Below are positions 1 to 64,000 of a DNA stretch of 64,000 nt, in pieces. Numbering within the stretch: the first letter of the stretch is position 1; every line of letters begins with the position of its first letter. Origin of the DNA: an uncultured Eubacteriales bacterium (GTDB taxonomy: Bacteria; Bacillota; Clostridia; Oscillospirales; Acutalibacteraceae); assembly GCA_934525065.1 (NCBI GenBank), contig CAKSYX010000003.1:27543-91542 (forward strand). The letters run 5' to 3'. Position numbers and translations under genes: made by a program. The notes under the pieces were generated by a model. The model saw only the letters and a list, made by a program, of their open reading frames with translations, did not search any database and was not told the origin of the DNA.

Positions 1-778
1 CGGCGTCCCAGGTGTTGTGGACGTCGCCCGCGTTCTCAACGCCCTCTGCGTGCCAGAAGGAGTCAAAAGACGTGAGCCGGCTTTCGGCCGGGAAGGCGCA
101 GTTGCGGCTGAAATATGCCCAGTTGGGCTTTACAACTCTTTCATAATCAAGCGCAACGTATTTGTCATTTTTGTTGACAAAGAGCCAGACCGGCATCTGA
201 GCCATGGACTTGAGTTCGCTTCCGGTCGGCTCATAGACCGGAGACATCGGGAACGCCGCGGCAAAGAAATCGGGATAGCTGCTTGCCATGATGATAGTCA
301 TTTTTCCGCCCATTGAATAGCCGCCGATATAAACTCTTGAGGTATCAACATTATCGCTGTTTTTTGAAATGAACCCGTCAATCGTCTTTTTGAGCGGAAT
401 TCTCCTTTCCGGTCCCCACGCAATAACGGGATTGTCGGTCGGACAGCGGGGAAGGAGAAGAAAGGCTCCGTTTACGCCCTCAAAGCGCGACTGGTATTCT
501 TCGCTTGACCAGTTCGCAATGCAGCTGTTGTTGACCTGATGACCCGGATAATCTCCCGAGGAGTTTCCGTGGAGCCAGACAACGAGCGGATATTTTTTTG
601 TGTCGTTCTCGCTTTTTACGGGCGAATAGGCAACGTAATCAAGCGGCGAGGAATCGTCATGATAAAACTGAGTACGCAGAGCGTCAAGTCCTTCGTCAAT
701 GCTCATCGCCGAAGAAGCGAAGCAAAGGCCGCAAAGCAAAACAACAAGGCATACCCCAAAGGCAAAGAATTTTTTCAT
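1..778 (-). CDS. secreted alpha/beta-hydrolase (esterase/S9-peptidase-like), 3' end cut by window edge
   Basis: Absent from the ORF track because it runs off the window. Reverse translation from ATG (776-778) gives signal peptide MKKFFAFGVCLVVLLCGLCFASSA, then ...YPLVVWLHGNSSG... and GGYSMGG (GxSxG nucleophile elbow). Confidence 0.75.
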   Translation of the reverse strand, partial: MKKFFAFGVCLVVLLCGLCFASSAMSIDEGLDALRTQFYHDDSSPLDYVAYSPVKSENDTKKYPLVVWLHGNSSGDYPGHQVNNSCIANWSSEEYQSRFEGVNGAFLLLPRCPTDNPVIAWGPERRIPLKKTIDGFISKNSDNVDTSRVYIGGYSMGGKMTIIMASSYPDFFAAAFPMSPVYEPTGSELKSMAQMPVWLFVNKNDKYVALDYERVVKPNWAYFSRNCAFPAESRLTSFDSFWHAEGVENAGDVHNTWDA

Positions 779-821
779 AAATCACACCTCAAAGACCTGC
801 ACAGACAGATTAGTTGAACTT

Positions 822-850
822 ATTTTAGCTGGATATTCACAATTTGTCAA
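822..850 (-). promoter_or_regulatory. sigma-A-type promoter for the esterase gene
   Basis: Minus strand reads TTGACA (845-850), 17-nt spacer, TAAAAT (822-827). Confidence 0.45.
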
Positions 851-983
851 CATTTGTCATGAAAAATTCAAAACTTTATTTTTTCTTTTTTGGTGCGCAT
901 TATTGCTTTTTCGCCCTTGACCTGTGTGACATTATAATGTATTATTACAGGGATATAACAAAAACAGTTCTAAGGGGATATAT

Positions 984-1658
984 ATGGATAATATTTTTTC
1001 GGGTGAGATACTCGGCATTACACCGTTCAAAAAAGGTTTTGTTCTTGCGGCGAAGGGACAGTCCGCCGACGGAAAAGTCAAGGCGCTTTTTTACGGCTAT
1101 GACGCAGTGAACGATAAATTCACAAGAATCAAAAAAAGCGTATACCTCAAAATCAAGTTCGGCTTTGAATATGAAGATATTGCCGAACAGCTCGGCGACT
1201 ACGTCTCCTGCGACGTCGGCGTTCTCAACGACAACAAAATCATGGCTGTGTTCCCCAACGGAGAATACAACATTTTCAACGTTGACGGTTCGCTGAACGT
1301 CTCCTCACTTTTGACCTACCACGGCTCGCCTGTCTGCGACATCGCGGTCGATTCCTCCTATGTCTGGTGCGCCGTTCCGGGAGAAAACGCCGTCATCAAA
1401 TATTCTCCGCGCGAGGGCAGGATTCTGCTGCGCGTCGGCGGCGGAGAGACGACGGCCTTTGAGCGCCCCTGTGCGGTGACGCTCATGGACAACATTCTTT
1501 ACATATGCAACCAGGCGTCAAAAAAAATACGCACACTGAACATCGCGACCAATTCGGTCAGAGACTACCGCGTTTTCAACGAGAAGGTCTATAAATACGT
1601 CAATGTCGGTTCGCGCGAATTTGTCTGGCTCCAGTCCGGACTGTATTTGCTTGACTGA
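984..1658 (+). CDS. hypothetical protein, possibly beta-propeller/NHL-like C-terminal half
   Basis: 224-aa ORF. RBS AAGGGGA lies 6 nt upstream of the ATG. TTGACC-17-TATTAT lies upstream. No recognisable catalytic motif. Confidence 0.65.
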   Translation: MDNIFSGEILGITPFKKGFVLAAKGQSADGKVKALFYGYDAVNDKFTRIKKSVYLKIKFGFEYEDIAEQLGDYVSCDVGVLNDNKIMAVFPNGEYNIFNVDGSLNVSSLLTYHGSPVCDIAVDSSYVWCAVPGENAVIKYSPREGRILLRVGGGETTAFERPCAVTLMDNILYICNQASKKIRTLNIATNSVRDYRVFNEKVYKYVNVGSREFVWLQSGLYLLD

Positions 1659-1772
1659 GGATTTTTCTGCTCTTGTGTGCCTAAAATATTTCACATTTTC
1701 TTTACAAAACCGTTTTCGGCGTGTATAATAGCACTTAATCAAATGTAATCAATTTTAAGGAGGATATCATTT

Positions 1773-1892
1773 ATGAGCGCAGCAGCAGTTCTTTTCCAGA
1801 AGATTTACTCAATCATTTATAAAATCCTCGCCGCAATCGGCGCAAGCCTTGTCGGCTCCGTTGATGACGATGAAAAGCCCGACAAAATCTGA
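1773..1892 (+). CDS. 39-aa small peptide (amphipathic/hydrophobic helix plus acidic tail)
   Basis: Below the ORF-track size cut-off. AAGGAGGA (1757-1764) lies 8 nt before the ATG. Product is MSAAAVLFQKIYSIIYKILAAIGASLVGSVDDDEKPDKI. A strong hairpin terminator follows directly. Confidence 0.5.
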   Translation: MSAAAVLFQKIYSIIYKILAAIGASLVGSVDDDEKPDKI

Positions 1893-1909
1893 AACCTGAA
1901 TCAAAATCA

Positions 1910-1960
1910 AAAGCTATAACTCACTCGGCGGTGAACGCCGTTTGTGAATTATAGCTTTTT
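1910..1960. terminator. bidirectional rho-independent terminator
   Basis: AAGCTATAACTCAC...GTGAATTATAGCTT long stem with inner CGGCG/CGCCG stem, followed by TTTTTT on the plus strand and a T-rich run on the minus strand. Sits between convergent genes. Confidence 0.7.
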
Positions 1961-1994
1961 TGTTTTGCTCTTTTACCTTCCTGCAAAAGAGATT

Positions 1995-3218
1995 TTATTT
2001 TTGCCGTTTTTTCAGGTAAAACGCAATTGCGGCCGCAGCGTCAAGGACGCAGAAAGCGATCATCAGGTTGTTGAGAACCGTGAGAATTTTGCCGCGGTGC
2101 TGATAGTCCTCGTCGCCGAAGACCGTTATAGGCAGACTCTCGCTGCTTCCGTCAATCCTTTCAACGGAATCGTTTTCAAAAAACCAAAAGCCGTTTTCCT
2201 CCCCGTTTGCATCGACTTCATATTCCTTATAGCGCACACAGTCGAATTCATCCGTGTCGTCCGTTGTCAAAAGTCTCTTGTCATAGCCTTCGGGAACGTT
2301 CCTGTCCTCTTCGTCCTCCGAAATCCAGAGTACATCCTCAAAGTTGTGGTTCCTCATATAGGTCTTAAATTCCTCTGCGGTTTCAAACGTTGTTCCCTTT
2401 GAAAAGCAGGTATACGGGAGGTTATACGCCGTGACGATTCCGGCCGTGAGCACCGCCGCAACCAAAAGGAAAACAACGAACGTTTTAAACGCGAGGGCTG
2501 AGTTGTGGCGATCCTTCTTTGAAAGCTTCAGCTCTTTGCTGAGCTTTTTACTGAATACTGCCGCCGCGCAAAGGCGGACAAACAGAAAAACAAGGACGGG
2601 TATCAGGCACAGCAGCGTTCCGAACTCGCCGAGAAGCCAGAACACAGCGTCTGCGCAGATGCTTGCGGCGATGAACATTGCGCCGTGAAAGGCTTTTGAA
2701 TAGACCGATTTTTTGTATGAGACAACACTCTCTTCGTCAAGCTCGTCCGTATCACCGGGAAAGAGGGCGGCCGTTGTGTAAACGCCGAGGACCACCGCCG
2801 CCGCGATTGAAAGAACAAGCCCCGTTCCGAGTCCGGCTGTCGGATAGCCGGAAAGATAGAGAATCAGGCAGAGCACCACGCCCGCCGCCGCAAGGCCGAA
2901 AACGATCCAGAGCTGTTTTTTGAATTTATTGAGGTTCATTCCGATGAGGTGGCGAAGCTGTTTTTCGCTCCCTTTTTTCTGTATCGGCGCAGTGTCGTCC
3001 GTTTTCTGAAGCTTTTCTCCGCGCAGAATTTCGTCGCAGGTCACACCGAAGATGTCTGCAATGACGGGAATCAGCGTGAGGTCGGGCGCGGCCTCGTCGC
3101 GCTCCCAACGTGAAACTGCCTTGTCTGAAACGCAAAGCCTTTCCGCAAGCTCGCGCTGTGTCATGCCCTGCGATTTTCTGAGAATGGCAATGAATGAGCC
3201 GATGCTTTTCTTTTCCAT
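1995..3218 (-). CDS. membrane-anchored XRE-family HTH transcriptional regulator
   Basis: N-terminus SFIAILRKSQGMTQRELAERLCVSDKAVSRWERDEAAPD is a classic Cro/C1 HTH. Several hydrophobic helices and a C-terminal TM segment follow. Confidence 0.75.
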   Translation of the reverse strand: MEKKSIGSFIAILRKSQGMTQRELAERLCVSDKAVSRWERDEAAPDLTLIPVIADIFGVTCDEILRGEKLQKTDDTAPIQKKGSEKQLRHLIGMNLNKFKKQLWIVFGLAAAGVVLCLILYLSGYPTAGLGTGLVLSIAAAVVLGVYTTAALFPGDTDELDEESVVSYKKSVYSKAFHGAMFIAASICADAVFWLLGEFGTLLCLIPVLVFLFVRLCAAAVFSKKLSKELKLSKKDRHNSALAFKTFVVFLLVAAVLTAGIVTAYNLPYTCFSKGTTFETAEEFKTYMRNHNFEDVLWISEDEEDRNVPEGYDKRLLTTDDTDEFDCVRYKEYEVDANGEENGFWFFENDSVERIDGSSESLPITVFGDEDYQHRGKILTVLNNLMIAFCVLDAAAAIAFYLKKRQK

Positions 3219-3390
3219 AGTTACAGGTTACTCCTTTGAGTGGATTTGCCGCGAAAGTCTTTAGCTTTCAGCCTGACTTTCTGCCCCGATTCTACCATCC
3301 CGGGAGAAAAAAATACAGCCCCCAGACCGAAAATCTCTCTCGCAAAGCGAGAATCAAATAGTTTTTATCAAAATTCAGAATTTTAAAACA

Positions 3391-3430
3391 AAAAAAATAG
3401 GGCTGCTTTGCTCCTTTTGCAAAACAGCCC
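3391..3430 (-). terminator. rho-independent terminator closing the phage-derived cassette
   Basis: Minus strand reads GGGCTG...CAGCCC stem followed by TATTTTTTTT. Confidence 0.6.
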
Positions 3431-3438
3431 ACAAAAAA

Positions 3439-3753
3439 TCATGCGCCGGTCTTTGCCGTGCTTTCTTTAAGCTTGTAGACCTCGCTTTCGATGAGAGCGG
3501 TCACCTCGTCAACGTCAAAAACAAGTCCTTTTGAAAGCAGAAAGCCGAGAACATAGTCCTTTTTCTTTGCTCCGGCTTTTTCGGTATTTCTGAAAAGCTG
3601 CTCCGCCGCTTTGACGGCGACGGAAAGCCAAAACTCAAGCCTTTCCTTCTTTTCCGCCGTCAGCCTTGAGCGAACGAACGGAATCAGAAAGCCGGTCAGC
3701 ACCGCAGAAATGACGGTGACTGCAATTTCAATAATAATTGTAATATCCTTCAT
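3439..3753 (-). CDS. phage holin-like protein (LL-H-type architecture)
   Basis: Start moved to the internal ATG at 3753, which has RBS AGGGAG. Product MKDITIIIEIAVTVISAVLTGFLIPFV has one N-terminal TM helix followed by a charged region. It is the last gene of the lysis module. Confidence 0.5.
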   Translation of the reverse strand: MKDITIIIEIAVTVISAVLTGFLIPFVRSRLTAEKKERLEFWLSVAVKAAEQLFRNTEKAGAKKKDYVLGFLLSKGLVFDVDEVTALIESEVYKLKESTAKTGA

Positions 3754-3766
3754 GTTTTTTCTCCCT

Positions 3767-4012
3767 TCATTGCAAAGCCTTGCCTTCAAGACTTTTAATT
3801 CTTCTTTCAAGTTCGGCAAAACGCTGTTCAAGCAGCTCTTCGCCCTTTTCAAGGTCATATGTGCGCTCAATCACGCTGTTGTGTTTTTCAACCTTCTTTT
3901 CAAGCTGCTCAAGGCGGTAGCTTGTCAGCTTGCCCGAGGTTAGTATTCCGCCGAATGTTCCGGCGAGGGTGCCGATGAGCGTGACGAGCGAAACGATTAC
4001 GGTGTCGTTCAC
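3767..4012 (-). CDS. small membrane protein with coiled coil (lysis-module accessory/holin-like)
   Basis: The GTG start overlaps the lysin stop (GTGA). N-terminal TM helix VIVSLVTLIGTLAGTFGGIL, then a heptad-like charged helix. Confidence 0.5.
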   Translation of the reverse strand: MNDTVIVSLVTLIGTLAGTFGGILTSGKLTSYRLEQLEKKVEKHNSVIERTYDLEKGEELLEQRFAELERRIKSLEGKALQ

Positions 4013-4716
4013 CTGACCACCTCGCAGTAATCAAGGCACACCCAGCCGCTCGGCGTTCTGCCCCAGTTATTTTTTACTTCGTAAACCGTAAAAGTCAGGC
4101 CGCGTACATAGCCGTTCGCCCTGTAGCCGCAGAGGGCAAGAATTTTCTTCTGCGCATCAGCGGTAAGCTGCGAAAACTTTTTCGCGCCGTACTTCGTTCC
4201 TGCGCCTTTTCGGACATTAAGGACATCGGCCTTCGTGACTTTGTAATTGCCGGTTTTGTACGTTTTCTTTTCGTTCGGTGCTACGTACTCATCTTTGTAC
4301 CATTTTTCGGCGTCAAGCCAATCACCACCGGAGAGACGTTTCAGACCCAGATGCAGGTGGATACCCGTTGCCCTGCCTGTCATTCCGGTTGTGCCGAGCA
4401 CGGTGTTTTTGTCGACGTACTGACCCGACTTGACCTTGATTGTGTCGAGGTGGTAATGCAGCATTTTTACACCGAGACGCGGATATTTGACCCAGACATA
4501 TTTTGCGCCGCTGTAAGCCCAATCGCGGCCGCAAGAGAGCACAACGCCGTCCTCGATTGCGTACTGCGGTTTTTTCCTGCCGTTTGTGCCGTAGTCCACG
4601 CCCGAATGAAAGCTTCCGGTTAAACCGGCCGCAGTGCCGAAGCTTTTGCGCGGACCGAAGGGCGATGTGATGTAGATGTCGTCTTCATGAAAAATGAGTT
4701 CTGAGAGTTTGCTAAT
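4009..4716 (-). CDS. M23 (lysostaphin-like) metallopeptidase with C-terminal bacterial SH3 domain; endolysin or bacteriolysin; start codon unresolved
   Basis: HLH motif (GIHLHLG) and SH3-like tail (YKVTKADVLNVRKGAG...WGRTPSGWV). The FHSGVDYG (HxxxD) zinc-ligand motif is encoded at 4588-4611, upstream of the first canonical start (GTG 4597-4599). The frame is open back to 4722. The end given assumes an ATT start at 4714-4716. Confidence 0.6.
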   Translation of the reverse strand: MSKLSELIFHEDDIYITSPFGPRKSFGTAAGLTGSFHSGVDYGTNGRKKPQYAIEDGVVLSCGRDWAYSGAKYVWVKYPRLGVKMLHYHLDTIKVKSGQYVDKNTVLGTTGMTGRATGIHLHLGLKRLSGGDWLDAEKWYKDEYVAPNEKKTYKTGNYKVTKADVLNVRKGAGTKYGAKKFSQLTADAQKKILALCGYRANGYVRGLTFTVYEVKNNWGRTPSGWVCLDYCEVVR

Positions 4717-4770
4717 TTTTGATCATATCCTTTCGTAAAACTAATTGATATCGGCAAAGTCTCTTTCGGT

Positions 4771-5589
4771 TCATATTGCAACGATTTTATCAGCATAAGC
4801 CGACCAGTTTTCGGCCGCTTTCCATTCATCAAGAAGCGCCTGCGGAACCTTAATTTGAAGATCCGAAGCGCACTGAGAAAAGACGTTGCTTCTTTCAAGA
4901 ATCGGAACGCGACTGTTTGAGGGAAAGCTGATTTGAGAAAGCGAGCTGCAGCCGCGGAAAGCAGTGTTGCTTTCAATCTTATAGATGTTACCCAAAAATG
5001 TTACCGAAGTCAGCGACGAACAGTTTTTGAACATCCACGGTTTGATGAAAAGAACGCCCTGCGGAACAGTCAGCGATTCAAGCGACGAACAGCCGGAAAA
5101 CATTCCCTCTTCTCCGCCGCCGAGCGAAGAAGGAAGCAGCAGCGACGTGAGACCGGAGCAGTTTTCAAAGGCATATTTTCCGATGGAGCGAACTGCGTCA
5201 TGAATTGATATCTCTGTCAGGGAAGAGCCGCTGAAGGCGTATTCGCTGATTGTGACCACGCCCTGCGGAACCGTCAGGCTTTTGAGCTTTTGGCAGCCGG
5301 TGATTACCCTTGAGCCGATTCTATATATGCTGTTCGGAAGAACAAGGCTTGAAAGTTGGAAACAGTCGGCGAATGCATAATTGCCGACCATCTGCGTTCC
5401 GTCCGGAACGGTTATTGAAGAAGCCGACTTGTCGAGCAGTTTGATAAGCGTGCTGTTGTCGCCGCCCGAAAGAGCCGTGATTTCCGTGTCGAAGTTTGCG
5501 GCGGGAATCTCGGCTGTGCTGTTCTTTTTGGCTTTGATTGCTGTTGCAATGTCAGCCAGAAAATTTGTCAGTGTGTCTGTTCTTGCCAT
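4771..5589 (-). CDS. leucine-rich-repeat (BspA-type) protein, phage tail-fibre/receptor-binding-like
   Basis: Repeats of the form ...I..YAF..C..L.S...P..V..I... occur about six times. The start overlaps the stop of the upstream fibre gene. Confidence 0.65.
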   Translation of the reverse strand: MARTDTLTNFLADIATAIKAKKNSTAEIPAANFDTEITALSGGDNSTLIKLLDKSASSITVPDGTQMVGNYAFADCFQLSSLVLPNSIYRIGSRVITGCQKLKSLTVPQGVVTISEYAFSGSSLTEISIHDAVRSIGKYAFENCSGLTSLLLPSSLGGGEEGMFSGCSSLESLTVPQGVLFIKPWMFKNCSSLTSVTFLGNIYKIESNTAFRGCSSLSQISFPSNSRVPILERSNVFSQCASDLQIKVPQALLDEWKAAENWSAYADKIVAI

Positions 5590-6401
5590 CAGTAGCTGCC
5601 TCCCAACGCCGTTCCGATTGCGGCTTTGATTGCGTCATAAACGCATTTTGCACCCGGCGCGGCTGAATTTGTTGAAGAAGCCGAAAGAGCCGTAACAAGC
5701 GGCGGCATACTTCCGGTATCTCCCTTTTCGCCTTTTTCACCCTTCTCGCCCTGTGCGCCTTTTTCGCCTTGTGCACCTTTTTCGCCGGTGTCTCCCTTTT
5801 CACCTTTGGCTCCGGTGTCGCCTTTTTCGCCCTTTTCACCTTTTTCGCCTTTGACTGTACCTGCGGTGAGAACAGAGCCGTTTGAAAGGGTGAGCCTGAG
5901 CTTTCCTTCGTTGTCGATTGCCGCCGTGCTGACCGAAACGCCGTCATAGAGCGCAAGCGAGGTTGAGGTGCCGTTTGAGAAGGATATCTTCATTCCGCTC
6001 TCCGTGCGCTCAATTTTTTCAATCTGCCTAAGATCAAGCGAGTTGATGAGGGCAAGAAGACTCTCATACTGCTCGTCTGTCAGCTCACCGACAGGCTCAC
6101 CCGGGCAGTCTTTGACCGAAAGCACACAGCCGACATCAGCCGTTGTTGAAGCAAGCGCGTCTGAATAAACACCGATTCCGAGGCATTCGCAGGGCGGAAT
6201 CTTCGGCATGGTCACCGTGTTTCCGGAAAAGGCAACATCGGTATACTGCGAGTCAAAAATAAACCGCGCCGTTCTGACCGTGTGCGCGTCCCATTCGTTG
6301 TCAAAGTCAAAGCTTACCGTGTAGTTTGCGTTTGAAGAAACAAGGTATCTTTTTTTGCAGGTTGCGATTTTTGAAGAAATTTTGATTTGAATGTCAGGCA
6401 T
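5589..6401 (-). CDS. collagen-like (Gly-X-Y) repeat protein, phage tail-fibre-like
   Basis: GEKGEKGEKGDTGAKGEKGDTGEKGAQGEKGAQGEKGEKGEKGDTG triple-helix repeat. Start set at the internal ATG (6401), which has RBS AGGAGGAAATA. Confidence 0.65.
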   Translation of the reverse strand: MPDIQIKISSKIATCKKRYLVSSNANYTVSFDFDNEWDAHTVRTARFIFDSQYTDVAFSGNTVTMPKIPPCECLGIGVYSDALASTTADVGCVLSVKDCPGEPVGELTDEQYESLLALINSLDLRQIEKIERTESGMKISFSNGTSTSLALYDGVSVSTAAIDNEGKLRLTLSNGSVLTAGTVKGEKGEKGEKGDTGAKGEKGDTGEKGAQGEKGAQGEKGEKGEKGDTGSMPPLVTALSASSTNSAAPGAKCVYDAIKAAIGTALGGSY

Positions 6402-6445
6402 TATTTCCTCCTGTTGAATGTGAATTTGCGGCTTCACATATATAA

Positions 6446-6474
6446 ATTTTACAGACGAAAATTGCATTTGTCAA
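6446..6474 (-). promoter_or_regulatory. consensus sigma-A promoter driving the phage-derived cassette
   Basis: Minus strand reads TTGACA (6469-6474), 17 nt, TAAAAT (6446-6451), about 45 nt upstream of the ATG at 6401. Confidence 0.6.
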
Positions 6475-6482
6475 TGTTTTTT

Positions 6483-6496
6483 CGAACATTTGTTCG
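6483..6496. promoter_or_regulatory. LexA/SOS (Cheo) box
   Basis: CGAACATTTGTTCG fits the Gram-positive consensus CGAAC-N4-GTTCG perfectly. It is embedded in a 9+9 palindrome TTTTCGAAC-ATTT-GTTCGAAAA (6479-6500) between two divergent promoters. Confidence 0.6.
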
Positions 6497-6523
6497 AAAA
6501 GTTTTCATAAAATCTCCTTCGAT

Positions 6524-6552
6524 TTGACAAACACCGCAATCGGCGTTATAAT
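6524..6552 (+). promoter_or_regulatory. consensus sigma-A promoter for the yabE-like gene
   Basis: TTGACA (6524-6529), 17 nt, TATAAT (6547-6552). The ORF-track start at 6524 is the -35 hexamer itself. Confidence 0.65.
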
Positions 6553-6616
6553 TTTGCGGTATGCTCGGACGAAGCCGATGCTTGCTGCGTCTGATTTTAA
6601 AGGCAGGGAGGTTCTT

Positions 6617-7732
6617 TTGTTGAAGCTTTCGTTTCAGGAACGCGGAAAAAGCTTTGCCGTCACAAGGCTTGCCGGAATTTTGCTTTCGCTTTCGGTCGTC
6701 ACGGTTTTTGCCTATCTCGTCTTTTCGGTTCAGGGTGCTTATGATTACTGCATAAAAAGCCGTTCGGAAAACGAAACTGCTCAGGCCGTCTGTGCAGAAA
6801 TGCAGGACGCCGTTGCCGCTCTCGGCGACTACCTTTCGCAGCAGGCAAAGGACGAAAGTGCAGACCACAAAAGCGTCAAGGGAACAAAAAAGCCCTCTGC
6901 ACTCCACCTCGGAGTCGGAAAAAATTACGGCGTTACCCTAATTGCCGACGGAAAAAAGCAAAAATTTTCCGTTAATTCCGGAACTGTCGGCGACCTTTTG
7001 GAGGAGGCCGGGCTCACCGTTGGAGAAAACGACCGTCTGAACCACAAGACTGATTCAATTTTGAAAAAGGGGATGACCGTTCGTTTGCAGCGCGTCACCT
7101 TCGGCTTGAGAACAGAACGCGTCAGCGTTGACTATAAAACGAAAAAGAAAAAGAATTCCGAAATGTACCTCGGCGAAATGTACCTTGAAAGCGAAGGAAA
7201 AAACGGCGAACGCGAGGATACTTATATTGATATTCTTGTTGACGGCGCGGTTGAAAAAAGCAAACGCATCCTTTCAAAAACGCTAAAAAATGCTGTTGAC
7301 GAGGTGATTCAAACCGGAACGAAAAAGCGCGTTGTCAAAAAGGGAGCTGTCGGTGTTAACGGCTATAACGGACTGAGAGCTTTTTCGGAGCTACCGGCAA
7401 AGGTCAAGTTTGAGCTTGACGAAAACGGAAAGCCCACTGAATATAAACAAAAAATCGTCGGCTCCGCAACGGCATATTACGGCGGAGGAATCACGGCAAC
7501 GGGTCAAACCGCAATGCCGGGCAGGGTTGCCGTTGACCCAAGGGAGATTCCCTACGGCTCAAAGCTTTATATCGTCTCCTGCGACGGCAGATTTGTTTAT
7601 GGCTACTGCGAAGCAAGCGACACGGGCGGTTTCATTTATAACAGTCCGACTGTTGTTGACCTTTATTTTCATACCTTTGCCGAATGCTCTGCCTTCGGCA
7701 GAAGAAACGTTGAAATCTATGTTCTTGAATGA
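6617..7732 (+). CDS. yabE: YabE/RpfB-like cell-wall protein (TM anchor, DUF348-like, G5, 3D domain)
   Basis: TTG start at 6617 or 6620, after GGGAGG (6606-6611). C-terminus GSATAYYGGGITATGQTAMPGRVAVDPREIPYGSKLYI...ASDTGG is a 3D-domain signature. A G5-like segment precedes it. Confidence 0.75.
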   Translation: MLKLSFQERGKSFAVTRLAGILLSLSVVTVFAYLVFSVQGAYDYCIKSRSENETAQAVCAEMQDAVAALGDYLSQQAKDESADHKSVKGTKKPSALHLGVGKNYGVTLIADGKKQKFSVNSGTVGDLLEEAGLTVGENDRLNHKTDSILKKGMTVRLQRVTFGLRTERVSVDYKTKKKKNSEMYLGEMYLESEGKNGEREDTYIDILVDGAVEKSKRILSKTLKNAVDEVIQTGTKKRVVKKGAVGVNGYNGLRAFSELPAKVKFELDENGKPTEYKQKIVGSATAYYGGGITATGQTAMPGRVAVDPREIPYGSKLYIVSCDGRFVYGYCEASDTGGFIYNSPTVVDLYFHTFAECSAFGRRNVEIYVLE

Positions 7733-8074
7733 GCGGATACGAAGCTGTATGTTTAGAAAACGCTTAAAAGAGCAAAATTATTTTCAATATCATCGAGAAA
7801 CAAAGACTATATTTCATATGAAGCTCTGATTTTGACAGGCCTCGTGAAATACAGTCTTTTTCTTTTTGTTTTGCTCTTTGGTCTGCGCTGTTACTCTTTG
7901 CCAAAAAGAGCGCATTTTTCTTTACAAATATCATTCTTATTCATCATAAATAAATAGATACACTATGGTATAATACGTGTAATTGTGCCGAAAAAACAGA
8001 CACGGCTTTTAAAAGCGGAAGCCGAACCTCCGTTCCGTGGCGTTTTCGGCGTATAAATGAGAGGAGTTTAAATT

Positions 8075-9904
8075 TTGAGCAGATTATCAATTCCAACCCC
8101 GATAAGCGCTCAGGGTGTTATTGATGAGATCTACGGCGATCTTGTCCGCCGCCTTCAGGCGAACCCCGTGAGCGTTTGTCCCGTTGACATGGCTGCCGCC
8201 TTTGTCGGCGTCTGCCGCAGCCAGTCATGCGGAAAATGCACGCCCTGCCGCGTCGGTCTGGGTCAGCTCCATAAGCTGATTGAATCCGTCCTTGACGGCG
8301 ATGCCGACGAAAGCACACTTGACCTCATTGAAAAAACTGCCCGGGTAATCAATGCAACTGCCGATTGTGCGATCGGCTATGAGGCGGCGCAGATGGTTCT
8401 GCGCGGTCTGAACGGCTTCAGAGAGGACTATGAAGCCCACCTCAGGGGCACCTGCCTTTGCCGCTTTGACAAGGCCGTTCCCTGCGTTTCACTCTGCCCG
8501 GCGAACGTTGACGTTCCCGGCTATGTTGCCCTTGTCAAGGCCGGCAGATATCAGGACGCTGTGCGTCTCATCCGTAAGGACAACCCCTTTCCCTCCGCCT
8601 GCGCCCTTATCTGTGAGCATCCGTGCGAATCGCATTGCCGAAGGAGGCTTGTTGACGCGGCGGTCAATATCCGCGGCCTGAAAAGGATGGCCGTTGACAA
8701 TGCGGGCAAGGTTCCCGTTCCGCCCTGCGCAAAGGAAACCGGAAAAAAGGTTGCCGTCATCGGCGGCGGTCCGTCGGGTCTCACCGCGGCCTACTTCCTT
8801 TCCCTCATGGGTCATAAGGTCACTGTTTTTGAAAAGAGAAAGTACCTCGGCGGAATGCTTCGCTACGGCATTCCCAGCTACCGCCTGCCAAGAGAGATTC
8901 TTGAGGATGAAATTGATTCCATCCTTTCAACGGGAATTGAAGTCAAAATGGGCATTGATATCGGAACAGACATCACCTTTGAAGAGATCAGAAGTAATTT
9001 TGACGCAACCTATATCGCAATCGGTGCTCATACCGACAACAAGCTCGGCATTGAGGGCGAGGACGGAAACGGCGTAATTTCCGCCGTTGAAATGCTGCGC
9101 GCGATCGGCGACGGCGAAATGCCGGATTACAGCGGAAAGAACGTTGTTGTCATCGGCGGCGGAAACGTTGCAATGGACTGCACAAGAAGCTCAATGCGTC
9201 TCGGAGCAAAAAGTGTCACCTGCGTTTACAGAAGACGCCGTGAGGACATGACCGCTATGCCCGAAGAGGTTGAGGGCGCAATGGCCGAGGACTGCGATAT
9301 CCTTGAGCTCATGACCCCGGAAAGAATTGAGCTTGACGAAAACAGAAACGTCAAGGCTCTCTGGGTCGCTCCGCAGATGATAAGCAACATCAAGCGCGGC
9401 AGACCGGCTCCCATTCGTACCGATGAGCCGCTTCGCAGGATCGAATGTGACCTCATCGTTGTTGCAATCGGTCAGGCTATTGAATCGAATCACTTCGCAG
9501 ACAGCGGTGTTCAAACAAAATGGGGACGCATTATGGCCGACATGAAAACGATTGTCAGCGACCACGAGGGTCTTTTCTCCGGCGGAGACTGCGTAACCGG
9601 CCCGGCGAGCGCAATCATGGCGATTGCGGCCGGAAAGACCGCCGCCGCGAACATTGACCATTACCTCGGATTTGACAGCAAAATAAGCGTTGACGTTGAA
9701 ATTCCGGAAGCCCCCATCGCTCCTCAGCCGCCCTGCGGCAGGATAAACCTGAGCGAAAGGTCTGCCGATGAAAGAAAGCGCGACTTCAAGCTCATGGAAA
9801 ATTCAATGACGCTCAAGCAGGCGTATCAGGAGGCCTCGCGCTGCCTGAGATGTGATAAATTCGGCTACGGCGCACTGAAGGGAGGAAGAATATTCAAATG
9901 GTAA
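8075..9904 (+). CDS. GltD-like NAD(P)H oxidoreductase subunit with N-terminal NuoF-type 4Fe-4S module (hydrogenase partner)
   Basis: SCGKCTPCRVG (NuoF Fe-S motif), Cys-rich ferredoxin-like segment, VAVIGGGPSGLTAAYFL and VVVIGGGNVAMDC dinucleotide folds. The stop overlaps the hydA start. Confidence 0.8.
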   Translation: MSRLSIPTPISAQGVIDEIYGDLVRRLQANPVSVCPVDMAAAFVGVCRSQSCGKCTPCRVGLGQLHKLIESVLDGDADESTLDLIEKTARVINATADCAIGYEAAQMVLRGLNGFREDYEAHLRGTCLCRFDKAVPCVSLCPANVDVPGYVALVKAGRYQDAVRLIRKDNPFPSACALICEHPCESHCRRRLVDAAVNIRGLKRMAVDNAGKVPVPPCAKETGKKVAVIGGGPSGLTAAYFLSLMGHKVTVFEKRKYLGGMLRYGIPSYRLPREILEDEIDSILSTGIEVKMGIDIGTDITFEEIRSNFDATYIAIGAHTDNKLGIEGEDGNGVISAVEMLRAIGDGEMPDYSGKNVVVIGGGNVAMDCTRSSMRLGAKSVTCVYRRRREDMTAMPEEVEGAMAEDCDILELMTPERIELDENRNVKALWVAPQMISNIKRGRPAPIRTDEPLRRIECDLIVVAIGQAIESNHFADSGVQTKWGRIMADMKTIVSDHEGLFSGGDCVTGPASAIMAIAAGKTAAANIDHYLGFDSKISVDVEIPEAPIAPQPPCGRINLSERSADERKRDFKLMENSMTLKQAYQEASRCLRCDKFGYGALKGGRIFKW

Positions 9905-11631
9905 AGCTCACTGTTGATAACGTTGCCGTTGAGGTTGAAAACGGCGCAACAATCCTTGACGCCGCCCGAAAGGCGAATATACATATTCCGACTCTCTGCT
10001 ATTTCAAGGAGCTGAATGAGATCGGTGCTTGCCGAATCTGCGTTGTTGAGGTCAAGGGCAACGAACGTCTTGTTGCCGCCTGCAACACCAAGGCAGAGGA
10101 CGGAATGGTGATTCTTACAAACAGTCCGCGTGTCCGCGAGGCGAGAAACGTGAACATCAAGCTCATCCTCAGCGAGCACGACTGCTACTGCACGACCTGC
10201 GTCAGAAGCGGAACCTGTCAGCTTCAAAAGGTCGCGAATGACCTCAATATTTTTTCGAACGACTATGAGACCCGAATTGAGCGCAACAAGCCTCACGGCG
10301 ATTTTCCGCTCGTCAGGGATGCAGGCCGCTGCATCAAATGTATGCGCTGCATTCAGGTTTGCGATAAGGTTCAGGCTCTGCACATCTGGGAGGTTCAGAA
10401 CACCGGCTCAAGAACCACCGTTGCCGTTAAGAACCACAAAAAGCTTTGGGAAACAGACTGCTCTCTCTGCGGTCAGTGCATCACTCATTGCCCGACCGGC
10501 GCACTGAGGGAAAGAGACGACACCGAAAAGGTCTATGCCGCCCTCGCCGACCCGTCAAAAATCACCGTTGTTCAGTTCGCTCCGGCTGTCCGCACAGCCT
10601 GGGCCGAGGCCTTCGGCCTTTCGCCCGAATTTGCAACGGAAAAGCGCATGGTCGCCGCCGCAAAGGCTCTCGGCTTCAACTATGTTTTTGACACTGACTT
10701 CTCCGCCGACCTCACCATTATGGAGGAGGGCAGCGAGTTCCTTGACAGGCTCCAAAACGGCAAAGCACTGCCGCTCATGACCTCCTGCTGTCCCGGTTGG
10801 GTACGTTTCCTCAAGGGACAGTATCCGGAGTTTACGGATAACCTTTCAACCGCAAAATCTCCGCAGCAGATGTTCGGCGCAGTGACAAAGAGCTATTTTG
10901 CAAAGCTGCTCGGCGTAAGGCCGGAGAGCATTTTCTGCGTTTCCGTCATGCCCTGCACGGCAAAAAAGCATGAGTGCTCAATTGAAAATATGAACGATGC
11001 CTGCGGTGAGCCGGATGTTGATGTCTCGCTCACTACGAGAGAATTTTCAAGAATGCTGCGTGCCGACCACGTCGGAGTTGAAGGGCTGCCGGAATGTGAA
11101 TTTGACAGTCCTCTCGGTGCCGCAACGGGAGCCGGGGTGATCTTCGGCGCAACCGGCGGTGTTATGGAGGCGGCACTTCGCAGCGCGTACTTCCTTGTCA
11201 CCGGGGAAAACCCCGATGCTGACGCTTTCTCCGGTGTGCGCGGCCTTGACGGCTGGAAGGAGATGACCTGTGACATCAAGGACACAAAGGTGAGAGTTGC
11301 CGTTGTCAGCGGTCTTAAGAACACGAGAAAGCTCCTTGAAGCGCTCAAGGCCGGTGAGGTCAGCTATGACTTCATCGAGGTCATGGCGTGTCCCGGCGGC
11401 TGCGCGGGAGGCGGCGGACAGCCTATCCACGACGGCGAAGAAAGAGCAGGCTTGAGAGGAGAGCTGCTCTATAAGCTTGACAGAGAAAATCCTCTTCGCT
11501 TCTCCCATGAGAACCCGGAGGTTCAAACTCTTTACAAAGACTTCCTTGAAAAGCCGCTTTCGCACGCGGCTCACCGCCTTCTTCACACCGACCACAGAGC
11601 GTGGGAGATGCCTCAGGAGAGCGAAGAATAA
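9898..11631 (+). CDS. hydA: [FeFe]-hydrogenase catalytic subunit (group A)
   Basis: N-terminal 2Fe-2S and 4Fe-4S Cys clusters. H-cluster motifs TSCCPGW, MPCTAKK, EVMACPGGCAGGGGQP. Confidence 0.9.
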   Translation: MVKLTVDNVAVEVENGATILDAARKANIHIPTLCYFKELNEIGACRICVVEVKGNERLVAACNTKAEDGMVILTNSPRVREARNVNIKLILSEHDCYCTTCVRSGTCQLQKVANDLNIFSNDYETRIERNKPHGDFPLVRDAGRCIKCMRCIQVCDKVQALHIWEVQNTGSRTTVAVKNHKKLWETDCSLCGQCITHCPTGALRERDDTEKVYAALADPSKITVVQFAPAVRTAWAEAFGLSPEFATEKRMVAAAKALGFNYVFDTDFSADLTIMEEGSEFLDRLQNGKALPLMTSCCPGWVRFLKGQYPEFTDNLSTAKSPQQMFGAVTKSYFAKLLGVRPESIFCVSVMPCTAKKHECSIENMNDACGEPDVDVSLTTREFSRMLRADHVGVEGLPECEFDSPLGAATGAGVIFGATGGVMEAALRSAYFLVTGENPDADAFSGVRGLDGWKEMTCDIKDTKVRVAVVSGLKNTRKLLEALKAGEVSYDFIEVMACPGGCAGGGGQPIHDGEERAGLRGELLYKLDRENPLRFSHENPEVQTLYKDFLEKPLSHAAHRLLHTDHRAWEMPQESEE

Positions 11632-11650
11632 CCGCTGCAAATATATGAAA

Positions 11651-11680
11651 GCCCTGCCGCCTGTTTTTTCGGGCGGCAGG
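11651..11680 (+). terminator. hairpin terminator after hydA
   Basis: GCCCTGCCGCC-tgttttttc-GGGCGGCAGG. Only a short T-run follows. Confidence 0.55.
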
Positions 11681-11686
11681 ACTTTA

Positions 11687-11728
11687 TAGATGTTAGATGT
11701 TAGATGTTAGATTTTGGATATTAGATGT
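11687..11728. repeat. heptanucleotide tandem repeat block 1 (TAGATGT x6, degenerate)
   Basis: tagatgt tagatgt tagatgt tagattt tggatat tagatgt. Confidence 0.9.
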
Positions 11729-11788
11729 GTTTATTTTTATGTGGTGCCGAATGGTTAGGTTGTTCGATTTCCTTTAATTTGATTATAT

Positions 11789-11872
11789 CCGGCGTCCGGA
11801 ATCTGGCATCTGGCATCCGGATTGGCAAATATCTATTATCTATTATTTGTTATCCGTTATCTATTATCTAAG
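11789..11872. repeat. heptanucleotide tandem repeat blocks 2 and 3 (CYGGNAT x5, then ATCTATT-like x6), one continuous 7-nt register
   Basis: ccggcgt ccggaat ctggcat ctggcat ccggatt ggcaaat atctatt atctatt atttgtt atccgtt atctatt atctaag. Confidence 0.9.
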
Positions 11873-11930
11873 AAGCGTTGCGGTTTTGCGGCCGGGTCGT
11901 GTGCAAGCGGCAGCGTTCGCCGATGGTATT

Positions 11931-12950
11931 TTAAAGCTCTTCATACCCCGGAAGAGAATGAATCAGCGGAAGGATCCCCGTGTCCCTGCCGGAAAGATTA
12001 TAGTTCTGGAACATATCATAGCCGGGCAAAACGTTGCCTTCAATGAGAACCGGGCCGCTTTCGGTAATCGCTGCGTCCCAGCCGATATAACCGACCTGAG
12101 GAATTACGTCCGCACCCTTTTTGCAAAGCTCAACAGCTTCCTTGTGAAGCGGAACCTCAAAGTTCAAAAGGTCAACGCCGGTCATCGGATGTGTATCATA
12201 GAAAAGGCCGGTCTTGTCGCAAAACGCTTTTGAAGCCGATTTTCCGTTCCTGTCAAGGAGAATATACATTCCGCCGCTTGTGATGTTGTCAACCGCCTTT
12301 GTTCCGTTGCCGAAACGAAGGAGCGAATAAAGATAATGAACCACACCGTTTTTGTCGCGCAGGGTAACGATCCTGACAGAGTTGACGGAGCTGGGGCAGA
12401 GTGCATTCATAACAGGGTGCTGTTTGATTTTTTCTTCAATGAGTACCTGTCCGTTTTCTTTAAGGCGGGCATAAAGGGCAGAAAAATCAGTGTCCTCATC
12501 CGTTTCAACCTTTTCAATCTGCTGACCGCCGAAGGAACGCGGATACTTTGCAAAAACCGCCCCGTGCTTTTTGCAAAAAGCGGTAAACTCGTTTTCGCCG
12601 GCGTTTTCAAGGTTCAGCCATTCGCGGCCGATAAAGTCCGAAAATGCCTCGTCAAACTTAAGCTTGTCTTTGAAAAACGGTGTGTACTGAGGGTCATTTG
12701 CGCTTGAAGAAAGCGCAACGTTTTTATTATAGGTCAAAAATGTATCGCGCTTTGCGCCCTTGACCTTTGCAAAGCCGAAAACGGTGTAGTCAAGGTAGCC
12801 CACTCCCCTTTTTGCGGCGCAAAGGCACATATCAACCGCCGTTGCAAGACGGTTTGAACCGTAGTTTTCGTGAATCTGGCTGATATACATATTCATGCGC
12901 TTGAAGCTCATGGACTTTACTCTCGCGGCGAAATTTGAAAAACTGCTCAT
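11931..12950 (-). CDS. ATP-grasp protein (sugar-transfer-associated / alpha-L-glutamate-ligase-like type)
   Basis: ...SVNSVRIVTL...LRFGNGTKAVDNITSGGMYILLD...HPMTG...IGWDAAITESGPVLIEGN... matches the RimK-related ATP-grasp pattern as I remember it. Confidence 0.6.
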   Translation of the reverse strand: MSSFSNFAARVKSMSFKRMNMYISQIHENYGSNRLATAVDMCLCAAKRGVGYLDYTVFGFAKVKGAKRDTFLTYNKNVALSSSANDPQYTPFFKDKLKFDEAFSDFIGREWLNLENAGENEFTAFCKKHGAVFAKYPRSFGGQQIEKVETDEDTDFSALYARLKENGQVLIEEKIKQHPVMNALCPSSVNSVRIVTLRDKNGVVHYLYSLLRFGNGTKAVDNITSGGMYILLDRNGKSASKAFCDKTGLFYDTHPMTGVDLLNFEVPLHKEAVELCKKGADVIPQVGYIGWDAAITESGPVLIEGNVLPGYDMFQNYNLSGRDTGILPLIHSLPGYEEL

Positions 12951-12995
12951 ACTGTACCTCTTTATACTTTTATATAATAGTTTTATCCTGTTATG

Positions 12996-13023
12996 ATTTT
13001 ACCATTCTGATTTTATTTGTCAA
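12996..13023 (-). promoter_or_regulatory. sigma-A-type promoter for the ATP-grasp gene
   Basis: Minus strand reads TTGACA (13018-13023), 16 nt, TAAAAT (12996-13001). Confidence 0.5.
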
Positions 13024-13124
13024 CACGGCAAAGGTATATAAATTGCAAACTTTTAACAGAATAAAAATTTGTGTGACATTTTGCTAACATTTTTTAATAT
13101 TATTAACAATTTATTGAAATCTTC

Positions 13125-13154
13125 TTGATTTTATTAAGCGCCTCATGGTATAAT
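13125..13154 (+). promoter_or_regulatory. sigma-A-type promoter (extended -10) for the cotH-like gene
   Basis: TTGATT (13125-13130), 18 nt, TGgTATAAT (13146-13154). Confidence 0.5.
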
Positions 13155-13219
13155 TTGCATATAAACTTGTGCTATTGTCAGGTAAATTTATAATAATATA
13201 TGGAAAGAGGCGATATGTT

Positions 13220-15070
13220 ATGAAAAAAATGAAGACTGTGATTGCTCTGTTGCTGTCGATGATTATAATCGTTTCATCAGCGGCTTCATTCGGACTCACC
13301 TTTGCGGTTGATTCAAACGTTGCTCCGCATTTTGCGGTTTCGGTTGCAGGTAGCGGAGAAGCCCCGGACTCCGTCGGAACCGTTAATTGGTGGAAAAGCG
13401 ATGTTGACGGAAAATACTATATGTTCATGCCTTCAGGCTCAGACCTTTCTGAGCTTAAGGTTTGGATCTCCTCTTCTGCTCCCGTAATATGCGGTGAAAA
13501 GGAACTTAAAAACGGAGAAACAACAGACGCTTTTTCCGGCGGCGGAGAATTCGCTCTTTCCTGCGGCGGAAAAAATTACAGCGTTGTTTTTCTTGCTTCA
13601 AGTGAGCTTCCTTCGGTATTTATAAACGTTCCCGACGGCGGGCTTGACCGCATTCATGCCGATAAGGAACACAAGGAAAAAGGCTGCTCAATGCTTGCCG
13701 TCAATGAAAAGGGAAAAACTGATTATGACGGAAAGCTTGATTCAATGAAGGGCAGAGGAAACTCAACCTGGGGTATGGTCAAAAAGCCGTACAACATCAA
13801 GCTTGAGAGCAAATCAAAGCTTTTCGGAATGGAAAAGGCAAAAGCATGGTGTCTTATTGCCAACTATGAGGACAAGTCTCTCGTTCGCAATCAAGTAACC
13901 TACGGGCTCGGTGAAGCAATAGGCATGAAAGAAACACCCGATTGCAAAAACACCGATCTTTATATCAACGGTGAATACAAAGGCGTTTATCTTATTACCG
14001 AAAAGGTTGAAATCAAGAAAAACCGTGTTGATATTTATGACCTTGAAGAAGCAACCGAGGAGGCAAACGAAGGCAAAGAGCTTTCAGAGTTTGCGCAAAA
14101 GGGCTTTGGCGGAAAGTTTTCCGGCTTCATTGAAAACAGGCAACGCTGGTTTGAAATTCCAAATGATCCGTCAGACATCACCGGCGGATATCTGCTTGAG
14201 CTTGAGGTTGCCGACCGTTACCCAAATGAAGCAAGCGGATTTGTTACGAAGCATGGTCAGGCCGTTGTTGCAAAATCTCCGGAATATGCTTCAATGGCTC
14301 AAATAAAATACATCAGCTCCTATTGGCAGGAAATGGAGGACGCACTTTATTCCGAAGACGGAAAGAACAAAAGCGGAAAGCATTTTTCCGAATATATTGA
14401 TACGGAATCCTTTGCAAAACAGTACATTATTCAGGAATGGAGCAGCAACTGGGACGCAGGCCTCACAAGCAACTATTTTTATAAAGATATCGGCGGAAAG
14501 CTTGTTGCAGGTCCCATCTGGGATTTTGACAACGCTCTTATGAATACTGCCGGAAGAGACGGAACAGACCTCACCGACCCGACAAACCTCCACGCCGCAA
14601 AAAGGTCGCTTTGGTATAATTCTCTTATGGGCAGCAAGAGCTTCAAGGCAACACCGAACATCTATGCACTCGGTATGCGCCACAGGGAGTTTGTTGCCGA
14701 AGTCGAAAAGCAGATGAAAGAAAAAGTTGTTCCCGCTGTAAGTGAACTGCTTGATTCAAAATACGATAAATATATTGAAAAGGTTGAAAATTCGGCAGTG
14801 ATGAATGCCATTAGATGGAATTATTACAATACAACAAATGAAGTTGAAATTTTGAATAATTACACCGCAGAGATATCCGCAATTAAGAACTTCGTTTCCG
14901 AAAGAACAAGCTTTCTTTCAAGCGCGCTTACTGTTGACAACCCGGAATTCGAATTTAAAATAGATTCCGCCCAAAAAGCAAAAGAAAATTTCAACAAAAT
15001 TCCGTCTGCTTTTGTTGACGGGCTTGAGCTGTTTCTTTATTATTTTTGTAAAATGTTTTCAATAAAATAA
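13220..15070 (+). CDS. secreted CotH-family (atypical kinase fold) protein
   Basis: Start moved to MKKMKTVIALLLSMIIIVSSAASFG (signal peptide, RBS GAAAGAGG). CotH-like blocks: KKPYNIKL, WCLIANYEDKSLVRN, GVYLITEKVE, NYFYKD...GPIWDFDNAL. Confidence 0.7.
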   Translation: MKKMKTVIALLLSMIIIVSSAASFGLTFAVDSNVAPHFAVSVAGSGEAPDSVGTVNWWKSDVDGKYYMFMPSGSDLSELKVWISSSAPVICGEKELKNGETTDAFSGGGEFALSCGGKNYSVVFLASSELPSVFINVPDGGLDRIHADKEHKEKGCSMLAVNEKGKTDYDGKLDSMKGRGNSTWGMVKKPYNIKLESKSKLFGMEKAKAWCLIANYEDKSLVRNQVTYGLGEAIGMKETPDCKNTDLYINGEYKGVYLITEKVEIKKNRVDIYDLEEATEEANEGKELSEFAQKGFGGKFSGFIENRQRWFEIPNDPSDITGGYLLELEVADRYPNEASGFVTKHGQAVVAKSPEYASMAQIKYISSYWQEMEDALYSEDGKNKSGKHFSEYIDTESFAKQYIIQEWSSNWDAGLTSNYFYKDIGGKLVAGPIWDFDNALMNTAGRDGTDLTDPTNLHAAKRSLWYNSLMGSKSFKATPNIYALGMRHREFVAEVEKQMKEKVVPAVSELLDSKYDKYIEKVENSAVMNAIRWNYYNTTNEVEILNNYTAEISAIKNFVSERTSFLSSALTVDNPEFEFKIDSAQKAKENFNKIPSAFVDGLELFLYYFCKMFSIK

Positions 15071-15224
15071 ATAATAAAAAAGGGGGCTGTTCGAAACAGT
15101 ACCCCTTTTTAATAATTGCTGCGTAAAATGAAAACTTATTTTGTGATAATTATAAAATGTTTTTTCTTGACGGCATATAATTTTTGTGGTAGTATTTTTT
15201 TATCAAAAATACGGAGGTATGAAA

Positions 15225-17339
15225 ATGAAAAAAATTCTTGTTTCTGTTTCAGCAGTACTGCTCGCCGTTTTCCTTTCGTTTGCAGTTTACGCGGCAAATG
15301 AATCCGAGCCGAACAACAGTATGCTCCAGGCAAATTCGATTTCAACAAACGGCACCGTTTACGGTAATATATCCGTTAGCGGCGATGAGGACTACTACAA
15401 AGTCACTCTTCCATCTTCCGGAAGACTGTCTATTAAATTCAACTCATTCATTGAATACTACAGCCTTGTTCTTTTCGATGACGGCGGAAGCAACATCTGG
15501 TGGTCGGATAACAATCAGTGGGCTTCTACAACTATGATGAGAAGTGATACCAAAACAATAGACCTTGAAAAAGGTACATACTATCTCAAAGTTATTGGAC
15601 GTCGGTACTGGAATGGAAGCAGCAACTACACAGGAAACTATAACTTCACACTTTCCTTTGCCGCCTCGGGCGCAAATGTTGCAGAACCGAACAATAGCAT
15701 TGCTGAAGCACAAGCAATAAGTTTTGACTCAGCGGTCAAGGGACAGATCGCAGTTAACGACAGAGAAGATTACTATGCCGTCACTCTTCCGTCCTCCGGC
15801 AGAATAACTCTCAAATTTAATTCTTTCATGCAGTACTATTCTGTCGTTCTTTATGACACGGACGGAAATGAGCTCTGGTACAACGATGACAACGAATGGG
15901 TCTCCACCACACAAAAGAGAAGTGATACCCACACAATAGACCTCGAAAGCGGTACATATTATCTCAAGGTCAACGGCTATCATTATCGCGACGATAGCTG
16001 GTATTCTTCAACAGGAAACTATAACTTCACGCTTTCCTTTGCCGCCTCGGGCGCAAACATTGCAGAACCGAACAACAGCATTGCCGAAGCGAAGGCAATA
16101 AAATCCGGCTTGACAGTCAAGGGGCAAATCGCAATCAACGACAGGGACGATTACTATGCCGTTACTCTCCCCTCCTCCGGCAGAATAACTCTTAAATTTA
16201 ATTCTTTCATGCAGTATTATTCTGTCGTTCTTTATGACACGGACGGAAAAGAGCTTTGGTTCACCGATGACAATGAATGGGTATCTACCACACAGAAAAG
16301 AAGCGATACCTATACGATAGACCTTGAAAAGGGCATATATTATCTCAAGGTCAATGGTTACCTTTACAGAGATTCGTATCCTTCAACCGGCAATTATAAC
16401 TTCACTGTTTCTTTTAAAGCCTCTGGCGCGAATATTGCAGAGCCGAACAACAGTATCGCCGAAGCAAAGAAAATTAAATTCGGTTCAACAGTCAAGGGAC
16501 AGATTGCAGTTAACGACAGAGACGATTACTATTACTTCACACTTTCAGCTTCCGGAACGGTAACTATTAAGTTCAATTCTTATATGCGGTACTACTGCGT
16601 CGTCATCTATGATGCAGACGGAAAAGAACTTTGGTATACCGATGATAATGAGTGGATTTCAAGCAATAAATCAAGAAGCGATAAGCACAGTATTTCGCTT
16701 TCCGCAGGTACATATTATCTCAAAGTCAATGGCTACCTTTACGGAAATTCGTATGCTTCAACCGGCAATTATAACTTCACGCTGAAACAGGATATCTATG
16801 TTCCGAAGGTTTCACGCGTCTCGGCAAAAAGTTCAACCTCATCAATTTCCCTCTCATGGAAAAAGGTCTCCGGTGTTTCCGGCTACGAAGTTCAGATGAA
16901 GAGCGGAAAGAAATACAAAACCGTTGCAACAGCTTCAAAGACAAAAGCCGCCGTCAAAAAGCTCAAAACAGGAACGAAATACGCTTTCAGAATCAGAGCA
17001 TACAAGGTCGTTTCCGGCGTAAAATATTATTCGGGCTGGACAACATTTTCGGCTGCAACCGCCCCCGCCGCACCGTCACTCAAGGTAACGGCAGGAACAA
17101 AGAGCGCGACCCTCAAAGCAGGAAAGCAGGCAGCTTCGGGATTTGAAATTTACAGAGCAAGCAGCAAAAACGGAAAGTACAAAAAAATTGCAACCGTCAA
17201 AGGCTCGTCGCTCAGCTATAAAAACAAATCACTCAAAAGCAAAAGCACCTATTACTATAAGGTCAGAGCTTATGTCAGTGTTAACGGAGCAAAATACTAC
17301 GGCGCATTTTCATCCGTAAAATCAGCAAGAGCAAAATAA
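15225..17339 (+). CDS. secreted repeat protein: 4 x PPC (pre-peptidase C-terminal-like) domains plus 2 x fibronectin type III
   Basis: Signal peptide MKKILVSVSAVLLAVFLSFAVYA. Four ~125-aa units start EPNNS..A..I and contain DYY.VTLPSSGR...GNYNFTL. The tail has two FN3-like units (SLSWKKVSGVSGYEVQ, GFEIYRASSKNGKYKK). Confidence 0.75.
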   Translation: MKKILVSVSAVLLAVFLSFAVYAANESEPNNSMLQANSISTNGTVYGNISVSGDEDYYKVTLPSSGRLSIKFNSFIEYYSLVLFDDGGSNIWWSDNNQWASTTMMRSDTKTIDLEKGTYYLKVIGRRYWNGSSNYTGNYNFTLSFAASGANVAEPNNSIAEAQAISFDSAVKGQIAVNDREDYYAVTLPSSGRITLKFNSFMQYYSVVLYDTDGNELWYNDDNEWVSTTQKRSDTHTIDLESGTYYLKVNGYHYRDDSWYSSTGNYNFTLSFAASGANIAEPNNSIAEAKAIKSGLTVKGQIAINDRDDYYAVTLPSSGRITLKFNSFMQYYSVVLYDTDGKELWFTDDNEWVSTTQKRSDTYTIDLEKGIYYLKVNGYLYRDSYPSTGNYNFTVSFKASGANIAEPNNSIAEAKKIKFGSTVKGQIAVNDRDDYYYFTLSASGTVTIKFNSYMRYYCVVIYDADGKELWYTDDNEWISSNKSRSDKHSISLSAGTYYLKVNGYLYGNSYASTGNYNFTLKQDIYVPKVSRVSAKSSTSSISLSWKKVSGVSGYEVQMKSGKKYKTVATASKTKAAVKKLKTGTKYAFRIRAYKVVSGVKYYSGWTTFSAATAPAAPSLKVTAGTKSATLKAGKQAASGFEIYRASSKNGKYKKIATVKGSSLSYKNKSLKSKSTYYYKVRAYVSVNGAKYYGAFSSVKSARAK
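15306..16795 (+). repeat. four tandem ~375-381-nt coding repeats (PPC units)
   Basis: Unit starts at 15306, 15684, 16065 and 16440. Units 2 and 3 share near-identical stretches, e.g. ctccggcagaataactct.aaatttaattctttcatgcagta.tattctgtcgttctttatgacacggacggaaa. Confidence 0.85.
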
Positions 17340-17344
17340 GCAAT

Positions 17345-17376
17345 TTCCCTCTCCGTTTTGGAGGGGGAATTTTTTT
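17345..17376 (+). terminator. rho-independent terminator
   Basis: TTCCCTCTCC-gtttt-GGAGGGGGAA followed by TTTTTTT. Confidence 0.8.
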
Positions 17377-17503
17377 CATCAGACATCTGTCGCTTTAAAA
17401 TTTTGATTTTTCCTTGCTAACCGTGCCCGATTATGGTATAATTTTACCGCTTTAAATCAGACTTTTAATAAAAGTCTAAAAGAAAAAGAAAGAAGGAAAA
17501 AAC

Positions 17504-19444
17504 ATGAAAAAACTTTTGAGCGTAATCCTCGCTCTGACGATGGTTTTCTGCTCTGTTTCGGCTCTTTCGGCCGCGGCAGAGGACAAGAAGGTTACACCGC
17601 TTATCATCGTTCCCGGTTACAGTGCTTCAGAGCTTTACCTTGACTACGGCCTTGAATCCGAAGAACACGTTTGGGGCGTTCAGATGAAGCCTATCATCGA
17701 CAAGGTTCTTCAGCGTCTCGGCGCCCTCGGAATCAGTCTCGGTGCTCTCGGCGCAGGCGACAAGGAGCTGCTCATCAAAACAGTCGGCGACGCCGTTCGC
17801 GAGCTTTACGGTGTACTCGCCAACAACGATGACGGAACCAGCAAGTATAACGTCACCGCAGCTCTCACCGACCCGGCAACGACCACCACAAAATATTTTG
17901 TTGAAAAGTACGGCGAGAATTCCGGTATGCTCCACCTTCCGGAAATCAACTGCCACTTTGCCTCACAGATCGGCGGCGAGAACATTTTCAACGCTCACAT
18001 CGACTTCAGACAGGGCGCAATCAAGTGTGCGCAGGATTTGAGAAGATATGTTGAAGCTGTCAAGGAATACACAGGCTCCGATAAAGTCAGCCTTTACGGT
18101 CTCAGCCACGGCGGAATGACCGTCGGCGTTTATCTCAGCCTTTACGGCGACCTCGGAGACATTGAGTCGGCCGTTATGTTCCACCCGGCTCTCCGCGGTG
18201 CATACTTCCTCAACGATATCATTTCAAGAAACCTGAACATTGATTTCAAAACTGTTGTTGAATACGCTCAGGTCGGTGCTTTCTCAGAAACCGAATTTGA
18301 ATTCCTTATGGTTCTTCAGCGTCTCGGCCTTGTCAACGACCTTGCGAATGCTCTTGTTGACGAAGTGTTCGACGACATTGCGGGAAATTGGGGCAGCATC
18401 TGGGACTTCATGCCGCCCGAAGTATATGAAAAGTATAAAGCAATGTACCTTGACCCGGTTGCAAACGCAAAAATTATTGAAGCCAGCGACAAAATGCATT
18501 ACGAAATTATGCCAAACTACACCGAAGCGTTCAAAAACGCTCAGGCTCACGGCGCGAGAGTTTCAATCATTTCCGGCACCGACAGGGCGATAATCACCGG
18601 CGGACAGGTCAACTCAGACGGAATCCTCGCCTGCTATTCCACAAGCGGCAGCGTCTGCGCGCCGCTCGGCGAGCGTTTTGCCGACGGTTACAAAAAGACC
18701 GGAACAAACTGCACCGAACCGACTCATAATCACATCTCCCCGGCAATGACGGTTGACGCTTCATATGCATACCTTCCGGAGAACACTTGGTTCACCCAGG
18801 GACAGCTCCACGGTCAGGTCTGGTGGGATGATTACACCAAAGAGCTTTGCTCAAAGCTTCTTTTCTCGGACGAAATTGAAGACATCTATTCAAGTGAAAA
18901 GTTCCCGCAGTTTGAATATTCCCGGAACCCGAAGGATGAGATTCACGTTAAGTTTGATTTTGCTCCGGTCGGCTATCTTTCGCAGGAAAGCAAGGGCGTT
19001 TATGTCACCAACCTCTCAAAGGAATACTCGGTGAAGGTTCTCACCCTTTCCGCAAAGCGCAGCAAGCTTTATTTCAACACGCTGAATGACAAGGTTCTCA
19101 AGCCCGGCGAAACGGTTTATATCCCCTTCAGCGGCAATGTTCCCGACCTCAACGCCGCCAAGGATGAGCTGACCGTCACCTACGTTCAGGCCGGCTCGGT
19201 TTCCGCAATCGGAACAAAGACCTTCAGCTTCACCATCACAGGAGGTCAGGACGTTGAATACAACACAGACGAGCCCTACTGTGACGCAGACCTCGCCGAT
19301 CCGTTCGACGACCATATCGGCGGCAGCACGGCTGACAAGGTTCTCGACTTCTTCGGAATCAAAAAGCTTCTGTCTGCAATTTATAACTGGCTCATGACTT
19401 ACCTTGCACCGCTCTTCAGGTTCATCTCTCAGGTCAAAGGCTGA
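17504..19444 (+). CDS. secreted alpha/beta-hydrolase, lipase/esterase-like, with hydrophobic C-terminal tail
   Basis: Signal peptide MKKLLSVILALTMVFCSVSALSAAA. PLIIVPGYSAS. GLSHGG (GxSxG). Confidence 0.65.
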   Translation: MKKLLSVILALTMVFCSVSALSAAAEDKKVTPLIIVPGYSASELYLDYGLESEEHVWGVQMKPIIDKVLQRLGALGISLGALGAGDKELLIKTVGDAVRELYGVLANNDDGTSKYNVTAALTDPATTTTKYFVEKYGENSGMLHLPEINCHFASQIGGENIFNAHIDFRQGAIKCAQDLRRYVEAVKEYTGSDKVSLYGLSHGGMTVGVYLSLYGDLGDIESAVMFHPALRGAYFLNDIISRNLNIDFKTVVEYAQVGAFSETEFEFLMVLQRLGLVNDLANALVDEVFDDIAGNWGSIWDFMPPEVYEKYKAMYLDPVANAKIIEASDKMHYEIMPNYTEAFKNAQAHGARVSIISGTDRAIITGGQVNSDGILACYSTSGSVCAPLGERFADGYKKTGTNCTEPTHNHISPAMTVDASYAYLPENTWFTQGQLHGQVWWDDYTKELCSKLLFSDEIEDIYSSEKFPQFEYSRNPKDEIHVKFDFAPVGYLSQESKGVYVTNLSKEYSVKVLTLSAKRSKLYFNTLNDKVLKPGETVYIPFSGNVPDLNAAKDELTVTYVQAGSVSAIGTKTFSFTITGGQDVEYNTDEPYCDADLADPFDDHIGGSTADKVLDFFGIKKLLSAIYNWLMTYLAPLFRFISQVKG

Positions 19445-19460
19445 AAATAAAGACGCAAAG

Positions 19461-19484
19461 GGCGGACAGGCTTTCCTGTCCGCC
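19461..19484 (+). terminator. hairpin terminator after the lipase gene
   Basis: GGCGGACAGG-cttt-CCTGTCCGCC. Weak T-tract. Confidence 0.5.
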
Positions 19485-19502
19485 TTAAATCATCCGTCAT
19501 AA

Positions 19503-19676
19503 TTAGATATCTTGACAATCAAAGCGGATGCGAGTATCCGTTACCCGCTTTTGATCCGGTCTTCCTGCATTAAACTCTCTGTTAGGCAAATTAGGATATT
19601 TATGTAAATGTCCTTGCTGCATATATTCAATCAGTTCTTTTCCGCAATCTTTAGGATGCCTATATTCCCGTGACAT
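19503..19676 (-). pseudogene. IS3-family (IS150-like) transposase OrfB fragment
   Basis: ...NLPNREFNAGRPDQKRVTDTRI resembles the conserved NLL.R.F.A..PNQKWVTDITY block preceding the DDE core. It is only 57 aa, with no catalytic domain. Confidence 0.35.
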
Positions 19677-19762
19677 AACAAATCCTCCCATGGCAGTTAT
19701 TTTAATTCTACCATAGGAGGCTGTTTTTTCTATTGTCCTTTTTTACGGACTTGTTCATTAAA
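19655..19762. repeat. ~100-nt repeat with strong hairpin (copy 1 of 2)
   Basis: Near-identical to 27667-27766. Core CCTCCCATGGCAG-ttattttaattct-(a/g)CCATAGGAGG (19684-19720) is flanked by T-runs on both strands, so it has the form of a bidirectional terminator. Confidence 0.8.
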
Positions 19763-19790
19763 CTGTTTGCAACCTTTTTTGTGTAAGAAA

Positions 19791-20360
19791 TTACTCCCTG
19801 TTTTCTCCGAGCTTGCTTTGAATAAAGAAAAGCAGGAGCGGAAGCGTTGCCCACTGAAGAAGGATTCCGGGCAGACCTGTTACAACGCTCATGTAAATTG
19901 AAGAAAGCGTGATGCCCGTCTTTGAAACGGCGAGAACCACAACGAGAGTAACGGCCGCGCGGACGAGCCTTCCGGCAAGCTGAACCGTGAGCAGCTTCAA
20001 AAATGACGGCATACGCTCATTTCTGAGAAGTCCGGCAAAAAAGCCGTAAGCGGCAAGTTCACCGATCATGAGCGGAAGCATTGCAAGGTTCGGCATTCCG
20101 GAGAGGGCAAAGCTGACCGCCGGGGCAAGCGCACCGGCAACAAGACCCGCATAAGGGCCGGCAAAAAAACCGATAAAGATAATCGGCAGATGCATCGGCA
20201 AGAATGTTGCGCCGAGGGCTGTTCCGAGGCCGGAAACCGCGCCGACAACGTGGAAAAGCTGCGGAAGGGCAACGGCCAGAACGATTGCTCCGAGCGTTGC
20301 GAGTGACTGAACCTTAACCGAAAAGCGGGGCAAAGCCTTTACTTTTGTTTTTTCCATCAT
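19791..20360 (-). CDS. ECF-transporter S (substrate-capture) component, substrate unknown
   Basis: 189 aa and about 6 TM helices. FLPMHLPIIFIGFFAGPYAGLVAGALAP pattern is typical of ECF S components. Confidence 0.6.
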   Translation of the reverse strand: MMEKTKVKALPRFSVKVQSLATLGAIVLAVALPQLFHVVGAVSGLGTALGATFLPMHLPIIFIGFFAGPYAGLVAGALAPAVSFALSGMPNLAMLPLMIGELAAYGFFAGLLRNERMPSFLKLLTVQLAGRLVRAAVTLVVVLAVSKTGITLSSIYMSVVTGLPGILLQWATLPLLLFFIQSKLGENRE

Positions 20361-20478
20361 GAATCACTACTCCTGAATAACGCTTGCTTCGCTGCAGAAT
20401 GTGTGCAGCAGAGGACTTTAACATATTAAACTATAAAAGTGCACTTTAGTCAAGAGTGTTTTTGAAAAAAAGTCGCGA

Positions 20479-20646
20479 TTAGGCGGAGAGCTTCGAACTC
20501 AATGCGGTTTTTTAAGGCAAATTTCCGCCGATACTGCGTTAAAACGCCTCGCAATGCTTGACACGGGTATAGTGAGACAAAAAGTGCTGCAATGTGCGGA
20601 AAAACAAGTTCTTCAGGCACATTGAGTTTGAAGCTCTCCGGCCTAA
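20479..20646 (+). repeat. modular TIR-closed intergenic element, copy A (168 nt)
   Basis: TTAGGCGGAGAGCTTCGAACTCAATGCG ... GCACATTGAGTTTGAAGCTCTCCGGCCTAA. The closing stem has 26 Watson-Crick pairs, 1 G-U, 1 C-A and a 1-nt bulge. It shares left and right core modules with copies at 27382-27660 and 36424-36623. Confidence 0.85.
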
Positions 20647-20671
20647 CCGTGAAGCCCGCTGTCAGGCGTAC

Positions 20672-20710
20672 AAAACCGCTCTTCCGTTTTTTGTTCGGAA
20701 GAGCGGTTTT
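20672..20710 (-). terminator. bidirectional rho-independent terminator
   Basis: AAAACCGCTCTTCCG-ttttttgtt-CGGAAGAGCGGTTTT. Confidence 0.8.
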
Positions 20711-20712
20711 GT

Positions 20713-21669
20713 TCAGCTTGTTTTAATGCTCTCGTTGAATTGCTTAACGGCGTCGTGCCATTGCGCGTAGGCACTGTCGTTTCGTTTGTCCTTGAAAAGC
20801 CCGGTTTTTTGCAGGTACTTTGCAAGAAAAACGGAAACCTTTGTTGCGCCGGAATAGTTGAGGTGGTCGCCCTTGTCCTTTGTTTCAAGCTTCCAGTTTA
20901 TCGGAATCTGCCTTCTCATGAGGTTCAGGTCAAGGTATTCAACGCCGAGCTTTTTTGCAAGCTTTTCAACTGCGTTGTGGCGCGGCATACTCCAGTTCTT
21001 CGTGCTCGGTGAGCTGACCAGAACAAACCTTGCTCCGTTTGCTTCGCAGAAGTCACGCATCATTTTGACGTATTTTTCGTTCTGCTTTGAAAAGCTTTCC
21101 TCAAACGGGGAGGGCTTCATATAGTCCTTTGTTGATGCGGGTGAAACGGCGTTATTGTAGATATAGCCTTTGTTTATCTCTGTGCTTGAAAGGTCAACGC
21201 CGAACGACCAGTCGCGCAGGCTCAGCGTTTTCCAACGGTCGTGGTAGCGGAAAACGCTCAGCTTTTCTGAAAGCTTTTGGGTCAATATATCCGTTTGAGT
21301 AAACGCGCGGTAGATGACGTTTGTTTCAAGCATAACGATTCTCGGCTGCTGCTTTTCAAAGGTCTTTTCCAAAAACTCGTAGGAGTAGCAGAGAACCTGC
21401 GCCGAGGTTGCGCAAACGTATGACGTGATTCCGCTTTCGGTCCAAATTTTGAGCGGAACAAAGGCACTGTAGGCTTCGCTGTCACCAATGATGAGCGTGT
21501 CTATTGTGTTTTCCGGCTCGCCGAGGATACCGTTGGCGGTAGAGTCGAGCATACCGGATTCCTTCGAGTTGCCCTTGGGCTGGAAAATGAGCGAAGCGCC
21601 GAACATCAAAACGAGCAGCACCAGCGCAAAGGAGAGCAGACGCCAGAAGAGCTTTAAATACTTTTTCAT
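20713..21669 (-). CDS. membrane-anchored SGNH/GDSL-type esterase/acyltransferase partner of the MBOAT protein
   Basis: N-terminal TM helix. LIIGDSEAYSAF (block I GDS). GDHLNYSGA (block V D..H). Immediately downstream of the MBOAT gene. Confidence 0.6.
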   Translation of the reverse strand: MKKYLKLFWRLLSFALVLLVLMFGASLIFQPKGNSKESGMLDSTANGILGEPENTIDTLIIGDSEAYSAFVPLKIWTESGITSYVCATSAQVLCYSYEFLEKTFEKQQPRIVMLETNVIYRAFTQTDILTQKLSEKLSVFRYHDRWKTLSLRDWSFGVDLSSTEINKGYIYNNAVSPASTKDYMKPSPFEESFSKQNEKYVKMMRDFCEANGARFVLVSSPSTKNWSMPRHNAVEKLAKKLGVEYLDLNLMRRQIPINWKLETKDKGDHLNYSGATKVSVFLAKYLQKTGLFKDKRNDSAYAQWHDAVKQFNESIKTS

Positions 21670-21681
21670 GACCGCACCCCC

Positions 21682-23316
21682 TTAAAACTCGGCGTACATC
21701 GGGTCAACGGGAACATATCCCGGACCGTAAGCGCCGAAAATGATGATGAACATGATGAGTGCATAGAGAATGATGCGGCGGACAACAACGTTCTGCGAGG
21801 CAATTCTTTCGTTTACGTCAATGCCCTTTTCCTTGAGAAGGCCAACGATAAAGACAATCAGAACAACAACGCCGACGATGAAAAGGTCCTTCGTGTCAAT
21901 TCCGAAAGGCTTTAGTGTACTGTCGCTCAAGGCGGTGAAATGAACCTTTGTGAACATCAGCTTTGTCATTTCAAAGGCAGCGCGAAGCCCGTTCGCGCGG
22001 AAGAACAGCTCGCCGAAAACAACGAGAACCGCCGAGCGCAGAATCTGAAAAATTCTGTACGGAAGCCTCTCCGGGTTGATATGAAGCTTTTCGTTGAAAA
22101 GCTTGACTGCCGGGGCAATGAGACTTCCGCAAAGGATCAGAACAAAGTGATACATTCCGAAGAAGATGTAATGCCACGCAGAGCCGTGCCAAAGTCCGTT
22201 GCAAAACCAGACACAAAACAGGGCAATGCTGCCGGCAAGCAGGGGGCCGAAATGGTTGCCGAGCTTTTTGCGCGCCGAGGAGGTCAGGCTTTTCATCGGC
22301 TTGGACATGGTTACGGGATAGAAAATATAATCCTTGAACCATGTGCCGAGCGTAATATGCCAGCGCTGCCAGAATTCCGAAATCGTTTTTGAAAAGAACG
22401 GCCTGCGGAAATTTTCAGGCATCTCAACGCCGAAAATTATACCGATTCCGACAACCGCGTCCATTGTTCCGGAAAAGTCCATGTAAAGCTGAACGGTGTA
22501 TAGCAGTGCGCCGAGGGCAAGCATCGGGCCGTCATAATTTGCGTAGTGGTCAAACGCTTCGTTGACGAAGGGGTTGAGCCTGTCGGCAACAACGAGCTTT
22601 TTCATGTAGCCGAAAAGGATGCGCTGAATGCCGAGCAAAAAGCGGTGGTAGTCGATCTGTGTAACGCTCCAGAGCTTTTCCGCCGTTTGATTATAGCGGC
22701 AGATAGGGCCTTCAACAATTTGCGGAAAGAACGACATAAAAAGGCCGAGACGGAAAATGTTATCGTCCGCCTTTGTTGTTCCGCGATAGACGTCAAAGAG
22801 ATATGAAACAGCTTGAAGCGAATAGAAGGAAATGCCTATCGGCATGAGGTATGACGGAATTTCAAGCCTTGTTGAAACATTGAGAGCGGCGAGAACAGCG
22901 TTGAGGTTTTCCGTGAAGAACGGCGAATACTTGAGCACAAGCAGAAGCCCGATATGCAAAAACGCCGCAAAGCCGAGCACAAGGCGGCTCTTTTTTTGAA
23001 AGCTCTTTTTGATTTGTTTTCGCTCTTCCTTTTCCGCCGCTTTGACCGCTTCGGATTGCTTCCTCTGAATCCGGTCGAGCCACAGGCCGAAGTAATGAAC
23101 GGCCAGGATTGAAAGCAGCAAATAGATGATGAGCTTTCCGCTGACGAGCCAGAAGTAAATGAGGCTCGCCGCAAGGAGAAAGTATTTTTTAGCCCTTTTC
23201 GGCATGATTAAAAAGCCGAGAATGCTCGCGGGGAGAAAGAAATATAAAAACGCATTTGAAAAATACGACGTCATTATTGAGTATTTACCGGCAAAAAGCA
23301 GGTATGAAAGGCTCAT
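21682..23316 (-). CDS. MBOAT-family membrane O-acyltransferase (AlgI/DltB/PatA-like)
   Basis: RRPFFSKTISEFWQRWHITLGTWFKDYIFYP and NGLWHGSAWHY conserved-His blocks. RBS GGAGGAGG. Confidence 0.85.
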   Translation of the reverse strand: MSLSYLLFAGKYSIMTSYFSNAFLYFFLPASILGFLIMPKRAKKYFLLAASLIYFWLVSGKLIIYLLLSILAVHYFGLWLDRIQRKQSEAVKAAEKEERKQIKKSFQKKSRLVLGFAAFLHIGLLLVLKYSPFFTENLNAVLAALNVSTRLEIPSYLMPIGISFYSLQAVSYLFDVYRGTTKADDNIFRLGLFMSFFPQIVEGPICRYNQTAEKLWSVTQIDYHRFLLGIQRILFGYMKKLVVADRLNPFVNEAFDHYANYDGPMLALGALLYTVQLYMDFSGTMDAVVGIGIIFGVEMPENFRRPFFSKTISEFWQRWHITLGTWFKDYIFYPVTMSKPMKSLTSSARKKLGNHFGPLLAGSIALFCVWFCNGLWHGSAWHYIFFGMYHFVLILCGSLIAPAVKLFNEKLHINPERLPYRIFQILRSAVLVVFGELFFRANGLRAAFEMTKLMFTKVHFTALSDSTLKPFGIDTKDLFIVGVVVLIVFIVGLLKEKGIDVNERIASQNVVVRRIILYALIMFIIIFGAYGPGYVPVDPMYAEF

Positions 23317-23544
23317 CTTCTTTCCTCCTCCGGCTGCGCTTTTGAAACGTTAAAAAAGCGCAAAAGTAAAAAATTCATTTTTTTCAAATCCTTTCGTTAT
23401 TCGGCAGAAAGAGAAAATGCTTTGCCGCTTTTTGCCGGCGGCGGCTTTCTGCACATTTTTTTGTGCGCCTGTTCATAGGACGCAAAAGCAAGGAGAATTA
23501 TACTGTATACTGATTACGCAATGGAAAAGAAAGTATGTATAATC

Positions 23545-23562
23545 TGTCACAAATTTGTGACA
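23545..23562. promoter_or_regulatory. perfect 18-bp palindrome (candidate operator)
   Basis: TGTCACAAA|TTTGTGACA, directly abutting a TATAAT hexamer (23538-23543) on the plus strand. On the minus strand it overlaps a TTGTCA-16-TATACA candidate promoter. Confidence 0.4.
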
Positions 23563-23907
23563 AAATTCTTACGATCGCTTTTTGGGCTTGGATGCGGTTC
23601 TTGCCTGCAAAGCCGTGTCCACGCCGAAAATGAATAATACATTCGGAAAAGTGTATATACATTCTTCGTTGAATAATGAATATTCATCAATGATTTTGTT
23701 GAAAACCATGTTAGGAAAGTTGATAAGTTTACAGATAATCGATATTATATTGATTAAAACGAATTTTTGTGTTAAAAACGCAGAGTTTTGAACTTTTTCA
23801 ACTGAGTTTTCAACATATGTAAGAAAATCACTTTACAGTCAAAAAATCATCGTGAAGTAAAATAGCTTTACAGCTTTTTCGGCACAACGCCAACGCAAAA
23901 ATGCATA

Positions 23908-25221
23908 TTACCGCTCTTTTTTGCGTTTAACGAGGTCAATTACTTTGCAGACAAGAGTGTTTTTGAAAAGCGTTTTGTGAAGGCAGTGGCGTTTGATGCA
24001 GCAGACCGCCGCCAGCGTGAAGAGGACGCAAAGTGCCGAGCAGACTTCGGCGCGCAGAATGAAATAGTCCGGGCTGACGGTGAGCCACTCGGTGCCGAGA
24101 TGCGGGTTCAAAATCAGATAAAGTGAATCCTTAACAAGCAGTGCCGCCGAAACCGAAACCGAAAGGTGCAGCGCAATGTGCAGAATGTTCGGCAGCTTAT
24201 CGGAAAGGGCATACTTCGGTGCTCCGCCGCGTTCTCGCCTTCCGGAAAGGCAGAGGAGCAAAACCGTGAGCGCAAGCCCGATTGCCGAAACGGCGGCAGA
24301 AATGCTCAAATGCAGCGCAACACTGCGATAGATTTCGCGGTATGTACTTTCGATTTTTTCGCAGGCCGGGCTGAAAACCATGTCGGCCGGGAAGGAGACA
24401 AAAATATCGAAATCATGTTCATAGCTTTCCGAAAGCTCTTCAATGAGTGCAGACATATCGTCAAGTGAGCCGTGAACATAATATGGATTTTTTGAATCAA
24501 AGACCATCAGACAGTTTTCTTTTGAAGAAAAGAGCTTTTGTGCTTCTTCAAGCGATGAAACGTTTTCGTCGGTCGAAAGGCGCTTCTCCGTTCTGTCAAA
24601 AACCGCATAGCTCACAGAGCGCAGAGCCGCGAGAGTATCGGTGACACTGCGATAGCCCTCGTCAAGTCTTTTCTGAGATTCAAGAAGCTCGTCATACTGC
24701 TTTCTATAATGCTCTTCAACAGCGGCTTGGTTGACCGTACAGCCGTTCGGATTTTTCGTCACAAAGCCGTTTTGAAAATACTCCTTTTTAACGCTTCCGT
24801 TCTTTGTTTCATAGTCCAGAATTTGAAGCGTGGTTTCAATCTGCTTTTGGCAGTTTTTTTCGGCGTCTTCGGTCGCAAAGCGGATCATGTCCGGGCTTTC
24901 AAAGCCCTCGGGCGAAGAGTACTTGAGTGAGTAGTCAAGAATCGCCGAGAGGGTGTTTTTGACCTCAAGCTTCAGCGGCTCGCTTTTCCGGTAGTTGAAA
25001 CGGGGACCCTGCTTAAAGGCGTTGACAACGTAAGTTTGGTTTTCGGTATAAAGCAAAACAACGTCAAGGATCTGCGAGGAAGCAACAAATGTCGCCACAG
25101 CGATGAGAAAGACGATAATCGCCTTTGAAGATGTGAGATAAAGCGCATTGACAAGTGAGCCGGAAGAGATTTTTGAACGGGCGGATGCACCGCCTTTTGC
25201 TGTTTTTTTCCGAGCTTTCAT
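23908..25221 (-). CDS. hypothetical multi-pass membrane protein
   Basis: Start set at MKARKK (25221), with RBS AAGAGGG, 4 nt after the rsmA stop. One N-terminal TM helix, a ~270-aa soluble region and a C-terminal TM bundle. Confidence 0.6.
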   Translation of the reverse strand: MKARKKTAKGGASARSKISSGSLVNALYLTSSKAIIVFLIAVATFVASSQILDVVLLYTENQTYVVNAFKQGPRFNYRKSEPLKLEVKNTLSAILDYSLKYSSPEGFESPDMIRFATEDAEKNCQKQIETTLQILDYETKNGSVKKEYFQNGFVTKNPNGCTVNQAAVEEHYRKQYDELLESQKRLDEGYRSVTDTLAALRSVSYAVFDRTEKRLSTDENVSSLEEAQKLFSSKENCLMVFDSKNPYYVHGSLDDMSALIEELSESYEHDFDIFVSFPADMVFSPACEKIESTYREIYRSVALHLSISAAVSAIGLALTVLLLCLSGRRERGGAPKYALSDKLPNILHIALHLSVSVSAALLVKDSLYLILNPHLGTEWLTVSPDYFILRAEVCSALCVLFTLAAVCCIKRHCLHKTLFKNTLVCKVIDLVKRKKER

Positions 25222-25225
25222 TCTG

Positions 25226-26083
25226 TCACCCTCTTTGTAATTCTTCGCCGAGCAAAGCAAACTGCTCAAGACTCATCTGCTCGGCGCGGACGTTCGCGTC
25301 AAGGCCGGCTCTTTCAAGAGCTTCAAGCAGCCGCGGCTTTGAAACGGAGAGAGAAGAGCTGACCGAGTTGAGGAGAGTTTTGCGCCGTTGGGCGAAGGCT
25401 GCCTTAACAAGGCGGAAAAACGCCTTCTCGTCCTTGACGGAAACGGCGGGCTCCTTCCTCAGGTCAAGGCGGATCACGCTGCTGTCAACCTTCGGTGCGG
25501 GAATAAACGAGCCTTTTGAAACATCGAAAAGCTTTTTTGCTTCGGCGTAATAGTCAACACAGACCGTCACCGCGCCGGCAGAGCGCGAGCCGCAGCCGCT
25601 GCAAAGGCGTTCGGCAACCTCCTTCTGAACCATGACGGTTATGCAGCGAAGGGGCAGGCGGCTTTCAAGCAGGTGAGTGATTATCGGCGTTGTGATGTAA
25701 TACGGAAGATTGGCGCAGACAGCAACGTCAAGACCCTGAAATTTTTCCTTGATAAGCTCATGAAGGTCAACCTTCAAAACGTCGGCGTTGATGACTTCGG
25801 TGTTGAGACAGCCGTCAAGCGTTTCCGAAAGGACGGGTATCAGACGACTGTCAAGTTCAATTGAAACAACCTTGGCAGCTCTTTTTGAAAGCTCCTTCGT
25901 CAAAACGCCTATTCCGGCTCCGATTTCAATCACGCCGGTGTGTTCGTTTGCGCCGCCCTCTTCTGCCATTCTCGGGCAGACGGACGGGTTGACGAGAAAG
26001 TTTTGCCCGAGTGCCTTTGAAAACGTGAATCCGTGGCGCGAAAGCACGCTTTTGATTACGGAAATGTCCGATAAGTTTTGCAT
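25226..26083 (-). CDS. rsmA: 16S rRNA (adenine1518/1519-N6)-dimethyltransferase
   Basis: MQNLSD...HGFTFSKALGQNFLVN...VIEIGAGIGVLT...ANLPYYITTPI. Start at 26083 with AAGGAG. Confidence 0.9.
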   Translation of the reverse strand: MQNLSDISVIKSVLSRHGFTFSKALGQNFLVNPSVCPRMAEEGGANEHTGVIEIGAGIGVLTKELSKRAAKVVSIELDSRLIPVLSETLDGCLNTEVINADVLKVDLHELIKEKFQGLDVAVCANLPYYITTPIITHLLESRLPLRCITVMVQKEVAERLCSGCGSRSAGAVTVCVDYYAEAKKLFDVSKGSFIPAPKVDSSVIRLDLRKEPAVSVKDEKAFFRLVKAAFAQRRKTLLNSVSSSLSVSKPRLLEALERAGLDANVRAEQMSLEQFALLGEELQRG

Positions 26084-26098
26084 AGCACAAAATGCTCC

Positions 26099-26126
26099 TT
26101 GCATTTTCAAAAAATAGTTGTATAAT
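26099..26126 (+). promoter_or_regulatory. sigma-A-type promoter for galE
   Basis: TTGCAT (26099-26104), 16 nt, TATAAT (26121-26126). Confidence 0.5.
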
Positions 26127-26157
26127 AACAATAGTATTATAAACGAGGTGATGAATA

Positions 26158-27177
26158 ATGTCAATTCTTGTTACCGGAGGTGCCGGATTTATCGGCTCCC
26201 ATACCTGTGTCGAACTGCTCAAGGCAGGGTATGACGTGGTTGTTGTTGACAACTTCTATAACAGCAAGCGCGAAGCTCTCAGAAGAATCGCGGAGCTTGC
26301 AAAAAAACAGTTCGCTTTCTATCGCTGTGACATCCGCGATGAGGCCGGACTTGACAAGGTCTTTAAAAGCGAAAAGATTGACGCCGTGATTCATTTTGCG
26401 GGCCTCAAGTGTGTTCCCGAATCCTGCAAAAAGCCGCTTGAATATTACGACAACAATATCGGCGGAACGCTCACCCTTTGCCGGGTGATGAGAAACAACG
26501 GCTGCAAGCGCATTGTTTTCAGCTCTTCGGCAACCGTTTACGGAATGAACAACGTCTCTCCGCTCAAGGAAACCATGCCGACAGGCGGAACCACCAATCC
26601 CTACGGCACAACAAAGTATATGATCGAGCTCATCCTCAAGGATCTCTATACTTCTGACAACGAGTGGTCGATCAGCCTTCTGCGCTACTTCAATCCCATC
26701 GGTGCGCACGAAAGCGGAAGAATCGGCGAAGACCCGAACGGGATTCCCAACAACCTCATGCCGTATATCACTCAGGTTGCGGTCGGAAAGCGCGAATTCC
26801 TCAACGTTTTCGGCGATGATTATGACACGCCGGACGGAACCGGAGTGCGCGATTACATTCACGTTGTTGACCTTGCGCTCGGCCACGTCAAGGCTGTTGC
26901 GAGGGTTCTTTCTCAGCGCGGCTGCGAGGCGATCAACCTCGGAACCGGCGTCGGTTACAGCGTTCTTGACGTTGTTCATGCTTTTGAAAAAGCAAGCGGC
27001 GTAAAAATCAACTATAAGATCGGTCCGCGCCGCGACGGCGATATTGCAACCTGCTATTCCGACCCGACCAAGGCCTATGAGCTGCTCGGCTGGAAAGCGG
27101 AACGCAGTCTTGAACAAATGTGCGCCGATTCATGGCGTTGGCAGAGTATGAATCCAAACGGATACCCTGATGAATAA
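26158..27177 (+). CDS. galE: UDP-glucose 4-epimerase
   Basis: MSILVTGGAGFIGSHTCVELL...YGTTKYMIE (YxxxK)...; full-length 339 aa. Confidence 0.9.
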   Translation: MSILVTGGAGFIGSHTCVELLKAGYDVVVVDNFYNSKREALRRIAELAKKQFAFYRCDIRDEAGLDKVFKSEKIDAVIHFAGLKCVPESCKKPLEYYDNNIGGTLTLCRVMRNNGCKRIVFSSSATVYGMNNVSPLKETMPTGGTTNPYGTTKYMIELILKDLYTSDNEWSISLLRYFNPIGAHESGRIGEDPNGIPNNLMPYITQVAVGKREFLNVFGDDYDTPDGTGVRDYIHVVDLALGHVKAVARVLSQRGCEAINLGTGVGYSVLDVVHAFEKASGVKINYKIGPRRDGDIATCYSDPTKAYELLGWKAERSLEQMCADSWRWQSMNPNGYPDE

Positions 27178-27257
27178 TAAAAAAAGGCTGTTCTGAAGTG
27201 AACTTTCCCGGATTGTGCATACAGTACAAAAACAGCCCGATTTGCAGAAAACTTAAT

Positions 27258-27381
27258 TTTAAGCAACAAACTGATTTCGCTTTTGGGCGGAGTCAGTTTT
27301 GTTTTAGTTTGAATACGGTAGTTGTTGAAGAAGTTGATGTGTTCGGATATGATGAGCCTCGCCCCATCATATCCGGAAAGC
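27258..27381 (-). pseudogene. IS3-family transposase C-terminal remnant
   Basis: Minus-strand translation SGYDGARLIISEHINFFNNYRIQTKTKLTPPKSEI resembles the ...I.YYN..R....L...SP...R tail of IS3/IS150 OrfB. It abuts element copy B. Confidence 0.4.
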
Positions 27382-27660
27382 TTAAGCTGAGGAGAGTCGA
27401 ACCCAATGCGCCTGAAGAATTTGTTTTTCCGCATATTGCGGCACTTTTTGGTACGCTTACGTCAGTATGGCTTCGCCAAAGAAGCAGCACACTGCACGAA
27501 AAAACAAGCCCTTCAGGTGCGAAGCAGTTTTTAAAGAGAATTTTTGTCGAGACAAGGCAAAAAGGTGAGTAATGCCGGCGCATTGCGAGGCCTTTTTAAC
27601 GCAGTATCGGCGGAAATTTACCTTAAAAAACCGCATCGGGTTCGATTCCCCTCAGCTTAA
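27382..27660 (-). repeat. modular TIR-closed intergenic element, copy B (279 nt, inverted orientation, carries both internal modules)
   Basis: TTAAGCTGAGGAGAGTCGAACCCAATGCG ... CGCATCGGGTTCGATTCCCCTCAGCTTAA. The interior contains both the A-specific module and the C-specific module. Confidence 0.85.
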
Positions 27661-27666
27661 CTCTTT

Positions 27667-27766
27667 GGATATATTCCGTGGCACAAAAAAACCTCCCATG
27701 GCAGTTATTTTAATTCTGCCATAGGAGGCTGCTTTTTTCTATTGTCTTTTTTACGGACCGGTTCAG
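27667..27766. repeat. ~100-nt hairpin repeat (copy 2 of 2)
   Basis: Near-identical to 19655-19762. Hairpin at 27692-27728. Lies immediately after the stop of the minus-strand aminotransferase gene. Confidence 0.8.
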
Positions 27767-27778
27767 TTTTCTTTATAT

Positions 27779-28948
27779 TTATCCGCCGCAGACAGCAGCT
27801 CTGAAGCGTTCAAGAACCTCTTCAAGAACCGACTTCGGCACGGCGATATTCAGCCTGACAAAGCCTTCGCCTTCTTTTCCGAACCATGTGCCCATAGTCG
27901 GAACAATTTTGACCTTTTCGGTAAAGAAGCGTTCCAGCTTCTCTTCCTCAAGGCCGAGGAAGGAAACATTGAGCCATGCAAGATAGGTGCCCTCATGCTT
28001 TGCAATAAAAGCCTGAGGAATATTCTTCCTGAGGTACTCGTCAAGAAAACGGAAGTTTTCTCCGACAACCGCATTCATTTCGTCAAGCCAGCCGTCACAT
28101 TCCGTATAAGCGGCGACAGTCGCCGGGTAGGCGGCGCAGTTGATGCAGGAATAGCCGTCGTGTTCGATCTGCGCGGAAAATTCGAGCCTGAGTTCTTCGT
28201 TCGCAATAATTATGTTTGAAGTTGAAAGCCCTGCAATATTGAAAGATTTTGAGGCAGCGGTGCAAACGATTGCATTTTCGCTAAAGCGGCTGTCAACGCT
28301 TGTAAAAACGCTGTGAGGAACGTTACAGATGTCAAAATGAATTTCATCGGAAATTACAAGTACCGAGTTTTTAAGGCAGATTTCGCCGACACGGCGAAGC
28401 TCCTCTTCTGTCCAAACTCTGCCGACCGGGTTATGCGGCGAGCAGAGAATGAGCAGCTTGTTGTTCTCGTCTTTGCAAAGCTCTTCAAGCTCTTCAAGGT
28501 TCATCGTGTAACAGCCGTCCTTCAAAACCAAGGCATTGTTCACAACGCGGCGGCGGTTGTTTTCAACCGCGGCGGTGAACGGACGGTAGACAGGGCGTTG
28601 AATGATTACGCCGTCCCCCTCATTTGTGAAGGCGCGCACAGCCGTGTTGATAGCTGCAACAATACCATAGGTCGGAACTATCCACTGAGGCTCGATATGC
28701 CAGTTATGGCGGCGTTCCATGAAGTCGCATACGGTACGCCGGTATTTTTTGTCAGGGCCGGTGTAGCAGAAAAAGCCCCTTTGCGCAAAGGCGGAAACCG
28801 CGTCACGAACAGGCTGCGGCGCTGCGAACTCCATGTCTGCCGTTGAAAACGGAAAAGCGTTTTCGTTTTTGCCCCCCGCTTCGCAGGAAGCCCATTTGAG
28901 CGAACCGGTATTGCATCGGTTCACAACGGTTGAAAAATCGTTCTTCAT
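27779..28948 (-). CDS. PLP-dependent C-S lyase / aminotransferase (MalY/PatB family)
   Basis: Start at MKNDFSTVVNRCNTGSLKW (RBS AAAGGAG). Class I/II aminotransferase fold with AASKSFNIAGL (PLP-Lys). Confidence 0.8.
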   Translation of the reverse strand: MKNDFSTVVNRCNTGSLKWASCEAGGKNENAFPFSTADMEFAAPQPVRDAVSAFAQRGFFCYTGPDKKYRRTVCDFMERRHNWHIEPQWIVPTYGIVAAINTAVRAFTNEGDGVIIQRPVYRPFTAAVENNRRRVVNNALVLKDGCYTMNLEELEELCKDENNKLLILCSPHNPVGRVWTEEELRRVGEICLKNSVLVISDEIHFDICNVPHSVFTSVDSRFSENAIVCTAASKSFNIAGLSTSNIIIANEELRLEFSAQIEHDGYSCINCAAYPATVAAYTECDGWLDEMNAVVGENFRFLDEYLRKNIPQAFIAKHEGTYLAWLNVSFLGLEEEKLERFFTEKVKIVPTMGTWFGKEGEGFVRLNIAVPKSVLEEVLERFRAAVCGG

Positions 28949-29082
28949 TTCTTCTTTTCTCCTTTTTTGCCGCTTAAGCGGCTGCCGAATCGACTGTAAC
29001 ATACTTTTGAGGGAAAGTCAATAAGCGAAAAGCAAAGTCCGGCATACGGCTCAAAAAGAGAACCGCGCACCGGACTGTTTTG

Positions 29083-29619
29083 TCAGGCAACAAAATGCTC
29101 AACGTCAATAAACATATATTTTTGTCCGCCCTCGTCATACTGAGCAAGCTTTCCTACCATTGAAACGGTCGAGTAATCCTCAATGTTCTCCGGCACTTTA
29201 TCACCGTAAAACTCAATATTCCACGCTGCGCAGCAGCCGGTATCATCATAGCCGAAAGCAATATTATAATCCTTGCCGGTTTCATCGCTGTGAAATTTCT
29301 GATAGGTTGCCGTTAATCTGACGGTTTTTCCGATGTAGTCCCCGGGTGAGTTATATATTGAGGACATCTGAGCCGTTGTCATCGTCTTATTCATTGAAGA
29401 AAAATCAAGGTCAACATCATACTTTTCAAGCTCCTTCGCCTTTTGAATTTTCTCCTCTTCGGCGTCCGCATTTTCTGTGACAGGAAGAGTTGAACCGTTT
29501 GAAATCAGCGCGGAATCCGATCCGTTTGAAGACGAAAAGGTATCAGCTGCGTTTTGTCCGCAGGCACAAAGAGAAAGGGAAATTATCACAAACAGAGCAA
29601 GAACAAAAATTCTTTTCAT
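29083..29619 (-). CDS. uncharacterised lipoprotein translationally coupled to the metal ABC permease
   Basis: Lipobox LSLCAC|G. The ATGA overlap joins it to the upstream permease stop. Contains DDTGCCAAW (adjacent Cys pair). Confidence 0.65.
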   Translation of the reverse strand: MKRIFVLALFVIISLSLCACGQNAADTFSSSNGSDSALISNGSTLPVTENADAEEEKIQKAKELEKYDVDLDFSSMNKTMTTAQMSSIYNSPGDYIGKTVRLTATYQKFHSDETGKDYNIAFGYDDTGCCAAWNIEFYGDKVPENIEDYSTVSMVGKLAQYDEGGQKYMFIDVEHFVA

Positions 29620-30458
29620 TTTCTTGTACCTCCTTTAAGTACGTCAATAATTATACAGATAATGAATACCGCAAGTTCGAACGCAACAATTGTTGAGCCG
29701 ACCGGCGTCGAATAAAGAATGGAGACGAGGATTCCTCCTACGGCGCAGACAACGGAAAGCACCGCCGCACAAAGCATTACGCCGCGAAAGCTTTTAAAGA
29801 GCCGCATCGAGCAGAGGGCAGGAAAAACGATAAGCGCGGAAATCAGCAGCGCACCGATAAGATTCACAGCAAGCACAATAACAATTGCAGTCGTCACAGC
29901 AAGAACCGCATTGTATACCGAACATTTCGTTCCGACAGCAGCCGTAAAAGTTTCGTCAAAGGTCACGGCGAAGATTTTATTATAAAACAGCGCAAAGACC
30001 GCAACAACAAGCAGAGTCAGCGCAACACAAGCGGCAACATCGCCTTTTTTGAGCGTTAGAATCGATGTTGAGCCAAAGAGAATACTGCAAACGTCTCCGC
30101 TCAGGTTGGTTGTCTTTTTTGAAAAGATATTTAAAACCAGATATCCAAGCGCAAGAGCAGAAACCGAAATGACTGCAACGCCGCTGTCCCCGCCAAGCTT
30201 TGAACGTCCGCCGCGAAGCAGCAGAACAGAGACGGCAATTGTTGCCGGGAGCGAAACATAAAGCGGCGTGACCGAAAGCACCATTGCGACCGTTGTTGCA
30301 CCGAAAGCAACATGGGAAAGCCCGTCTCCGATGAGCGAATACCTGCGCAAAACGAGCGTTACGCCGAGAAGTGCAGCGCAAAGCGCAATGAGCACACCGG
30401 CAACAAGTGCATAAAGAACAAAATCATATTGCAGATAGGAAAAAAACTTTTCAAGCAT
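29616..30458 (-). CDS. znuB: metal (Zn/Mn) ABC transporter permease (ABC-3 family)
   Basis: Start at MLEKFFSYLQYDFVLYALVAG, overlapping the ATPase stop. About 8 TM helices; ABC-3 pattern. Confidence 0.8.
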   Translation of the reverse strand: MLEKFFSYLQYDFVLYALVAGVLIALCAALLGVTLVLRRYSLIGDGLSHVAFGATTVAMVLSVTPLYVSLPATIAVSVLLLRGGRSKLGGDSGVAVISVSALALGYLVLNIFSKKTTNLSGDVCSILFGSTSILTLKKGDVAACVALTLLVVAVFALFYNKIFAVTFDETFTAAVGTKCSVYNAVLAVTTAIVIVLAVNLIGALLISALIVFPALCSMRLFKSFRGVMLCAAVLSVVCAVGGILVSILYSTPVGSTIVAFELAVFIICIIIDVLKGGTRK

Positions 30459-31170
30459 TGCTTTCCTCCCCCTTTCCGGAAAACGAGGCAAAGTGTGCGC
30501 TTTTTCTGTATTCCTCAACCGTTCCGAAAAAGCATCCCGCGTGTGTGATCTGAAGAATATGGGTTGAATATTTTAAGGCCGCGTCAAGGTCGTGCGAAAT
30601 CATAATAACAGACATTTCGTTCTCCTTGTTGAGCGAGCTTATAAGCGAATACATACTCTTTGTAACAAACGGGTCAAGGCCGGCAGTCGGCTCATCAAGA
30701 AGAATGAGCCGTTCTGCGGCGCAGAGAGCCCTGGCAAGCAGAACACGCTGCTGCTGACCGCCGGAAAGTGCTTTATAGCTCTTGTTTTTGAGCGCTTCAA
30801 TTTCAAGCCTGCTCAGCCACGCAAGTGCCTGCTGCTTTTGAACCTTTGAATAAAACGGGCAAAGACCCCTTTTTGAAACAAAACCCGAAAGGACAATTTC
30901 AAAAGCCGTTGCCGGAAAACCCTTTTGAACCTCCGTCTGTTGCGGAAGATACCCTATGCGTCCTTTCAGAAGTGATTTTTCAATTTCCAATTTTCCGGAA
31001 AGAGGTGCTTTGAGCGAGAGGATAGTTTTCATAAGGGTGCTCTTTCCCGCTCCGTTTTCGCCGACAACGGAAAGGTAATCGCCGCTGTTCACCGTGAAGC
31101 TGATGTTTTTTGCAACACTTTTTCCCTCATAGCCAACGCTTAGACTTTCTGCGGTAAGAAGTCGCATCAT
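30451..31170 (-). CDS. znuC: metal ABC transporter ATP-binding protein
   Basis: Walker A GENGAGKST, signature LSGGQQQR, Walker B LILLDEP. The ATGA overlap joins it to the SBP stop. Confidence 0.85.
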   Translation of the reverse strand: MMRLLTAESLSVGYEGKSVAKNISFTVNSGDYLSVVGENGAGKSTLMKTILSLKAPLSGKLEIEKSLLKGRIGYLPQQTEVQKGFPATAFEIVLSGFVSKRGLCPFYSKVQKQQALAWLSRLEIEALKNKSYKALSGGQQQRVLLARALCAAERLILLDEPTAGLDPFVTKSMYSLISSLNKENEMSVIMISHDLDAALKYSTHILQITHAGCFFGTVEEYRKSAHFASFSGKGEESNA

Positions 31171-32147
31171 TTGAGCACCTCCCCGAGAACAGCAAGATTT
31201 TCCTCCATAATTGAAAGATAAGTTACACCGTTTTCTATCTCCTCTTGTGAAACGCTCTGACAAGAATTGAGCGTTTTTATTTTTGCTACGCTCCGGTCTG
31301 CCACGGTTTCGGCAACCGCACCGTCCGAACCATCAATTTTAAGGACATATTTTAAGACGTTTTCCTTCACCTTTTCTGAAAGAAATGCTATTGTCTCAAA
31401 GCTTGCCTGCGTTTCAGCCGAACAGCCGGCAAAAGCAGCAAAACATTCAAGTGAATAATCATCGGCAAGATATCTAAACGGAAAACGATCGGCAAAAACA
31501 AGAACCTTCTGCGCTGCTCCTGAAATTGTTTCCGAATACCTCTTTTCAAGCGCGGACAGTTTTTCTATGTAGGCAGAAGCATTTTCTTTATATTTTTCCG
31601 CATTTCTTTTGTCAAGAGCACAGAGCTTCTTCTCAATTGCAGAAACTATTGTCTGAGCATTTCTAAGCGACGTCCAGACGTGTTCGTCAAGCTCCTTTTC
31701 GTGCCCTTCACCTTCCCCGTGCTCATGCTCCTCTTCCGCGCCTTCAATTTCCTTTTCCTCCTTGGCTTCAACGGTGTCTATAAGCGAGAGCACCTGCGGT
31801 GCTTCGTCACCGAGCGTTGAAAGAACATCGTCTGCCCATTTATCCGATTCTCCGCCGACATCAATGAACAGATCGCAATTTTTAATTTTGAGAATATCCT
31901 GAGCGTTCGGTTTATAGCTATGAAGGTCAACCTTGCTTTTCAAAAGCAGCTCAAGCTCAATTTGATTTCCGGTAATTTCACGAACAAAATCATATTGCGG
32001 AAAAATTGAGCAGACGACCGAAAGCCTTTTTTCGCCGGAAGCTGCCGAAGAGTCGGTCGCCCTTTCAGGCTCATTATCTTTCGCACATGCGCAAAAAAGA
32101 GAGAGGGCAAAAGTTAAAACCAAGAAAATTGCTGTTATTTTTTTCAT
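31167..32147 (-). CDS. znuA: metal ABC transporter substrate-binding lipoprotein with His/Glu-rich loop (ZnuA/AdcA-like)
   Basis: Lipobox LFCAC. Loop EEEHEHGEGEGHEKELDEHVW is typical of zinc-specific cluster-9 SBPs. Confidence 0.8.
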   Translation of the reverse strand: MKKITAIFLVLTFALSLFCACAKDNEPERATDSSAASGEKRLSVVCSIFPQYDFVREITGNQIELELLLKSKVDLHSYKPNAQDILKIKNCDLFIDVGGESDKWADDVLSTLGDEAPQVLSLIDTVEAKEEKEIEGAEEEHEHGEGEGHEKELDEHVWTSLRNAQTIVSAIEKKLCALDKRNAEKYKENASAYIEKLSALEKRYSETISGAAQKVLVFADRFPFRYLADDYSLECFAAFAGCSAETQASFETIAFLSEKVKENVLKYVLKIDGSDGAVAETVADRSVAKIKTLNSCQSVSQEEIENGVTYLSIMEENLAVLGEVLK

Positions 32148-32346
32148 AACAAAGCTCCTTTATTCTAAAAAATAAAATTGTGTAACAGAATAAAAGCAAG
32201 CTTTCTCGCGCAAAAACCGCGGCCAAGCCTCAGCAAAGGGAGACTGCCCCTTACTGTGGCCAAAAAAGCTTGCCAAAGCCAACGAAAAGAAAAGCCTTCA
32301 CACACCCATTGCGGCGCACTAAGCTGACTTTTCGCCGGCAAATTAT

Positions 32347-32655
32347 TCACATTGTAATTTTAATTTTGAGAGTAACAGGAGTTTCATTAACCTGCTTCGC
32401 AGGAAATTCTTTTGAAAACGGCAAGAAGCGCCCTTTCCGAATAAAAATCAGCAAACAGAAAACAACAGCTGCCAAACCGACCGAGCTGAAAAGACTCCGC
32501 GCAAAATTTACAACAGCGCAAACAGCACAGCCTGCTTCAGGACAAATATGCGTTGAGTTATGCTCCGGAAAGGCGAAAAGAGAAAAAACAAGCGCAAAGG
32601 AGGAAATGAGTGCCAAAACGAGAGCCAGTGCAACAACTCGGTTGAACGTCTTCAT
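32347..32655 (-). CDS. small membrane protein with H-x-C-x4-C-x2-C motif (hypothetical)
   Basis: 102-aa ORF with two TM helices flanking EHNSTHICPEAGCAVC. The SD (AAAGGA) abuts the ATG with almost no spacer, so translation is uncertain. Confidence 0.4.
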   Translation of the reverse strand: MKTFNRVVALALVLALISSFALVFSLFAFPEHNSTHICPEAGCAVCAVVNFARSLFSSVGLAAVVFCLLIFIRKGRFLPFSKEFPAKQVNETPVTLKIKITM

Positions 32656-32695
32656 TCCTTTTCGCCTGCCTTTTTTCTAAAATTCAGATAAATTG

Positions 32696-32724
32696 AGTAT
32701 ACCATACAAGTAAAGCCATGTCAA
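32696..32724 (-). promoter_or_regulatory. sigma-A promoter (extended -10)
   Basis: Minus strand reads TTGACA (32719-32724), 17 nt, TGgTATACT (-10 at 32696-32701). Confidence 0.55.
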
Positions 32725-32731
32725 ACAGAAA

Positions 32732-35700
32732 TTACTCTCCGCTGTTTTCCTTTGTTTCGCCTTCGGCGTTCTTTTTTTCGGCGTTTTTGGCCGATTCAAG
32801 AATTTTCAGCACCTCATCGAGCGTCCGGGTCGCCGTGCGGTCGGAAAGCTTGACCGAAAGATACGGCTTTGTTTTTGCCGCGCTTACCATAACTCTGCCG
32901 CGCATCAGCTTTGAAAGCATTGCAAGCGAAAGCGGTTCGATTTTCCGGAGGTAAACCAGCAAAACCGCGCCGCGCTGAGAAATCTCATAGATACCGAGAG
33001 AAATGCAGCGGTTGCGAATGAGCGCAATATCAATAAGACCGAGAACCGTTTTCGGCGGTTCGCCAAAACGATCGATCAGCTCGTCAATAACGTCCTGAGC
33101 GTCCTCCTTTGTTTTGACACAGGCGATCCGCTTATACATGAACAGTCTGTTCTTGACCGAGTCAATATAGCTTTCCGGAATATGCGCATCAACGGCGATG
33201 TCAATGAGGCATTCGGCGTCCTCATCCATGGGTACATCGGTACCGCCGGCCTTGCTGCTTTCAACCGCTTCGGAAAGCAGTTTGAGGTACATATCATAAC
33301 CGACAGCCTCCATGTGTCCGTGCTGCTGTGCACCGAGGACATTGCCTGCGCCGCGGATTTCAAGGTCGCGCATTGCAATCCTGAAGCCTGAGCCGAACTC
33401 GGTATATTCGCGTATTGCGGAAAGTCTGCGCTCCGCTTCCGGCGAAAGCTGCTTTCCGGGGTTATAGGTCAGATAGGCAAAGGCGCGCCTTGCGCTGCGG
33501 CCGACTCTGCCGCGTATCTGATGCAGTTGAGCAAGGCCGAGACGGTCTGCGTTTTCAATAATGAGCGTGTTCGCGTTCGGAACGTCAACGCCGGTTTCGA
33601 TTATGGTCGTGCAAACAAGAACATCAATTTCTCCCTCAAGAAGCTGTCTCCAAACTTCGCTGAGCTCCTCCTCACCCATTTTTCCGTGGCCGATTCCGAC
33701 CCTTGCCTGCGGCAGACGCTCCCTGAGCTCGGCGGCGGTTTTTTCAATCGTGCCGGTTCTGTTGTGCAGATAATATACTTGACCTCCGCGGCGAAGCTCA
33801 CGCTCAATCGCCTCGCAAAGAACGTCCATGTCCTGCGGAACAACGTAGGTCTGAACCGGGTGGCGGTCAAGCGGCGGCATCTCAAGCACCGACATATCGC
33901 GTATTCCTGTCATTGCCATGTTGAGCGTACGCGGAATCGGTGTTGCCGAAAGCGTCAGAACATCAACTCCCGGAAATTTTTCCTTGAGCTTTTCCTTTTG
34001 CGCAACGCCGAAGCGCTGCTCCTCGTCAACGATGAGAAGGCCGAGGTCTTTGAACTCAACGCCGCGCGCAATAATTGAATGAGTGCCGACAACAAGGTCA
34101 ATCCCGCCGCTTTTGAGCCGCTTTTTGATCTTCGTCCGTTCGGAGGTACTCCGGAAGCGCGAGAGCATTTCAACCTCAAGCGGGAAACCGTCAAAGCGCT
34201 TTTTAATCGTTTGATAATGCTGAAAAGCGAGGATCGTTGTCGGAACAAGAACGGCGCATTGCTTTCCGTCCGCAACGCACTTGAAAGCGGCACGCAGCGC
34301 AACCTCGGTCTTACCGAAGCCTACATCACCGCAAAGGAGCCTATCCATCGGTGACTGCCGCTCCATGTCTTTTTTAATTTCATTGATTGCAACGAGCTGG
34401 TCGTCTGTTTCTTCAAACTCAAACCTGCGCTCAAAGTCGTTTTGCATATCAATGTCCTGAGAAAAAGCAAAGCCCTTTGCAGAAAGCCGCTTTGAATAAA
34501 GCTCTGTGAGCTTTGCCGCCATATCGCCGACTGCGGCGCGAACCTTTGATTTGGTCTTTTTCCATTCATCCGAACCGAGGCGGTTGAGCTTGACAGCGCG
34601 GTCGGTATCCTTTGGAGAAATATATTTTGAAACAAGGTCGAGCTGCGTTACGGGAACATAAAGGACATCATTTCCGCGATAGTTAATTTTAATAAAATCC
34701 TTTGTTGCAGACTCAACCTTCATGCTTTTAATTCCGTCAAAAATACCGATTCCGTAGACGGAGTGAACAACGTAATCGCCGCGGGATAGCTCTTCAAGGC
34801 TCGCAATGCCCTTTCCGCCGGAGAAACGCTTTTTGATTTTCCGCTTTACCGCCGTAGCCTTCCTTGAAAGCGAAAACAATTCAAATTCTGCGTTAGGATA
34901 TCCGAAGCCCGAACCGACAGAGCCTGAAATAACGTTGACCGATTTCGGTGAAAATTCGGCCGGGATCACCGGGTAATAATGAGCCTCAACGCCTTCGGTT
35001 CCAAGGTCAAAAGCAAGCTCTTTTGAATTCTTTTCCGTTCCGGCGGCAACAACGCAGGTAAAGCCGCGTCTGAGATACGGCTCTATATCCTCAAGCAGAT
35101 AAGAAAGCGTTCCGTCCCAGCCGGAATTGACGGCGGCACTCACGCTGACAAGGCTCTTCACCGGAATGTCGAAGCTTCCCCTTGCAAGATTATCGGCAAA
35201 AACAGCCCCGCGGCTTTCATAAAGCGAAAACAGCTCGGCTGTTGTGAGCGCAAAGCGGTCAATGCCTTTCGTCAAAAAGCCGTCAACGGTCATCGCCTTG
35301 ATATCCTCATACAAAAGCTTGAGCGAGGACTCGGCCTTTTGCTTCACTCCGGAGCTTTCGCAAACAAAAAGCAAATCGCCTTTTGTGTAGTCAAAAACCG
35401 TCTCGGCCTTTTCATATGCCAACGGAAGATATCTGTCAAGACAGGAAAGGCGTATCCCGTTTTTAAGGCGCGTAATATCCTCTGAAATTGTTTCGCGGAT
35501 TTTCGAAGCACCTCGCCCCTTTATGCCCGAAAGAAAGCTCTCGAGCTTTTCGCGCAGAACATCATCGTTTTCAAAAAGAACCTCACCGGCAGGGGTTATC
35601 AAAACCTCGTCAAGAACATCGGTACGTCTTTGCGTTTCAAGGTCAAAGGCGGTCAGGCTGTCAACGGTATCTCCCCAGAATTCTGTTCTGACCGGGTCGC

Positions 35701-36259
35701 TCCTTCCCGGAGGAAAAAAGTCAACGATTCCGCCGCGCAGCGAAAACTGACCCACGCCGTCAACCTGTTCCGCACGAACGTAGCCGGCGAGAGTAAGCGC
35801 AAGAACAAGCTGAGCCTCTTCAATCTCCGCTCCCGTAGAAAGGTGCACACTGCGCCGTTTGAGTTCACTCCCCGGAACAGTGAACTGCATTGCTGCCTGA
35901 ACGCTGCAAACGATGTACTTATACTCACCGGAAAGAATTTTTGAAAGCACTCCGATCCTCTGCTGTTCATATTCCTTTGAGGAGCTGTCGGACGAACGGA
36001 AGTTCAAATCTCTCACCGGGAAATACAGCGCGCCGGAGGAAAAAACGTTAAAGTCATCGCAGAGCTTGAGAGCACTTGGCTCGTCGGCGCAGAGAACGAG
36101 GGCTTTTTTTCCCTCGTCTTCGCAAAGAGCGGAGATATAGTTCGCCTTGCAGACCGCCGGAAGACCGATTATTCCCATCGGCAGTTCCCTGCGCTCAAAG
36201 CTCCTTTTGACCGAGAGATATTCCTCGCTTTTTTGAAGGATTTTTGAAAAGCCGCCCAT
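32732..36259 (-). CDS. mfd: transcription-repair coupling factor
   Basis: Start reset to MGGFSKILQ (36259). UvrB-homology, CarD/TRCF and DEAD/DEAH helicase motifs are present ([33 protein letters not shown]). 1175 aa. Confidence 0.95.
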
Positions 36260-36423
36260 ATTACCATAGCCTTTCCGGCTACAAAAAAATAATGAAACCT
36301 CTATACACACCAAGTTGTAGCCGGACAAGGCGTGACGGTAATTCGTCCGGCTCAAAATTGTGCCGCAGGCAAATTTTGAGGGACATATTTTATAAGGGCA
36401 ATTTACGCCGAATTCTTTCGTTC

Positions 36424-36623
36424 TAGGCTGAAGAGCTTCGAACTCAATGCGGTTTTTAAAGGCGAATTTTCGCCGATAATTCGCACCTGAAGGACTTGTT
36501 TTTTCGTGCAGTGTGGTGCTTCTTTGGCGAAGCCATACTGACGTATGACGAGACAAAAAAAGTGCCGCAATGTGCGGGAAAACAAATTCTTAAGGCGCAT
36601 TGAGTTCGGAGTTCTTCAGCCTA
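36424..36623 (+). repeat. modular TIR-closed intergenic element, copy C (200 nt)
   Basis: TAGGCTGAAGAGCTTCGAACTCAATGCG ... CGCATTGAGTTCGGAGTTCTTCAGCCTA. The stem is 28 bp: 26 Watson-Crick pairs plus 2 G-U on the plus strand. Confidence 0.85.
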
Positions 36624-36706
36624 ACGCCCAAAAAGCGCAAAGCCGACCGTTTCCGTTGTTCACGGACACGGTGCTTTTGCGCGATAATTGTTTTATAGCC
36701 GCAACT

Positions 36707-36737
36707 GAAAAAGCCCCGCGCCTTTCGGCACGGGGCA
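36707..36737 (-). terminator. rho-independent terminator after the small-peptide operon
   Basis: Minus strand reads GCCCCGTGCC-gaaa-GGCGCGGGGC followed by TTTTT. Confidence 0.75.
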
Positions 36738-36764
36738 CCTTCGTGCAAAATTCAGTCAGAAAAA

Positions 36765-36884
36765 TCAGTTGATCCAACCGTCCCCGTCGATTTTTCCGAA
36801 TCTGTTGAGGATACTCTCAACAAAGCTGAGAAAAGCCTGGAAAATACCTCTGAGGGTTTCATATGCCTTCATTGCAGCATTCAT
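36765..36884 (-). CDS. 39-aa small peptide (amphipathic helix, acidic tail)
   Basis: Not in the ORF track. AAAGGAG lies 9 nt before the ATG. Product is MNAAMKAYETLRGIFQAFLSFVESILNRFGKIDGDGWIN. Confidence 0.5.
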   Translation of the reverse strand: MNAAMKAYETLRGIFQAFLSFVESILNRFGKIDGDGWIN

Positions 36885-36907
36885 CGTTCCGTTCTCCTTT
36901 CAAGCTT

Positions 36908-37066
36908 TTAAGCCTTGTCTTCTTTGTCGCCCCAAATCGTGTCATAGAACTTGGTGTAGCCGTACGGATCATCTTCAGCGCCGACAACATAAGCTACCCA
37001 ACCCATAACGCGGTCAAAGAAACGGACAACATCTTTGCATACGTCAGTAAAAGTATTCCAGTTCAT
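36908..37066 (-). CDS. 52-aa small acidic Trp-rich protein
   Basis: Not in the ORF track. AAAGGAG lies 7 nt before the ATG. Product is MNWNTFTDVCKDVVRFFDRVMGWVAYVVGAEDDPYGYTKFYDTIWGDKEDKA. It lies 23 nt upstream of the 39-aa ORF. Confidence 0.5.
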   Translation of the reverse strand: MNWNTFTDVCKDVVRFFDRVMGWVAYVVGAEDDPYGYTKFYDTIWGDKEDKA

Positions 37067-37141
37067 GCAAAAACTCCTTTCGGTGATTATTGATTTAATT
37101 CAAAACCAAGGCGGACTTTCCCCACCTTTAAACTTGATAAT

Positions 37142-37170
37142 ATTTTAAACCAAGTTTGCCAATTTGTCAA
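37142..37170 (-). promoter_or_regulatory. consensus sigma-A promoter for the small-peptide operon
   Basis: Minus strand reads TTGACA (37165-37170), 17 nt, TAAAAT (37142-37147). Confidence 0.6.
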
Positions 37171-37290
37171 CGCGATTATTAAAAAATTATTAAATTTGTG
37201 TATTATGCATATTTAGCGGCGGAAAATTTAAACACTTTTACCTTGAAAAAGCCGTCATTTTCAGAATATTTCCGCCTCATCGGCGTAAGC

Positions 37291-38328
37291 TCAAACCTTG
37301 AAAACGGTGAGGCTTTTGAACTTTTCTCCCTTTTTGAAGGTGCACTGCGGAAACTCCGGTCTGTTAGGCGTATCGGGATAATACTGCGTTTCAAGGCAGA
37401 AGCCGAAGTTCTTGTCAAGGCCGATTCCGTTTTTGCCCATTTCACCGTCCATGAAGTTGCCCGTATAAAGCTGAACACCGGGAAGGTCAGACAAAACCTC
37501 GAGCTTTCTTCCGCTCTTTTCGTCCTTTGCCTTTGCAACAAGGCGAAGCGTTCCGATATCGCCGTTGACGCAGAAATTGTGGTCATAGCCGCGGCACTGA
37601 ACAAGCTGAGGGTCGTCGTTTTCAATGTCTCTGCCGATTTTTTTGAACTCTCTGAAGTCAAACGCGGTGCCCTCAACGGGTCTTATTTCGCCCGTGGGAA
37701 TGCTGTTTTCATCGGTCGGAGTGAAGAAGTCGCAGTTGAGCATAAGCTCATGGTCAAGAATGCTTCCGTTCGCCGTTGTTCCGAGGTTAAAATAAGCGTG
37801 GTTCGTCATGTTTATTACCGTCTCGCGGTCGGGAACGGCTTCGTAATGAATTTCAAGCTCATTGCGATCCGTCAGAACATAAGTAACCTTTGCATCAACC
37901 TCGCCGGGGAAGCCCTGTTCGCCGTCCGGGCTGCGGTATGAAAATTCAACAGCATCGTCGTCAACGATAATGGCCTTCCAAAGCGCGCTGCTGTATTCTC
38001 CGCCGCCGTGCAGGCAGGTGATGCCTTTTTCGTTTTTGGTGACGTTATACTCTTTTCCGGAAAGAGTGAACTTTCCGCCGCTTATTCTGTTTGCATACTG
38101 GCCGATGATCTCTCCTGTGTAGGTTCCGGAATTGATATGGCCGAGAATGTTTTCAAAGCCGACGATGATGTCGCCCATGACGCCGTCGCGGTCGGGGCAA
38201 ACAAAGGAATTGAGGGTCGCGCCGCGTGTGATTATCCCGGCCTGAACACCGTTGTTGTTTTCAATCGTATAGAGGAAAACCTCTCTGCCGTCCGGCATAT
38301 TGTCATAATGTGTTTTGATAACGCTCAT
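37291..38328 (-). CDS. galM: aldose 1-epimerase (galactose mutarotase)
   Basis: Start at MSVIKTHYD (RBS AAAGGAG). ...LHGG...; ...NHAYFNL...; ...CLETQ... mutarotase blocks. Confidence 0.8.
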   Translation of the reverse strand: MSVIKTHYDNMPDGREVFLYTIENNNGVQAGIITRGATLNSFVCPDRDGVMGDIIVGFENILGHINSGTYTGEIIGQYANRISGGKFTLSGKEYNVTKNEKGITCLHGGGEYSSALWKAIIVDDDAVEFSYRSPDGEQGFPGEVDAKVTYVLTDRNELEIHYEAVPDRETVINMTNHAYFNLGTTANGSILDHELMLNCDFFTPTDENSIPTGEIRPVEGTAFDFREFKKIGRDIENDDPQLVQCRGYDHNFCVNGDIGTLRLVAKAKDEKSGRKLEVLSDLPGVQLYTGNFMDGEMGKNGIGLDKNFGFCLETQYYPDTPNRPEFPQCTFKKGEKFKSLTVFKV

Positions 38329-38361
38329 TGCTGGTCTCCTTTTCATGTAATCTATCTATAT

Positions 38362-39669
38362 TCATTTTTTTACCGGCAGAACCTTGCTTTTCACATCGTT
38401 CTGCCACGCTGAAACCTTTTCTTTTTCAAATTCCTCAGGCGCGGCAGCGAGAGCCTTTGAAAGCTTTGCACCTTTCATGAGTCCGCCGAGTACCGAAAAA
38501 AAGTACGCCGGTTTTTTCATTCCGCGGACAAACTTGCCCAAAAGCACCGAAGGCTTGGTATTTCTTCCTGCACCTGCAAGGTCGCCGGCCTGAACAACAC
38601 CGCTTTCAAAAAGGAAGCTCACTCCCTGCGGCGGAAGGTTCAAAAGAGTATTTTTGAGACTTTCGTTCCGCGCTGTTTCTGCACCGTAAAGGCGGTGAAA
38701 ATCGCGGTTATATTTCCACAGTGCTTTTGAATCGGCACTGTTTTCTTCAATAACGGTTTTCGCGAGCAGCTGACCGGCTCTGAGCGAGAGGTCAATGCCC
38801 ATTCCGTTCATTGGGGTCGTCATGAAGGCACTGTCACCGACTGCGGCGTAGCCGTCCGCAACCATCAGAGCAAGCGGACGCCGAACGGGAATCACACCGT
38901 CTGTTCCGCCATGGAGAACCTTTTCTCCAAACCACGGATGGCTTTCACAAAAGAGCTTGGTATGCTTTTCAAAAAGTGATTCATCCGGCTTGTCAATTCT
39001 TCCGATAAGGATATCAACGCTGTTTTCGTTCGTGCAGCACCATGAAAGACCCTGTTCGCCGTTGTGGCAAAGGTACACTTCAAAGGGAACCGCCTTTGCT
39101 TCTGCGTTTTCTTCGGCTGTTTTTTCAAAATAAGTCCGTCGCACATAGAACACGTCTCCCCTTTCGGGAGCGTTTTCTATTCCTAAGGAAGCCGGGAGCG
39201 ACATCCTGACAGGCGAAAACACACCCGCGGCATCAATCACAAGGTCGGCAAAGACCTCGCCGCTTTTTGTTTCAACGCCTGCTACTTTTCCGCAGGAGAC
39301 AAGAGCAGAAAGCACCTCTTCACCGAAAGAAAGCCTTACACCGTTTTTTTCCGCGTTTTCAATGAGCATATTTAAAAGCGGCTTGCGCCACATGACCTTC
39401 TGACGGTTCTCTTCGGAATAGTTTACAACAACGCGCGTTTTATAGTCAGGCGAAATGAAGGCACAGTCACCGCGATACCGCCGGCTTTGGCCGGGAATCT
39501 CCTGACCGGTAATTTCGCGCAGAATTTCAAAAGTAAACCTGTCTTCCCAGTCATGGCCGAGGTTCTCCCGCTTTTCCTTTTCAAGAACGCTTACGTCGTG
39601 CCCGGCCGCAGAAAGCAGCGCGGCAGCCGTAAGTCCGCCGTGACCGGCACCTGCAACAATAATTTTCAT
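38362..39669 (-). CDS. FAD/NAD(P)-dependent oxidoreductase (geranylgeranyl-reductase-like fold)
   Basis: MKIIVAGAGHGGLTAAALLSAAGHDVSVLEK Rossmann GxGxxG; GD motif ...VGDSA. Confidence 0.65.
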   Translation of the reverse strand: MKIIVAGAGHGGLTAAALLSAAGHDVSVLEKEKRENLGHDWEDRFTFEILREITGQEIPGQSRRYRGDCAFISPDYKTRVVVNYSEENRQKVMWRKPLLNMLIENAEKNGVRLSFGEEVLSALVSCGKVAGVETKSGEVFADLVIDAAGVFSPVRMSLPASLGIENAPERGDVFYVRRTYFEKTAEENAEAKAVPFEVYLCHNGEQGLSWCCTNENSVDILIGRIDKPDESLFEKHTKLFCESHPWFGEKVLHGGTDGVIPVRRPLALMVADGYAAVGDSAFMTTPMNGMGIDLSLRAGQLLAKTVIEENSADSKALWKYNRDFHRLYGAETARNESLKNTLLNLPPQGVSFLFESGVVQAGDLAGAGRNTKPSVLLGKFVRGMKKPAYFFSVLGGLMKGAKLSKALAAAPEEFEKEKVSAWQNDVKSKVLPVKK

Positions 39670-39681
39670 ACTTTTCTCCCC

Positions 39682-40905
39682 TTACAGATCGGTCAGAATG
39701 ACCGTCAAATCGTTCACGTTTGTACCGGTGGGGCCTGTTATCAGCAACGCTCCGCCGCTTTTGAGCGCGTGGTAGGAATCATTGTTTTCAAGTGCGGCAA
39801 CGGGTTCGGAACCGCCGTTTTGAATTTTTTCAAAGGTGCTTCCGTCCGCAAAGCCGCCGGCCGCGTCAGTCGGGCCGTCTGTTCCGTCCGAGCCTGCCGA
39901 GGCAAATGCGATTCCGTTTTTCCCCTTCAGGAGGATCGCGGCGCAAAGAGCCATCTCCTGATTCCTGCCGCCAAGGCCGTTTCCCTTAAGCGTGACCGTT
40001 GTTTCGCCGCCGTAAATATAGGCGTTTTTTCCTTTTTCTCCGAGTGCGTTTTTAATTATGCTTTCGGCCGCGTTCCGAGCTTCGCCGCAAAGCGAACAGT
40101 CTCTTACACGAACGGTATAGCCGAGTTTTTTCGCTTCTTCTTCAGCCGCATCGCAGAGCATTTCAACGTTCCCTGCAAAATAATAGCCGCCGTCATTGAT
40201 TTTTAGCTTTGCACCTTCCGAAAGAACCGATAAGAGCGTCTCTTCCTCTTCGGGAAGGTACTTCAGAATGACCCTCCTCACCTCTTGTGGCGAAAGCGGT
40301 TCGGGAACGGTAATTCCGGAGGCAATTACACTTTTGTCGTTTCCGAGAACGTCAGACAGCGCAACGGTAATCACCTTTGCCGGATATGCGGCGGCGGCAA
40401 GACGTCCTCCCTTGACGAGCGAAAGTCTGCGGCGCACCGCATTCATTTCGTCAATGCTTGCTCCGCGTGAAAGGAGCTTTTGAGTGATGCTTCGCTGTTT
40501 TTCCGGCGTAACCGAGCTTTTTTCAAAAAGTGCACTGCCGCCGCCGGAAAGCAAAACCAGCAGAACATCGTTTTCTTTGAGCGACTGCGCAATTTCAAGC
40601 CCCTTTTCAGCGGCGCGAATGCTGTTTTCATCGCTGACCGGGTGAGCCGCTTCAATAACCTCAAACCGATTTGAAGAAAAGCCTTTTGCGTGGTCATATT
40701 TTGTCACAAGCAGACCGCAATTGATTTTTGAACCGAGTACTTTTTGTGCGGCCTTTGCCATCGGCACGGCAGCTTTTCCGATGCTCATTACGGCGAGCCT
40801 GCCGCCGGCGGAAAGCTCAAGCTTTTCAATTATTCTCGCCGTGTTTTCAAACGGATCGGCCTTTTTGATTGCACGGTTTATAATTTCAAGGACATCTTCC
40901 GTCAT
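39682..40905 (-). CDS. glycerate 2-kinase (DUF4147 + MOFRL family)
   Basis: ...LLSGGGSAL..., GGETTVTLKGNGLGGRNQE, GSDGTDGPTDAAG. Confidence 0.8.
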   Translation of the reverse strand: MTEDVLEIINRAIKKADPFENTARIIEKLELSAGGRLAVMSIGKAAVPMAKAAQKVLGSKINCGLLVTKYDHAKGFSSNRFEVIEAAHPVSDENSIRAAEKGLEIAQSLKENDVLLVLLSGGGSALFEKSSVTPEKQRSITQKLLSRGASIDEMNAVRRRLSLVKGGRLAAAAYPAKVITVALSDVLGNDKSVIASGITVPEPLSPQEVRRVILKYLPEEEETLLSVLSEGAKLKINDGGYYFAGNVEMLCDAAEEEAKKLGYTVRVRDCSLCGEARNAAESIIKNALGEKGKNAYIYGGETTVTLKGNGLGGRNQEMALCAAILLKGKNGIAFASAGSDGTDGPTDAAGGFADGSTFEKIQNGGSEPVAALENNDSYHALKSGGALLITGPTGTNVNDLTVILTDL

Positions 40906-41825
40906 GCGTTCCCTCCGTTCATTTCGTCAAAAATGATGTTGCAGGTTCTTTCGCCCTCATCGAAAAGAAAAATATGTCCCGAACCCTCAAATGTATGAAA
41001 GTGCATATCGGGGAAAATTGAAAGAAGCTGCTTTGACTGGTAATACGGCATTGTTTTGTCTGCCGTGCCCCAGAGTGTGCAGACGGGAATTTTATGTTCG
41101 GCAACCTTTTTATAGTTTGGAACGGTGATGTCCGGTCTCATCAGCGTGTTGCGAAGGCTTGAAAGCGTTGCGCGCAAAAAGCCCTTGTACCTCGCGCCCT
41201 CGGCAAATTTTTCAAGGTAATAGCCGGTCTGTTCCTTGCTGTATATCAGCTCAGAGCAAGAGCCTTTCAAAAGCAGCTTTCCGCCGAGAGTGCCGAACAT
41301 CAGCTCGCCCAAAAGCGGCTTTTTTGCCATTTTCATATAAAGCGGTGCTTTATACTCCATTCCGGCCGGAGCAAGAAGGAAAAGCTTTTTCACCCTTTCC
41401 GGCCTTTTGGCGGCAAAAGCGGTTACAATCGCTCCGCCCATTGAGGTTCCGAAAAGGAAGAACTTTCCTTCCGGCAGGAGCGCGTCGGTCAGCTCTTCAA
41501 GCTGAAGGGCAAAGAGAGACGGCGTGTAATCCTCTTTTACCCGCTTTGAAAGTCCCCTGCCGAGCAGATCATACCGTAAAACCCTATACCCCTTTGAAAC
41601 GAGGAAATCAAAAATCTTGTCATAGATAAAATACGGCGTTGCAAAGCCGTGAACCAGAACGACCGCTTCGCCTTCGCCCTTCATTTCATAGTGAGTTTCA
41701 CCCGAAGGGAGATTTATGTATGAACCGGAGTGCCTTTTCTTTTCCTCCTCTGTCAATTCGATTTTGTCAATGCTTTTGATGAGTTCGGAAAGCCGCTCAT
41801 TGCTGACAGAAATATTCTTTTCCAT
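40902..41825 (-). CDS. alpha/beta hydrolase
   Basis: VVLVHGFATP; FGTSMGG (GxSxG); C-terminal GSGHIF. Confidence 0.75.
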   Translation of the reverse strand: MEKNISVSNERLSELIKSIDKIELTEEEKKRHSGSYINLPSGETHYEMKGEGEAVVLVHGFATPYFIYDKIFDFLVSKGYRVLRYDLLGRGLSKRVKEDYTPSLFALQLEELTDALLPEGKFFLFGTSMGGAIVTAFAAKRPERVKKLFLLAPAGMEYKAPLYMKMAKKPLLGELMFGTLGGKLLLKGSCSELIYSKEQTGYYLEKFAEGARYKGFLRATLSSLRNTLMRPDITVPNYKKVAEHKIPVCTLWGTADKTMPYYQSKQLLSIFPDMHFHTFEGSGHIFLFDEGERTCNIIFDEMNGGNA

Positions 41826-41914
41826 TTTCCGTTATCCCCTTGCCGTCAGATTTTTCTTTTCAGCTTATAGTAGCACAAAAAAGCAACCTTTTTCAAGGGC
41901 ACACTTCAGACAAC

Positions 41915-43078
41915 TCAGCTAAAGCTTTTGAGGAATTCTTTTGCTCCCTTCGGCAAAGCGAGCGAGCCCTGAACAATTCCGTCCCTTCCGCCGCCGCGGC
42001 CGGAAAAGGCAGAGTTAAGCGCCTTGCAAAGCGGGGAAAGCTCAAAGCCGGTCTTGGAAATTATGACATATCTCTCCCCGGCTTTTCCGAAGAGGACGGC
42101 GGCAAACTTTTCGGCCTTGTCCGAAAGCTTATCGGCAAGCTGCCTTGCCTCGTTCATATCTTCCGTTTTGCTTTGAAGAATAATTTTTTCTCCGCCTTCA
42201 ATGCTTTGCACTTTGAGGGCGTAAAGCTCTTTTCTGAGCGCGGCGTTTTCGGCGGAAAGGGCAGAGCGCTCTTCAAAAAGTCTGCTCACGGCCGAAAAGG
42301 TTTCCGTCTCCCTTGCAACAAGCAGGTTGCTCACAAGGTAGTTTTGCGAGAGCTTTTCCCTTGCGTCAAGCATAGCGCGTTCGCCGCAAAGAATGAAAAA
42401 TCTCATTCCGCCGCGGTGGCGTTCGTTTTTGATTATTCTGAAAGAGCCGACCTCGCCGGTTCTTCTGACGTGCGGCGCACAGCAGGCACAAATGTCAACG
42501 CCGGGAATTTCAACGATCCTGAGTTTTCCGTCAATTTCTTTTTTGCTCCTGTATGAAAGGGTCTTCAGTTGCTCCCCGCAGGGGTAGCTGACCTTGATTT
42601 CAAGGTTTTCCCATATCGCTTTGTTGACAAGGCTTTCTACTTTACAGATGTCATCATTACTCAACTCACCGTTGAAATCAACAGTCACACTGTCCTGCGA
42701 AAGGTGAAAGCCGACATTATCATAGCCGTAGAGCGAATTAACGATTCCGGAGAAAATATGCTCGCCCGTGTGCTGCTGCATATCGGAAAAACGCTTCTTT
42801 ACGTCAATTTTTCCAAAAATTTCAGCCCCAGGGCTCAATTTTTCAACATTCTCCACGTCGTTTTCCACGATATGAACAATTTTTCCGTCAATAATTTGAA
42901 CGTTTTCAACATATATGCCGCCGAGAACGCCGCGGTCGCTCGTCTGTCCGCCGCCCTCCGGGAAGAAGGCTGTCCGGTCGGTTTCAATGTAGGTGTAACG
43001 CTCATCCTTGTAAAGTGATATGACTTTACAGGTGAATTCGGTCACATAGCTGTCAAGGTCATAAAGTTTTTCGGTCAT
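41915..43078 (-). CDS. alaX: alanyl-tRNA editing protein (AlaX-L type: editing domain plus DHHA1)
   Basis: HTGEHIFSG (HxxxH) and CCAPHV (CxxxH) zinc motifs. C-terminal GGGRDGIVQG. Confidence 0.75.
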   Translation of the reverse strand: MTEKLYDLDSYVTEFTCKVISLYKDERYTYIETDRTAFFPEGGGQTSDRGVLGGIYVENVQIIDGKIVHIVENDVENVEKLSPGAEIFGKIDVKKRFSDMQQHTGEHIFSGIVNSLYGYDNVGFHLSQDSVTVDFNGELSNDDICKVESLVNKAIWENLEIKVSYPCGEQLKTLSYRSKKEIDGKLRIVEIPGVDICACCAPHVRRTGEVGSFRIIKNERHRGGMRFFILCGERAMLDAREKLSQNYLVSNLLVARETETFSAVSRLFEERSALSAENAALRKELYALKVQSIEGGEKIILQSKTEDMNEARQLADKLSDKAEKFAAVLFGKAGERYVIISKTGFELSPLCKALNSAFSGRGGGRDGIVQGSLALPKGAKEFLKSFS

Positions 43079-43106
43079 GTTGTCCTCCCATGTACGGCAT
43101 TTGCAG

Positions 43107-43141
43107 AAAAAACGGCGGCGGAAAAACGCCGCCGCCGTTTT
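43107..43141. terminator. bidirectional rho-independent terminator
   Basis: AAAAAACGGCGGCGG-aaaaacg-CCGCCGCCGTTTT. Confidence 0.8.
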
Positions 43142-43151
43142 AAATCTGTCC

Positions 43152-44399
43152 TTATGAAAGCTTGTGAGTGAATAATCCGCTCAAAAGCTTCGGCTCAAAC
43201 CATGTTGACTTCGGCGGCATGACCCTTCCTGCGTCCGCAATATCCATGAGCTCGTCAAGTGAGGTCGGATACATTGAAAAGGCAATTCTCATGTCGGTCT
43301 TGCAGCGTCTTTCAAGCTCGCCGAGTCCGCGGATTCCGCCGACAAAGTCAATGCGCTTGTCCGTTCTCGGGTCGGTGATTCCGAAAATCGGGTCAATGCA
43401 GTTGTTTTGAAGAATTGAAACGTCAAGCTTCAAAACCGGGTCGTTTTCGTCAAAGCTTCCTTCCTTTGCTTCAAGCTTATACCAGCCGCCGTCAAGGTAC
43501 ATTCCGAAGGTGTGGCACTTTTCGGGATGATATGCGCCCTTGCCCTCATAGGCGGCAACGGTGAATTTTTCCGAAAGCTTTTCAATGAATTCCTCCGGCT
43601 CATAGCCTGCAAGATCCTTGATAACACGGTTGTAGTCCATAATTTCAAGCTCATTCTTCGGGAACGCAACGGCGAGGAAGAAGTTGAACTCCTCTGTTCC
43701 GTCAAAGCTTGGGAACTGTTCGCGTCTCTTGAGTCCGACTTTGACTGCGGAAGCGCAGCGGTGGTGGCCGTCTGCGATATAAAGCGCATCGATCCTTGAA
43801 AACTCGTCTGCAATCGCTTTGTTGATTTTTGCGTCGTCAATCACCCAAACGGTGTTCCGAACGTCGCCGTCGCTTGAAAAATCATAAACCGGGGCGTGCT
43901 CCTCCTGCCAGGCGGAGACGGTTTTGCTGATGAAATCGTTTTCGCGGTAGGTGAGGAAAATCGGGCCGGTGTTTGCGTTGCAGTAATCAACATGGTTGAT
44001 TCTGTCCTGCTCCTTGTCGGCTCTCGTGAACTCATGCTTTTTAATCACGCCGTTTATGTAATCGTCAATGCCCGCACAGCCGACAAGGCCGGTCTGGGCT
44101 CTGCCGTTCATTATCTGGCGGTAGATATAAAAGCACTCGGCTTCATCCTGCTTGCAATAACCGTTTTTTGAAAGCGCGTCAAGGTTTTCGCGCGCCTTGA
44201 GATATACCTTTTCGTCATAGATATCTACCGAAGGATCAAGGTCAATTTCCGCCTTGTCAACGTGGAGAAAGGAGATGGGGTTGCCTTTGACCATTTCGCG
44301 CGCTTCCTTGCTGTTCATAACATCATAGGGAAGAGCGGCAATTTTTTCTGCGTATTCCGGAAGCGGGCGAACCGCCTTGAAGGACTTGAAAACAGCCAT
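43152..44399 (-). CDS. DUF1015-family protein
   Basis: MAVFKSFKAVRPLPEYAEKIAALPYDVM... and IADGHHR are characteristic of DUF1015. Confidence 0.8.
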   Translation of the reverse strand: MAVFKSFKAVRPLPEYAEKIAALPYDVMNSKEAREMVKGNPISFLHVDKAEIDLDPSVDIYDEKVYLKARENLDALSKNGYCKQDEAECFYIYRQIMNGRAQTGLVGCAGIDDYINGVIKKHEFTRADKEQDRINHVDYCNANTGPIFLTYRENDFISKTVSAWQEEHAPVYDFSSDGDVRNTVWVIDDAKINKAIADEFSRIDALYIADGHHRCASAVKVGLKRREQFPSFDGTEEFNFFLAVAFPKNELEIMDYNRVIKDLAGYEPEEFIEKLSEKFTVAAYEGKGAYHPEKCHTFGMYLDGGWYKLEAKEGSFDENDPVLKLDVSILQNNCIDPIFGITDPRTDKRIDFVGGIRGLGELERRCKTDMRIAFSMYPTSLDELMDIADAGRVMPPKSTWFEPKLLSGLFTHKLS

Positions 44400-44592
44400 T
44401 TTTATAACCTCTTTCTTCTAAAACTTTATTCTTTTATCAGCCTTGAGCCGATCATTTCTCCTCTATTTTATAGTTCGTCAAATGTTTTGTCAACCGTTTC
44501 TCAGCCGAAAAAATGTATAAACCTTCAAGCTGCGGAAAAAAATAGTTTTAAAGTGACCGCAGGCGGTTTTGTTTTGAAAGTGAGGTATTTTC

Positions 44593-45036
44593 ATGGCGGT
44601 TTCAAAAGAAGAATATTCAAACATGGCGAAGCGTTCATCTCCGGGTTCTCCGGTTTTGAAGGACTGCCTCAAGGCATTTTGCGTGGGCGGCCTTATTTGC
44701 ACATTTGCCCAGGTGCTAAACTGTTTCTTTTCAAAAACAGGCATGAGCGAAGACGAAACCAAGGCTCTCGTTCTTGTTGTCATCATTGCGCTGACCGCAC
44801 TCTTCACGGGGCTCGGGCTTTTCGACAAGCTTGCAAAGCACGCCGGCGCAGGCACGGCTGTTCCGATCACGGGCTTTGCAAATTCAATTGTTTCCCCGGC
44901 GATGGAATTCCACGCCGAAGGGCTCGTCCTCGGAACAGCGGCGAATATGTTCCGGCTTGCCGGTCCGGTAATCGTTTTCGGCTGCGGCAGTGCGGCGCTT
45001 TACGGACTGATCATCTTTATCTTCGGGCTTTATTGA
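44593..45036 (+). CDS. spoVAC: stage V sporulation protein AC
   Basis: ...CLKAFCVGGLICTFAQ...GAGTAVPITGFANSI... 147 aa. Confidence 0.9.
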   Translation: MAVSKEEYSNMAKRSSPGSPVLKDCLKAFCVGGLICTFAQVLNCFFSKTGMSEDETKALVLVVIIALTALFTGLGLFDKLAKHAGAGTAVPITGFANSIVSPAMEFHAEGLVLGTAANMFRLAGPVIVFGCGSAALYGLIIFIFGLY

Positions 45037-45049
45037 AAGGGGTGACAGA

Positions 45050-46069
45050 ATGGCAAAAAGAAACGGCGGAACAATTACTCTTCAAAAAGAGATACGGATT
45101 CTTTCAAACGCGGCGGCAGTTGGAAAAAAAGAGGGCGAAGGCCCGCTCAAAAATGAATTTGACCTCGTTTTTGAAGATGACAGGCTCGGACACAAGTCGT
45201 GGGAAAAGGCAGAAAGTGAGCTTTTGAGCATGGCGGTCAAAAAGGCACTTTCAAACGCAGATACCGAAAAAAGTGAGATCGACGCGATTTTTTCGGGCGA
45301 CCTGCTTGACCAGTGCATTGGCTCTTCGTTTTCAATGCGTGGCTTTGCAAGGCCGTTCTGCGGCCTTTACGGCGCGTGTTCAACAATGGCTCTTTCGCTG
45401 TGCATGGCATCGCTTGCAATCGAAACGGGCGGCTTTCAAAAATGCGTTGCGGCAACCTGCTCCCACTTCTGCTCGGCGGAAAGGCAGTTCCGCTTTCCCC
45501 TTGAATACGGCGGCCAGCGCACACCGACAGCGCAATGGACCGTCACGGGGGCCGGGGCGGCACTGCTGACGGAAAGCGAAAACAAAAACCTTCCTCGCAT
45601 TGAAAGGCTGCATATCGGAACAATCTGCGACCTCGGAATAACCGATGCAAATAACATGGGTGCTGCGATGGCTCCGGCCGCAAAAAAAACCGTTTCGGAT
45701 TTTCTGAACGACACCGGCACGGCTCCGGAGGACTACGACCTCATCCTCACGGGTGACCTCGGGCAGGTCGGCAGTGAGCTGTTAAGGGAGCTTATGCTCA
45801 AAGAGGAGGGCATTGACATTGCCCCTGTTCACAACGACTGCGGCCTTTTGATTTTTGACCGAAAAAAGCAGGACGTTCACGCCGGCGGCTCCGGCTGCGG
45901 CTGCAGCGCGAGCGTGCTTTGCTCATATATCCTGAACCGCATAAGAAACGGTATGCTAAAAAATGTTCTTTTTGTTGCAACCGGCGCGCTGATGTCTCCG
46001 ACGTCTTCCCTCCAAGGCGAAAGCATTCCCGGAATCGCACACGCGGTGCTCATCTCCGGGCAGCAATAA
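45050..46069 (+). CDS. spoVAD: stage V sporulation protein AD (thiolase-like fold)
   Basis: 339 aa. ...GKKEGEGPL...FDLVFEDD...GDLLDQC...ACSTMA... pattern of SpoVAD. Confidence 0.9.
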   Translation: MAKRNGGTITLQKEIRILSNAAAVGKKEGEGPLKNEFDLVFEDDRLGHKSWEKAESELLSMAVKKALSNADTEKSEIDAIFSGDLLDQCIGSSFSMRGFARPFCGLYGACSTMALSLCMASLAIETGGFQKCVAATCSHFCSAERQFRFPLEYGGQRTPTAQWTVTGAGAALLTESENKNLPRIERLHIGTICDLGITDANNMGAAMAPAAKKTVSDFLNDTGTAPEDYDLILTGDLGQVGSELLRELMLKEEGIDIAPVHNDCGLLIFDRKKQDVHAGGSGCGCSASVLCSYILNRIRNGMLKNVLFVATGALMSPTSSLQGESIPGIAHAVLISGQQ

Positions 46070-46137
46070 ATTCACTCAAAGCCGTTCTGCCCGACCGCGC
46101 AAAACGGCAGAAAAAAATTGCGGTCTGAAAGGTTACG

Positions 46138-46341
46138 ATGAAAATGAAAGCTTTTTCCTGTGTAAAATTTGTGATGTGCCTTTTGAAGGTCAACAAAATT
46201 CTCTGCTTTGTCCGAAAGGCCGTCTGCGTCATGCTCTCGGCGGCAGCCGTTGTCACCGCGCTCTGCTTTTTGACCGACAACAAAAAAGGCGTTAAAAAAT
46301 GCATTTCAAAATGCACCTCAAAGCTCAGGGCGGTGATGTAA
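46138..46341 (+). CDS. possible 67-aa Cys-rich small membrane protein inside the spoVA operon
   Basis: GAAAGG lies 5 nt before the ATG. The stop at 46339-46341 is 2 nt before the spoVAEB TTG start. 7 Cys residues and one hydrophobic helix. No homologue known to me. Confidence 0.3.
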   Translation: MKMKAFSCVKFVMCLLKVNKILCFVRKAVCVMLSAAAVVTALCFLTDNKKGVKKCISKCTSKLRAVM

Positions 46342-46343
46342 AA

Positions 46344-46709
46344 TTGGAGCTGTTTCTAACTTTTTTAAAAGCGTTTCTGGTCGGCGGTCTGATCTGCGTC
46401 GTCGGTCAGCTTCTCATTGACCTGACAAAGCTGACGCCGGCAAAGGTGCTTGTTCTTTTCGTTGTACTCGGTGTATTCTTCGGCGCGGTCGGACTTTATG
46501 AGCCACTTGTAAAATGGGCAGACTCCGGCGCAACGCTGCCGCTGACCGGCTTCGGCTATTCGCTCGCGAAAGGCACAAAGCAGGCCGTTGCGGAAAAGGG
46601 GCTTCTCGGTGTGCTTGAAGGGCCGCTTTCCTCCGCAAGCGTCGGAATCACGGCGGCGATAGTTTCGGGGCTTGTGGTTTCGCTTTTTGCAAAGCCGAAG
46701 GAAAAATGA
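46344..46709 (+). CDS. spoVAEB: stage V sporulation protein AE (AEB-type)
   Basis: TTG start gives MELFLTFLKAFLVGGLICVVGQLLID..., which parallels the canonical SpoVAEB N-terminus. ...LPLTGFGYSLAKG... Confidence 0.85.
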   Translation: MELFLTFLKAFLVGGLICVVGQLLIDLTKLTPAKVLVLFVVLGVFFGAVGLYEPLVKWADSGATLPLTGFGYSLAKGTKQAVAEKGLLGVLEGPLSSASVGITAAIVSGLVVSLFAKPKEK

Positions 46710-46712
46710 AAA

Positions 46713-46752
46713 AGCCATGGACGGCATCAACAAACCGTCCACGGCTCTTTTG
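46713..46752. terminator. bidirectional terminator
   Basis: AGCCATGGACGG-catcaacaaa-CCGTCCACGGCT followed by CTTTTGG. Confidence 0.7.
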
Positions 46753-46770
46753 GCTTTTAAGTGCAATTAC

Positions 46771-46899
46771 TCAATAAACGGTAATTTCGCCCTCATAGCC
46801 CTCCGCCTTTTGAAGCAGCGATCCCTTTGCACCCATCGTGAACGCTATATCGCTGCTACGGATTGAAAGCAGCAAACCGGAGCGGCTCAGCTGCCCCAC
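46771..46899 (-). CDS. 42-aa hypothetical small protein
   Basis: Not in the ORF track. AGGAGG lies 7 nt before the GTG (46897-46899). Product is MGQLSRSGLLLSIRSSDIAFTMGAKGSLLQKAEGYEGEITVY. It ends at the bidirectional terminator. Confidence 0.45.
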   Translation of the reverse strand: MGQLSRSGLLLSIRSSDIAFTMGAKGSLLQKAEGYEGEITVY

Positions 46900-47122
46900 A
46901 GTATTACCTCCTGTCAGTGGTTACTTTACGCTTTGCCGGTGCATTATGCCACCTCTAATCATTCTTTTCCATTACAAAACAGTAACCTAAAGTTGCGTTT
47001 ACAGTTTGTTCATATGTGTTTGTTATAATCATATAGAATTGGCATTTTATGCTTTGCTGTCTGAAAAGCCGTTTTGAAAAGCACAAAGAAAAAAGCTATT
47101 AAGTTTTAAGGGAGGTGCGCTT

Positions 47123-48868
47123 TTGAAAAAGGTACTCAGATATTTGAAACCGATACGCGGCGCAGCCATCCTTTCAATGATATTGGTTCTCCTTGCGCAG
47201 GGAATGACGCTTGCCTTGCCGATGCTCATGTCTCAAATTATAAACGTCGGAATTCAGGACGCCGATGTCGATTACATAAAGCGAGTGGGAGCAATTATGA
47301 TCGGAGTTTCCGCGCTCGGCCTCGGAATTTCCGCGCTCAGCAGCTTTTACAGCGCAAAAGTATCCGCCGGATACGGAAAGATTCTGCGCGAAAAAATCTT
47401 CCTCAAGGTTGAGTCTCTCGCTCAGAGCGATATTGACAAAATCGGCACACCGTCGCTCATCACGCGCTGCACAAGCGATGTTCAGGTTATGCAGGACTTT
47501 CTTTTGCAAAGTATTCAGATAATCATTGCTTCGCCTGTTATGCTCATCGGCGGAACGTTCATGGCGTTCTTCCTCAACGCAAAGCTTGCAATGATAATTT
47601 TTGCAATCATTCCGATTATTGCCGTCCTTGCCTTTGCCGTTGTAAAGCTCGTTATGCCCCTTTTCAAGGAAAGGCAGAAAATGACCGACGAGGTCAACCG
47701 TTTCCTTCGCGAAAAGCTCGGCGGAATGCGCGTTATCCGCGCTTTCAACAGAACCTCCTTCGAGGACGGGCGTTTTTCCGAAAAGAACCTTCGCCTTTCC
47801 GCGTTGGTAATGAAATTTGCGCGGATAATGTCCGTTCTGCTTCCGGTCTGCATTATGCTCATTATTGCCGCGCTCGATATCCTCATTTTTGCCGCAACAA
47901 AAAGCATTGACGCAATGACCGACGCGGTGAAAATTCAAAACTCCGTCGGTGACCTTCAGGCTTTTGTTATCTATATGGTAATGATCGTCTTTTCCGTTTC
48001 AATGACGGCGGCGATGTTTGTTATTGTTCCGCGAGCCAACATTTCGGCCAGGAGAATCTGTGAAATTCTTAACCTTGAGGCCGGAATCAAAGACCCCGCC
48101 GCCCCGCTAAAAACAGACGGAAAACTCGCCGGTACGGTTGAATTCAAAAACGTTTCCTTCGGTTATGACAACACGGAAAACACGATTCTTTCGGACGTCT
48201 CCTTCACCGCCGAAAGCGGAAAAACAACCGCAGTAATCGGTTCAACGGGAAGCGGAAAAAGCACGCTCGTTAACCTCATTCTGCGTTTTTACGACGTAAC
48301 CGACGGTGCCGTTCTTTTTGACGGAACAGATGTCCGTTCGCTTTCTCAGGCCGAGCTGCACTCAAAAATCGGCCTTGTTCCGCAAAAGGCCGGCCTTTTC
48401 AGCGGAAGCATCAGGGAAAATCTCCTTTACGGAAACGAAAACGCAACCGAAGAACGGCTGCGCCTTGCGCTTGAGATTGCTCAGTGCAGCGACTTTGTTG
48501 ATTCTCTCCCACAGGGAATCGACAGCCCGGTCAGCCAAAACGCAACCAATTTTTCCGGCGGACAAAAGCAGCGCCTTTCAATTGCGCGCGCCCTTGTTCG
48601 CGGTGCAGAGGTTTTTGTTTTTGACGACAGTTTTTCTGCCCTTGACTTCATCACGGACGCAGCATTGCGCCGCGCTCTGCGCGAAAAGCTTGACGCAACC
48701 GTAATAATCGTTGCGCAAAGGGTCGGCACCATCCTTGACGCAGACAAGATCATCGTTCTTGACGAGGGGAAGGTGGTCGGCGAGGGTACACACAAGCAGC
48801 TCGTTTCGTCCTGCCCCATATACCGCGAGATAGTCCGATCCCAGCTCAGTGAGGAGGCTCTCGTATGA
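47123..48868 (+). CDS. ABC exporter, fused permease/ATPase (heterodimer half 1)
   Basis: TTG start after AGGGAGG. 6-TM domain. GSTGSGKST, FSGGQKQRLSIARAL, VFVFDDSFSALD. Confidence 0.9.
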   Translation: MKKVLRYLKPIRGAAILSMILVLLAQGMTLALPMLMSQIINVGIQDADVDYIKRVGAIMIGVSALGLGISALSSFYSAKVSAGYGKILREKIFLKVESLAQSDIDKIGTPSLITRCTSDVQVMQDFLLQSIQIIIASPVMLIGGTFMAFFLNAKLAMIIFAIIPIIAVLAFAVVKLVMPLFKERQKMTDEVNRFLREKLGGMRVIRAFNRTSFEDGRFSEKNLRLSALVMKFARIMSVLLPVCIMLIIAALDILIFAATKSIDAMTDAVKIQNSVGDLQAFVIYMVMIVFSVSMTAAMFVIVPRANISARRICEILNLEAGIKDPAAPLKTDGKLAGTVEFKNVSFGYDNTENTILSDVSFTAESGKTTAVIGSTGSGKSTLVNLILRFYDVTDGAVLFDGTDVRSLSQAELHSKIGLVPQKAGLFSGSIRENLLYGNENATEERLRLALEIAQCSDFVDSLPQGIDSPVSQNATNFSGGQKQRLSIARALVRGAEVFVFDDSFSALDFITDAALRRALREKLDATVIIVAQRVGTILDADKIIVLDEGKVVGEGTHKQLVSSCPIYREIVRSQLSEEALV

Positions 48869-50715
48869 AAAAGAAAAAGCAAACCGAACTCTCCGCTGTG
48901 CAGGTGAGTGAAAGATACGCCGCCTACCGAAGCGAGGACGGCAGCGAAAGAAAGCCGCAGAATTTTTGGAAAACGGGAAAAAAGCTCCTCTCTCTTCTGA
49001 AGGGCAACAGGCTCAAGGTCGGCTTTGTCATTCTCCTTTCTGCCGCCTCGGCAGGACTTGGGGTAATCGGCCCGCAGTATCTTAAAAGCATAATAGATAT
49101 AATCAGCGAACAGGTCAAAAACAAGCTTGAAACCGGGAGCATTGATTTTTCCGCCGTAACAGGCGTTCTAAGAAACATTGCAGTTATTTTTGCGCTCTAT
49201 GCACTCTGTTCGTTTTTTCTCAATTATATAATGGCCAGGGTTTCCCAGGACGTTGTCACCGCCCTTCGCGACAAGGTGAACAAAAAAATGTCCCGCCTTC
49301 CGCTGAAGTTCTTCGACTCCCACAGCAAGGGTGACCTGCTTTCAAGAGTTACGAACGACATTGACAACATCAACAACAGCTTTCAGAATAACTTTATTCA
49401 AATCGCAACCTCGCTCGTCACCTTTTTCGGTGTGCTTGCCGTTATGCTGAAGGAAAGCCCGCTTCTTACTGCGACCACCGTCGTTCCGCTTCCGCTCGGC
49501 GGACTTGCGGCGGCGCTCATCCTCAAAAAGTCGAAGCTGTTCTTTCGCGAGCAATGGAAGCGCACCGGAGACATCAACGGACACATTGAAGAGATGTTCA
49601 CCGGCCACAAAATCGTCAAAGCCTTCGGCCACGAAAAGACCGCTATTGAAGAGTTTTCCGCAATCAACAACGAGCTGACAAAATCCGGAGAGCACGCTCA
49701 GTTTTTTTCCGGCCTCATCGGTCCGGTGATAAGCTTTATAAAAAACATCGGCTATGTGTTTATTTGCGTTATTGCAGGTTATCTTATTATAGAAAAGAAA
49801 ATGACCCTCGGCGCAATCACGGCCTTCATGGTCTATTCAAATATGTTCATGCAGCCGCTCGTTGACGTCAGCCGGATAATCAACAACCTCCAGTCCGCCC
49901 TCGCTTCGGCGGAGCGTGTTTTTGAAATTACCGACAGCAGCGAGGAGGTTCCCGACACCCCAAAAGCGGTGATTAAAAAAGCAAAGGGCTTTGTTGACTT
50001 TGAAAACGTTGATTTTTCATACAGTCCGGACAAGCCTCTCTATGAAAAATTCAACCTTTCCGTAAAGCCCGGCGAGCTTGTTGCAGTCGTCGGCCCGACC
50101 GGCGCAGGCAAAACAACGCTCGTCAATCTGCTCATGCGCTTTTATGAAGTCAACTCCGGCAGCATTAAAATTGACGGAACAGACATCCGCGACCTTTCAA
50201 GAGAAAACCTCAGAAGCATTTTTTCAATGGTGCTTCAGGATGCATGGCTGTTTTCCGCAACTATCCGCGAAAACATCATGTACGGCAGACCGGACGCAAC
50301 CGAAGAGGAATTCATGAACGCCGTCCGTGCGGCTAAGGTAGACCGCTTTGTGAGCACCCTCCCGGATGGTTACGACACGGTTCTTGACGAAGAGGGCTCA
50401 AACCTTTCCTCCGGGGAAAAGCAGCTTTTGACAATCGCAAGAGCAATCCTCGCCGACCCGCAGATACTCATTCTCGATGAAGCAACAAGCTCCGTTGACA
50501 CGAGAACCGAGCTTCAAATTCAGCAGGCCATGAGCAACCTCATGCGCGGCAGAACAAATTTTGTCATTGCACACCGCCTTTCAACGATTCGCGAGGCGGA
50601 CAATATAATCGTTATCGACAACGGCAGAGTTGTTGAACAGGGAAAGCACAGCGAGCTGCTTTCAAAAAACGGCCTTTATGCCAAGCTTTATAACTCACAG
50701 TTTTCGGTTGCATAG
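48865..50715 (+). CDS. ABC exporter, fused permease/ATPase (heterodimer half 2)
   Basis: The start overlaps the upstream stop. GPTGAGKTT, LSSGEKQLLTIARA, ILILDEATSSVD. Confidence 0.9.
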   Translation: MKKKKQTELSAVQVSERYAAYRSEDGSERKPQNFWKTGKKLLSLLKGNRLKVGFVILLSAASAGLGVIGPQYLKSIIDIISEQVKNKLETGSIDFSAVTGVLRNIAVIFALYALCSFFLNYIMARVSQDVVTALRDKVNKKMSRLPLKFFDSHSKGDLLSRVTNDIDNINNSFQNNFIQIATSLVTFFGVLAVMLKESPLLTATTVVPLPLGGLAAALILKKSKLFFREQWKRTGDINGHIEEMFTGHKIVKAFGHEKTAIEEFSAINNELTKSGEHAQFFSGLIGPVISFIKNIGYVFICVIAGYLIIEKKMTLGAITAFMVYSNMFMQPLVDVSRIINNLQSALASAERVFEITDSSEEVPDTPKAVIKKAKGFVDFENVDFSYSPDKPLYEKFNLSVKPGELVAVVGPTGAGKTTLVNLLMRFYEVNSGSIKIDGTDIRDLSRENLRSIFSMVLQDAWLFSATIRENIMYGRPDATEEEFMNAVRAAKVDRFVSTLPDGYDTVLDEEGSNLSSGEKQLLTIARAILADPQILILDEATSSVDTRTELQIQQAMSNLMRGRTNFVIAHRLSTIREADNIIVIDNGRVVEQGKHSELLSKNGLYAKLYNSQFSVA

Positions 50716-50729
50716 GGAGAGCTTTCATT

Positions 50730-51974
50730 ATGGAAATCATTACGCTTGAAAACGGACTTCGCGTTCTCCTTGAGCCGAGAGAAGGCCAGCGTTCGGCAAC
50801 GGTCGGCGTCTGGGTTGCCTCCGGTTCAAGCGAAGAGAACGAAAAGAACAACGGGATTTCTCATTTCATCGAGCACATTGTTTTTAAAGGCTCAAAAACA
50901 CGCACGGCGTTTGAAATTGCCGAAGGAATGGACTCTATCGGTGCTTCTGTCAACGCATACACAACAAAGGAGTTCACGTTCTTTTATACGCGCGCCCTTG
51001 ATTACCACATTGAAGAGGCAGTTGACATTCTTTTTGAAATGATTACCCGTCCGCGCCTCGATGAAAAGGACATTGAAACCGAAAAGGGAGTTATTCTTGA
51101 AGAGATTGCAATGTGCGGTGACGACCCGTCTGACGTCTGCTACGAAGCGAACGAAAGCGCAATTTTTTCCTCCTCGCCGCTTGCGCTTCAAATTCTCGGA
51201 ACAAACGAAAGCGTTTCCGCAATAAAAAGAGAGGACTTTGTTTCTCAGCTTGAAAAGGTTTATGTTCCGGAACGTATAGTTATAGGAGCCGCCGGAAAGT
51301 TTGACAAAGAAAAAATTCTTGAAAAAATCAACTCCTATTTTTCCGCGCTCAAAAACACCGGCAATGCGATAACGAAAAAAGACGCCCCCTTTAAAAAAGG
51401 AACAACACTCGTCAAGCGTGATTTTGAGCAGACTCATCTTATGCTCTCCTTTCCGGGCATACCGTTGGTTCACGAAGATTTTTTTGCGCTGAAGCTTTGC
51501 ACGTTCATTCTCGGAACGGGCAGCTCTTCAAGGCTCAATCAACGGCTGCGCGAACAGCTCGGCCTTGTATACAGCGTTGACTCATGGCTTTGCCGCTACC
51601 TCGCAGCAGGCTACATTTCCTGCTCAATGAGTCTCTCAGCCGGCAATCAGAAAAAAGCACTTGAGGAGATGTGCCGCGAAATTCGCCGTTTTCCTGAAAG
51701 TGTGACCGATCGCGAGCTTTCCGTTGCAAAGGAGAAAATCATCTCCGGGCTCATCATGAGCCGCGAACAGCCGGGGCTTTCCCCGGCCGGCGGCAATTTG
51801 CTTTTGCTTTCAAAAGTTATTGATGATGACACAATTATCTCAAAAATTAAAGGCATTACCCTTGACGAGCTGAGAAAAGTCGGGTTAAAATATTTTGACC
51901 TTCAAAAAGCGGCACTTACCGCAGTTGGCAAAACCGAGGAAAAAGAGGTTTACGAAAGCATTATAAAAGGATAA
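50730..51974 (+). CDS. M16-family zinc peptidase (insulinase-like)
   Basis: GISHFIEH (HxxEH inverted zinc motif). 414 aa. Confidence 0.85.
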   Translation: MEIITLENGLRVLLEPREGQRSATVGVWVASGSSEENEKNNGISHFIEHIVFKGSKTRTAFEIAEGMDSIGASVNAYTTKEFTFFYTRALDYHIEEAVDILFEMITRPRLDEKDIETEKGVILEEIAMCGDDPSDVCYEANESAIFSSSPLALQILGTNESVSAIKREDFVSQLEKVYVPERIVIGAAGKFDKEKILEKINSYFSALKNTGNAITKKDAPFKKGTTLVKRDFEQTHLMLSFPGIPLVHEDFFALKLCTFILGTGSSSRLNQRLREQLGLVYSVDSWLCRYLAAGYISCSMSLSAGNQKKALEEMCREIRRFPESVTDRELSVAKEKIISGLIMSREQPGLSPAGGNLLLLSKVIDDDTIISKIKGITLDELRKVGLKYFDLQKAALTAVGKTEEKEVYESIIKG

Positions 51975-52028
51975 CAGTGATTTTAAAGATAAGCGGCCGC
52001 CTTTCGCCGCCGAAAGGAAAGAGGAAAA

Positions 52029-52817
52029 ATGACACTCAAAGGAACAAAAAAGCTCGTTGTCAAGGTGGGCACCTCCACCCTTACATATGAGACAGGAAAA
52101 ACAAACATCAGAAGAATGATGAAGCTCTGCTCCGTTCTTGCCGACCTTCACAACTCCGGAATGGACGTTGTTCTTGTTACCTCAGGTGCAATCGGCGTCG
52201 GCGTTGGGAAAATGGGCCTTTCGGAAAAGCCGAAGGATATCCCGGGCAGACAGGCGTCCGCCTGTGTCGGCCAGTGTGAGCTTATGTTCATGTATGACAA
52301 GTTCTTCAGCGAATACGGCCAGAAGATAGGCCAGCTGCTCGTTACCAAGGACGACTTTGAAAACGAGACGCGACGCCTCAACCTTGAAAACACCTTTGAA
52401 AAGCTGTTTGAATACGGCGCGATCCCAGTTGTCAATGAAAACGACAGCGTTGCAACCGAGGAAATCGTTTTCGGAGACAACGACAGCCTTTCCGCAACAG
52501 TCGCGTCTCTCATTGATGCGGATGCGCTTGTCATCCTCTCTGATATTGACGGACTTTTTGACGCCAACCCGACCGAAAATCCGGATGCAAAGCTGATTGC
52601 CGTTGTTGAAAAAATTGACGAAAGCATTTTTGCAATCTGCGGCAGCGCAGGCACGGCAAGAGGTACGGGCGGAATGGTCACAAAGGTTCACGCCGCTCAA
52701 ATTGCCGGCGCGGCAGGTATCCCCACGGTCGTTATGAACGGTAGCTCGCCGCAGGACCTTTACAAGCTAATTGACGGCCACCGGGTCGGAACGATTTTCC
52801 TCCCGGAGAAGAAATAA
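52029..52817 (+). CDS. proB: glutamate 5-kinase (short form without PUA domain)
   Basis: KKLVVKVGTSTLT..., VLVTSGAIGVG, NENDSVAT, GDNDSLSA. Confidence 0.9.
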   Translation: MTLKGTKKLVVKVGTSTLTYETGKTNIRRMMKLCSVLADLHNSGMDVVLVTSGAIGVGVGKMGLSEKPKDIPGRQASACVGQCELMFMYDKFFSEYGQKIGQLLVTKDDFENETRRLNLENTFEKLFEYGAIPVVNENDSVATEEIVFGDNDSLSATVASLIDADALVILSDIDGLFDANPTENPDAKLIAVVEKIDESIFAICGSAGTARGTGGMVTKVHAAQIAGAAGIPTVVMNGSSPQDLYKLIDGHRVGTIFLPEKK

Positions 52818-52854
52818 TTTTACCTGATTCAATATACAGAAGGGAGTTTATCCT

Positions 52855-54096
52855 ATGCTCACAGAACTCGGAAAACGCGCAAAAAATGCGGAAAAGGTTC
52901 TCATGACCGCCTCCACCGCGCAAAAAAACGCCGCACTTGAAAACATCGCCGCCGCACTCGAAAATGCAGTCGGCGACATTCTCACCGCAAACGAAATTGA
53001 CATTAAAAACGCACGCGAAAACGGCATGAAGGAGTCGCTCATCGACCGCCTTGCGCTGACGGAAAAGCGCGTCCTTTCAATCGCAAGTGCAACGCGCGAG
53101 GTTATAAATCTTCCCGACCCCATCGGAAAAACCCTCTCCGGCTCAACAAGGCCGAACGGTCTTGTGATTGAAAAAGTCACCGTTCCGCTGGGCGTTGTTG
53201 CCGTTATTTTTGAAGCAAGGCCGAACGTCACCGCCGACGCGGCCGCCCTCTGCCTTAAAAGCGGAAATGCGGTCATTCTCCGCGGCGGAAAAGAAGCCTT
53301 CTATTCAAACAAAGCAATCACGGCCGCAATGCGCCGTGCCGTTGCAAAGGCCGGCCTTCCCGAGGACTGCATTCAGCTCGTTGAGGACACGTCAAGGGAA
53401 AGCGCGACCGAGCTTATGAGACTGAATGATTACGTTGATGTCCTCATTCCAAGAGGCGGAGCCGGACTTATCAAAGCCTGCGTTCAAAATTCAACCGTAC
53501 CCGTGATTGAAACCGGAACAGGCAACTGCCACGTTTATGTTGACGAATTTGCCGACCTTCAGATGGCGGCGGAAATCGTGTATAACGCCAAGGTTTCCCG
53601 TCCGTCGGTCTGCAATGCCTGCGAGAGCATTGTTGTTCACCGTGCGGTTGCAAAAAAGTTCCTGCCGCTCGTCAAGGAAAAGCTTGACTTGGCTTTTGTT
53701 GTTATTCATGGCGATGAAGAAACGGCAAAAATTCTCAGGGACGTTATTCCGGCAACAGATGAGGATTTCGGCAAGGAATATCTCGGCTATGAAATCAGCG
53801 TAAAGGTGGTCGGAAGCATCGACGAAGCAATTGCCCATATTTCAAAATACGGCACCGGCCACAGTGAATGCATCGTGACGGAAAGCTATAAAAACAGCAT
53901 GAAATTCACAAACGAGGTTGACTGCGCGGCAGTCTATGTCAACGCTTCAACTCGCTTTACGGACGGAAACGAATTCGGCTTCGGCGCGGAGATCGGTATT
54001 TCGACCCAGAAGCTGCACGCAAGAGGCCCTCTCGGCCTTCCGGAGCTGACAAGCTTCAAATATATCGTCCGCGGAGACGGACAGGTTCGGGTGTGA
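52855..54096 (+). CDS. proA: glutamate-5-semialdehyde dehydrogenase
   Basis: ...ILRGGKEA..., NCHVYVD, ...CNACESIVVH..., STRFTDG. Confidence 0.9.
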   Translation: MLTELGKRAKNAEKVLMTASTAQKNAALENIAAALENAVGDILTANEIDIKNARENGMKESLIDRLALTEKRVLSIASATREVINLPDPIGKTLSGSTRPNGLVIEKVTVPLGVVAVIFEARPNVTADAAALCLKSGNAVILRGGKEAFYSNKAITAAMRRAVAKAGLPEDCIQLVEDTSRESATELMRLNDYVDVLIPRGGAGLIKACVQNSTVPVIETGTGNCHVYVDEFADLQMAAEIVYNAKVSRPSVCNACESIVVHRAVAKKFLPLVKEKLDLAFVVIHGDEETAKILRDVIPATDEDFGKEYLGYEISVKVVGSIDEAIAHISKYGTGHSECIVTESYKNSMKFTNEVDCAAVYVNASTRFTDGNEFGFGAEIGISTQKLHARGPLGLPELTSFKYIVRGDGQVRV

Positions 54097-54148
54097 TCCG
54101 CCGGCAAAGTTCGGCGGCGATATAAAAAATCTTTAAGGAGGTAAACTT

Positions 54149-55315
54149 ATGAAAAACACACTGAAAAAGACCCTCAGCATTGTTCTCTGCTTCTGCCTGA
54201 TGAGCTTTGTTCTTGCGTTTGGCAGTGCCGCATACGGCGGCTTTATGCTCATCCTCGGCAAAACCGTTGTTACCGAAGAAAACATGAACGACATCTTCGG
54301 TGACGGCACAGCAAAATTCGTTCCCGAAAGAAAGAGCGGTACGCTCTATCTGAACAACGCCGAAATTGAAGGCGAAGGCACTGCAATTTATTGCGACCTT
54401 CCCCTCACAGTTGAGCTTTCCGGCAAAAACAGCGTCAAAGCTTCCGGCGAGGGTTCAGTGTTCGGAATCAACGTGGACGGCAGCCTGACCGTTAAGGGCA
54501 ACGGCGAGCTTTCCGTTAAGCTTGGAAAGAATACCGGCGACTATGATTCCTGCACAAGCTACGGAATATACATCTATGAAAACGACTTTACGCTTGAAAG
54601 CGGAAAGGTTTCCGTCTCAGTTGCGGACGCAGCCGGTCTCGGCGGCGAGGAAGTAGCTGTCGGCGGAATGGTTTGCGGCAATCTCTTTATCAAGGGCGGT
54701 GAGCTTTCGGTCAATGCAGGCGATGCTCTTGCTCAGGACCTTTCGTCAGCAATGACCCGCGGAATTGTTGCTGTTTCTTCCGTCAATGTAAGCGGCGGCA
54801 CAGTTACCGCTTCCTGCGGCAAAACCAAGGGCGTTGAAGAATGGGAAAGCGGCGCAGTCATCTGCCTTGACGAAGGTGCCGAATGGCTCACACTCTCGGG
54901 CGAAGCCGAGCTTGTTGCTCCCAAGGCATATTCCTACGGCGAATATGCTCTCCTTGACGAAAACGGAAAGCCCGCAACTCTCGTCAAAATTGCAGAAAAG
55001 ACCTACACCGTTTCCTTTGACACCGACGGCGGCTCGGCTGTTGAATCAAAGTTCGTCAAAAAGACCGACGCAGTCCTTTCCGGCGTTGAAGCTCCGGTAA
55101 AGGAGGGCTTCAAATTCATCGGCTGGGTCTGCGGCGAAAAGGAAGTTGCCGAAGGCGACACCTTTGAGGCTCTTTCAAACGGAGAAAGCGAAATCACCCT
55201 GACCGCAGTCTGGGAGGAAGAAGCTGCACCGAAGTCTGATTTTGCGCAGTTCATGGTCATTCTTGCAATGCTCCTCAGACTTGTTTTCAAGTTCGTTATG
55301 ATGGTCACAAAGTAA
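54149..55315 (+). CDS. surface protein with Listeria-Bacteroides-type repeat and C-terminal TM anchor
   Basis: Signal peptide. YTVSFDTDGGSAVES...EGFKFIGW...LTAVW repeat. Hydrophobic C-terminus FMVILAMLLRLVFKFVMMV. Confidence 0.6.
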   Translation: MKNTLKKTLSIVLCFCLMSFVLAFGSAAYGGFMLILGKTVVTEENMNDIFGDGTAKFVPERKSGTLYLNNAEIEGEGTAIYCDLPLTVELSGKNSVKASGEGSVFGINVDGSLTVKGNGELSVKLGKNTGDYDSCTSYGIYIYENDFTLESGKVSVSVADAAGLGGEEVAVGGMVCGNLFIKGGELSVNAGDALAQDLSSAMTRGIVAVSSVNVSGGTVTASCGKTKGVEEWESGAVICLDEGAEWLTLSGEAELVAPKAYSYGEYALLDENGKPATLVKIAEKTYTVSFDTDGGSAVESKFVKKTDAVLSGVEAPVKEGFKFIGWVCGEKEVAEGDTFEALSNGESEITLTAVWEEEAAPKSDFAQFMVILAMLLRLVFKFVMMVTK

Positions 55316-55335
55316 AGTAAATAGTTTTTATATCA

Positions 55336-55376
55336 GCGGACATCTGCCTTTTTAAGCGGCGGATGTCCGCCTTTTT
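55336..55376 (+). terminator. rho-independent terminator
   Basis: GCGGACATC...GATGTCCGC followed by CTTTTT. Confidence 0.75.
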
Positions 55377-55380
55377 CGGC

Positions 55381-55409
55381 TTGACAACCGTCTGATTTTG
55401 CTTTATCAT
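55381..55409 (+). promoter_or_regulatory. sigma-A promoter for the HAD gene
   Basis: TTGACA, 17 nt, TATCAT. Confidence 0.55.
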
Positions 55410-55447
55410 TGAAACAGTAAATCGTTTTTTCGGAGGATACCGTACTT

Positions 55448-56113
55448 ATGAATAGCTTTGACTTTGTTCTTTGGGACTGGAACGGAACGCTGCTTGACGA
55501 CCTTGAAATGAACCTTCAAATCGTTGACGTTCTGCTTTCAAATCACAAAATAAAAAACGGCGTTTCAAGGGAGTTTTACCTTGAAAACTTCGCCTTTCCG
55601 ATCTCGCGCTTCTATGAAAAAATCGGCTTTGACCTTTCAAAGCACGATTTCATGGTGCTTGCGGATGAATATGACGAAGAATATCTTTCAAGACTTCCGG
55701 AAACAACACTTTTCAAGAACGCGGAAAGCACCCTCGCCGCGCTGTCTTCCGGCAAAGTGCACCAGGCGGTCATTTCCGCAACAGAGCATGAACGTCTTGT
55801 TTCGCAGGTCAAAAGCTACGGCATTGAAAAATACTTTGACGCCGTTCTCGGAACGGAAAACCACCTCGGAAAAGGCAAGGTAGCCGTGGCCGAGGAATGG
55901 CTCAAACAAAGCGGAGCTAACCCGGAAAGAACCGTTTTTATCGGCGACACACTGCACGACTTTGAATGTTCAAAAGCAATCGGCTGCGCGTGTTTCCTCA
56001 TTGCAAGAGGTCACAATTCAAAGGAAAAGCTGCTGAAAACCGGATGTGAGGTCTTTGATGATATCGGGGAGATAAAAGAAAGAGTTCTCGAAAAAGGCGG
56101 GGAGAAAAATTAA
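55448..56113 (+). CDS. HAD-superfamily hydrolase (phosphoglycolate-phosphatase-like)
   Basis: Motif I as VLWDWNGTLLDD (DxN rather than DxD). ...ISATE...; ...FIGDTLHD. Confidence 0.75.
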   Translation: MNSFDFVLWDWNGTLLDDLEMNLQIVDVLLSNHKIKNGVSREFYLENFAFPISRFYEKIGFDLSKHDFMVLADEYDEEYLSRLPETTLFKNAESTLAALSSGKVHQAVISATEHERLVSQVKSYGIEKYFDAVLGTENHLGKGKVAVAEEWLKQSGANPERTVFIGDTLHDFECSKAIGCACFLIARGHNSKEKLLKTGCEVFDDIGEIKERVLEKGGEKN

Positions 56114-56186
56114 CAACTTTCTATTGATTTTTCCCTTCATTTAGCTTAATATATTTGTCGTAATAAATTACAAGGAGATGTACATA

Positions 56187-57704
56187 ATGGCTGATATCAA
56201 AACACTCAAGTACTTCGCCGACGGCGAATGGCGCGAGTCAAAAAGCGGAAAGTATATGGATATCCACAACCCCAGCACCGGCGAGATAATCGCACGCACC
56301 CCCTGCTGCACCGTTGATGAGGTTGAAGAAGCTGTTCAGAGCGCAAAGAAAGCCTTCAAAACCTGGTCGCAGACCCCGGTAATGAAGAGAACTCAGGTTC
56401 TCTATAAGTTCCGCGAGCTTCTCATTGAACACATGGATGAGCTTGCAACCCTCTGCGCCGTTGAACACGGCAAGGTATACAACGAATCAAAGGGCGACAT
56501 TCTCAAGGTCAAGGAGCCCGTTGAGCTTGCCCTCAGCGCACCTTCGCTCACCATGGGCGACAGTATGCGTGACACCTCCAGCGGCTACGACACCACGCTC
56601 TACTACGAGCCGGTCGGCGTTTTTGCCGGAATCGTTCCGTTCAACTTTCCCGGCATGATCCCGATGGGCTGGATGGTTCCCTGCTGCATCGCAGCCGGCA
56701 ACACCATTGTTCTCAAGCTCAACTCCCAGACCCCGATGACCGCCATGAGACTTTGCGACCTCCTTATGGAAGCAGGTCTTCCGAAGGGCGTTGTCAACCT
56801 CGTGACCTGCACCCGCGTTGAGGCCGATATGCTCCTGACCCACCCGGACATCAAGGGCATCACCTTCGTCGGCACAACCGGCGTAGGCCGGCACGTCTAT
56901 GCAACAGCCGCTTCAACCGGAAAGCGCGTTCAGTGCCTTTGCGAAGCGAAGAACCATGCTCTTGTTCTTGAGGACGCTGCTCTTGAACGCAGTGCAAGGG
57001 GAATCATCAACTCGGCTTTCGGCTGCGCAGGCGAACGCTGCATGGCTCTTCCCGTTGTTGTTGCTCAGGATACGATTGCAGACAAGCTCGTTGCTCTCCT
57101 CAAGCAGTACGCTTCGGAGCTCAAGCTCGGCGCAGCTTACGACAAGACCTCGACTCTCGGCCCCGTTGTTTCAGCAGCACACAAAAAGCGCGTAATTGAC
57201 TGGATCAACAAGGGCATTGAAGAGGGTGCAACCCTTGTTCTTGACGGACGCGATGTCACCGTTCCCGGCCTTGAGGGCGGATATTTCGTCGGCCCGACGA
57301 TTCTTGACCACGTTACCGAAGACATGACCGTCGGCACGCAGGAGATTTTCGGACCGGTTCTTTGCATCAAGAGAGTCAGGAGCTTTGAAGAAGGCCTTGA
57401 GCTCATGAACCGCAATCCGTTTGCAAACGGCTCGGTAATCTTCACCCAGAGCGGTTACTATGCAAGAGAATTTGCAAAGCACACAGACGGCGGCATGGTC
57501 GGCGTCAACGTCGGAATCCCCGTTCCGGTCGGCGTGTTCCCGTTCACGGGCCACAAGAAATCCTTCTTCGGCGACCTGCACTGTCTCGGCAAAGACGCTT
57601 TCCGCTTCTTCACCGAAACCAAGGCTGTTACAACACGCTGGTTTGACGAGGAAGAAAAGAAAGCCACCCACGTTGACACTTGGGACGGCTCTGTCGGCGG
57701 CTGA
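56187..57704 (+). CDS. mmsA: CoA-acylating methylmalonate-semialdehyde dehydrogenase
   Basis: Start at MADIKTLKYFADGEW (RBS AAGGAG). ALDH fold. Catalytic Cys in FGCAGERCMA. Confidence 0.85.
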   Translation: MADIKTLKYFADGEWRESKSGKYMDIHNPSTGEIIARTPCCTVDEVEEAVQSAKKAFKTWSQTPVMKRTQVLYKFRELLIEHMDELATLCAVEHGKVYNESKGDILKVKEPVELALSAPSLTMGDSMRDTSSGYDTTLYYEPVGVFAGIVPFNFPGMIPMGWMVPCCIAAGNTIVLKLNSQTPMTAMRLCDLLMEAGLPKGVVNLVTCTRVEADMLLTHPDIKGITFVGTTGVGRHVYATAASTGKRVQCLCEAKNHALVLEDAALERSARGIINSAFGCAGERCMALPVVVAQDTIADKLVALLKQYASELKLGAAYDKTSTLGPVVSAAHKKRVIDWINKGIEEGATLVLDGRDVTVPGLEGGYFVGPTILDHVTEDMTVGTQEIFGPVLCIKRVRSFEEGLELMNRNPFANGSVIFTQSGYYAREFAKHTDGGMVGVNVGIPVPVGVFPFTGHKKSFFGDLHCLGKDAFRFFTETKAVTTRWFDEEEKKATHVDTWDGSVGG

Positions 57705-57715
57705 TAATTAAACTT

Positions 57716-57757
57716 AAAAAAAACTGCGCTTTCAAAAAGGAAGGCGCAGTTTTTTTA
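57716..57757. terminator. bidirectional rho-independent terminator
   Basis: AAAAAAAACTGCGC-tttcaaaaaggaag-GCGCAGTTTTTTT. Confidence 0.8.
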
Positions 57758-58888
57758 TTTTGCGGCTAACTGCCGCTGTTTTTCTTTTTTTAAAAAAGCT
57801 CTGAACTTTTTATCGAGAGGTTCGGTGACTGCAATGCAAACTATTCCCCAAAGAAGGCTCAGAATAACGTAAACCGCCGTAATTACCGGAGGGCCGAATC
57901 TGTTTTCACGAAAGCTTGACAAACTGGAGCTGTTTTCAATCGCGATATTGACCCATCTTATCGCTGAAGTGTGGGTCAAATAAACTGCCATGCTGAGCTT
58001 TCCGAGCCAAACACAAAGACTGTTGCCGAACAATGCGTTTATGCTCGCTTTTCCGCTTGCAATTATCGAAACCGCAATGTAAAACATCAGGACTATCGTA
58101 CCCTGATATTTCCTGTCAACTCCGTAATACACAAGCAGTGCCGCCCCGACCATGCAACCGGTACTCACAAATGAGAGCAGCAACGGGATGCCTTTGTACA
58201 TGAACTTTTCTTTCAGCCATTTTGAAACGGCAAAAGCCGAGCATCCGAGACACAAGCCGGCAAAGCCGCGGAAAAAGCCTTTGCAAAATATTCCGTACCA
58301 GCCGAGCACACCGGTAATATAGCCGTCGCGCCGGAGCATACATGCGTAAAGGGAAACCGCAATCAGCGGCGCGGCAAGCTTTGTGAAAATATCGCTGCGG
58401 TATCTGAGGAGCGGATAGATGACGGCCATCGACATAAACATTGCGGAAAGATACCAGTCTGTGCCGACAACGTCCTTCATCGGGATTCCGCTGACGTGCA
58501 AAAACACTATCGAAAACGGAACTTTCAAAAGATTCTCCGACGAAAAGACCTCTTTCGGGCCAAAATATACGGTATCGAAAACGAGCGTCGTTATCCACGC
58601 AAAAACAAAGTACGGGAGCAGCCTTTTGAGCTTTCTGAAAATGAAGCCGGCCGTCTCGGTTCCCAGCGTCCGAACTTCCGCTTCTTCCTTTTTTGAAGCG
58701 GAAAGTGCCATAAAAAAGCCGGACACGATGAAAAAGAATTCAACAAAAATCGAACCGTAGGCGAAGTATATCCGCTCATTTTCGAACAGGTTATATGAAT
58801 GGTGAATAACAATTATCACCATTGCGAAGAACTTCCAGAAGTCAAACTCAGCGTTCCTTGTCCGCAAGCTTCCCCTCTTTGTTTTCAA
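57755..58888 (-). CDS. acyltransferase family 3 membrane O-acyltransferase
   Basis: TTG start (58888) after AAGGATGGGG gives MKTKRGSLRTRNAEFDFWKFFAMVIIVIHH..., the typical family-3 N-terminus. About 10 TM helices. Confidence 0.75.
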   Translation of the reverse strand: MKTKRGSLRTRNAEFDFWKFFAMVIIVIHHSYNLFENERIYFAYGSIFVEFFFIVSGFFMALSASKKEEAEVRTLGTETAGFIFRKLKRLLPYFVFAWITTLVFDTVYFGPKEVFSSENLLKVPFSIVFLHVSGIPMKDVVGTDWYLSAMFMSMAVIYPLLRYRSDIFTKLAAPLIAVSLYACMLRRDGYITGVLGWYGIFCKGFFRGFAGLCLGCSAFAVSKWLKEKFMYKGIPLLLSFVSTGCMVGAALLVYYGVDRKYQGTIVLMFYIAVSIIASGKASINALFGNSLCVWLGKLSMAVYLTHTSAIRWVNIAIENSSSLSSFRENRFGPPVITAVYVILSLLWGIVCIAVTEPLDKKFRAFLKKEKQRQLAAK

Positions 58889-58913
58889 GAGCACCCCATC
58901 CTTTTTACAAAAG

Positions 58914-59414
58914 TTATTCTTCGTCCTTTTTTTCGTCAGCCTTCTGAGTGCTGTCTTTCTTTGCAAAAATCATGAACTTGCTCAAAACGTAATTGATTAC
59001 GACAACAACAACGCCGATGATAAGCTTTGCTGTGATTTTTCCGGAAAGGCGAACGATGATAAAATCAAAGACCTTTTCATCAAAATGCAGTATTTCAACA
59101 AAGAACCAAAGACCGGCCTGCTCAATGAAGTATGACGCGATCCTCGCACCGAGGAAGGACGGAATCTCCTTTTTAATTACGTCAAACCTCCAGCTCTTGC
59201 TTTCAAAAACAAAGAGCTTGTTCGTCACATAGGCAAAAGCAACAGCGGCGACCCACGCAACCGAGTTTGAAACAAGGTAGTGTTCCCCTTTAAAAAGAAC
59301 GTCGCAGCCCTTGAAAACAACAAGGTTGACAAGCGTTGTGAGCACACCGAAAATGACATAGGTCACGGTTTCTTTGTTGACTAATTTTTTGAAAAGTGCT
59401 TTGATTTTTTCCAT
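58914..59414 (-). CDS. GtrA-family membrane protein
   Basis: 166 aa and 4 TM helices. ...YVIFGVLTTLVNLVVF...NKLFVF... pattern. Confidence 0.8.
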   Translation of the reverse strand: MEKIKALFKKLVNKETVTYVIFGVLTTLVNLVVFKGCDVLFKGEHYLVSNSVAWVAAVAFAYVTNKLFVFESKSWRFDVIKKEIPSFLGARIASYFIEQAGLWFFVEILHFDEKVFDFIIVRLSGKITAKLIIGVVVVVINYVLSKFMIFAKKDSTQKADEKKDEE

Positions 59415-59422
59415 TTCTTACC

Positions 59423-60055
59423 TCATGCGGCCTTAGCTGCTTTCTTTTTCTTTAAATCATCAATTTTTGCTTCAACCTTGGGCATAACGATCGGATATAC
59501 CTTGTTGACAATGAGAACCGCAATCAGTGCATAAACAACACCGAAGAGTGCGCCGAAAAGAACATCCGTGCAATAGTGAACCTCAACGTAGATTCTTGAA
59601 AAGCCCATTATGCCCGCAAAAATTGTGAGAGGAATTCCGTACTTTCTGTTGTACCAGAGGAGTGCTGCGCCTGCGGCAAACGCAGAGGACGTATGACCCG
59701 AGGGGAAGGAATAGCTCGTGGGTCTTTTGACAAGCTCGGGGAACTTATAGATTTCATGCCACCATGCATACGCAGTCTCGTCAAGGTTGAACGGACGCGG
59801 ACGCGCAAAAATTGACTTGAGAATGAGATTGTTTCCGACTTCCATGACAAGCAGTGCAACGATAATCGCAACGCCGGCCTTGCGGTACTTTTTTGTGCAA
59901 ATGAGCGCGAGGGCAACGGCGATGAAAATGATTCCGCCTTCGCCGAGGGAGGTGATGACAACCATCAGCTTGTCAAGAAAGCCTCCGTGAATCGTCTGCA
60001 CCCACTGAAAGACCGAAAGGTCAAAGTGCAGAAAGTTATCAAATAGTGCCTGCAT
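59423..60055 (-). CDS. PAP2-family phosphatase (undecaprenyl-diphosphatase/BcrC-like)
   Basis: KSIFARPRP, SFPSGHTS, SRIYVEVHYCTDV (three PAP2 motifs). Confidence 0.85.
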   Translation of the reverse strand: MQALFDNFLHFDLSVFQWVQTIHGGFLDKLMVVITSLGEGGIIFIAVALALICTKKYRKAGVAIIVALLVMEVGNNLILKSIFARPRPFNLDETAYAWWHEIYKFPELVKRPTSYSFPSGHTSSAFAAGAALLWYNRKYGIPLTIFAGIMGFSRIYVEVHYCTDVLFGALFGVVYALIAVLIVNKVYPIVMPKVEAKIDDLKKKKAAKAA

Positions 60056-60082
60056 AATGTTTTCTTCCTTTCTTGAAACTTG

Positions 60083-60739
60083 TTATATTTCAAACAGCTT
60101 TTTGAGCTGCTTTGCGCTTTTTCCGACCGAGAGAGCGGTAACCTCATCTCCTGCCATAAGGACGGTGTTTCCGCGCGGGATCATGAGCACTCCGGAGCGG
60201 ATAACATAAATCAAAACGCAGTCCGCCGGAACGGCAATGTCCATCACCCTTTTTCCCGAAAGGCTCCAGTCGTCCGGAAGAGTGTATTCGCTGATGAGAG
60301 CGTTGCTGTTGCTGATATCGGCAACGAGCTTGACGTTCGCGCCGTCAATTTCCTGCTCAATCAGGCCTGTAATGATCTGCGTTGTGTCAAGAACAATGTC
60401 AACGCCGAGCTTTTTCATGAGGGCGATGTTTTTGTGGTTGTTGCTTTTTGAAACGGTGCGCCTGACCGAAAACTGCCGCTTTGCAATTTCGCAGGCAACA
60501 AGGTTGTCCTCATCGCGGTCTGTGACGGCAATAAAAGCGTCGCTCTTGCCGACGTTCGCCTGAGCAAGCGTTTCTATTCTGGTTCCGTCGCCGCAAAAGA
60601 CGGTGACGTCAAGGGCACTTGAGATTTTTTCACATTTTGCCCTGTCGCTGTCAATAACCTTGACGTTGTGCTTTTCTTCAAGAAGGCTTTTTGCAAGGAA
60701 ATAGCCGAGCTGACCGGCTCCGACAATGGTAATTTTCAT
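60083..60739 (-). CDS. trkA: Trk/Ktr potassium-uptake regulatory protein (RCK N+C domains)
   Basis: MKITIVGAGQLGYFLAKSL...VIDSD Rossmann fold; C-terminal TrkA_C-like segment. Confidence 0.8.
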   Translation of the reverse strand: MKITIVGAGQLGYFLAKSLLEEKHNVKVIDSDRAKCEKISSALDVTVFCGDGTRIETLAQANVGKSDAFIAVTDRDEDNLVACEIAKRQFSVRRTVSKSNNHKNIALMKKLGVDIVLDTTQIITGLIEQEIDGANVKLVADISNSNALISEYTLPDDWSLSGKRVMDIAVPADCVLIYVIRSGVLMIPRGNTVLMAGDEVTALSVGKSAKQLKKLFEI

Positions 60740-60754
60740 CCTTTTTCACCCTCC

Positions 60755-61375
60755 TTATATACTCGCATAAACGAGCATATCGCCGTCATCAATATGAAAC
60801 GCTTCGTCCGAAACAAGAACGAGTGCTCCGCTCTTTTTCTTTTTGACGGCAAAAAGCATCTCACCCTCACGGTGAACGATTTCGTCCGCGGTCTTTCCGA
60901 CCTGGCGGCGTTCCGCCTTTTTCATGGTGAAGCTCACGCTGTTTCCGCCGACGGTGACGGAATCGATTTCATCGGAATCCTGTGTCGCAAGCTTAAAAAG
61001 GATGTCGCTTTCAAGCCTTGTCGGGCAGACGGTACGAAGGCCGAAGCGCCTGAAAACCGCTTCCCTTGAAGGGTCAAGAACGCGCAGATAGACGTCACTC
61101 AGACCAAACTCAACGTTCAGCGTCTGCGCAACCATAACATTCACGTTGTCCTTTTCCGTTACTGCAAAAGCGATGTCGGCGTTGTCGCAGCCCGCACCGA
61201 GCAAAACGTCAATGTCCGTCTCGTCGCCGCAAACGGTTATTCCGGAAAACTCCTCCCCAAGGAGCTTGAGCTCCTCTTCGTCGTTGTCAACAACGGCAAC
61301 GTCATAGCCCCTTTCGTCAAGAGCAAGTGCAAGGCGGCGGCCGGTTTTGCCGCTGCCGATGATAATTACGTTCAT
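60755..61375 (-). CDS. second Trk/Ktr RCK-domain protein
   Basis: MNVIIIGSGKTGRRLALAL...VVDND. Confidence 0.75.
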   Translation of the reverse strand: MNVIIIGSGKTGRRLALALDERGYDVAVVDNDEEELKLLGEEFSGITVCGDETDIDVLLGAGCDNADIAFAVTEKDNVNVMVAQTLNVEFGLSDVYLRVLDPSREAVFRRFGLRTVCPTRLESDILFKLATQDSDEIDSVTVGGNSVSFTMKKAERRQVGKTADEIVHREGEMLFAVKKKKSGALVLVSDEAFHIDDGDMLVYASI

Positions 61376-61387
61376 CGCTTCATCTCC

Positions 61388-61858
61388 TCAGGCAAAAATA
61401 TTTTTGAACTGAACGTCAACTGCGCCTTTTTCAAATGTCAGAACGGCGTAGCTTCCGCCGCAAAGAGCACCCGGATTTATGACGTATATGTCCGAGAGTC
61501 TGTCGTAATAGCAGTTGGTTATATGGGTATGACCGTAAAGCGCAACATTCGCGCGTACGCTTTCCGCCTTTTCAATGAGCGGCAAAAGACTGCGCTTCAC
61601 ACCTATTGTGTGTCCGTGGCAGGCAACAACCGTGTTGCCTTCAACATATTTATAGGCAAAATCATCAAGGGTGCTGAAATAATCATTGTTGCCCCTGACG
61701 GCAATGAAATTCCTGTCCTTAAAACGGGGGTGAACTCTTTCAAGGTCTTCCTCACCGTCTCCGAGGAAAAAGACGAGCGTGCAGTCTTTTTCTCTTTCAA
61801 GCGCGGCTGAAAGGTTTTCCGCGCGTCCGTGGCTGTCGGACAAAACAAGAGCTTTCAT
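61388..61858 (-). CDS. YfcE/MJ0936-family metallophosphoesterase
   Basis: MKALVLSDSHG, GDGEED, RGNND, CHGHT, YGHTH. Confidence 0.85.
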   Translation of the reverse strand: MKALVLSDSHGRAENLSAALEREKDCTLVFFLGDGEEDLERVHPRFKDRNFIAVRGNNDYFSTLDDFAYKYVEGNTVVACHGHTIGVKRSLLPLIEKAESVRANVALYGHTHITNCYYDRLSDIYVINPGALCGGSYAVLTFEKGAVDVQFKNIFA

Positions 61859-61991
61859 TCATAACCCCCTCGTAAGCGGCATAAATATCATTGTAAATGA
61901 ATCAAAGCAACGCTCTGCTCAAATCGAGCTTTCGCCTTTGCGGCGAGAAACAATTGCCAGATGATTATATCACTTTACGGGAGGTTTTTCA

Positions 61992-62234
61992 ATGGATAAC
62001 GAAACAAATCTGAACTCTGAGAAAATCGGCAAGCTTTTTGAAAAAGCAAAACAAAAGGAAAAAAGCGGAGTGCTCGACGTCGGCTCATTCATTGACGAAA
62101 ATCTTTCGCCGTCCGACGCGCAAAAGCTCAAAAGCGCAATGAACAATCCGACACTCATTAAAAACATTCTCTCCTCGCCGCAGGCACAAAAGTTTTTTGA
62201 AAGGTTTTCAAAAGGAAAAGAAGGAACCGAATGA
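61992..62234 (+). CDS. hypothetical 80-aa protein
   Basis: RBS GGGAGG. First of three coupled ORFs. Confidence 0.5.
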   Translation: MDNETNLNSEKIGKLFEKAKQKEKSGVLDVGSFIDENLSPSDAQKLKSAMNNPTLIKNILSSPQAQKFFERFSKGKEGTE

Positions 62235-62602
62235 TGGATATTCAAGACATAAACATGGAGGAAATTTCTCAAATTCTCTCGTCGCTTTCCGATGATGATG
62301 TTGAACAGCTCAAGGGCGTTGCCGCGTCGTTTTTTCCGGGACAGAATGCGCAGGAAACAAAGCATACGAATGACCGCAGGCAGCCGCCCGGTGACAAAAA
62401 CGAACAGCTTGACTTTGAAAGCATGAAGAAAATCATGGAGATTATGAAGCTTCTCAAAAGCGATGTCCGCGACCCAAGGTGTGACCTGCTTTATGCCCTC
62501 AGACCGATGCTGAAAAAAGAGCGGCAGGAGCGCGTTGACCAGGCTGCAAAAATGCTCCGGCTTCTGTCGGTTCTTCCGCGCCTTCGGGAGCTTGGAATTT
62601 AA
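62231..62602 (+). CDS. hypothetical 123-aa protein
   Basis: The ATGA overlap joins it to the previous ORF. Confidence 0.5.
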   Translation: MMDIQDINMEEISQILSSLSDDDVEQLKGVAASFFPGQNAQETKHTNDRRQPPGDKNEQLDFESMKKIMEIMKLLKSDVRDPRCDLLYALRPMLKKERQERVDQAAKMLRLLSVLPRLRELGI

Positions 62603-62617
62603 GCTGAGGTGAAAAAA

Positions 62618-63073
62618 ATGCAAAACTATTCTCCGCAGGAGCTTGAAAGAATGCAGAAGCAAGCGATCGACCGTGTGCATGAAATGCAGCGGCAGGCGAA
62701 GATGGGTGCTGCCGAAAACAGGCGGAACATGACCGGCGCCGTGCTGCATTACTCACAGCCGGGTGCAGGTGCGCAGCAGAAACCGCCGAAGCCGCAAAGT
62801 TCGCCGCAACCGCCGCCCGGTAATGACACGCCGAAGGCCGAGCACCGTCAGCCGCCAAAAGAACCGAACGCAAAAAAACCGCCGACACCGCCGCCGGCAG
62901 AGAAAGCCCCGCCGGTTCCGCCGGAGATTCGGCGCGTTCCGGGAAGAAAACAGGCCGCGCCGTTTCTCAGCATGGACAGCGACACGGCGCTCATTTTGCC
63001 GCTCATTCTCCTTTTGCAAAAGGACGGAGCGGACGAGATGCTTATTCTTGCACTGCTGTATATTATGGTGTAG
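62618..63073 (+). CDS. hypothetical Pro-rich protein with hydrophobic C-terminus
   Basis: ATG follows GAGGTGA. Low-complexity PPKPQSSPQPPPG...KKPPTPPPAEKAPPVPP. C-terminal ALILPLILLL. Confidence 0.45.
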   Translation: MQNYSPQELERMQKQAIDRVHEMQRQAKMGAAENRRNMTGAVLHYSQPGAGAQQKPPKPQSSPQPPPGNDTPKAEHRQPPKEPNAKKPPTPPPAEKAPPVPPEIRRVPGRKQAAPFLSMDSDTALILPLILLLQKDGADEMLILALLYIMV

Positions 63074-63076
63074 CGT

Positions 63077-63117
63077 TAAGCGCCCCTTCCGTGCGAAAGA
63101 GGCGCTTATATTTTATT
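63077..63117. terminator. bidirectional terminator
   Basis: TAAGCGCC...GGCGCTTA followed by TATTTTATTT. Confidence 0.6.
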
Positions 63118-64000
63118 TGTTCTTCTTCTTTGCGCTTTTGATTTCTTCAAGAACACATTGCGGCGCCGGGCCGCCCTTCACCGCCCTGCCTTTTACACAG
63201 TTGTCAAGGTCGATTGCCGCAAACACGCCCTCATCAAAGAGCTTGCAAATTTTTTTGTATTCCTCAAGTGGAAGAGTTTCAAGCGTATAGCCGTTTTCAA
63301 TGCAAAAAGCAACAAGCTCGCCGACCGCTTTATATGCGTCTCTGAAGGGCAGACCTTTTTTGACAAGATAATCGGCACAGTCGGTAGCATTTATAAAGCC
63401 GTTCGCCGCCGCCTTGCGCATATTGCCTTTGAGAACCTTCGCCGTTTCAAGCATCGCTGAAAAGGTATCAATGCAAACAAGGACTGTGTCAACCGCGTCA
63501 AAGGTACCCTCCTTATCCTCCTGCATATCTTTGTTATATGCAAGCGGCAGACCCTTCATGACTGTAAGCAGAGCCATGAGCGAACCGAAAACGCGTCCCG
63601 ATTTTCCGCGCACAAGCTCGGCAATGTCGGGGTTCTTTTTTTGCGGCATGATGCTGCTACCGGTTGAAAACGCATCGTCAAGCTCAATGAACTTGAATTC
63701 CCATGAGCACCACATGACAGTCTCCTCGGCAAAGCGCGAAAGATGCACCATAATTATGGAAAGGCAGGAGAGCAGCTCAATAACATAATCCCGGTCGGAA
63801 ACACCGTCAAGGCTGTTTGAGCAAACACCGCTCAAGCCAAGAAGCCTTGCGGAATACTCACGGTCAAGCGGATAGGTCGTTCCGGCAAGTGCACCCGAGC
63901 CGAGCGGTGACACAGCCATCCTCTTTTTGCAATCGGAAAGCCGCTCCCTATCGCGCAGAAGCATTGAAGCATACGCCATCAGATGATGGCCGAAGGTGAC
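63113..64000 (-). CDS. argH: argininosuccinate lyase, N-terminus beyond window edge
   Basis: GSSIMPQKKNPD fumarate-lyase signature. The frame stays open to position 64000. Confidence 0.9.
   Translation of the reverse strand, partial: VTFGHHLMAYASMLLRDRERLSDCKKRMAVSPLGSGALAGTTYPLDREYSARLLGLSGVCSNSLDGVSDRDYVIELLSCLSIIMVHLSRFAEETVMWCSWEFKFIELDDAFSTGSSIMPQKKNPDIAELVRGKSGRVFGSLMALLTVMKGLPLAYNKDMQEDKEGTFDAVDTVLVCIDTFSAMLETAKVLKGNMRKAAANGFINATDCADYLVKKGLPFRDAYKAVGELVAFCIENGYTLETLPLEEYKKICKLFDEGVFAAIDLDNCVKGRAVKGGPAPQCVLEEIKSAKKKNK

Follow-up and report, generated by a model that had tools for sequence, protein, structure and literature searches.

A probable MITE family, with TA-flanked 26-bp terminal repeats, in uncultured human-gut Oscillospiraceae

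The DNA analysed here, a stretch of 64,000 nucleotides referred to as the window, contains three intergenic elements that resemble one another and raise the question of what they are and how they came to lie where they do. A first-pass annotation had described them as non-coding elements of 168, 279 and 200 nt with shared left and right modules, and our own reading and alignment bore this description out. The three elements, designated A, B and C, likely belong to a MITE family not described before, from uncultured human-gut Oscillospiraceae. Bacterial MITEs are defined as small, non-coding elements with TIRs, TA termini, TSDs and long stem-loops (PMC2229807). A MITE is an ordinary kind of element, and what is new here is the family itself.

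Anatomy, size variants and occurrence of the elements

Counting copies by BLASTN and nhmmer had been proposed at the outset; run on the 64-kb window, BLAST, an nhmmer profile and a repeat finder agreed on exactly three copies (Table 1), with nhmmer E-values of 1e-13 to 1e-96 that lie far beyond chance. Distances of 7–9 kb separate the copies, and the surrounding housekeeping genes run in both directions. Copy A is flanked by the upstream gene's terminator and by a conserved promoter block that belongs to an ECF S-component gene, B lies between the terminators of two convergent genes, and C behind a terminator and ahead of a putative mfd gene. The alignment of A, B and C gives a left module, AATGCGGTTTTTTAAGGCAAATTTCCGCCGATA, and a right module, ACAAAAAGTGCCGCAATGTGCGG...CAGGCGCATTGAGTT; M1 is common to A and B and M2 to B and C, exactly as first described. 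Each copy is closed by the long terminal stem with co-varying arms that had been reported for it, 23–26 of 28 positions being complementary within each copy and subfamily-specific arm variants being matched on the opposite arm, and the G-U counts given for the arms of the three copies were about right.

Table 1 Coordinates of the three elements and their parts in the window.
Feature	Position	Strand	Remarks
Copy A, deletion derivative	20480..20645	+	166 nt including TA at 20480-20481 and 20644-20645; body 20482-20643
Left TIR of A	20480..20507	+	TA + GGCGGAGAGCTTCGAACTCAATGCG
Right TIR of A	20618..20645	-	
Copy B, canonical full-length	27383..27659	-	277 nt including TA at 27383-27384 and 27658-27659; body 27385-27657
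Left TIR of B (family orientation)	27632..27659	-	
Right TIR of B (family orientation)	27383..27410	+	
Hairpin H1 of B	27525..27634, approximate	-	Self-complementary, ~110 nt; includes M1
Hairpin H2 of B	27411..27518, approximate	-	Self-complementary, ~108 nt; includes M2 and right module
66-nt tract of B	27458..27523	.	97% identical to C 36480-36545, inverted; holds the crossover of the strain inversion
Copy C, deletion derivative	36424..36623	+	200 nt including TA at 36424-36425 and 36622-36623; body 36426-36621
Left TIR of C	36424..36451	+	
Right TIR of C	36596..36623	-	
Hairpin H2 of C	36482..36597, approximate	+	
66-nt partner tract in C	36480..36545	.	

The canonical element is about 279 nt long and TA-flanked, with 26-bp TIRs (RGCTGARGAGNNTCGAACNCAATGCG). 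Family copies (those outside the window are cited by the L numbers of the fetched loci) range from 67 to 445 nt, differing by indels and deletions, and no conserved ORF was found among them. The commonest length, 277–282 nt, occurs at six independent sites (window B, L022, L027, L029, L009b, and L040 with its ortholog L042). Shorter forms measure 200–204 nt (C and L015), 157–167 nt (A, L047a and L047b), 97 nt (L020a) and 67 nt (L038, merely two arms), and about a dozen solo ends were also counted. The longer forms of 337–445 nt, L020b and L021, carry a nested element of about 166 nt that belongs to a second family and has its own inverted repeats. This second MITE-like family, with inverted repeats TTAAGGCAATACTGCGCAATTG, was seen at about 1402–1565 of L021 and at 5589–5756 of L020, nested in the left module of two first-family copies, and is absent from the window.

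Because the canonical length recurs at six sites, A and C are different internal-deletion derivatives of a B-like element rather than assemblies of separate boxes. From hairpin H1, copy A retains the 5' portion, M1 included, and from hairpin H2 the 3' portion; C has H2 complete with most of H1 gone. The modular interior proposed by the first-pass annotation was therefore half right: the block differences between copies are real, but the blocks are internal-deletion remnants of the 279-nt form and not independent boxes.

The folded full-length element consists of the TIR closing stem and the two internal hairpins H1 and H2 of about 110 nt each, with folding energies down to -134 kcal/mol and z-scores that reach -13. 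The nhmmer profile matches its own reverse strand over positions 23–139 and 142–254. The CCGCA-N3-TGCGG motif of the right module, first taken for a hairpin, is not a conserved pairing, as full-length copies place those bases in the 3' arm of H2.

The family was then placed among genomes by an exact 20-mer scan with one genome per species, in which real copies were found in just two genomes. One is the MAG CAKTDF01 (‘uncultured Eubacteriales’, Hadza gut), with 12 matching stretches on seven contigs, and the other is Ruminococcaceae bacterium UBA6857, placed in Oscillospiraceae by NCBI. Ten other matches of the genome scan are bare stretches of 20–24 nt, nine in other phyla and one in an Oscillospiraceae MAG, and were rejected as true copies: nine read as within coding sequence and the tenth is likewise merely short. 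ARAGORN found no tRNA at the short-match sites outside the lineage. A metagenome scan with the TIR only added ten gut loci (copies, solo ends and minis) and one chance match, L041, which lies in an unrelated contig and was discarded as a family locus. Viral contigs, plasmids and phages gave no family match. A protein encoded beside the elements is unchanged on human-gut metagenome scaffolds of the Hadza and MERR22 series. The family is restricted to related Oscillospiraceae MAGs and gut metagenomes.

Other repeats of the window were recorded by the way. The repeat finder reported a 9-nt periodic repeat of 13 units at 5701–5871 and three to four tandem repeats of about 375–381 nt at 15573–16783. 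A 90-nt direct repeat, 83% identical between 19668–19757 and 27676–27765, lies immediately downstream of two minus-strand genes. It consists of a terminator-like, bidirectional hairpin (CCTCCCATGGCAG...CTGCCATAGGAGG) and T-runs, and possibly represents a further small repeat family.

TA termini, insertion sites and rearrangement

The termini of the copies are marked by TA. By script count TA adjoins 34 of 37 ends, one orthologous pair being counted twice; among the three misses, the left end of A does have its TA, displaced in register by a 1-nt deletion, which brings the count effectively to 35 of 37. TA makes up 3.3% of the dinucleotides of the window, and the sequence beyond it is unrelated from site to site. 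On the sequence, the TA could alternatively belong to the repeat instead of being a duplicated target. At L009, two abutting elements have a single TA between them, as would be expected if TA is the target and not a part of the element.

Several insertions abut, overlap or supply stop codons. At 2749–2788 of L044 (ortholog L037, 4709–4747), two genes are separated by a 40-nt solo end whose terminal TAA provides the upstream gene with its stop codon, directly before the ribosome-binding site of the downstream gene. At 3776–5863 of L020, a 97-nt and a 337-nt copy bracket ruvA-ruvB, one directly after ruvC and the other after ruvB. Together with its outer arms, this ruvA-ruvB unit is a 2-kb structure enclosed by inverted repeats, like a Correia-repeat-enclosed element.

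The relatives L048 and L049, whose aminotransferase is 83–86% identical, have the same neighbouring genes, and A and B are absent from them. At the A site of L049 (GAAAAAAGCTTAATTAAAACCGC) the promoter block passes straight to the terminator, in a comparison for which both relatives' sites are too diverged to be matched base by base as filled and empty. Within the species no insertion polymorphism was seen, every strain contig that covers the sites carrying A and B; the elements are missing only where the relative differs at the species level. L022 and L029, from two species, are near-identical full-length copies that occupy different sites.

These observations bear on whether the repeats could be palindromic units that are non-mobile or spread otherwise, of a REP/BIME-like or terminator-like kind, with a symmetry maintained by template-switch correction and without selection. 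The copies do lie between genes and adjoin terminators, an internal hairpin with a T-run resembles a terminator, and quasi-palindromes are known to acquire ‘compensatory’ changes by mutation through template switching. Such a unit would, however, hardly be expected to have sharp TA-bearing termini at unrelated sites, nested and abutting insertions, near-identical full-length copies at the different sites of L022 and L029 and an absence from relatives, and the arms of resident copies do decay. We regard this explanation as very unlikely, and continue with the reading as a MITE.

An autonomous IS with the family termini was not found in the window or in the approximately 50 fetched loci when TIR matches were paired up to 3 kb. 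A partner of this kind is desirable, though most bacterial MITEs lack one. The one 2-kb TIR pair, in L020, was rejected as such an IS, since it encloses ruvA-ruvB and not a transposase, and the truncated ends at L010, L018 and L044 were rejected as IS ends, since they run into ordinary genes. A text search of the literature for the TIR strings found nothing.

Copies B and C have also served as recombination sites. They are inverted relative to each other and share a 66-nt tract that is 97% identical (repeat finder). Contig L050 (ENA ERZ27287062 k141_43780) joins window 40828->36480, at 99.95% identity, to 27382->29212, at 99.2%, through a junction of 145 nt common to C and B. The approximately 8.8 kb between B and C are inverted in one strain by recombination between the two copies, a result that rests on this single contig; a k=141 assembly cannot form a chimera through a 66-nt repeat. 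The inverted block holds mfd, znu transporter genes and the aminotransferase. From our reading of the junction sequence, the crossover lies near ACGTCAGTATGGCTTCGCCAAAGAAGCA, within the M2 tract common to B and C, and leaves a hybrid element at about 4205–4483 of L050 that combines one C-type with one B-type arm. The arms of the hybrid are mismatched, so that arm matching reflects the shared ancestry of both ends of an insertion. Of the two arrangements, that of the window, where the arms match, is the older.

A further rearrangement nearby is unrelated to the elements. Positions 3543–3567 of L033 join the sequence just after galE to that after a 646-aa gene (window about 19503 and 27200), which amounts to an inversion of about 7.7 kb. 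The terminator hairpin after galE is intact in L033, and the same hairpin is interrupted in the window. The L033 arrangement implies an aminotransferase that adjoins the ECF S-component gene, and this is the order in L048 and L049.

Terminal arms, internal hairpins and possible selection on structure

The first-pass annotation had taken the G-U pairs of the arms as a hint of selection on an RNA or single-stranded structure. This did not survive the comparison of more copies. The arms of 17 copies are 26–28 bp long with 20–27 of 28 positions complementary, and their mismatches comprise 28 that are G-U on the top strand, 24 that are G-U on the bottom strand and 19 transversions, a pattern that reads as neutral, transition-biased decay of a DNA palindrome. 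Copy A orthologs of other strains have uncompensated arm changes (e.g., TAGGCGGAGAGC -> TAGACGCAGAGC in L008), and the flanking TA of A has become CA in L003, L004 and L007. The mismatched recombinant, the mixed orientation and the positions beside terminators also oppose the claim.

In 15 copies, five arm pairs have two-sided changes, which split copies with TAGGCTGAAGAG[C/A]T from those with TAAGCTGAGGAGAG, and several arm columns have four to five unpaired cells. Arm covariation follows two subfamilies, as would be expected of both ends of one transposon, and in our reading the resident copies are under no structural selection. An orientation bias that might suggest a terminator or RNA role was considered and rejected, as orientation relative to the flanking genes is mixed. 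A GGTTCGAWTCC-like motif in the arms (e.g., 27640–27650) looks like a tRNA T-arm, with a ‘T stem’ of three pairs; this is probably coincidence. A tRNA origin of the TCGAAC/GTTCGA motif was rejected, ARAGORN having found no tRNA in the window.

Covariation extends to the internal hairpins. Among seven full-length copies, 10 of 108 pairs have two-sided changes, compared with 0–2 in slid controls and 6.3 +/- 1.7 in shuffles. They include the internal pairs 165/237 (CG->GC), 154/247 (CG->UA), 178/224 (GU->UA) and 69/96 (GC->AU), the first three of which all change in the L027/L009b subfamily. In H2, G-U pairs number 8–12 on the top strand and 2–5 on the bottom strand, and in H1 they are balanced between the strands. 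The G-U positions of H2 are invariant across copies and hence ancestral. In a reading of the pair tables, seven cells of copy-specific H2 transitions keep top-strand pairing and five break it. Our reading is that the master copies, as they propagated, retained structure or symmetry along their lineage. For the arms this could be owed to transposase fit, and for the interior either to selection on a folded form or to the template-switch correction of quasi-palindromes.

The same results are those on which a structured non-coding RNA family, comprising sRNA genes or cis-regulatory elements with a three-helix fold selected by the host, would have to be founded. Very strong folding (z = -7 to -13), the excess of two-sided pairs over the slid controls, the G-U excess on the top strand of H2 and the better folding of the top strand in 13 of 17 copies are all what such a family would produce. 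The bottom strand nevertheless folds nearly as well, or better, in several copies, and the arms, with their near-even G-U counts and uncompensated ortholog changes, do not follow. In derivatives A and C, H1 or half of each hairpin is destroyed, and yet both are fixed across strains; the arm-mismatched recombinant has persisted, insertions face either way relative to their flanking genes, and copies sit behind terminators, with no promoter-like site inside A, B or C. The first-pass annotation had matched the element to no known RNA family, and Rfam agrees: its covariance models gave no match at the gathering threshold over the whole window, and a permissive scan of copy B gave a best E of 0.17 (21 bits against a threshold of 100), which is chance level. 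We give a host-selected RNA very little credence.

Movement through folded single-stranded DNA, with an enzyme that recognises the hairpins as in palindrome-associated derivatives of IS200/IS605 or in integron attC sites, would explain why two long subterminal hairpins are kept by compensatory changes between subfamilies and why an excess of G-T wobbles is confined to one strand of H2. But the strands of H1 are unbiased, whole hairpin arms are gone from the deletion derivatives, and there is a perfect 26-bp TIR with TA on both sides; IS200/IS605 elements are not known to have a TIR or to make a duplication. An IS200/IS605-type palindrome-associated element was rejected on the TIR, the TA and the unbiased H1, and an integron attC on the wide spacing of the copies among housekeeping genes, with no cassette array and no R' or R'' core sites. 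Scarcely any probability attaches to this route.

There is also a reading in which the three-helix foldback is itself selected in the propagating lineage, such that a copy must fold while single-stranded, as transposition DNA or as an RNA product, in order to spread. It would account for the compensatory changes of the internal hairpins, which a model of transposase acting on the ends does not need, and for the one-strand G-U excess of H2. We consider it unlikely; if true, it would mean a structure-dependent mechanism of mobilisation or a mobile structured RNA.

Proposed mechanism, closest known systems and significance

What is observed is a repeat family with TIRs and TA flanks, restricted hosts, absence at orthologous sites, neutral decay and use in recombination. 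From these we infer duplication of the TA, past mobility and a type of transposase. A transposase supplied in trans would bind both matching ends of the MITE and excise it, and the excised element would be inserted at a TA dinucleotide, which would thereby be duplicated. The likeliest enzyme would be a DDE transposase of the IS630/Tc1-mariner kind, as elements of that group target TA and duplicate it on insertion (PMC2170065), although we hold a relationship to this group specifically with somewhat less than even confidence. Once resident, copies undergo neutral decay, which takes the form of point changes, internal deletions (A, C and the minis of 67–160 nt), reduction to solo ends and nested insertions. 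Arm co-variation would arise because the two ends of each copy share one master element and must fit the same transposase, and with the two long internal palindromes a three-helix foldback forms from either strand.

In function, the Correia elements and RUP come closest. Correia/NEMIS elements of Neisseria are small non-coding MITEs, mostly intergenic, with TIRs of 24–26 bp and TA at both ends; they vary in size by an internal segment, their transcripts would form long stem-loops, and no cognate transposase is known for them (PMC2229807). The likeness to Correia elements drawn by the first-pass annotation is in our judgement apt, as the gut family is likewise small, non-coding and dispersed, with TIRs, TA ends, size variants by internal segment, long stem-loops and no known transposase. 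By description it differs in its Bacillota/Oscillospiraceae host, in a longer canonical form (279 nt) with two extra internal palindromes of about 110 nt, and in that no IHF site or outward promoter was identified; sequence likeness was neither seen nor expected. RUP of Streptococcus pneumoniae is a TA-targeting MITE that an IS630-family transposase is believed to mobilise in trans (PMC2229807). Like this IS630-Spn1-derived element, the gut family is a TA-flanked MITE of a Firmicute, but RUP is 107 nt long with short TIRs that match a known IS, whereas the gut family has TIRs of 26 bp, a double-foldback interior and no known parent IS.

Other systems share single features. By the TA rule, the family resembles IS630/Tc1-mariner IS such as ISY100, which have TA on both sides of their TIRs and target TA (PMC2170065), but it has no transposase gene. 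Like ERIC/IRU of enterobacteria, the whole element is an imperfect palindrome that may form long hairpins and has internal insertion and deletion variants, but the TIRs of ERIC are short (7 bp contiguous), it forms one hairpin only, and it is unrelated in sequence and host. Pneumococcal BOX is superficially similar, as different copies have different internal blocks; BOX, however, is built of boxA, boxB and boxC units with a variable number of boxB, whereas the modules of the gut family are remnants that internal deletions have left of a 279-nt element.

The finding contributes a MITE family from a group of human-gut Clostridia that is uncultured and has been little studied. Its copies break metagenome assemblies, several contigs stopping inside them, and give rise to spurious ORFs; they may also be of use as strain markers and as handles towards finding the transposase. 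The paired changes of the internal hairpins between subfamilies do not by themselves challenge current understanding, but they bear on how such MITEs are recognised and moved.
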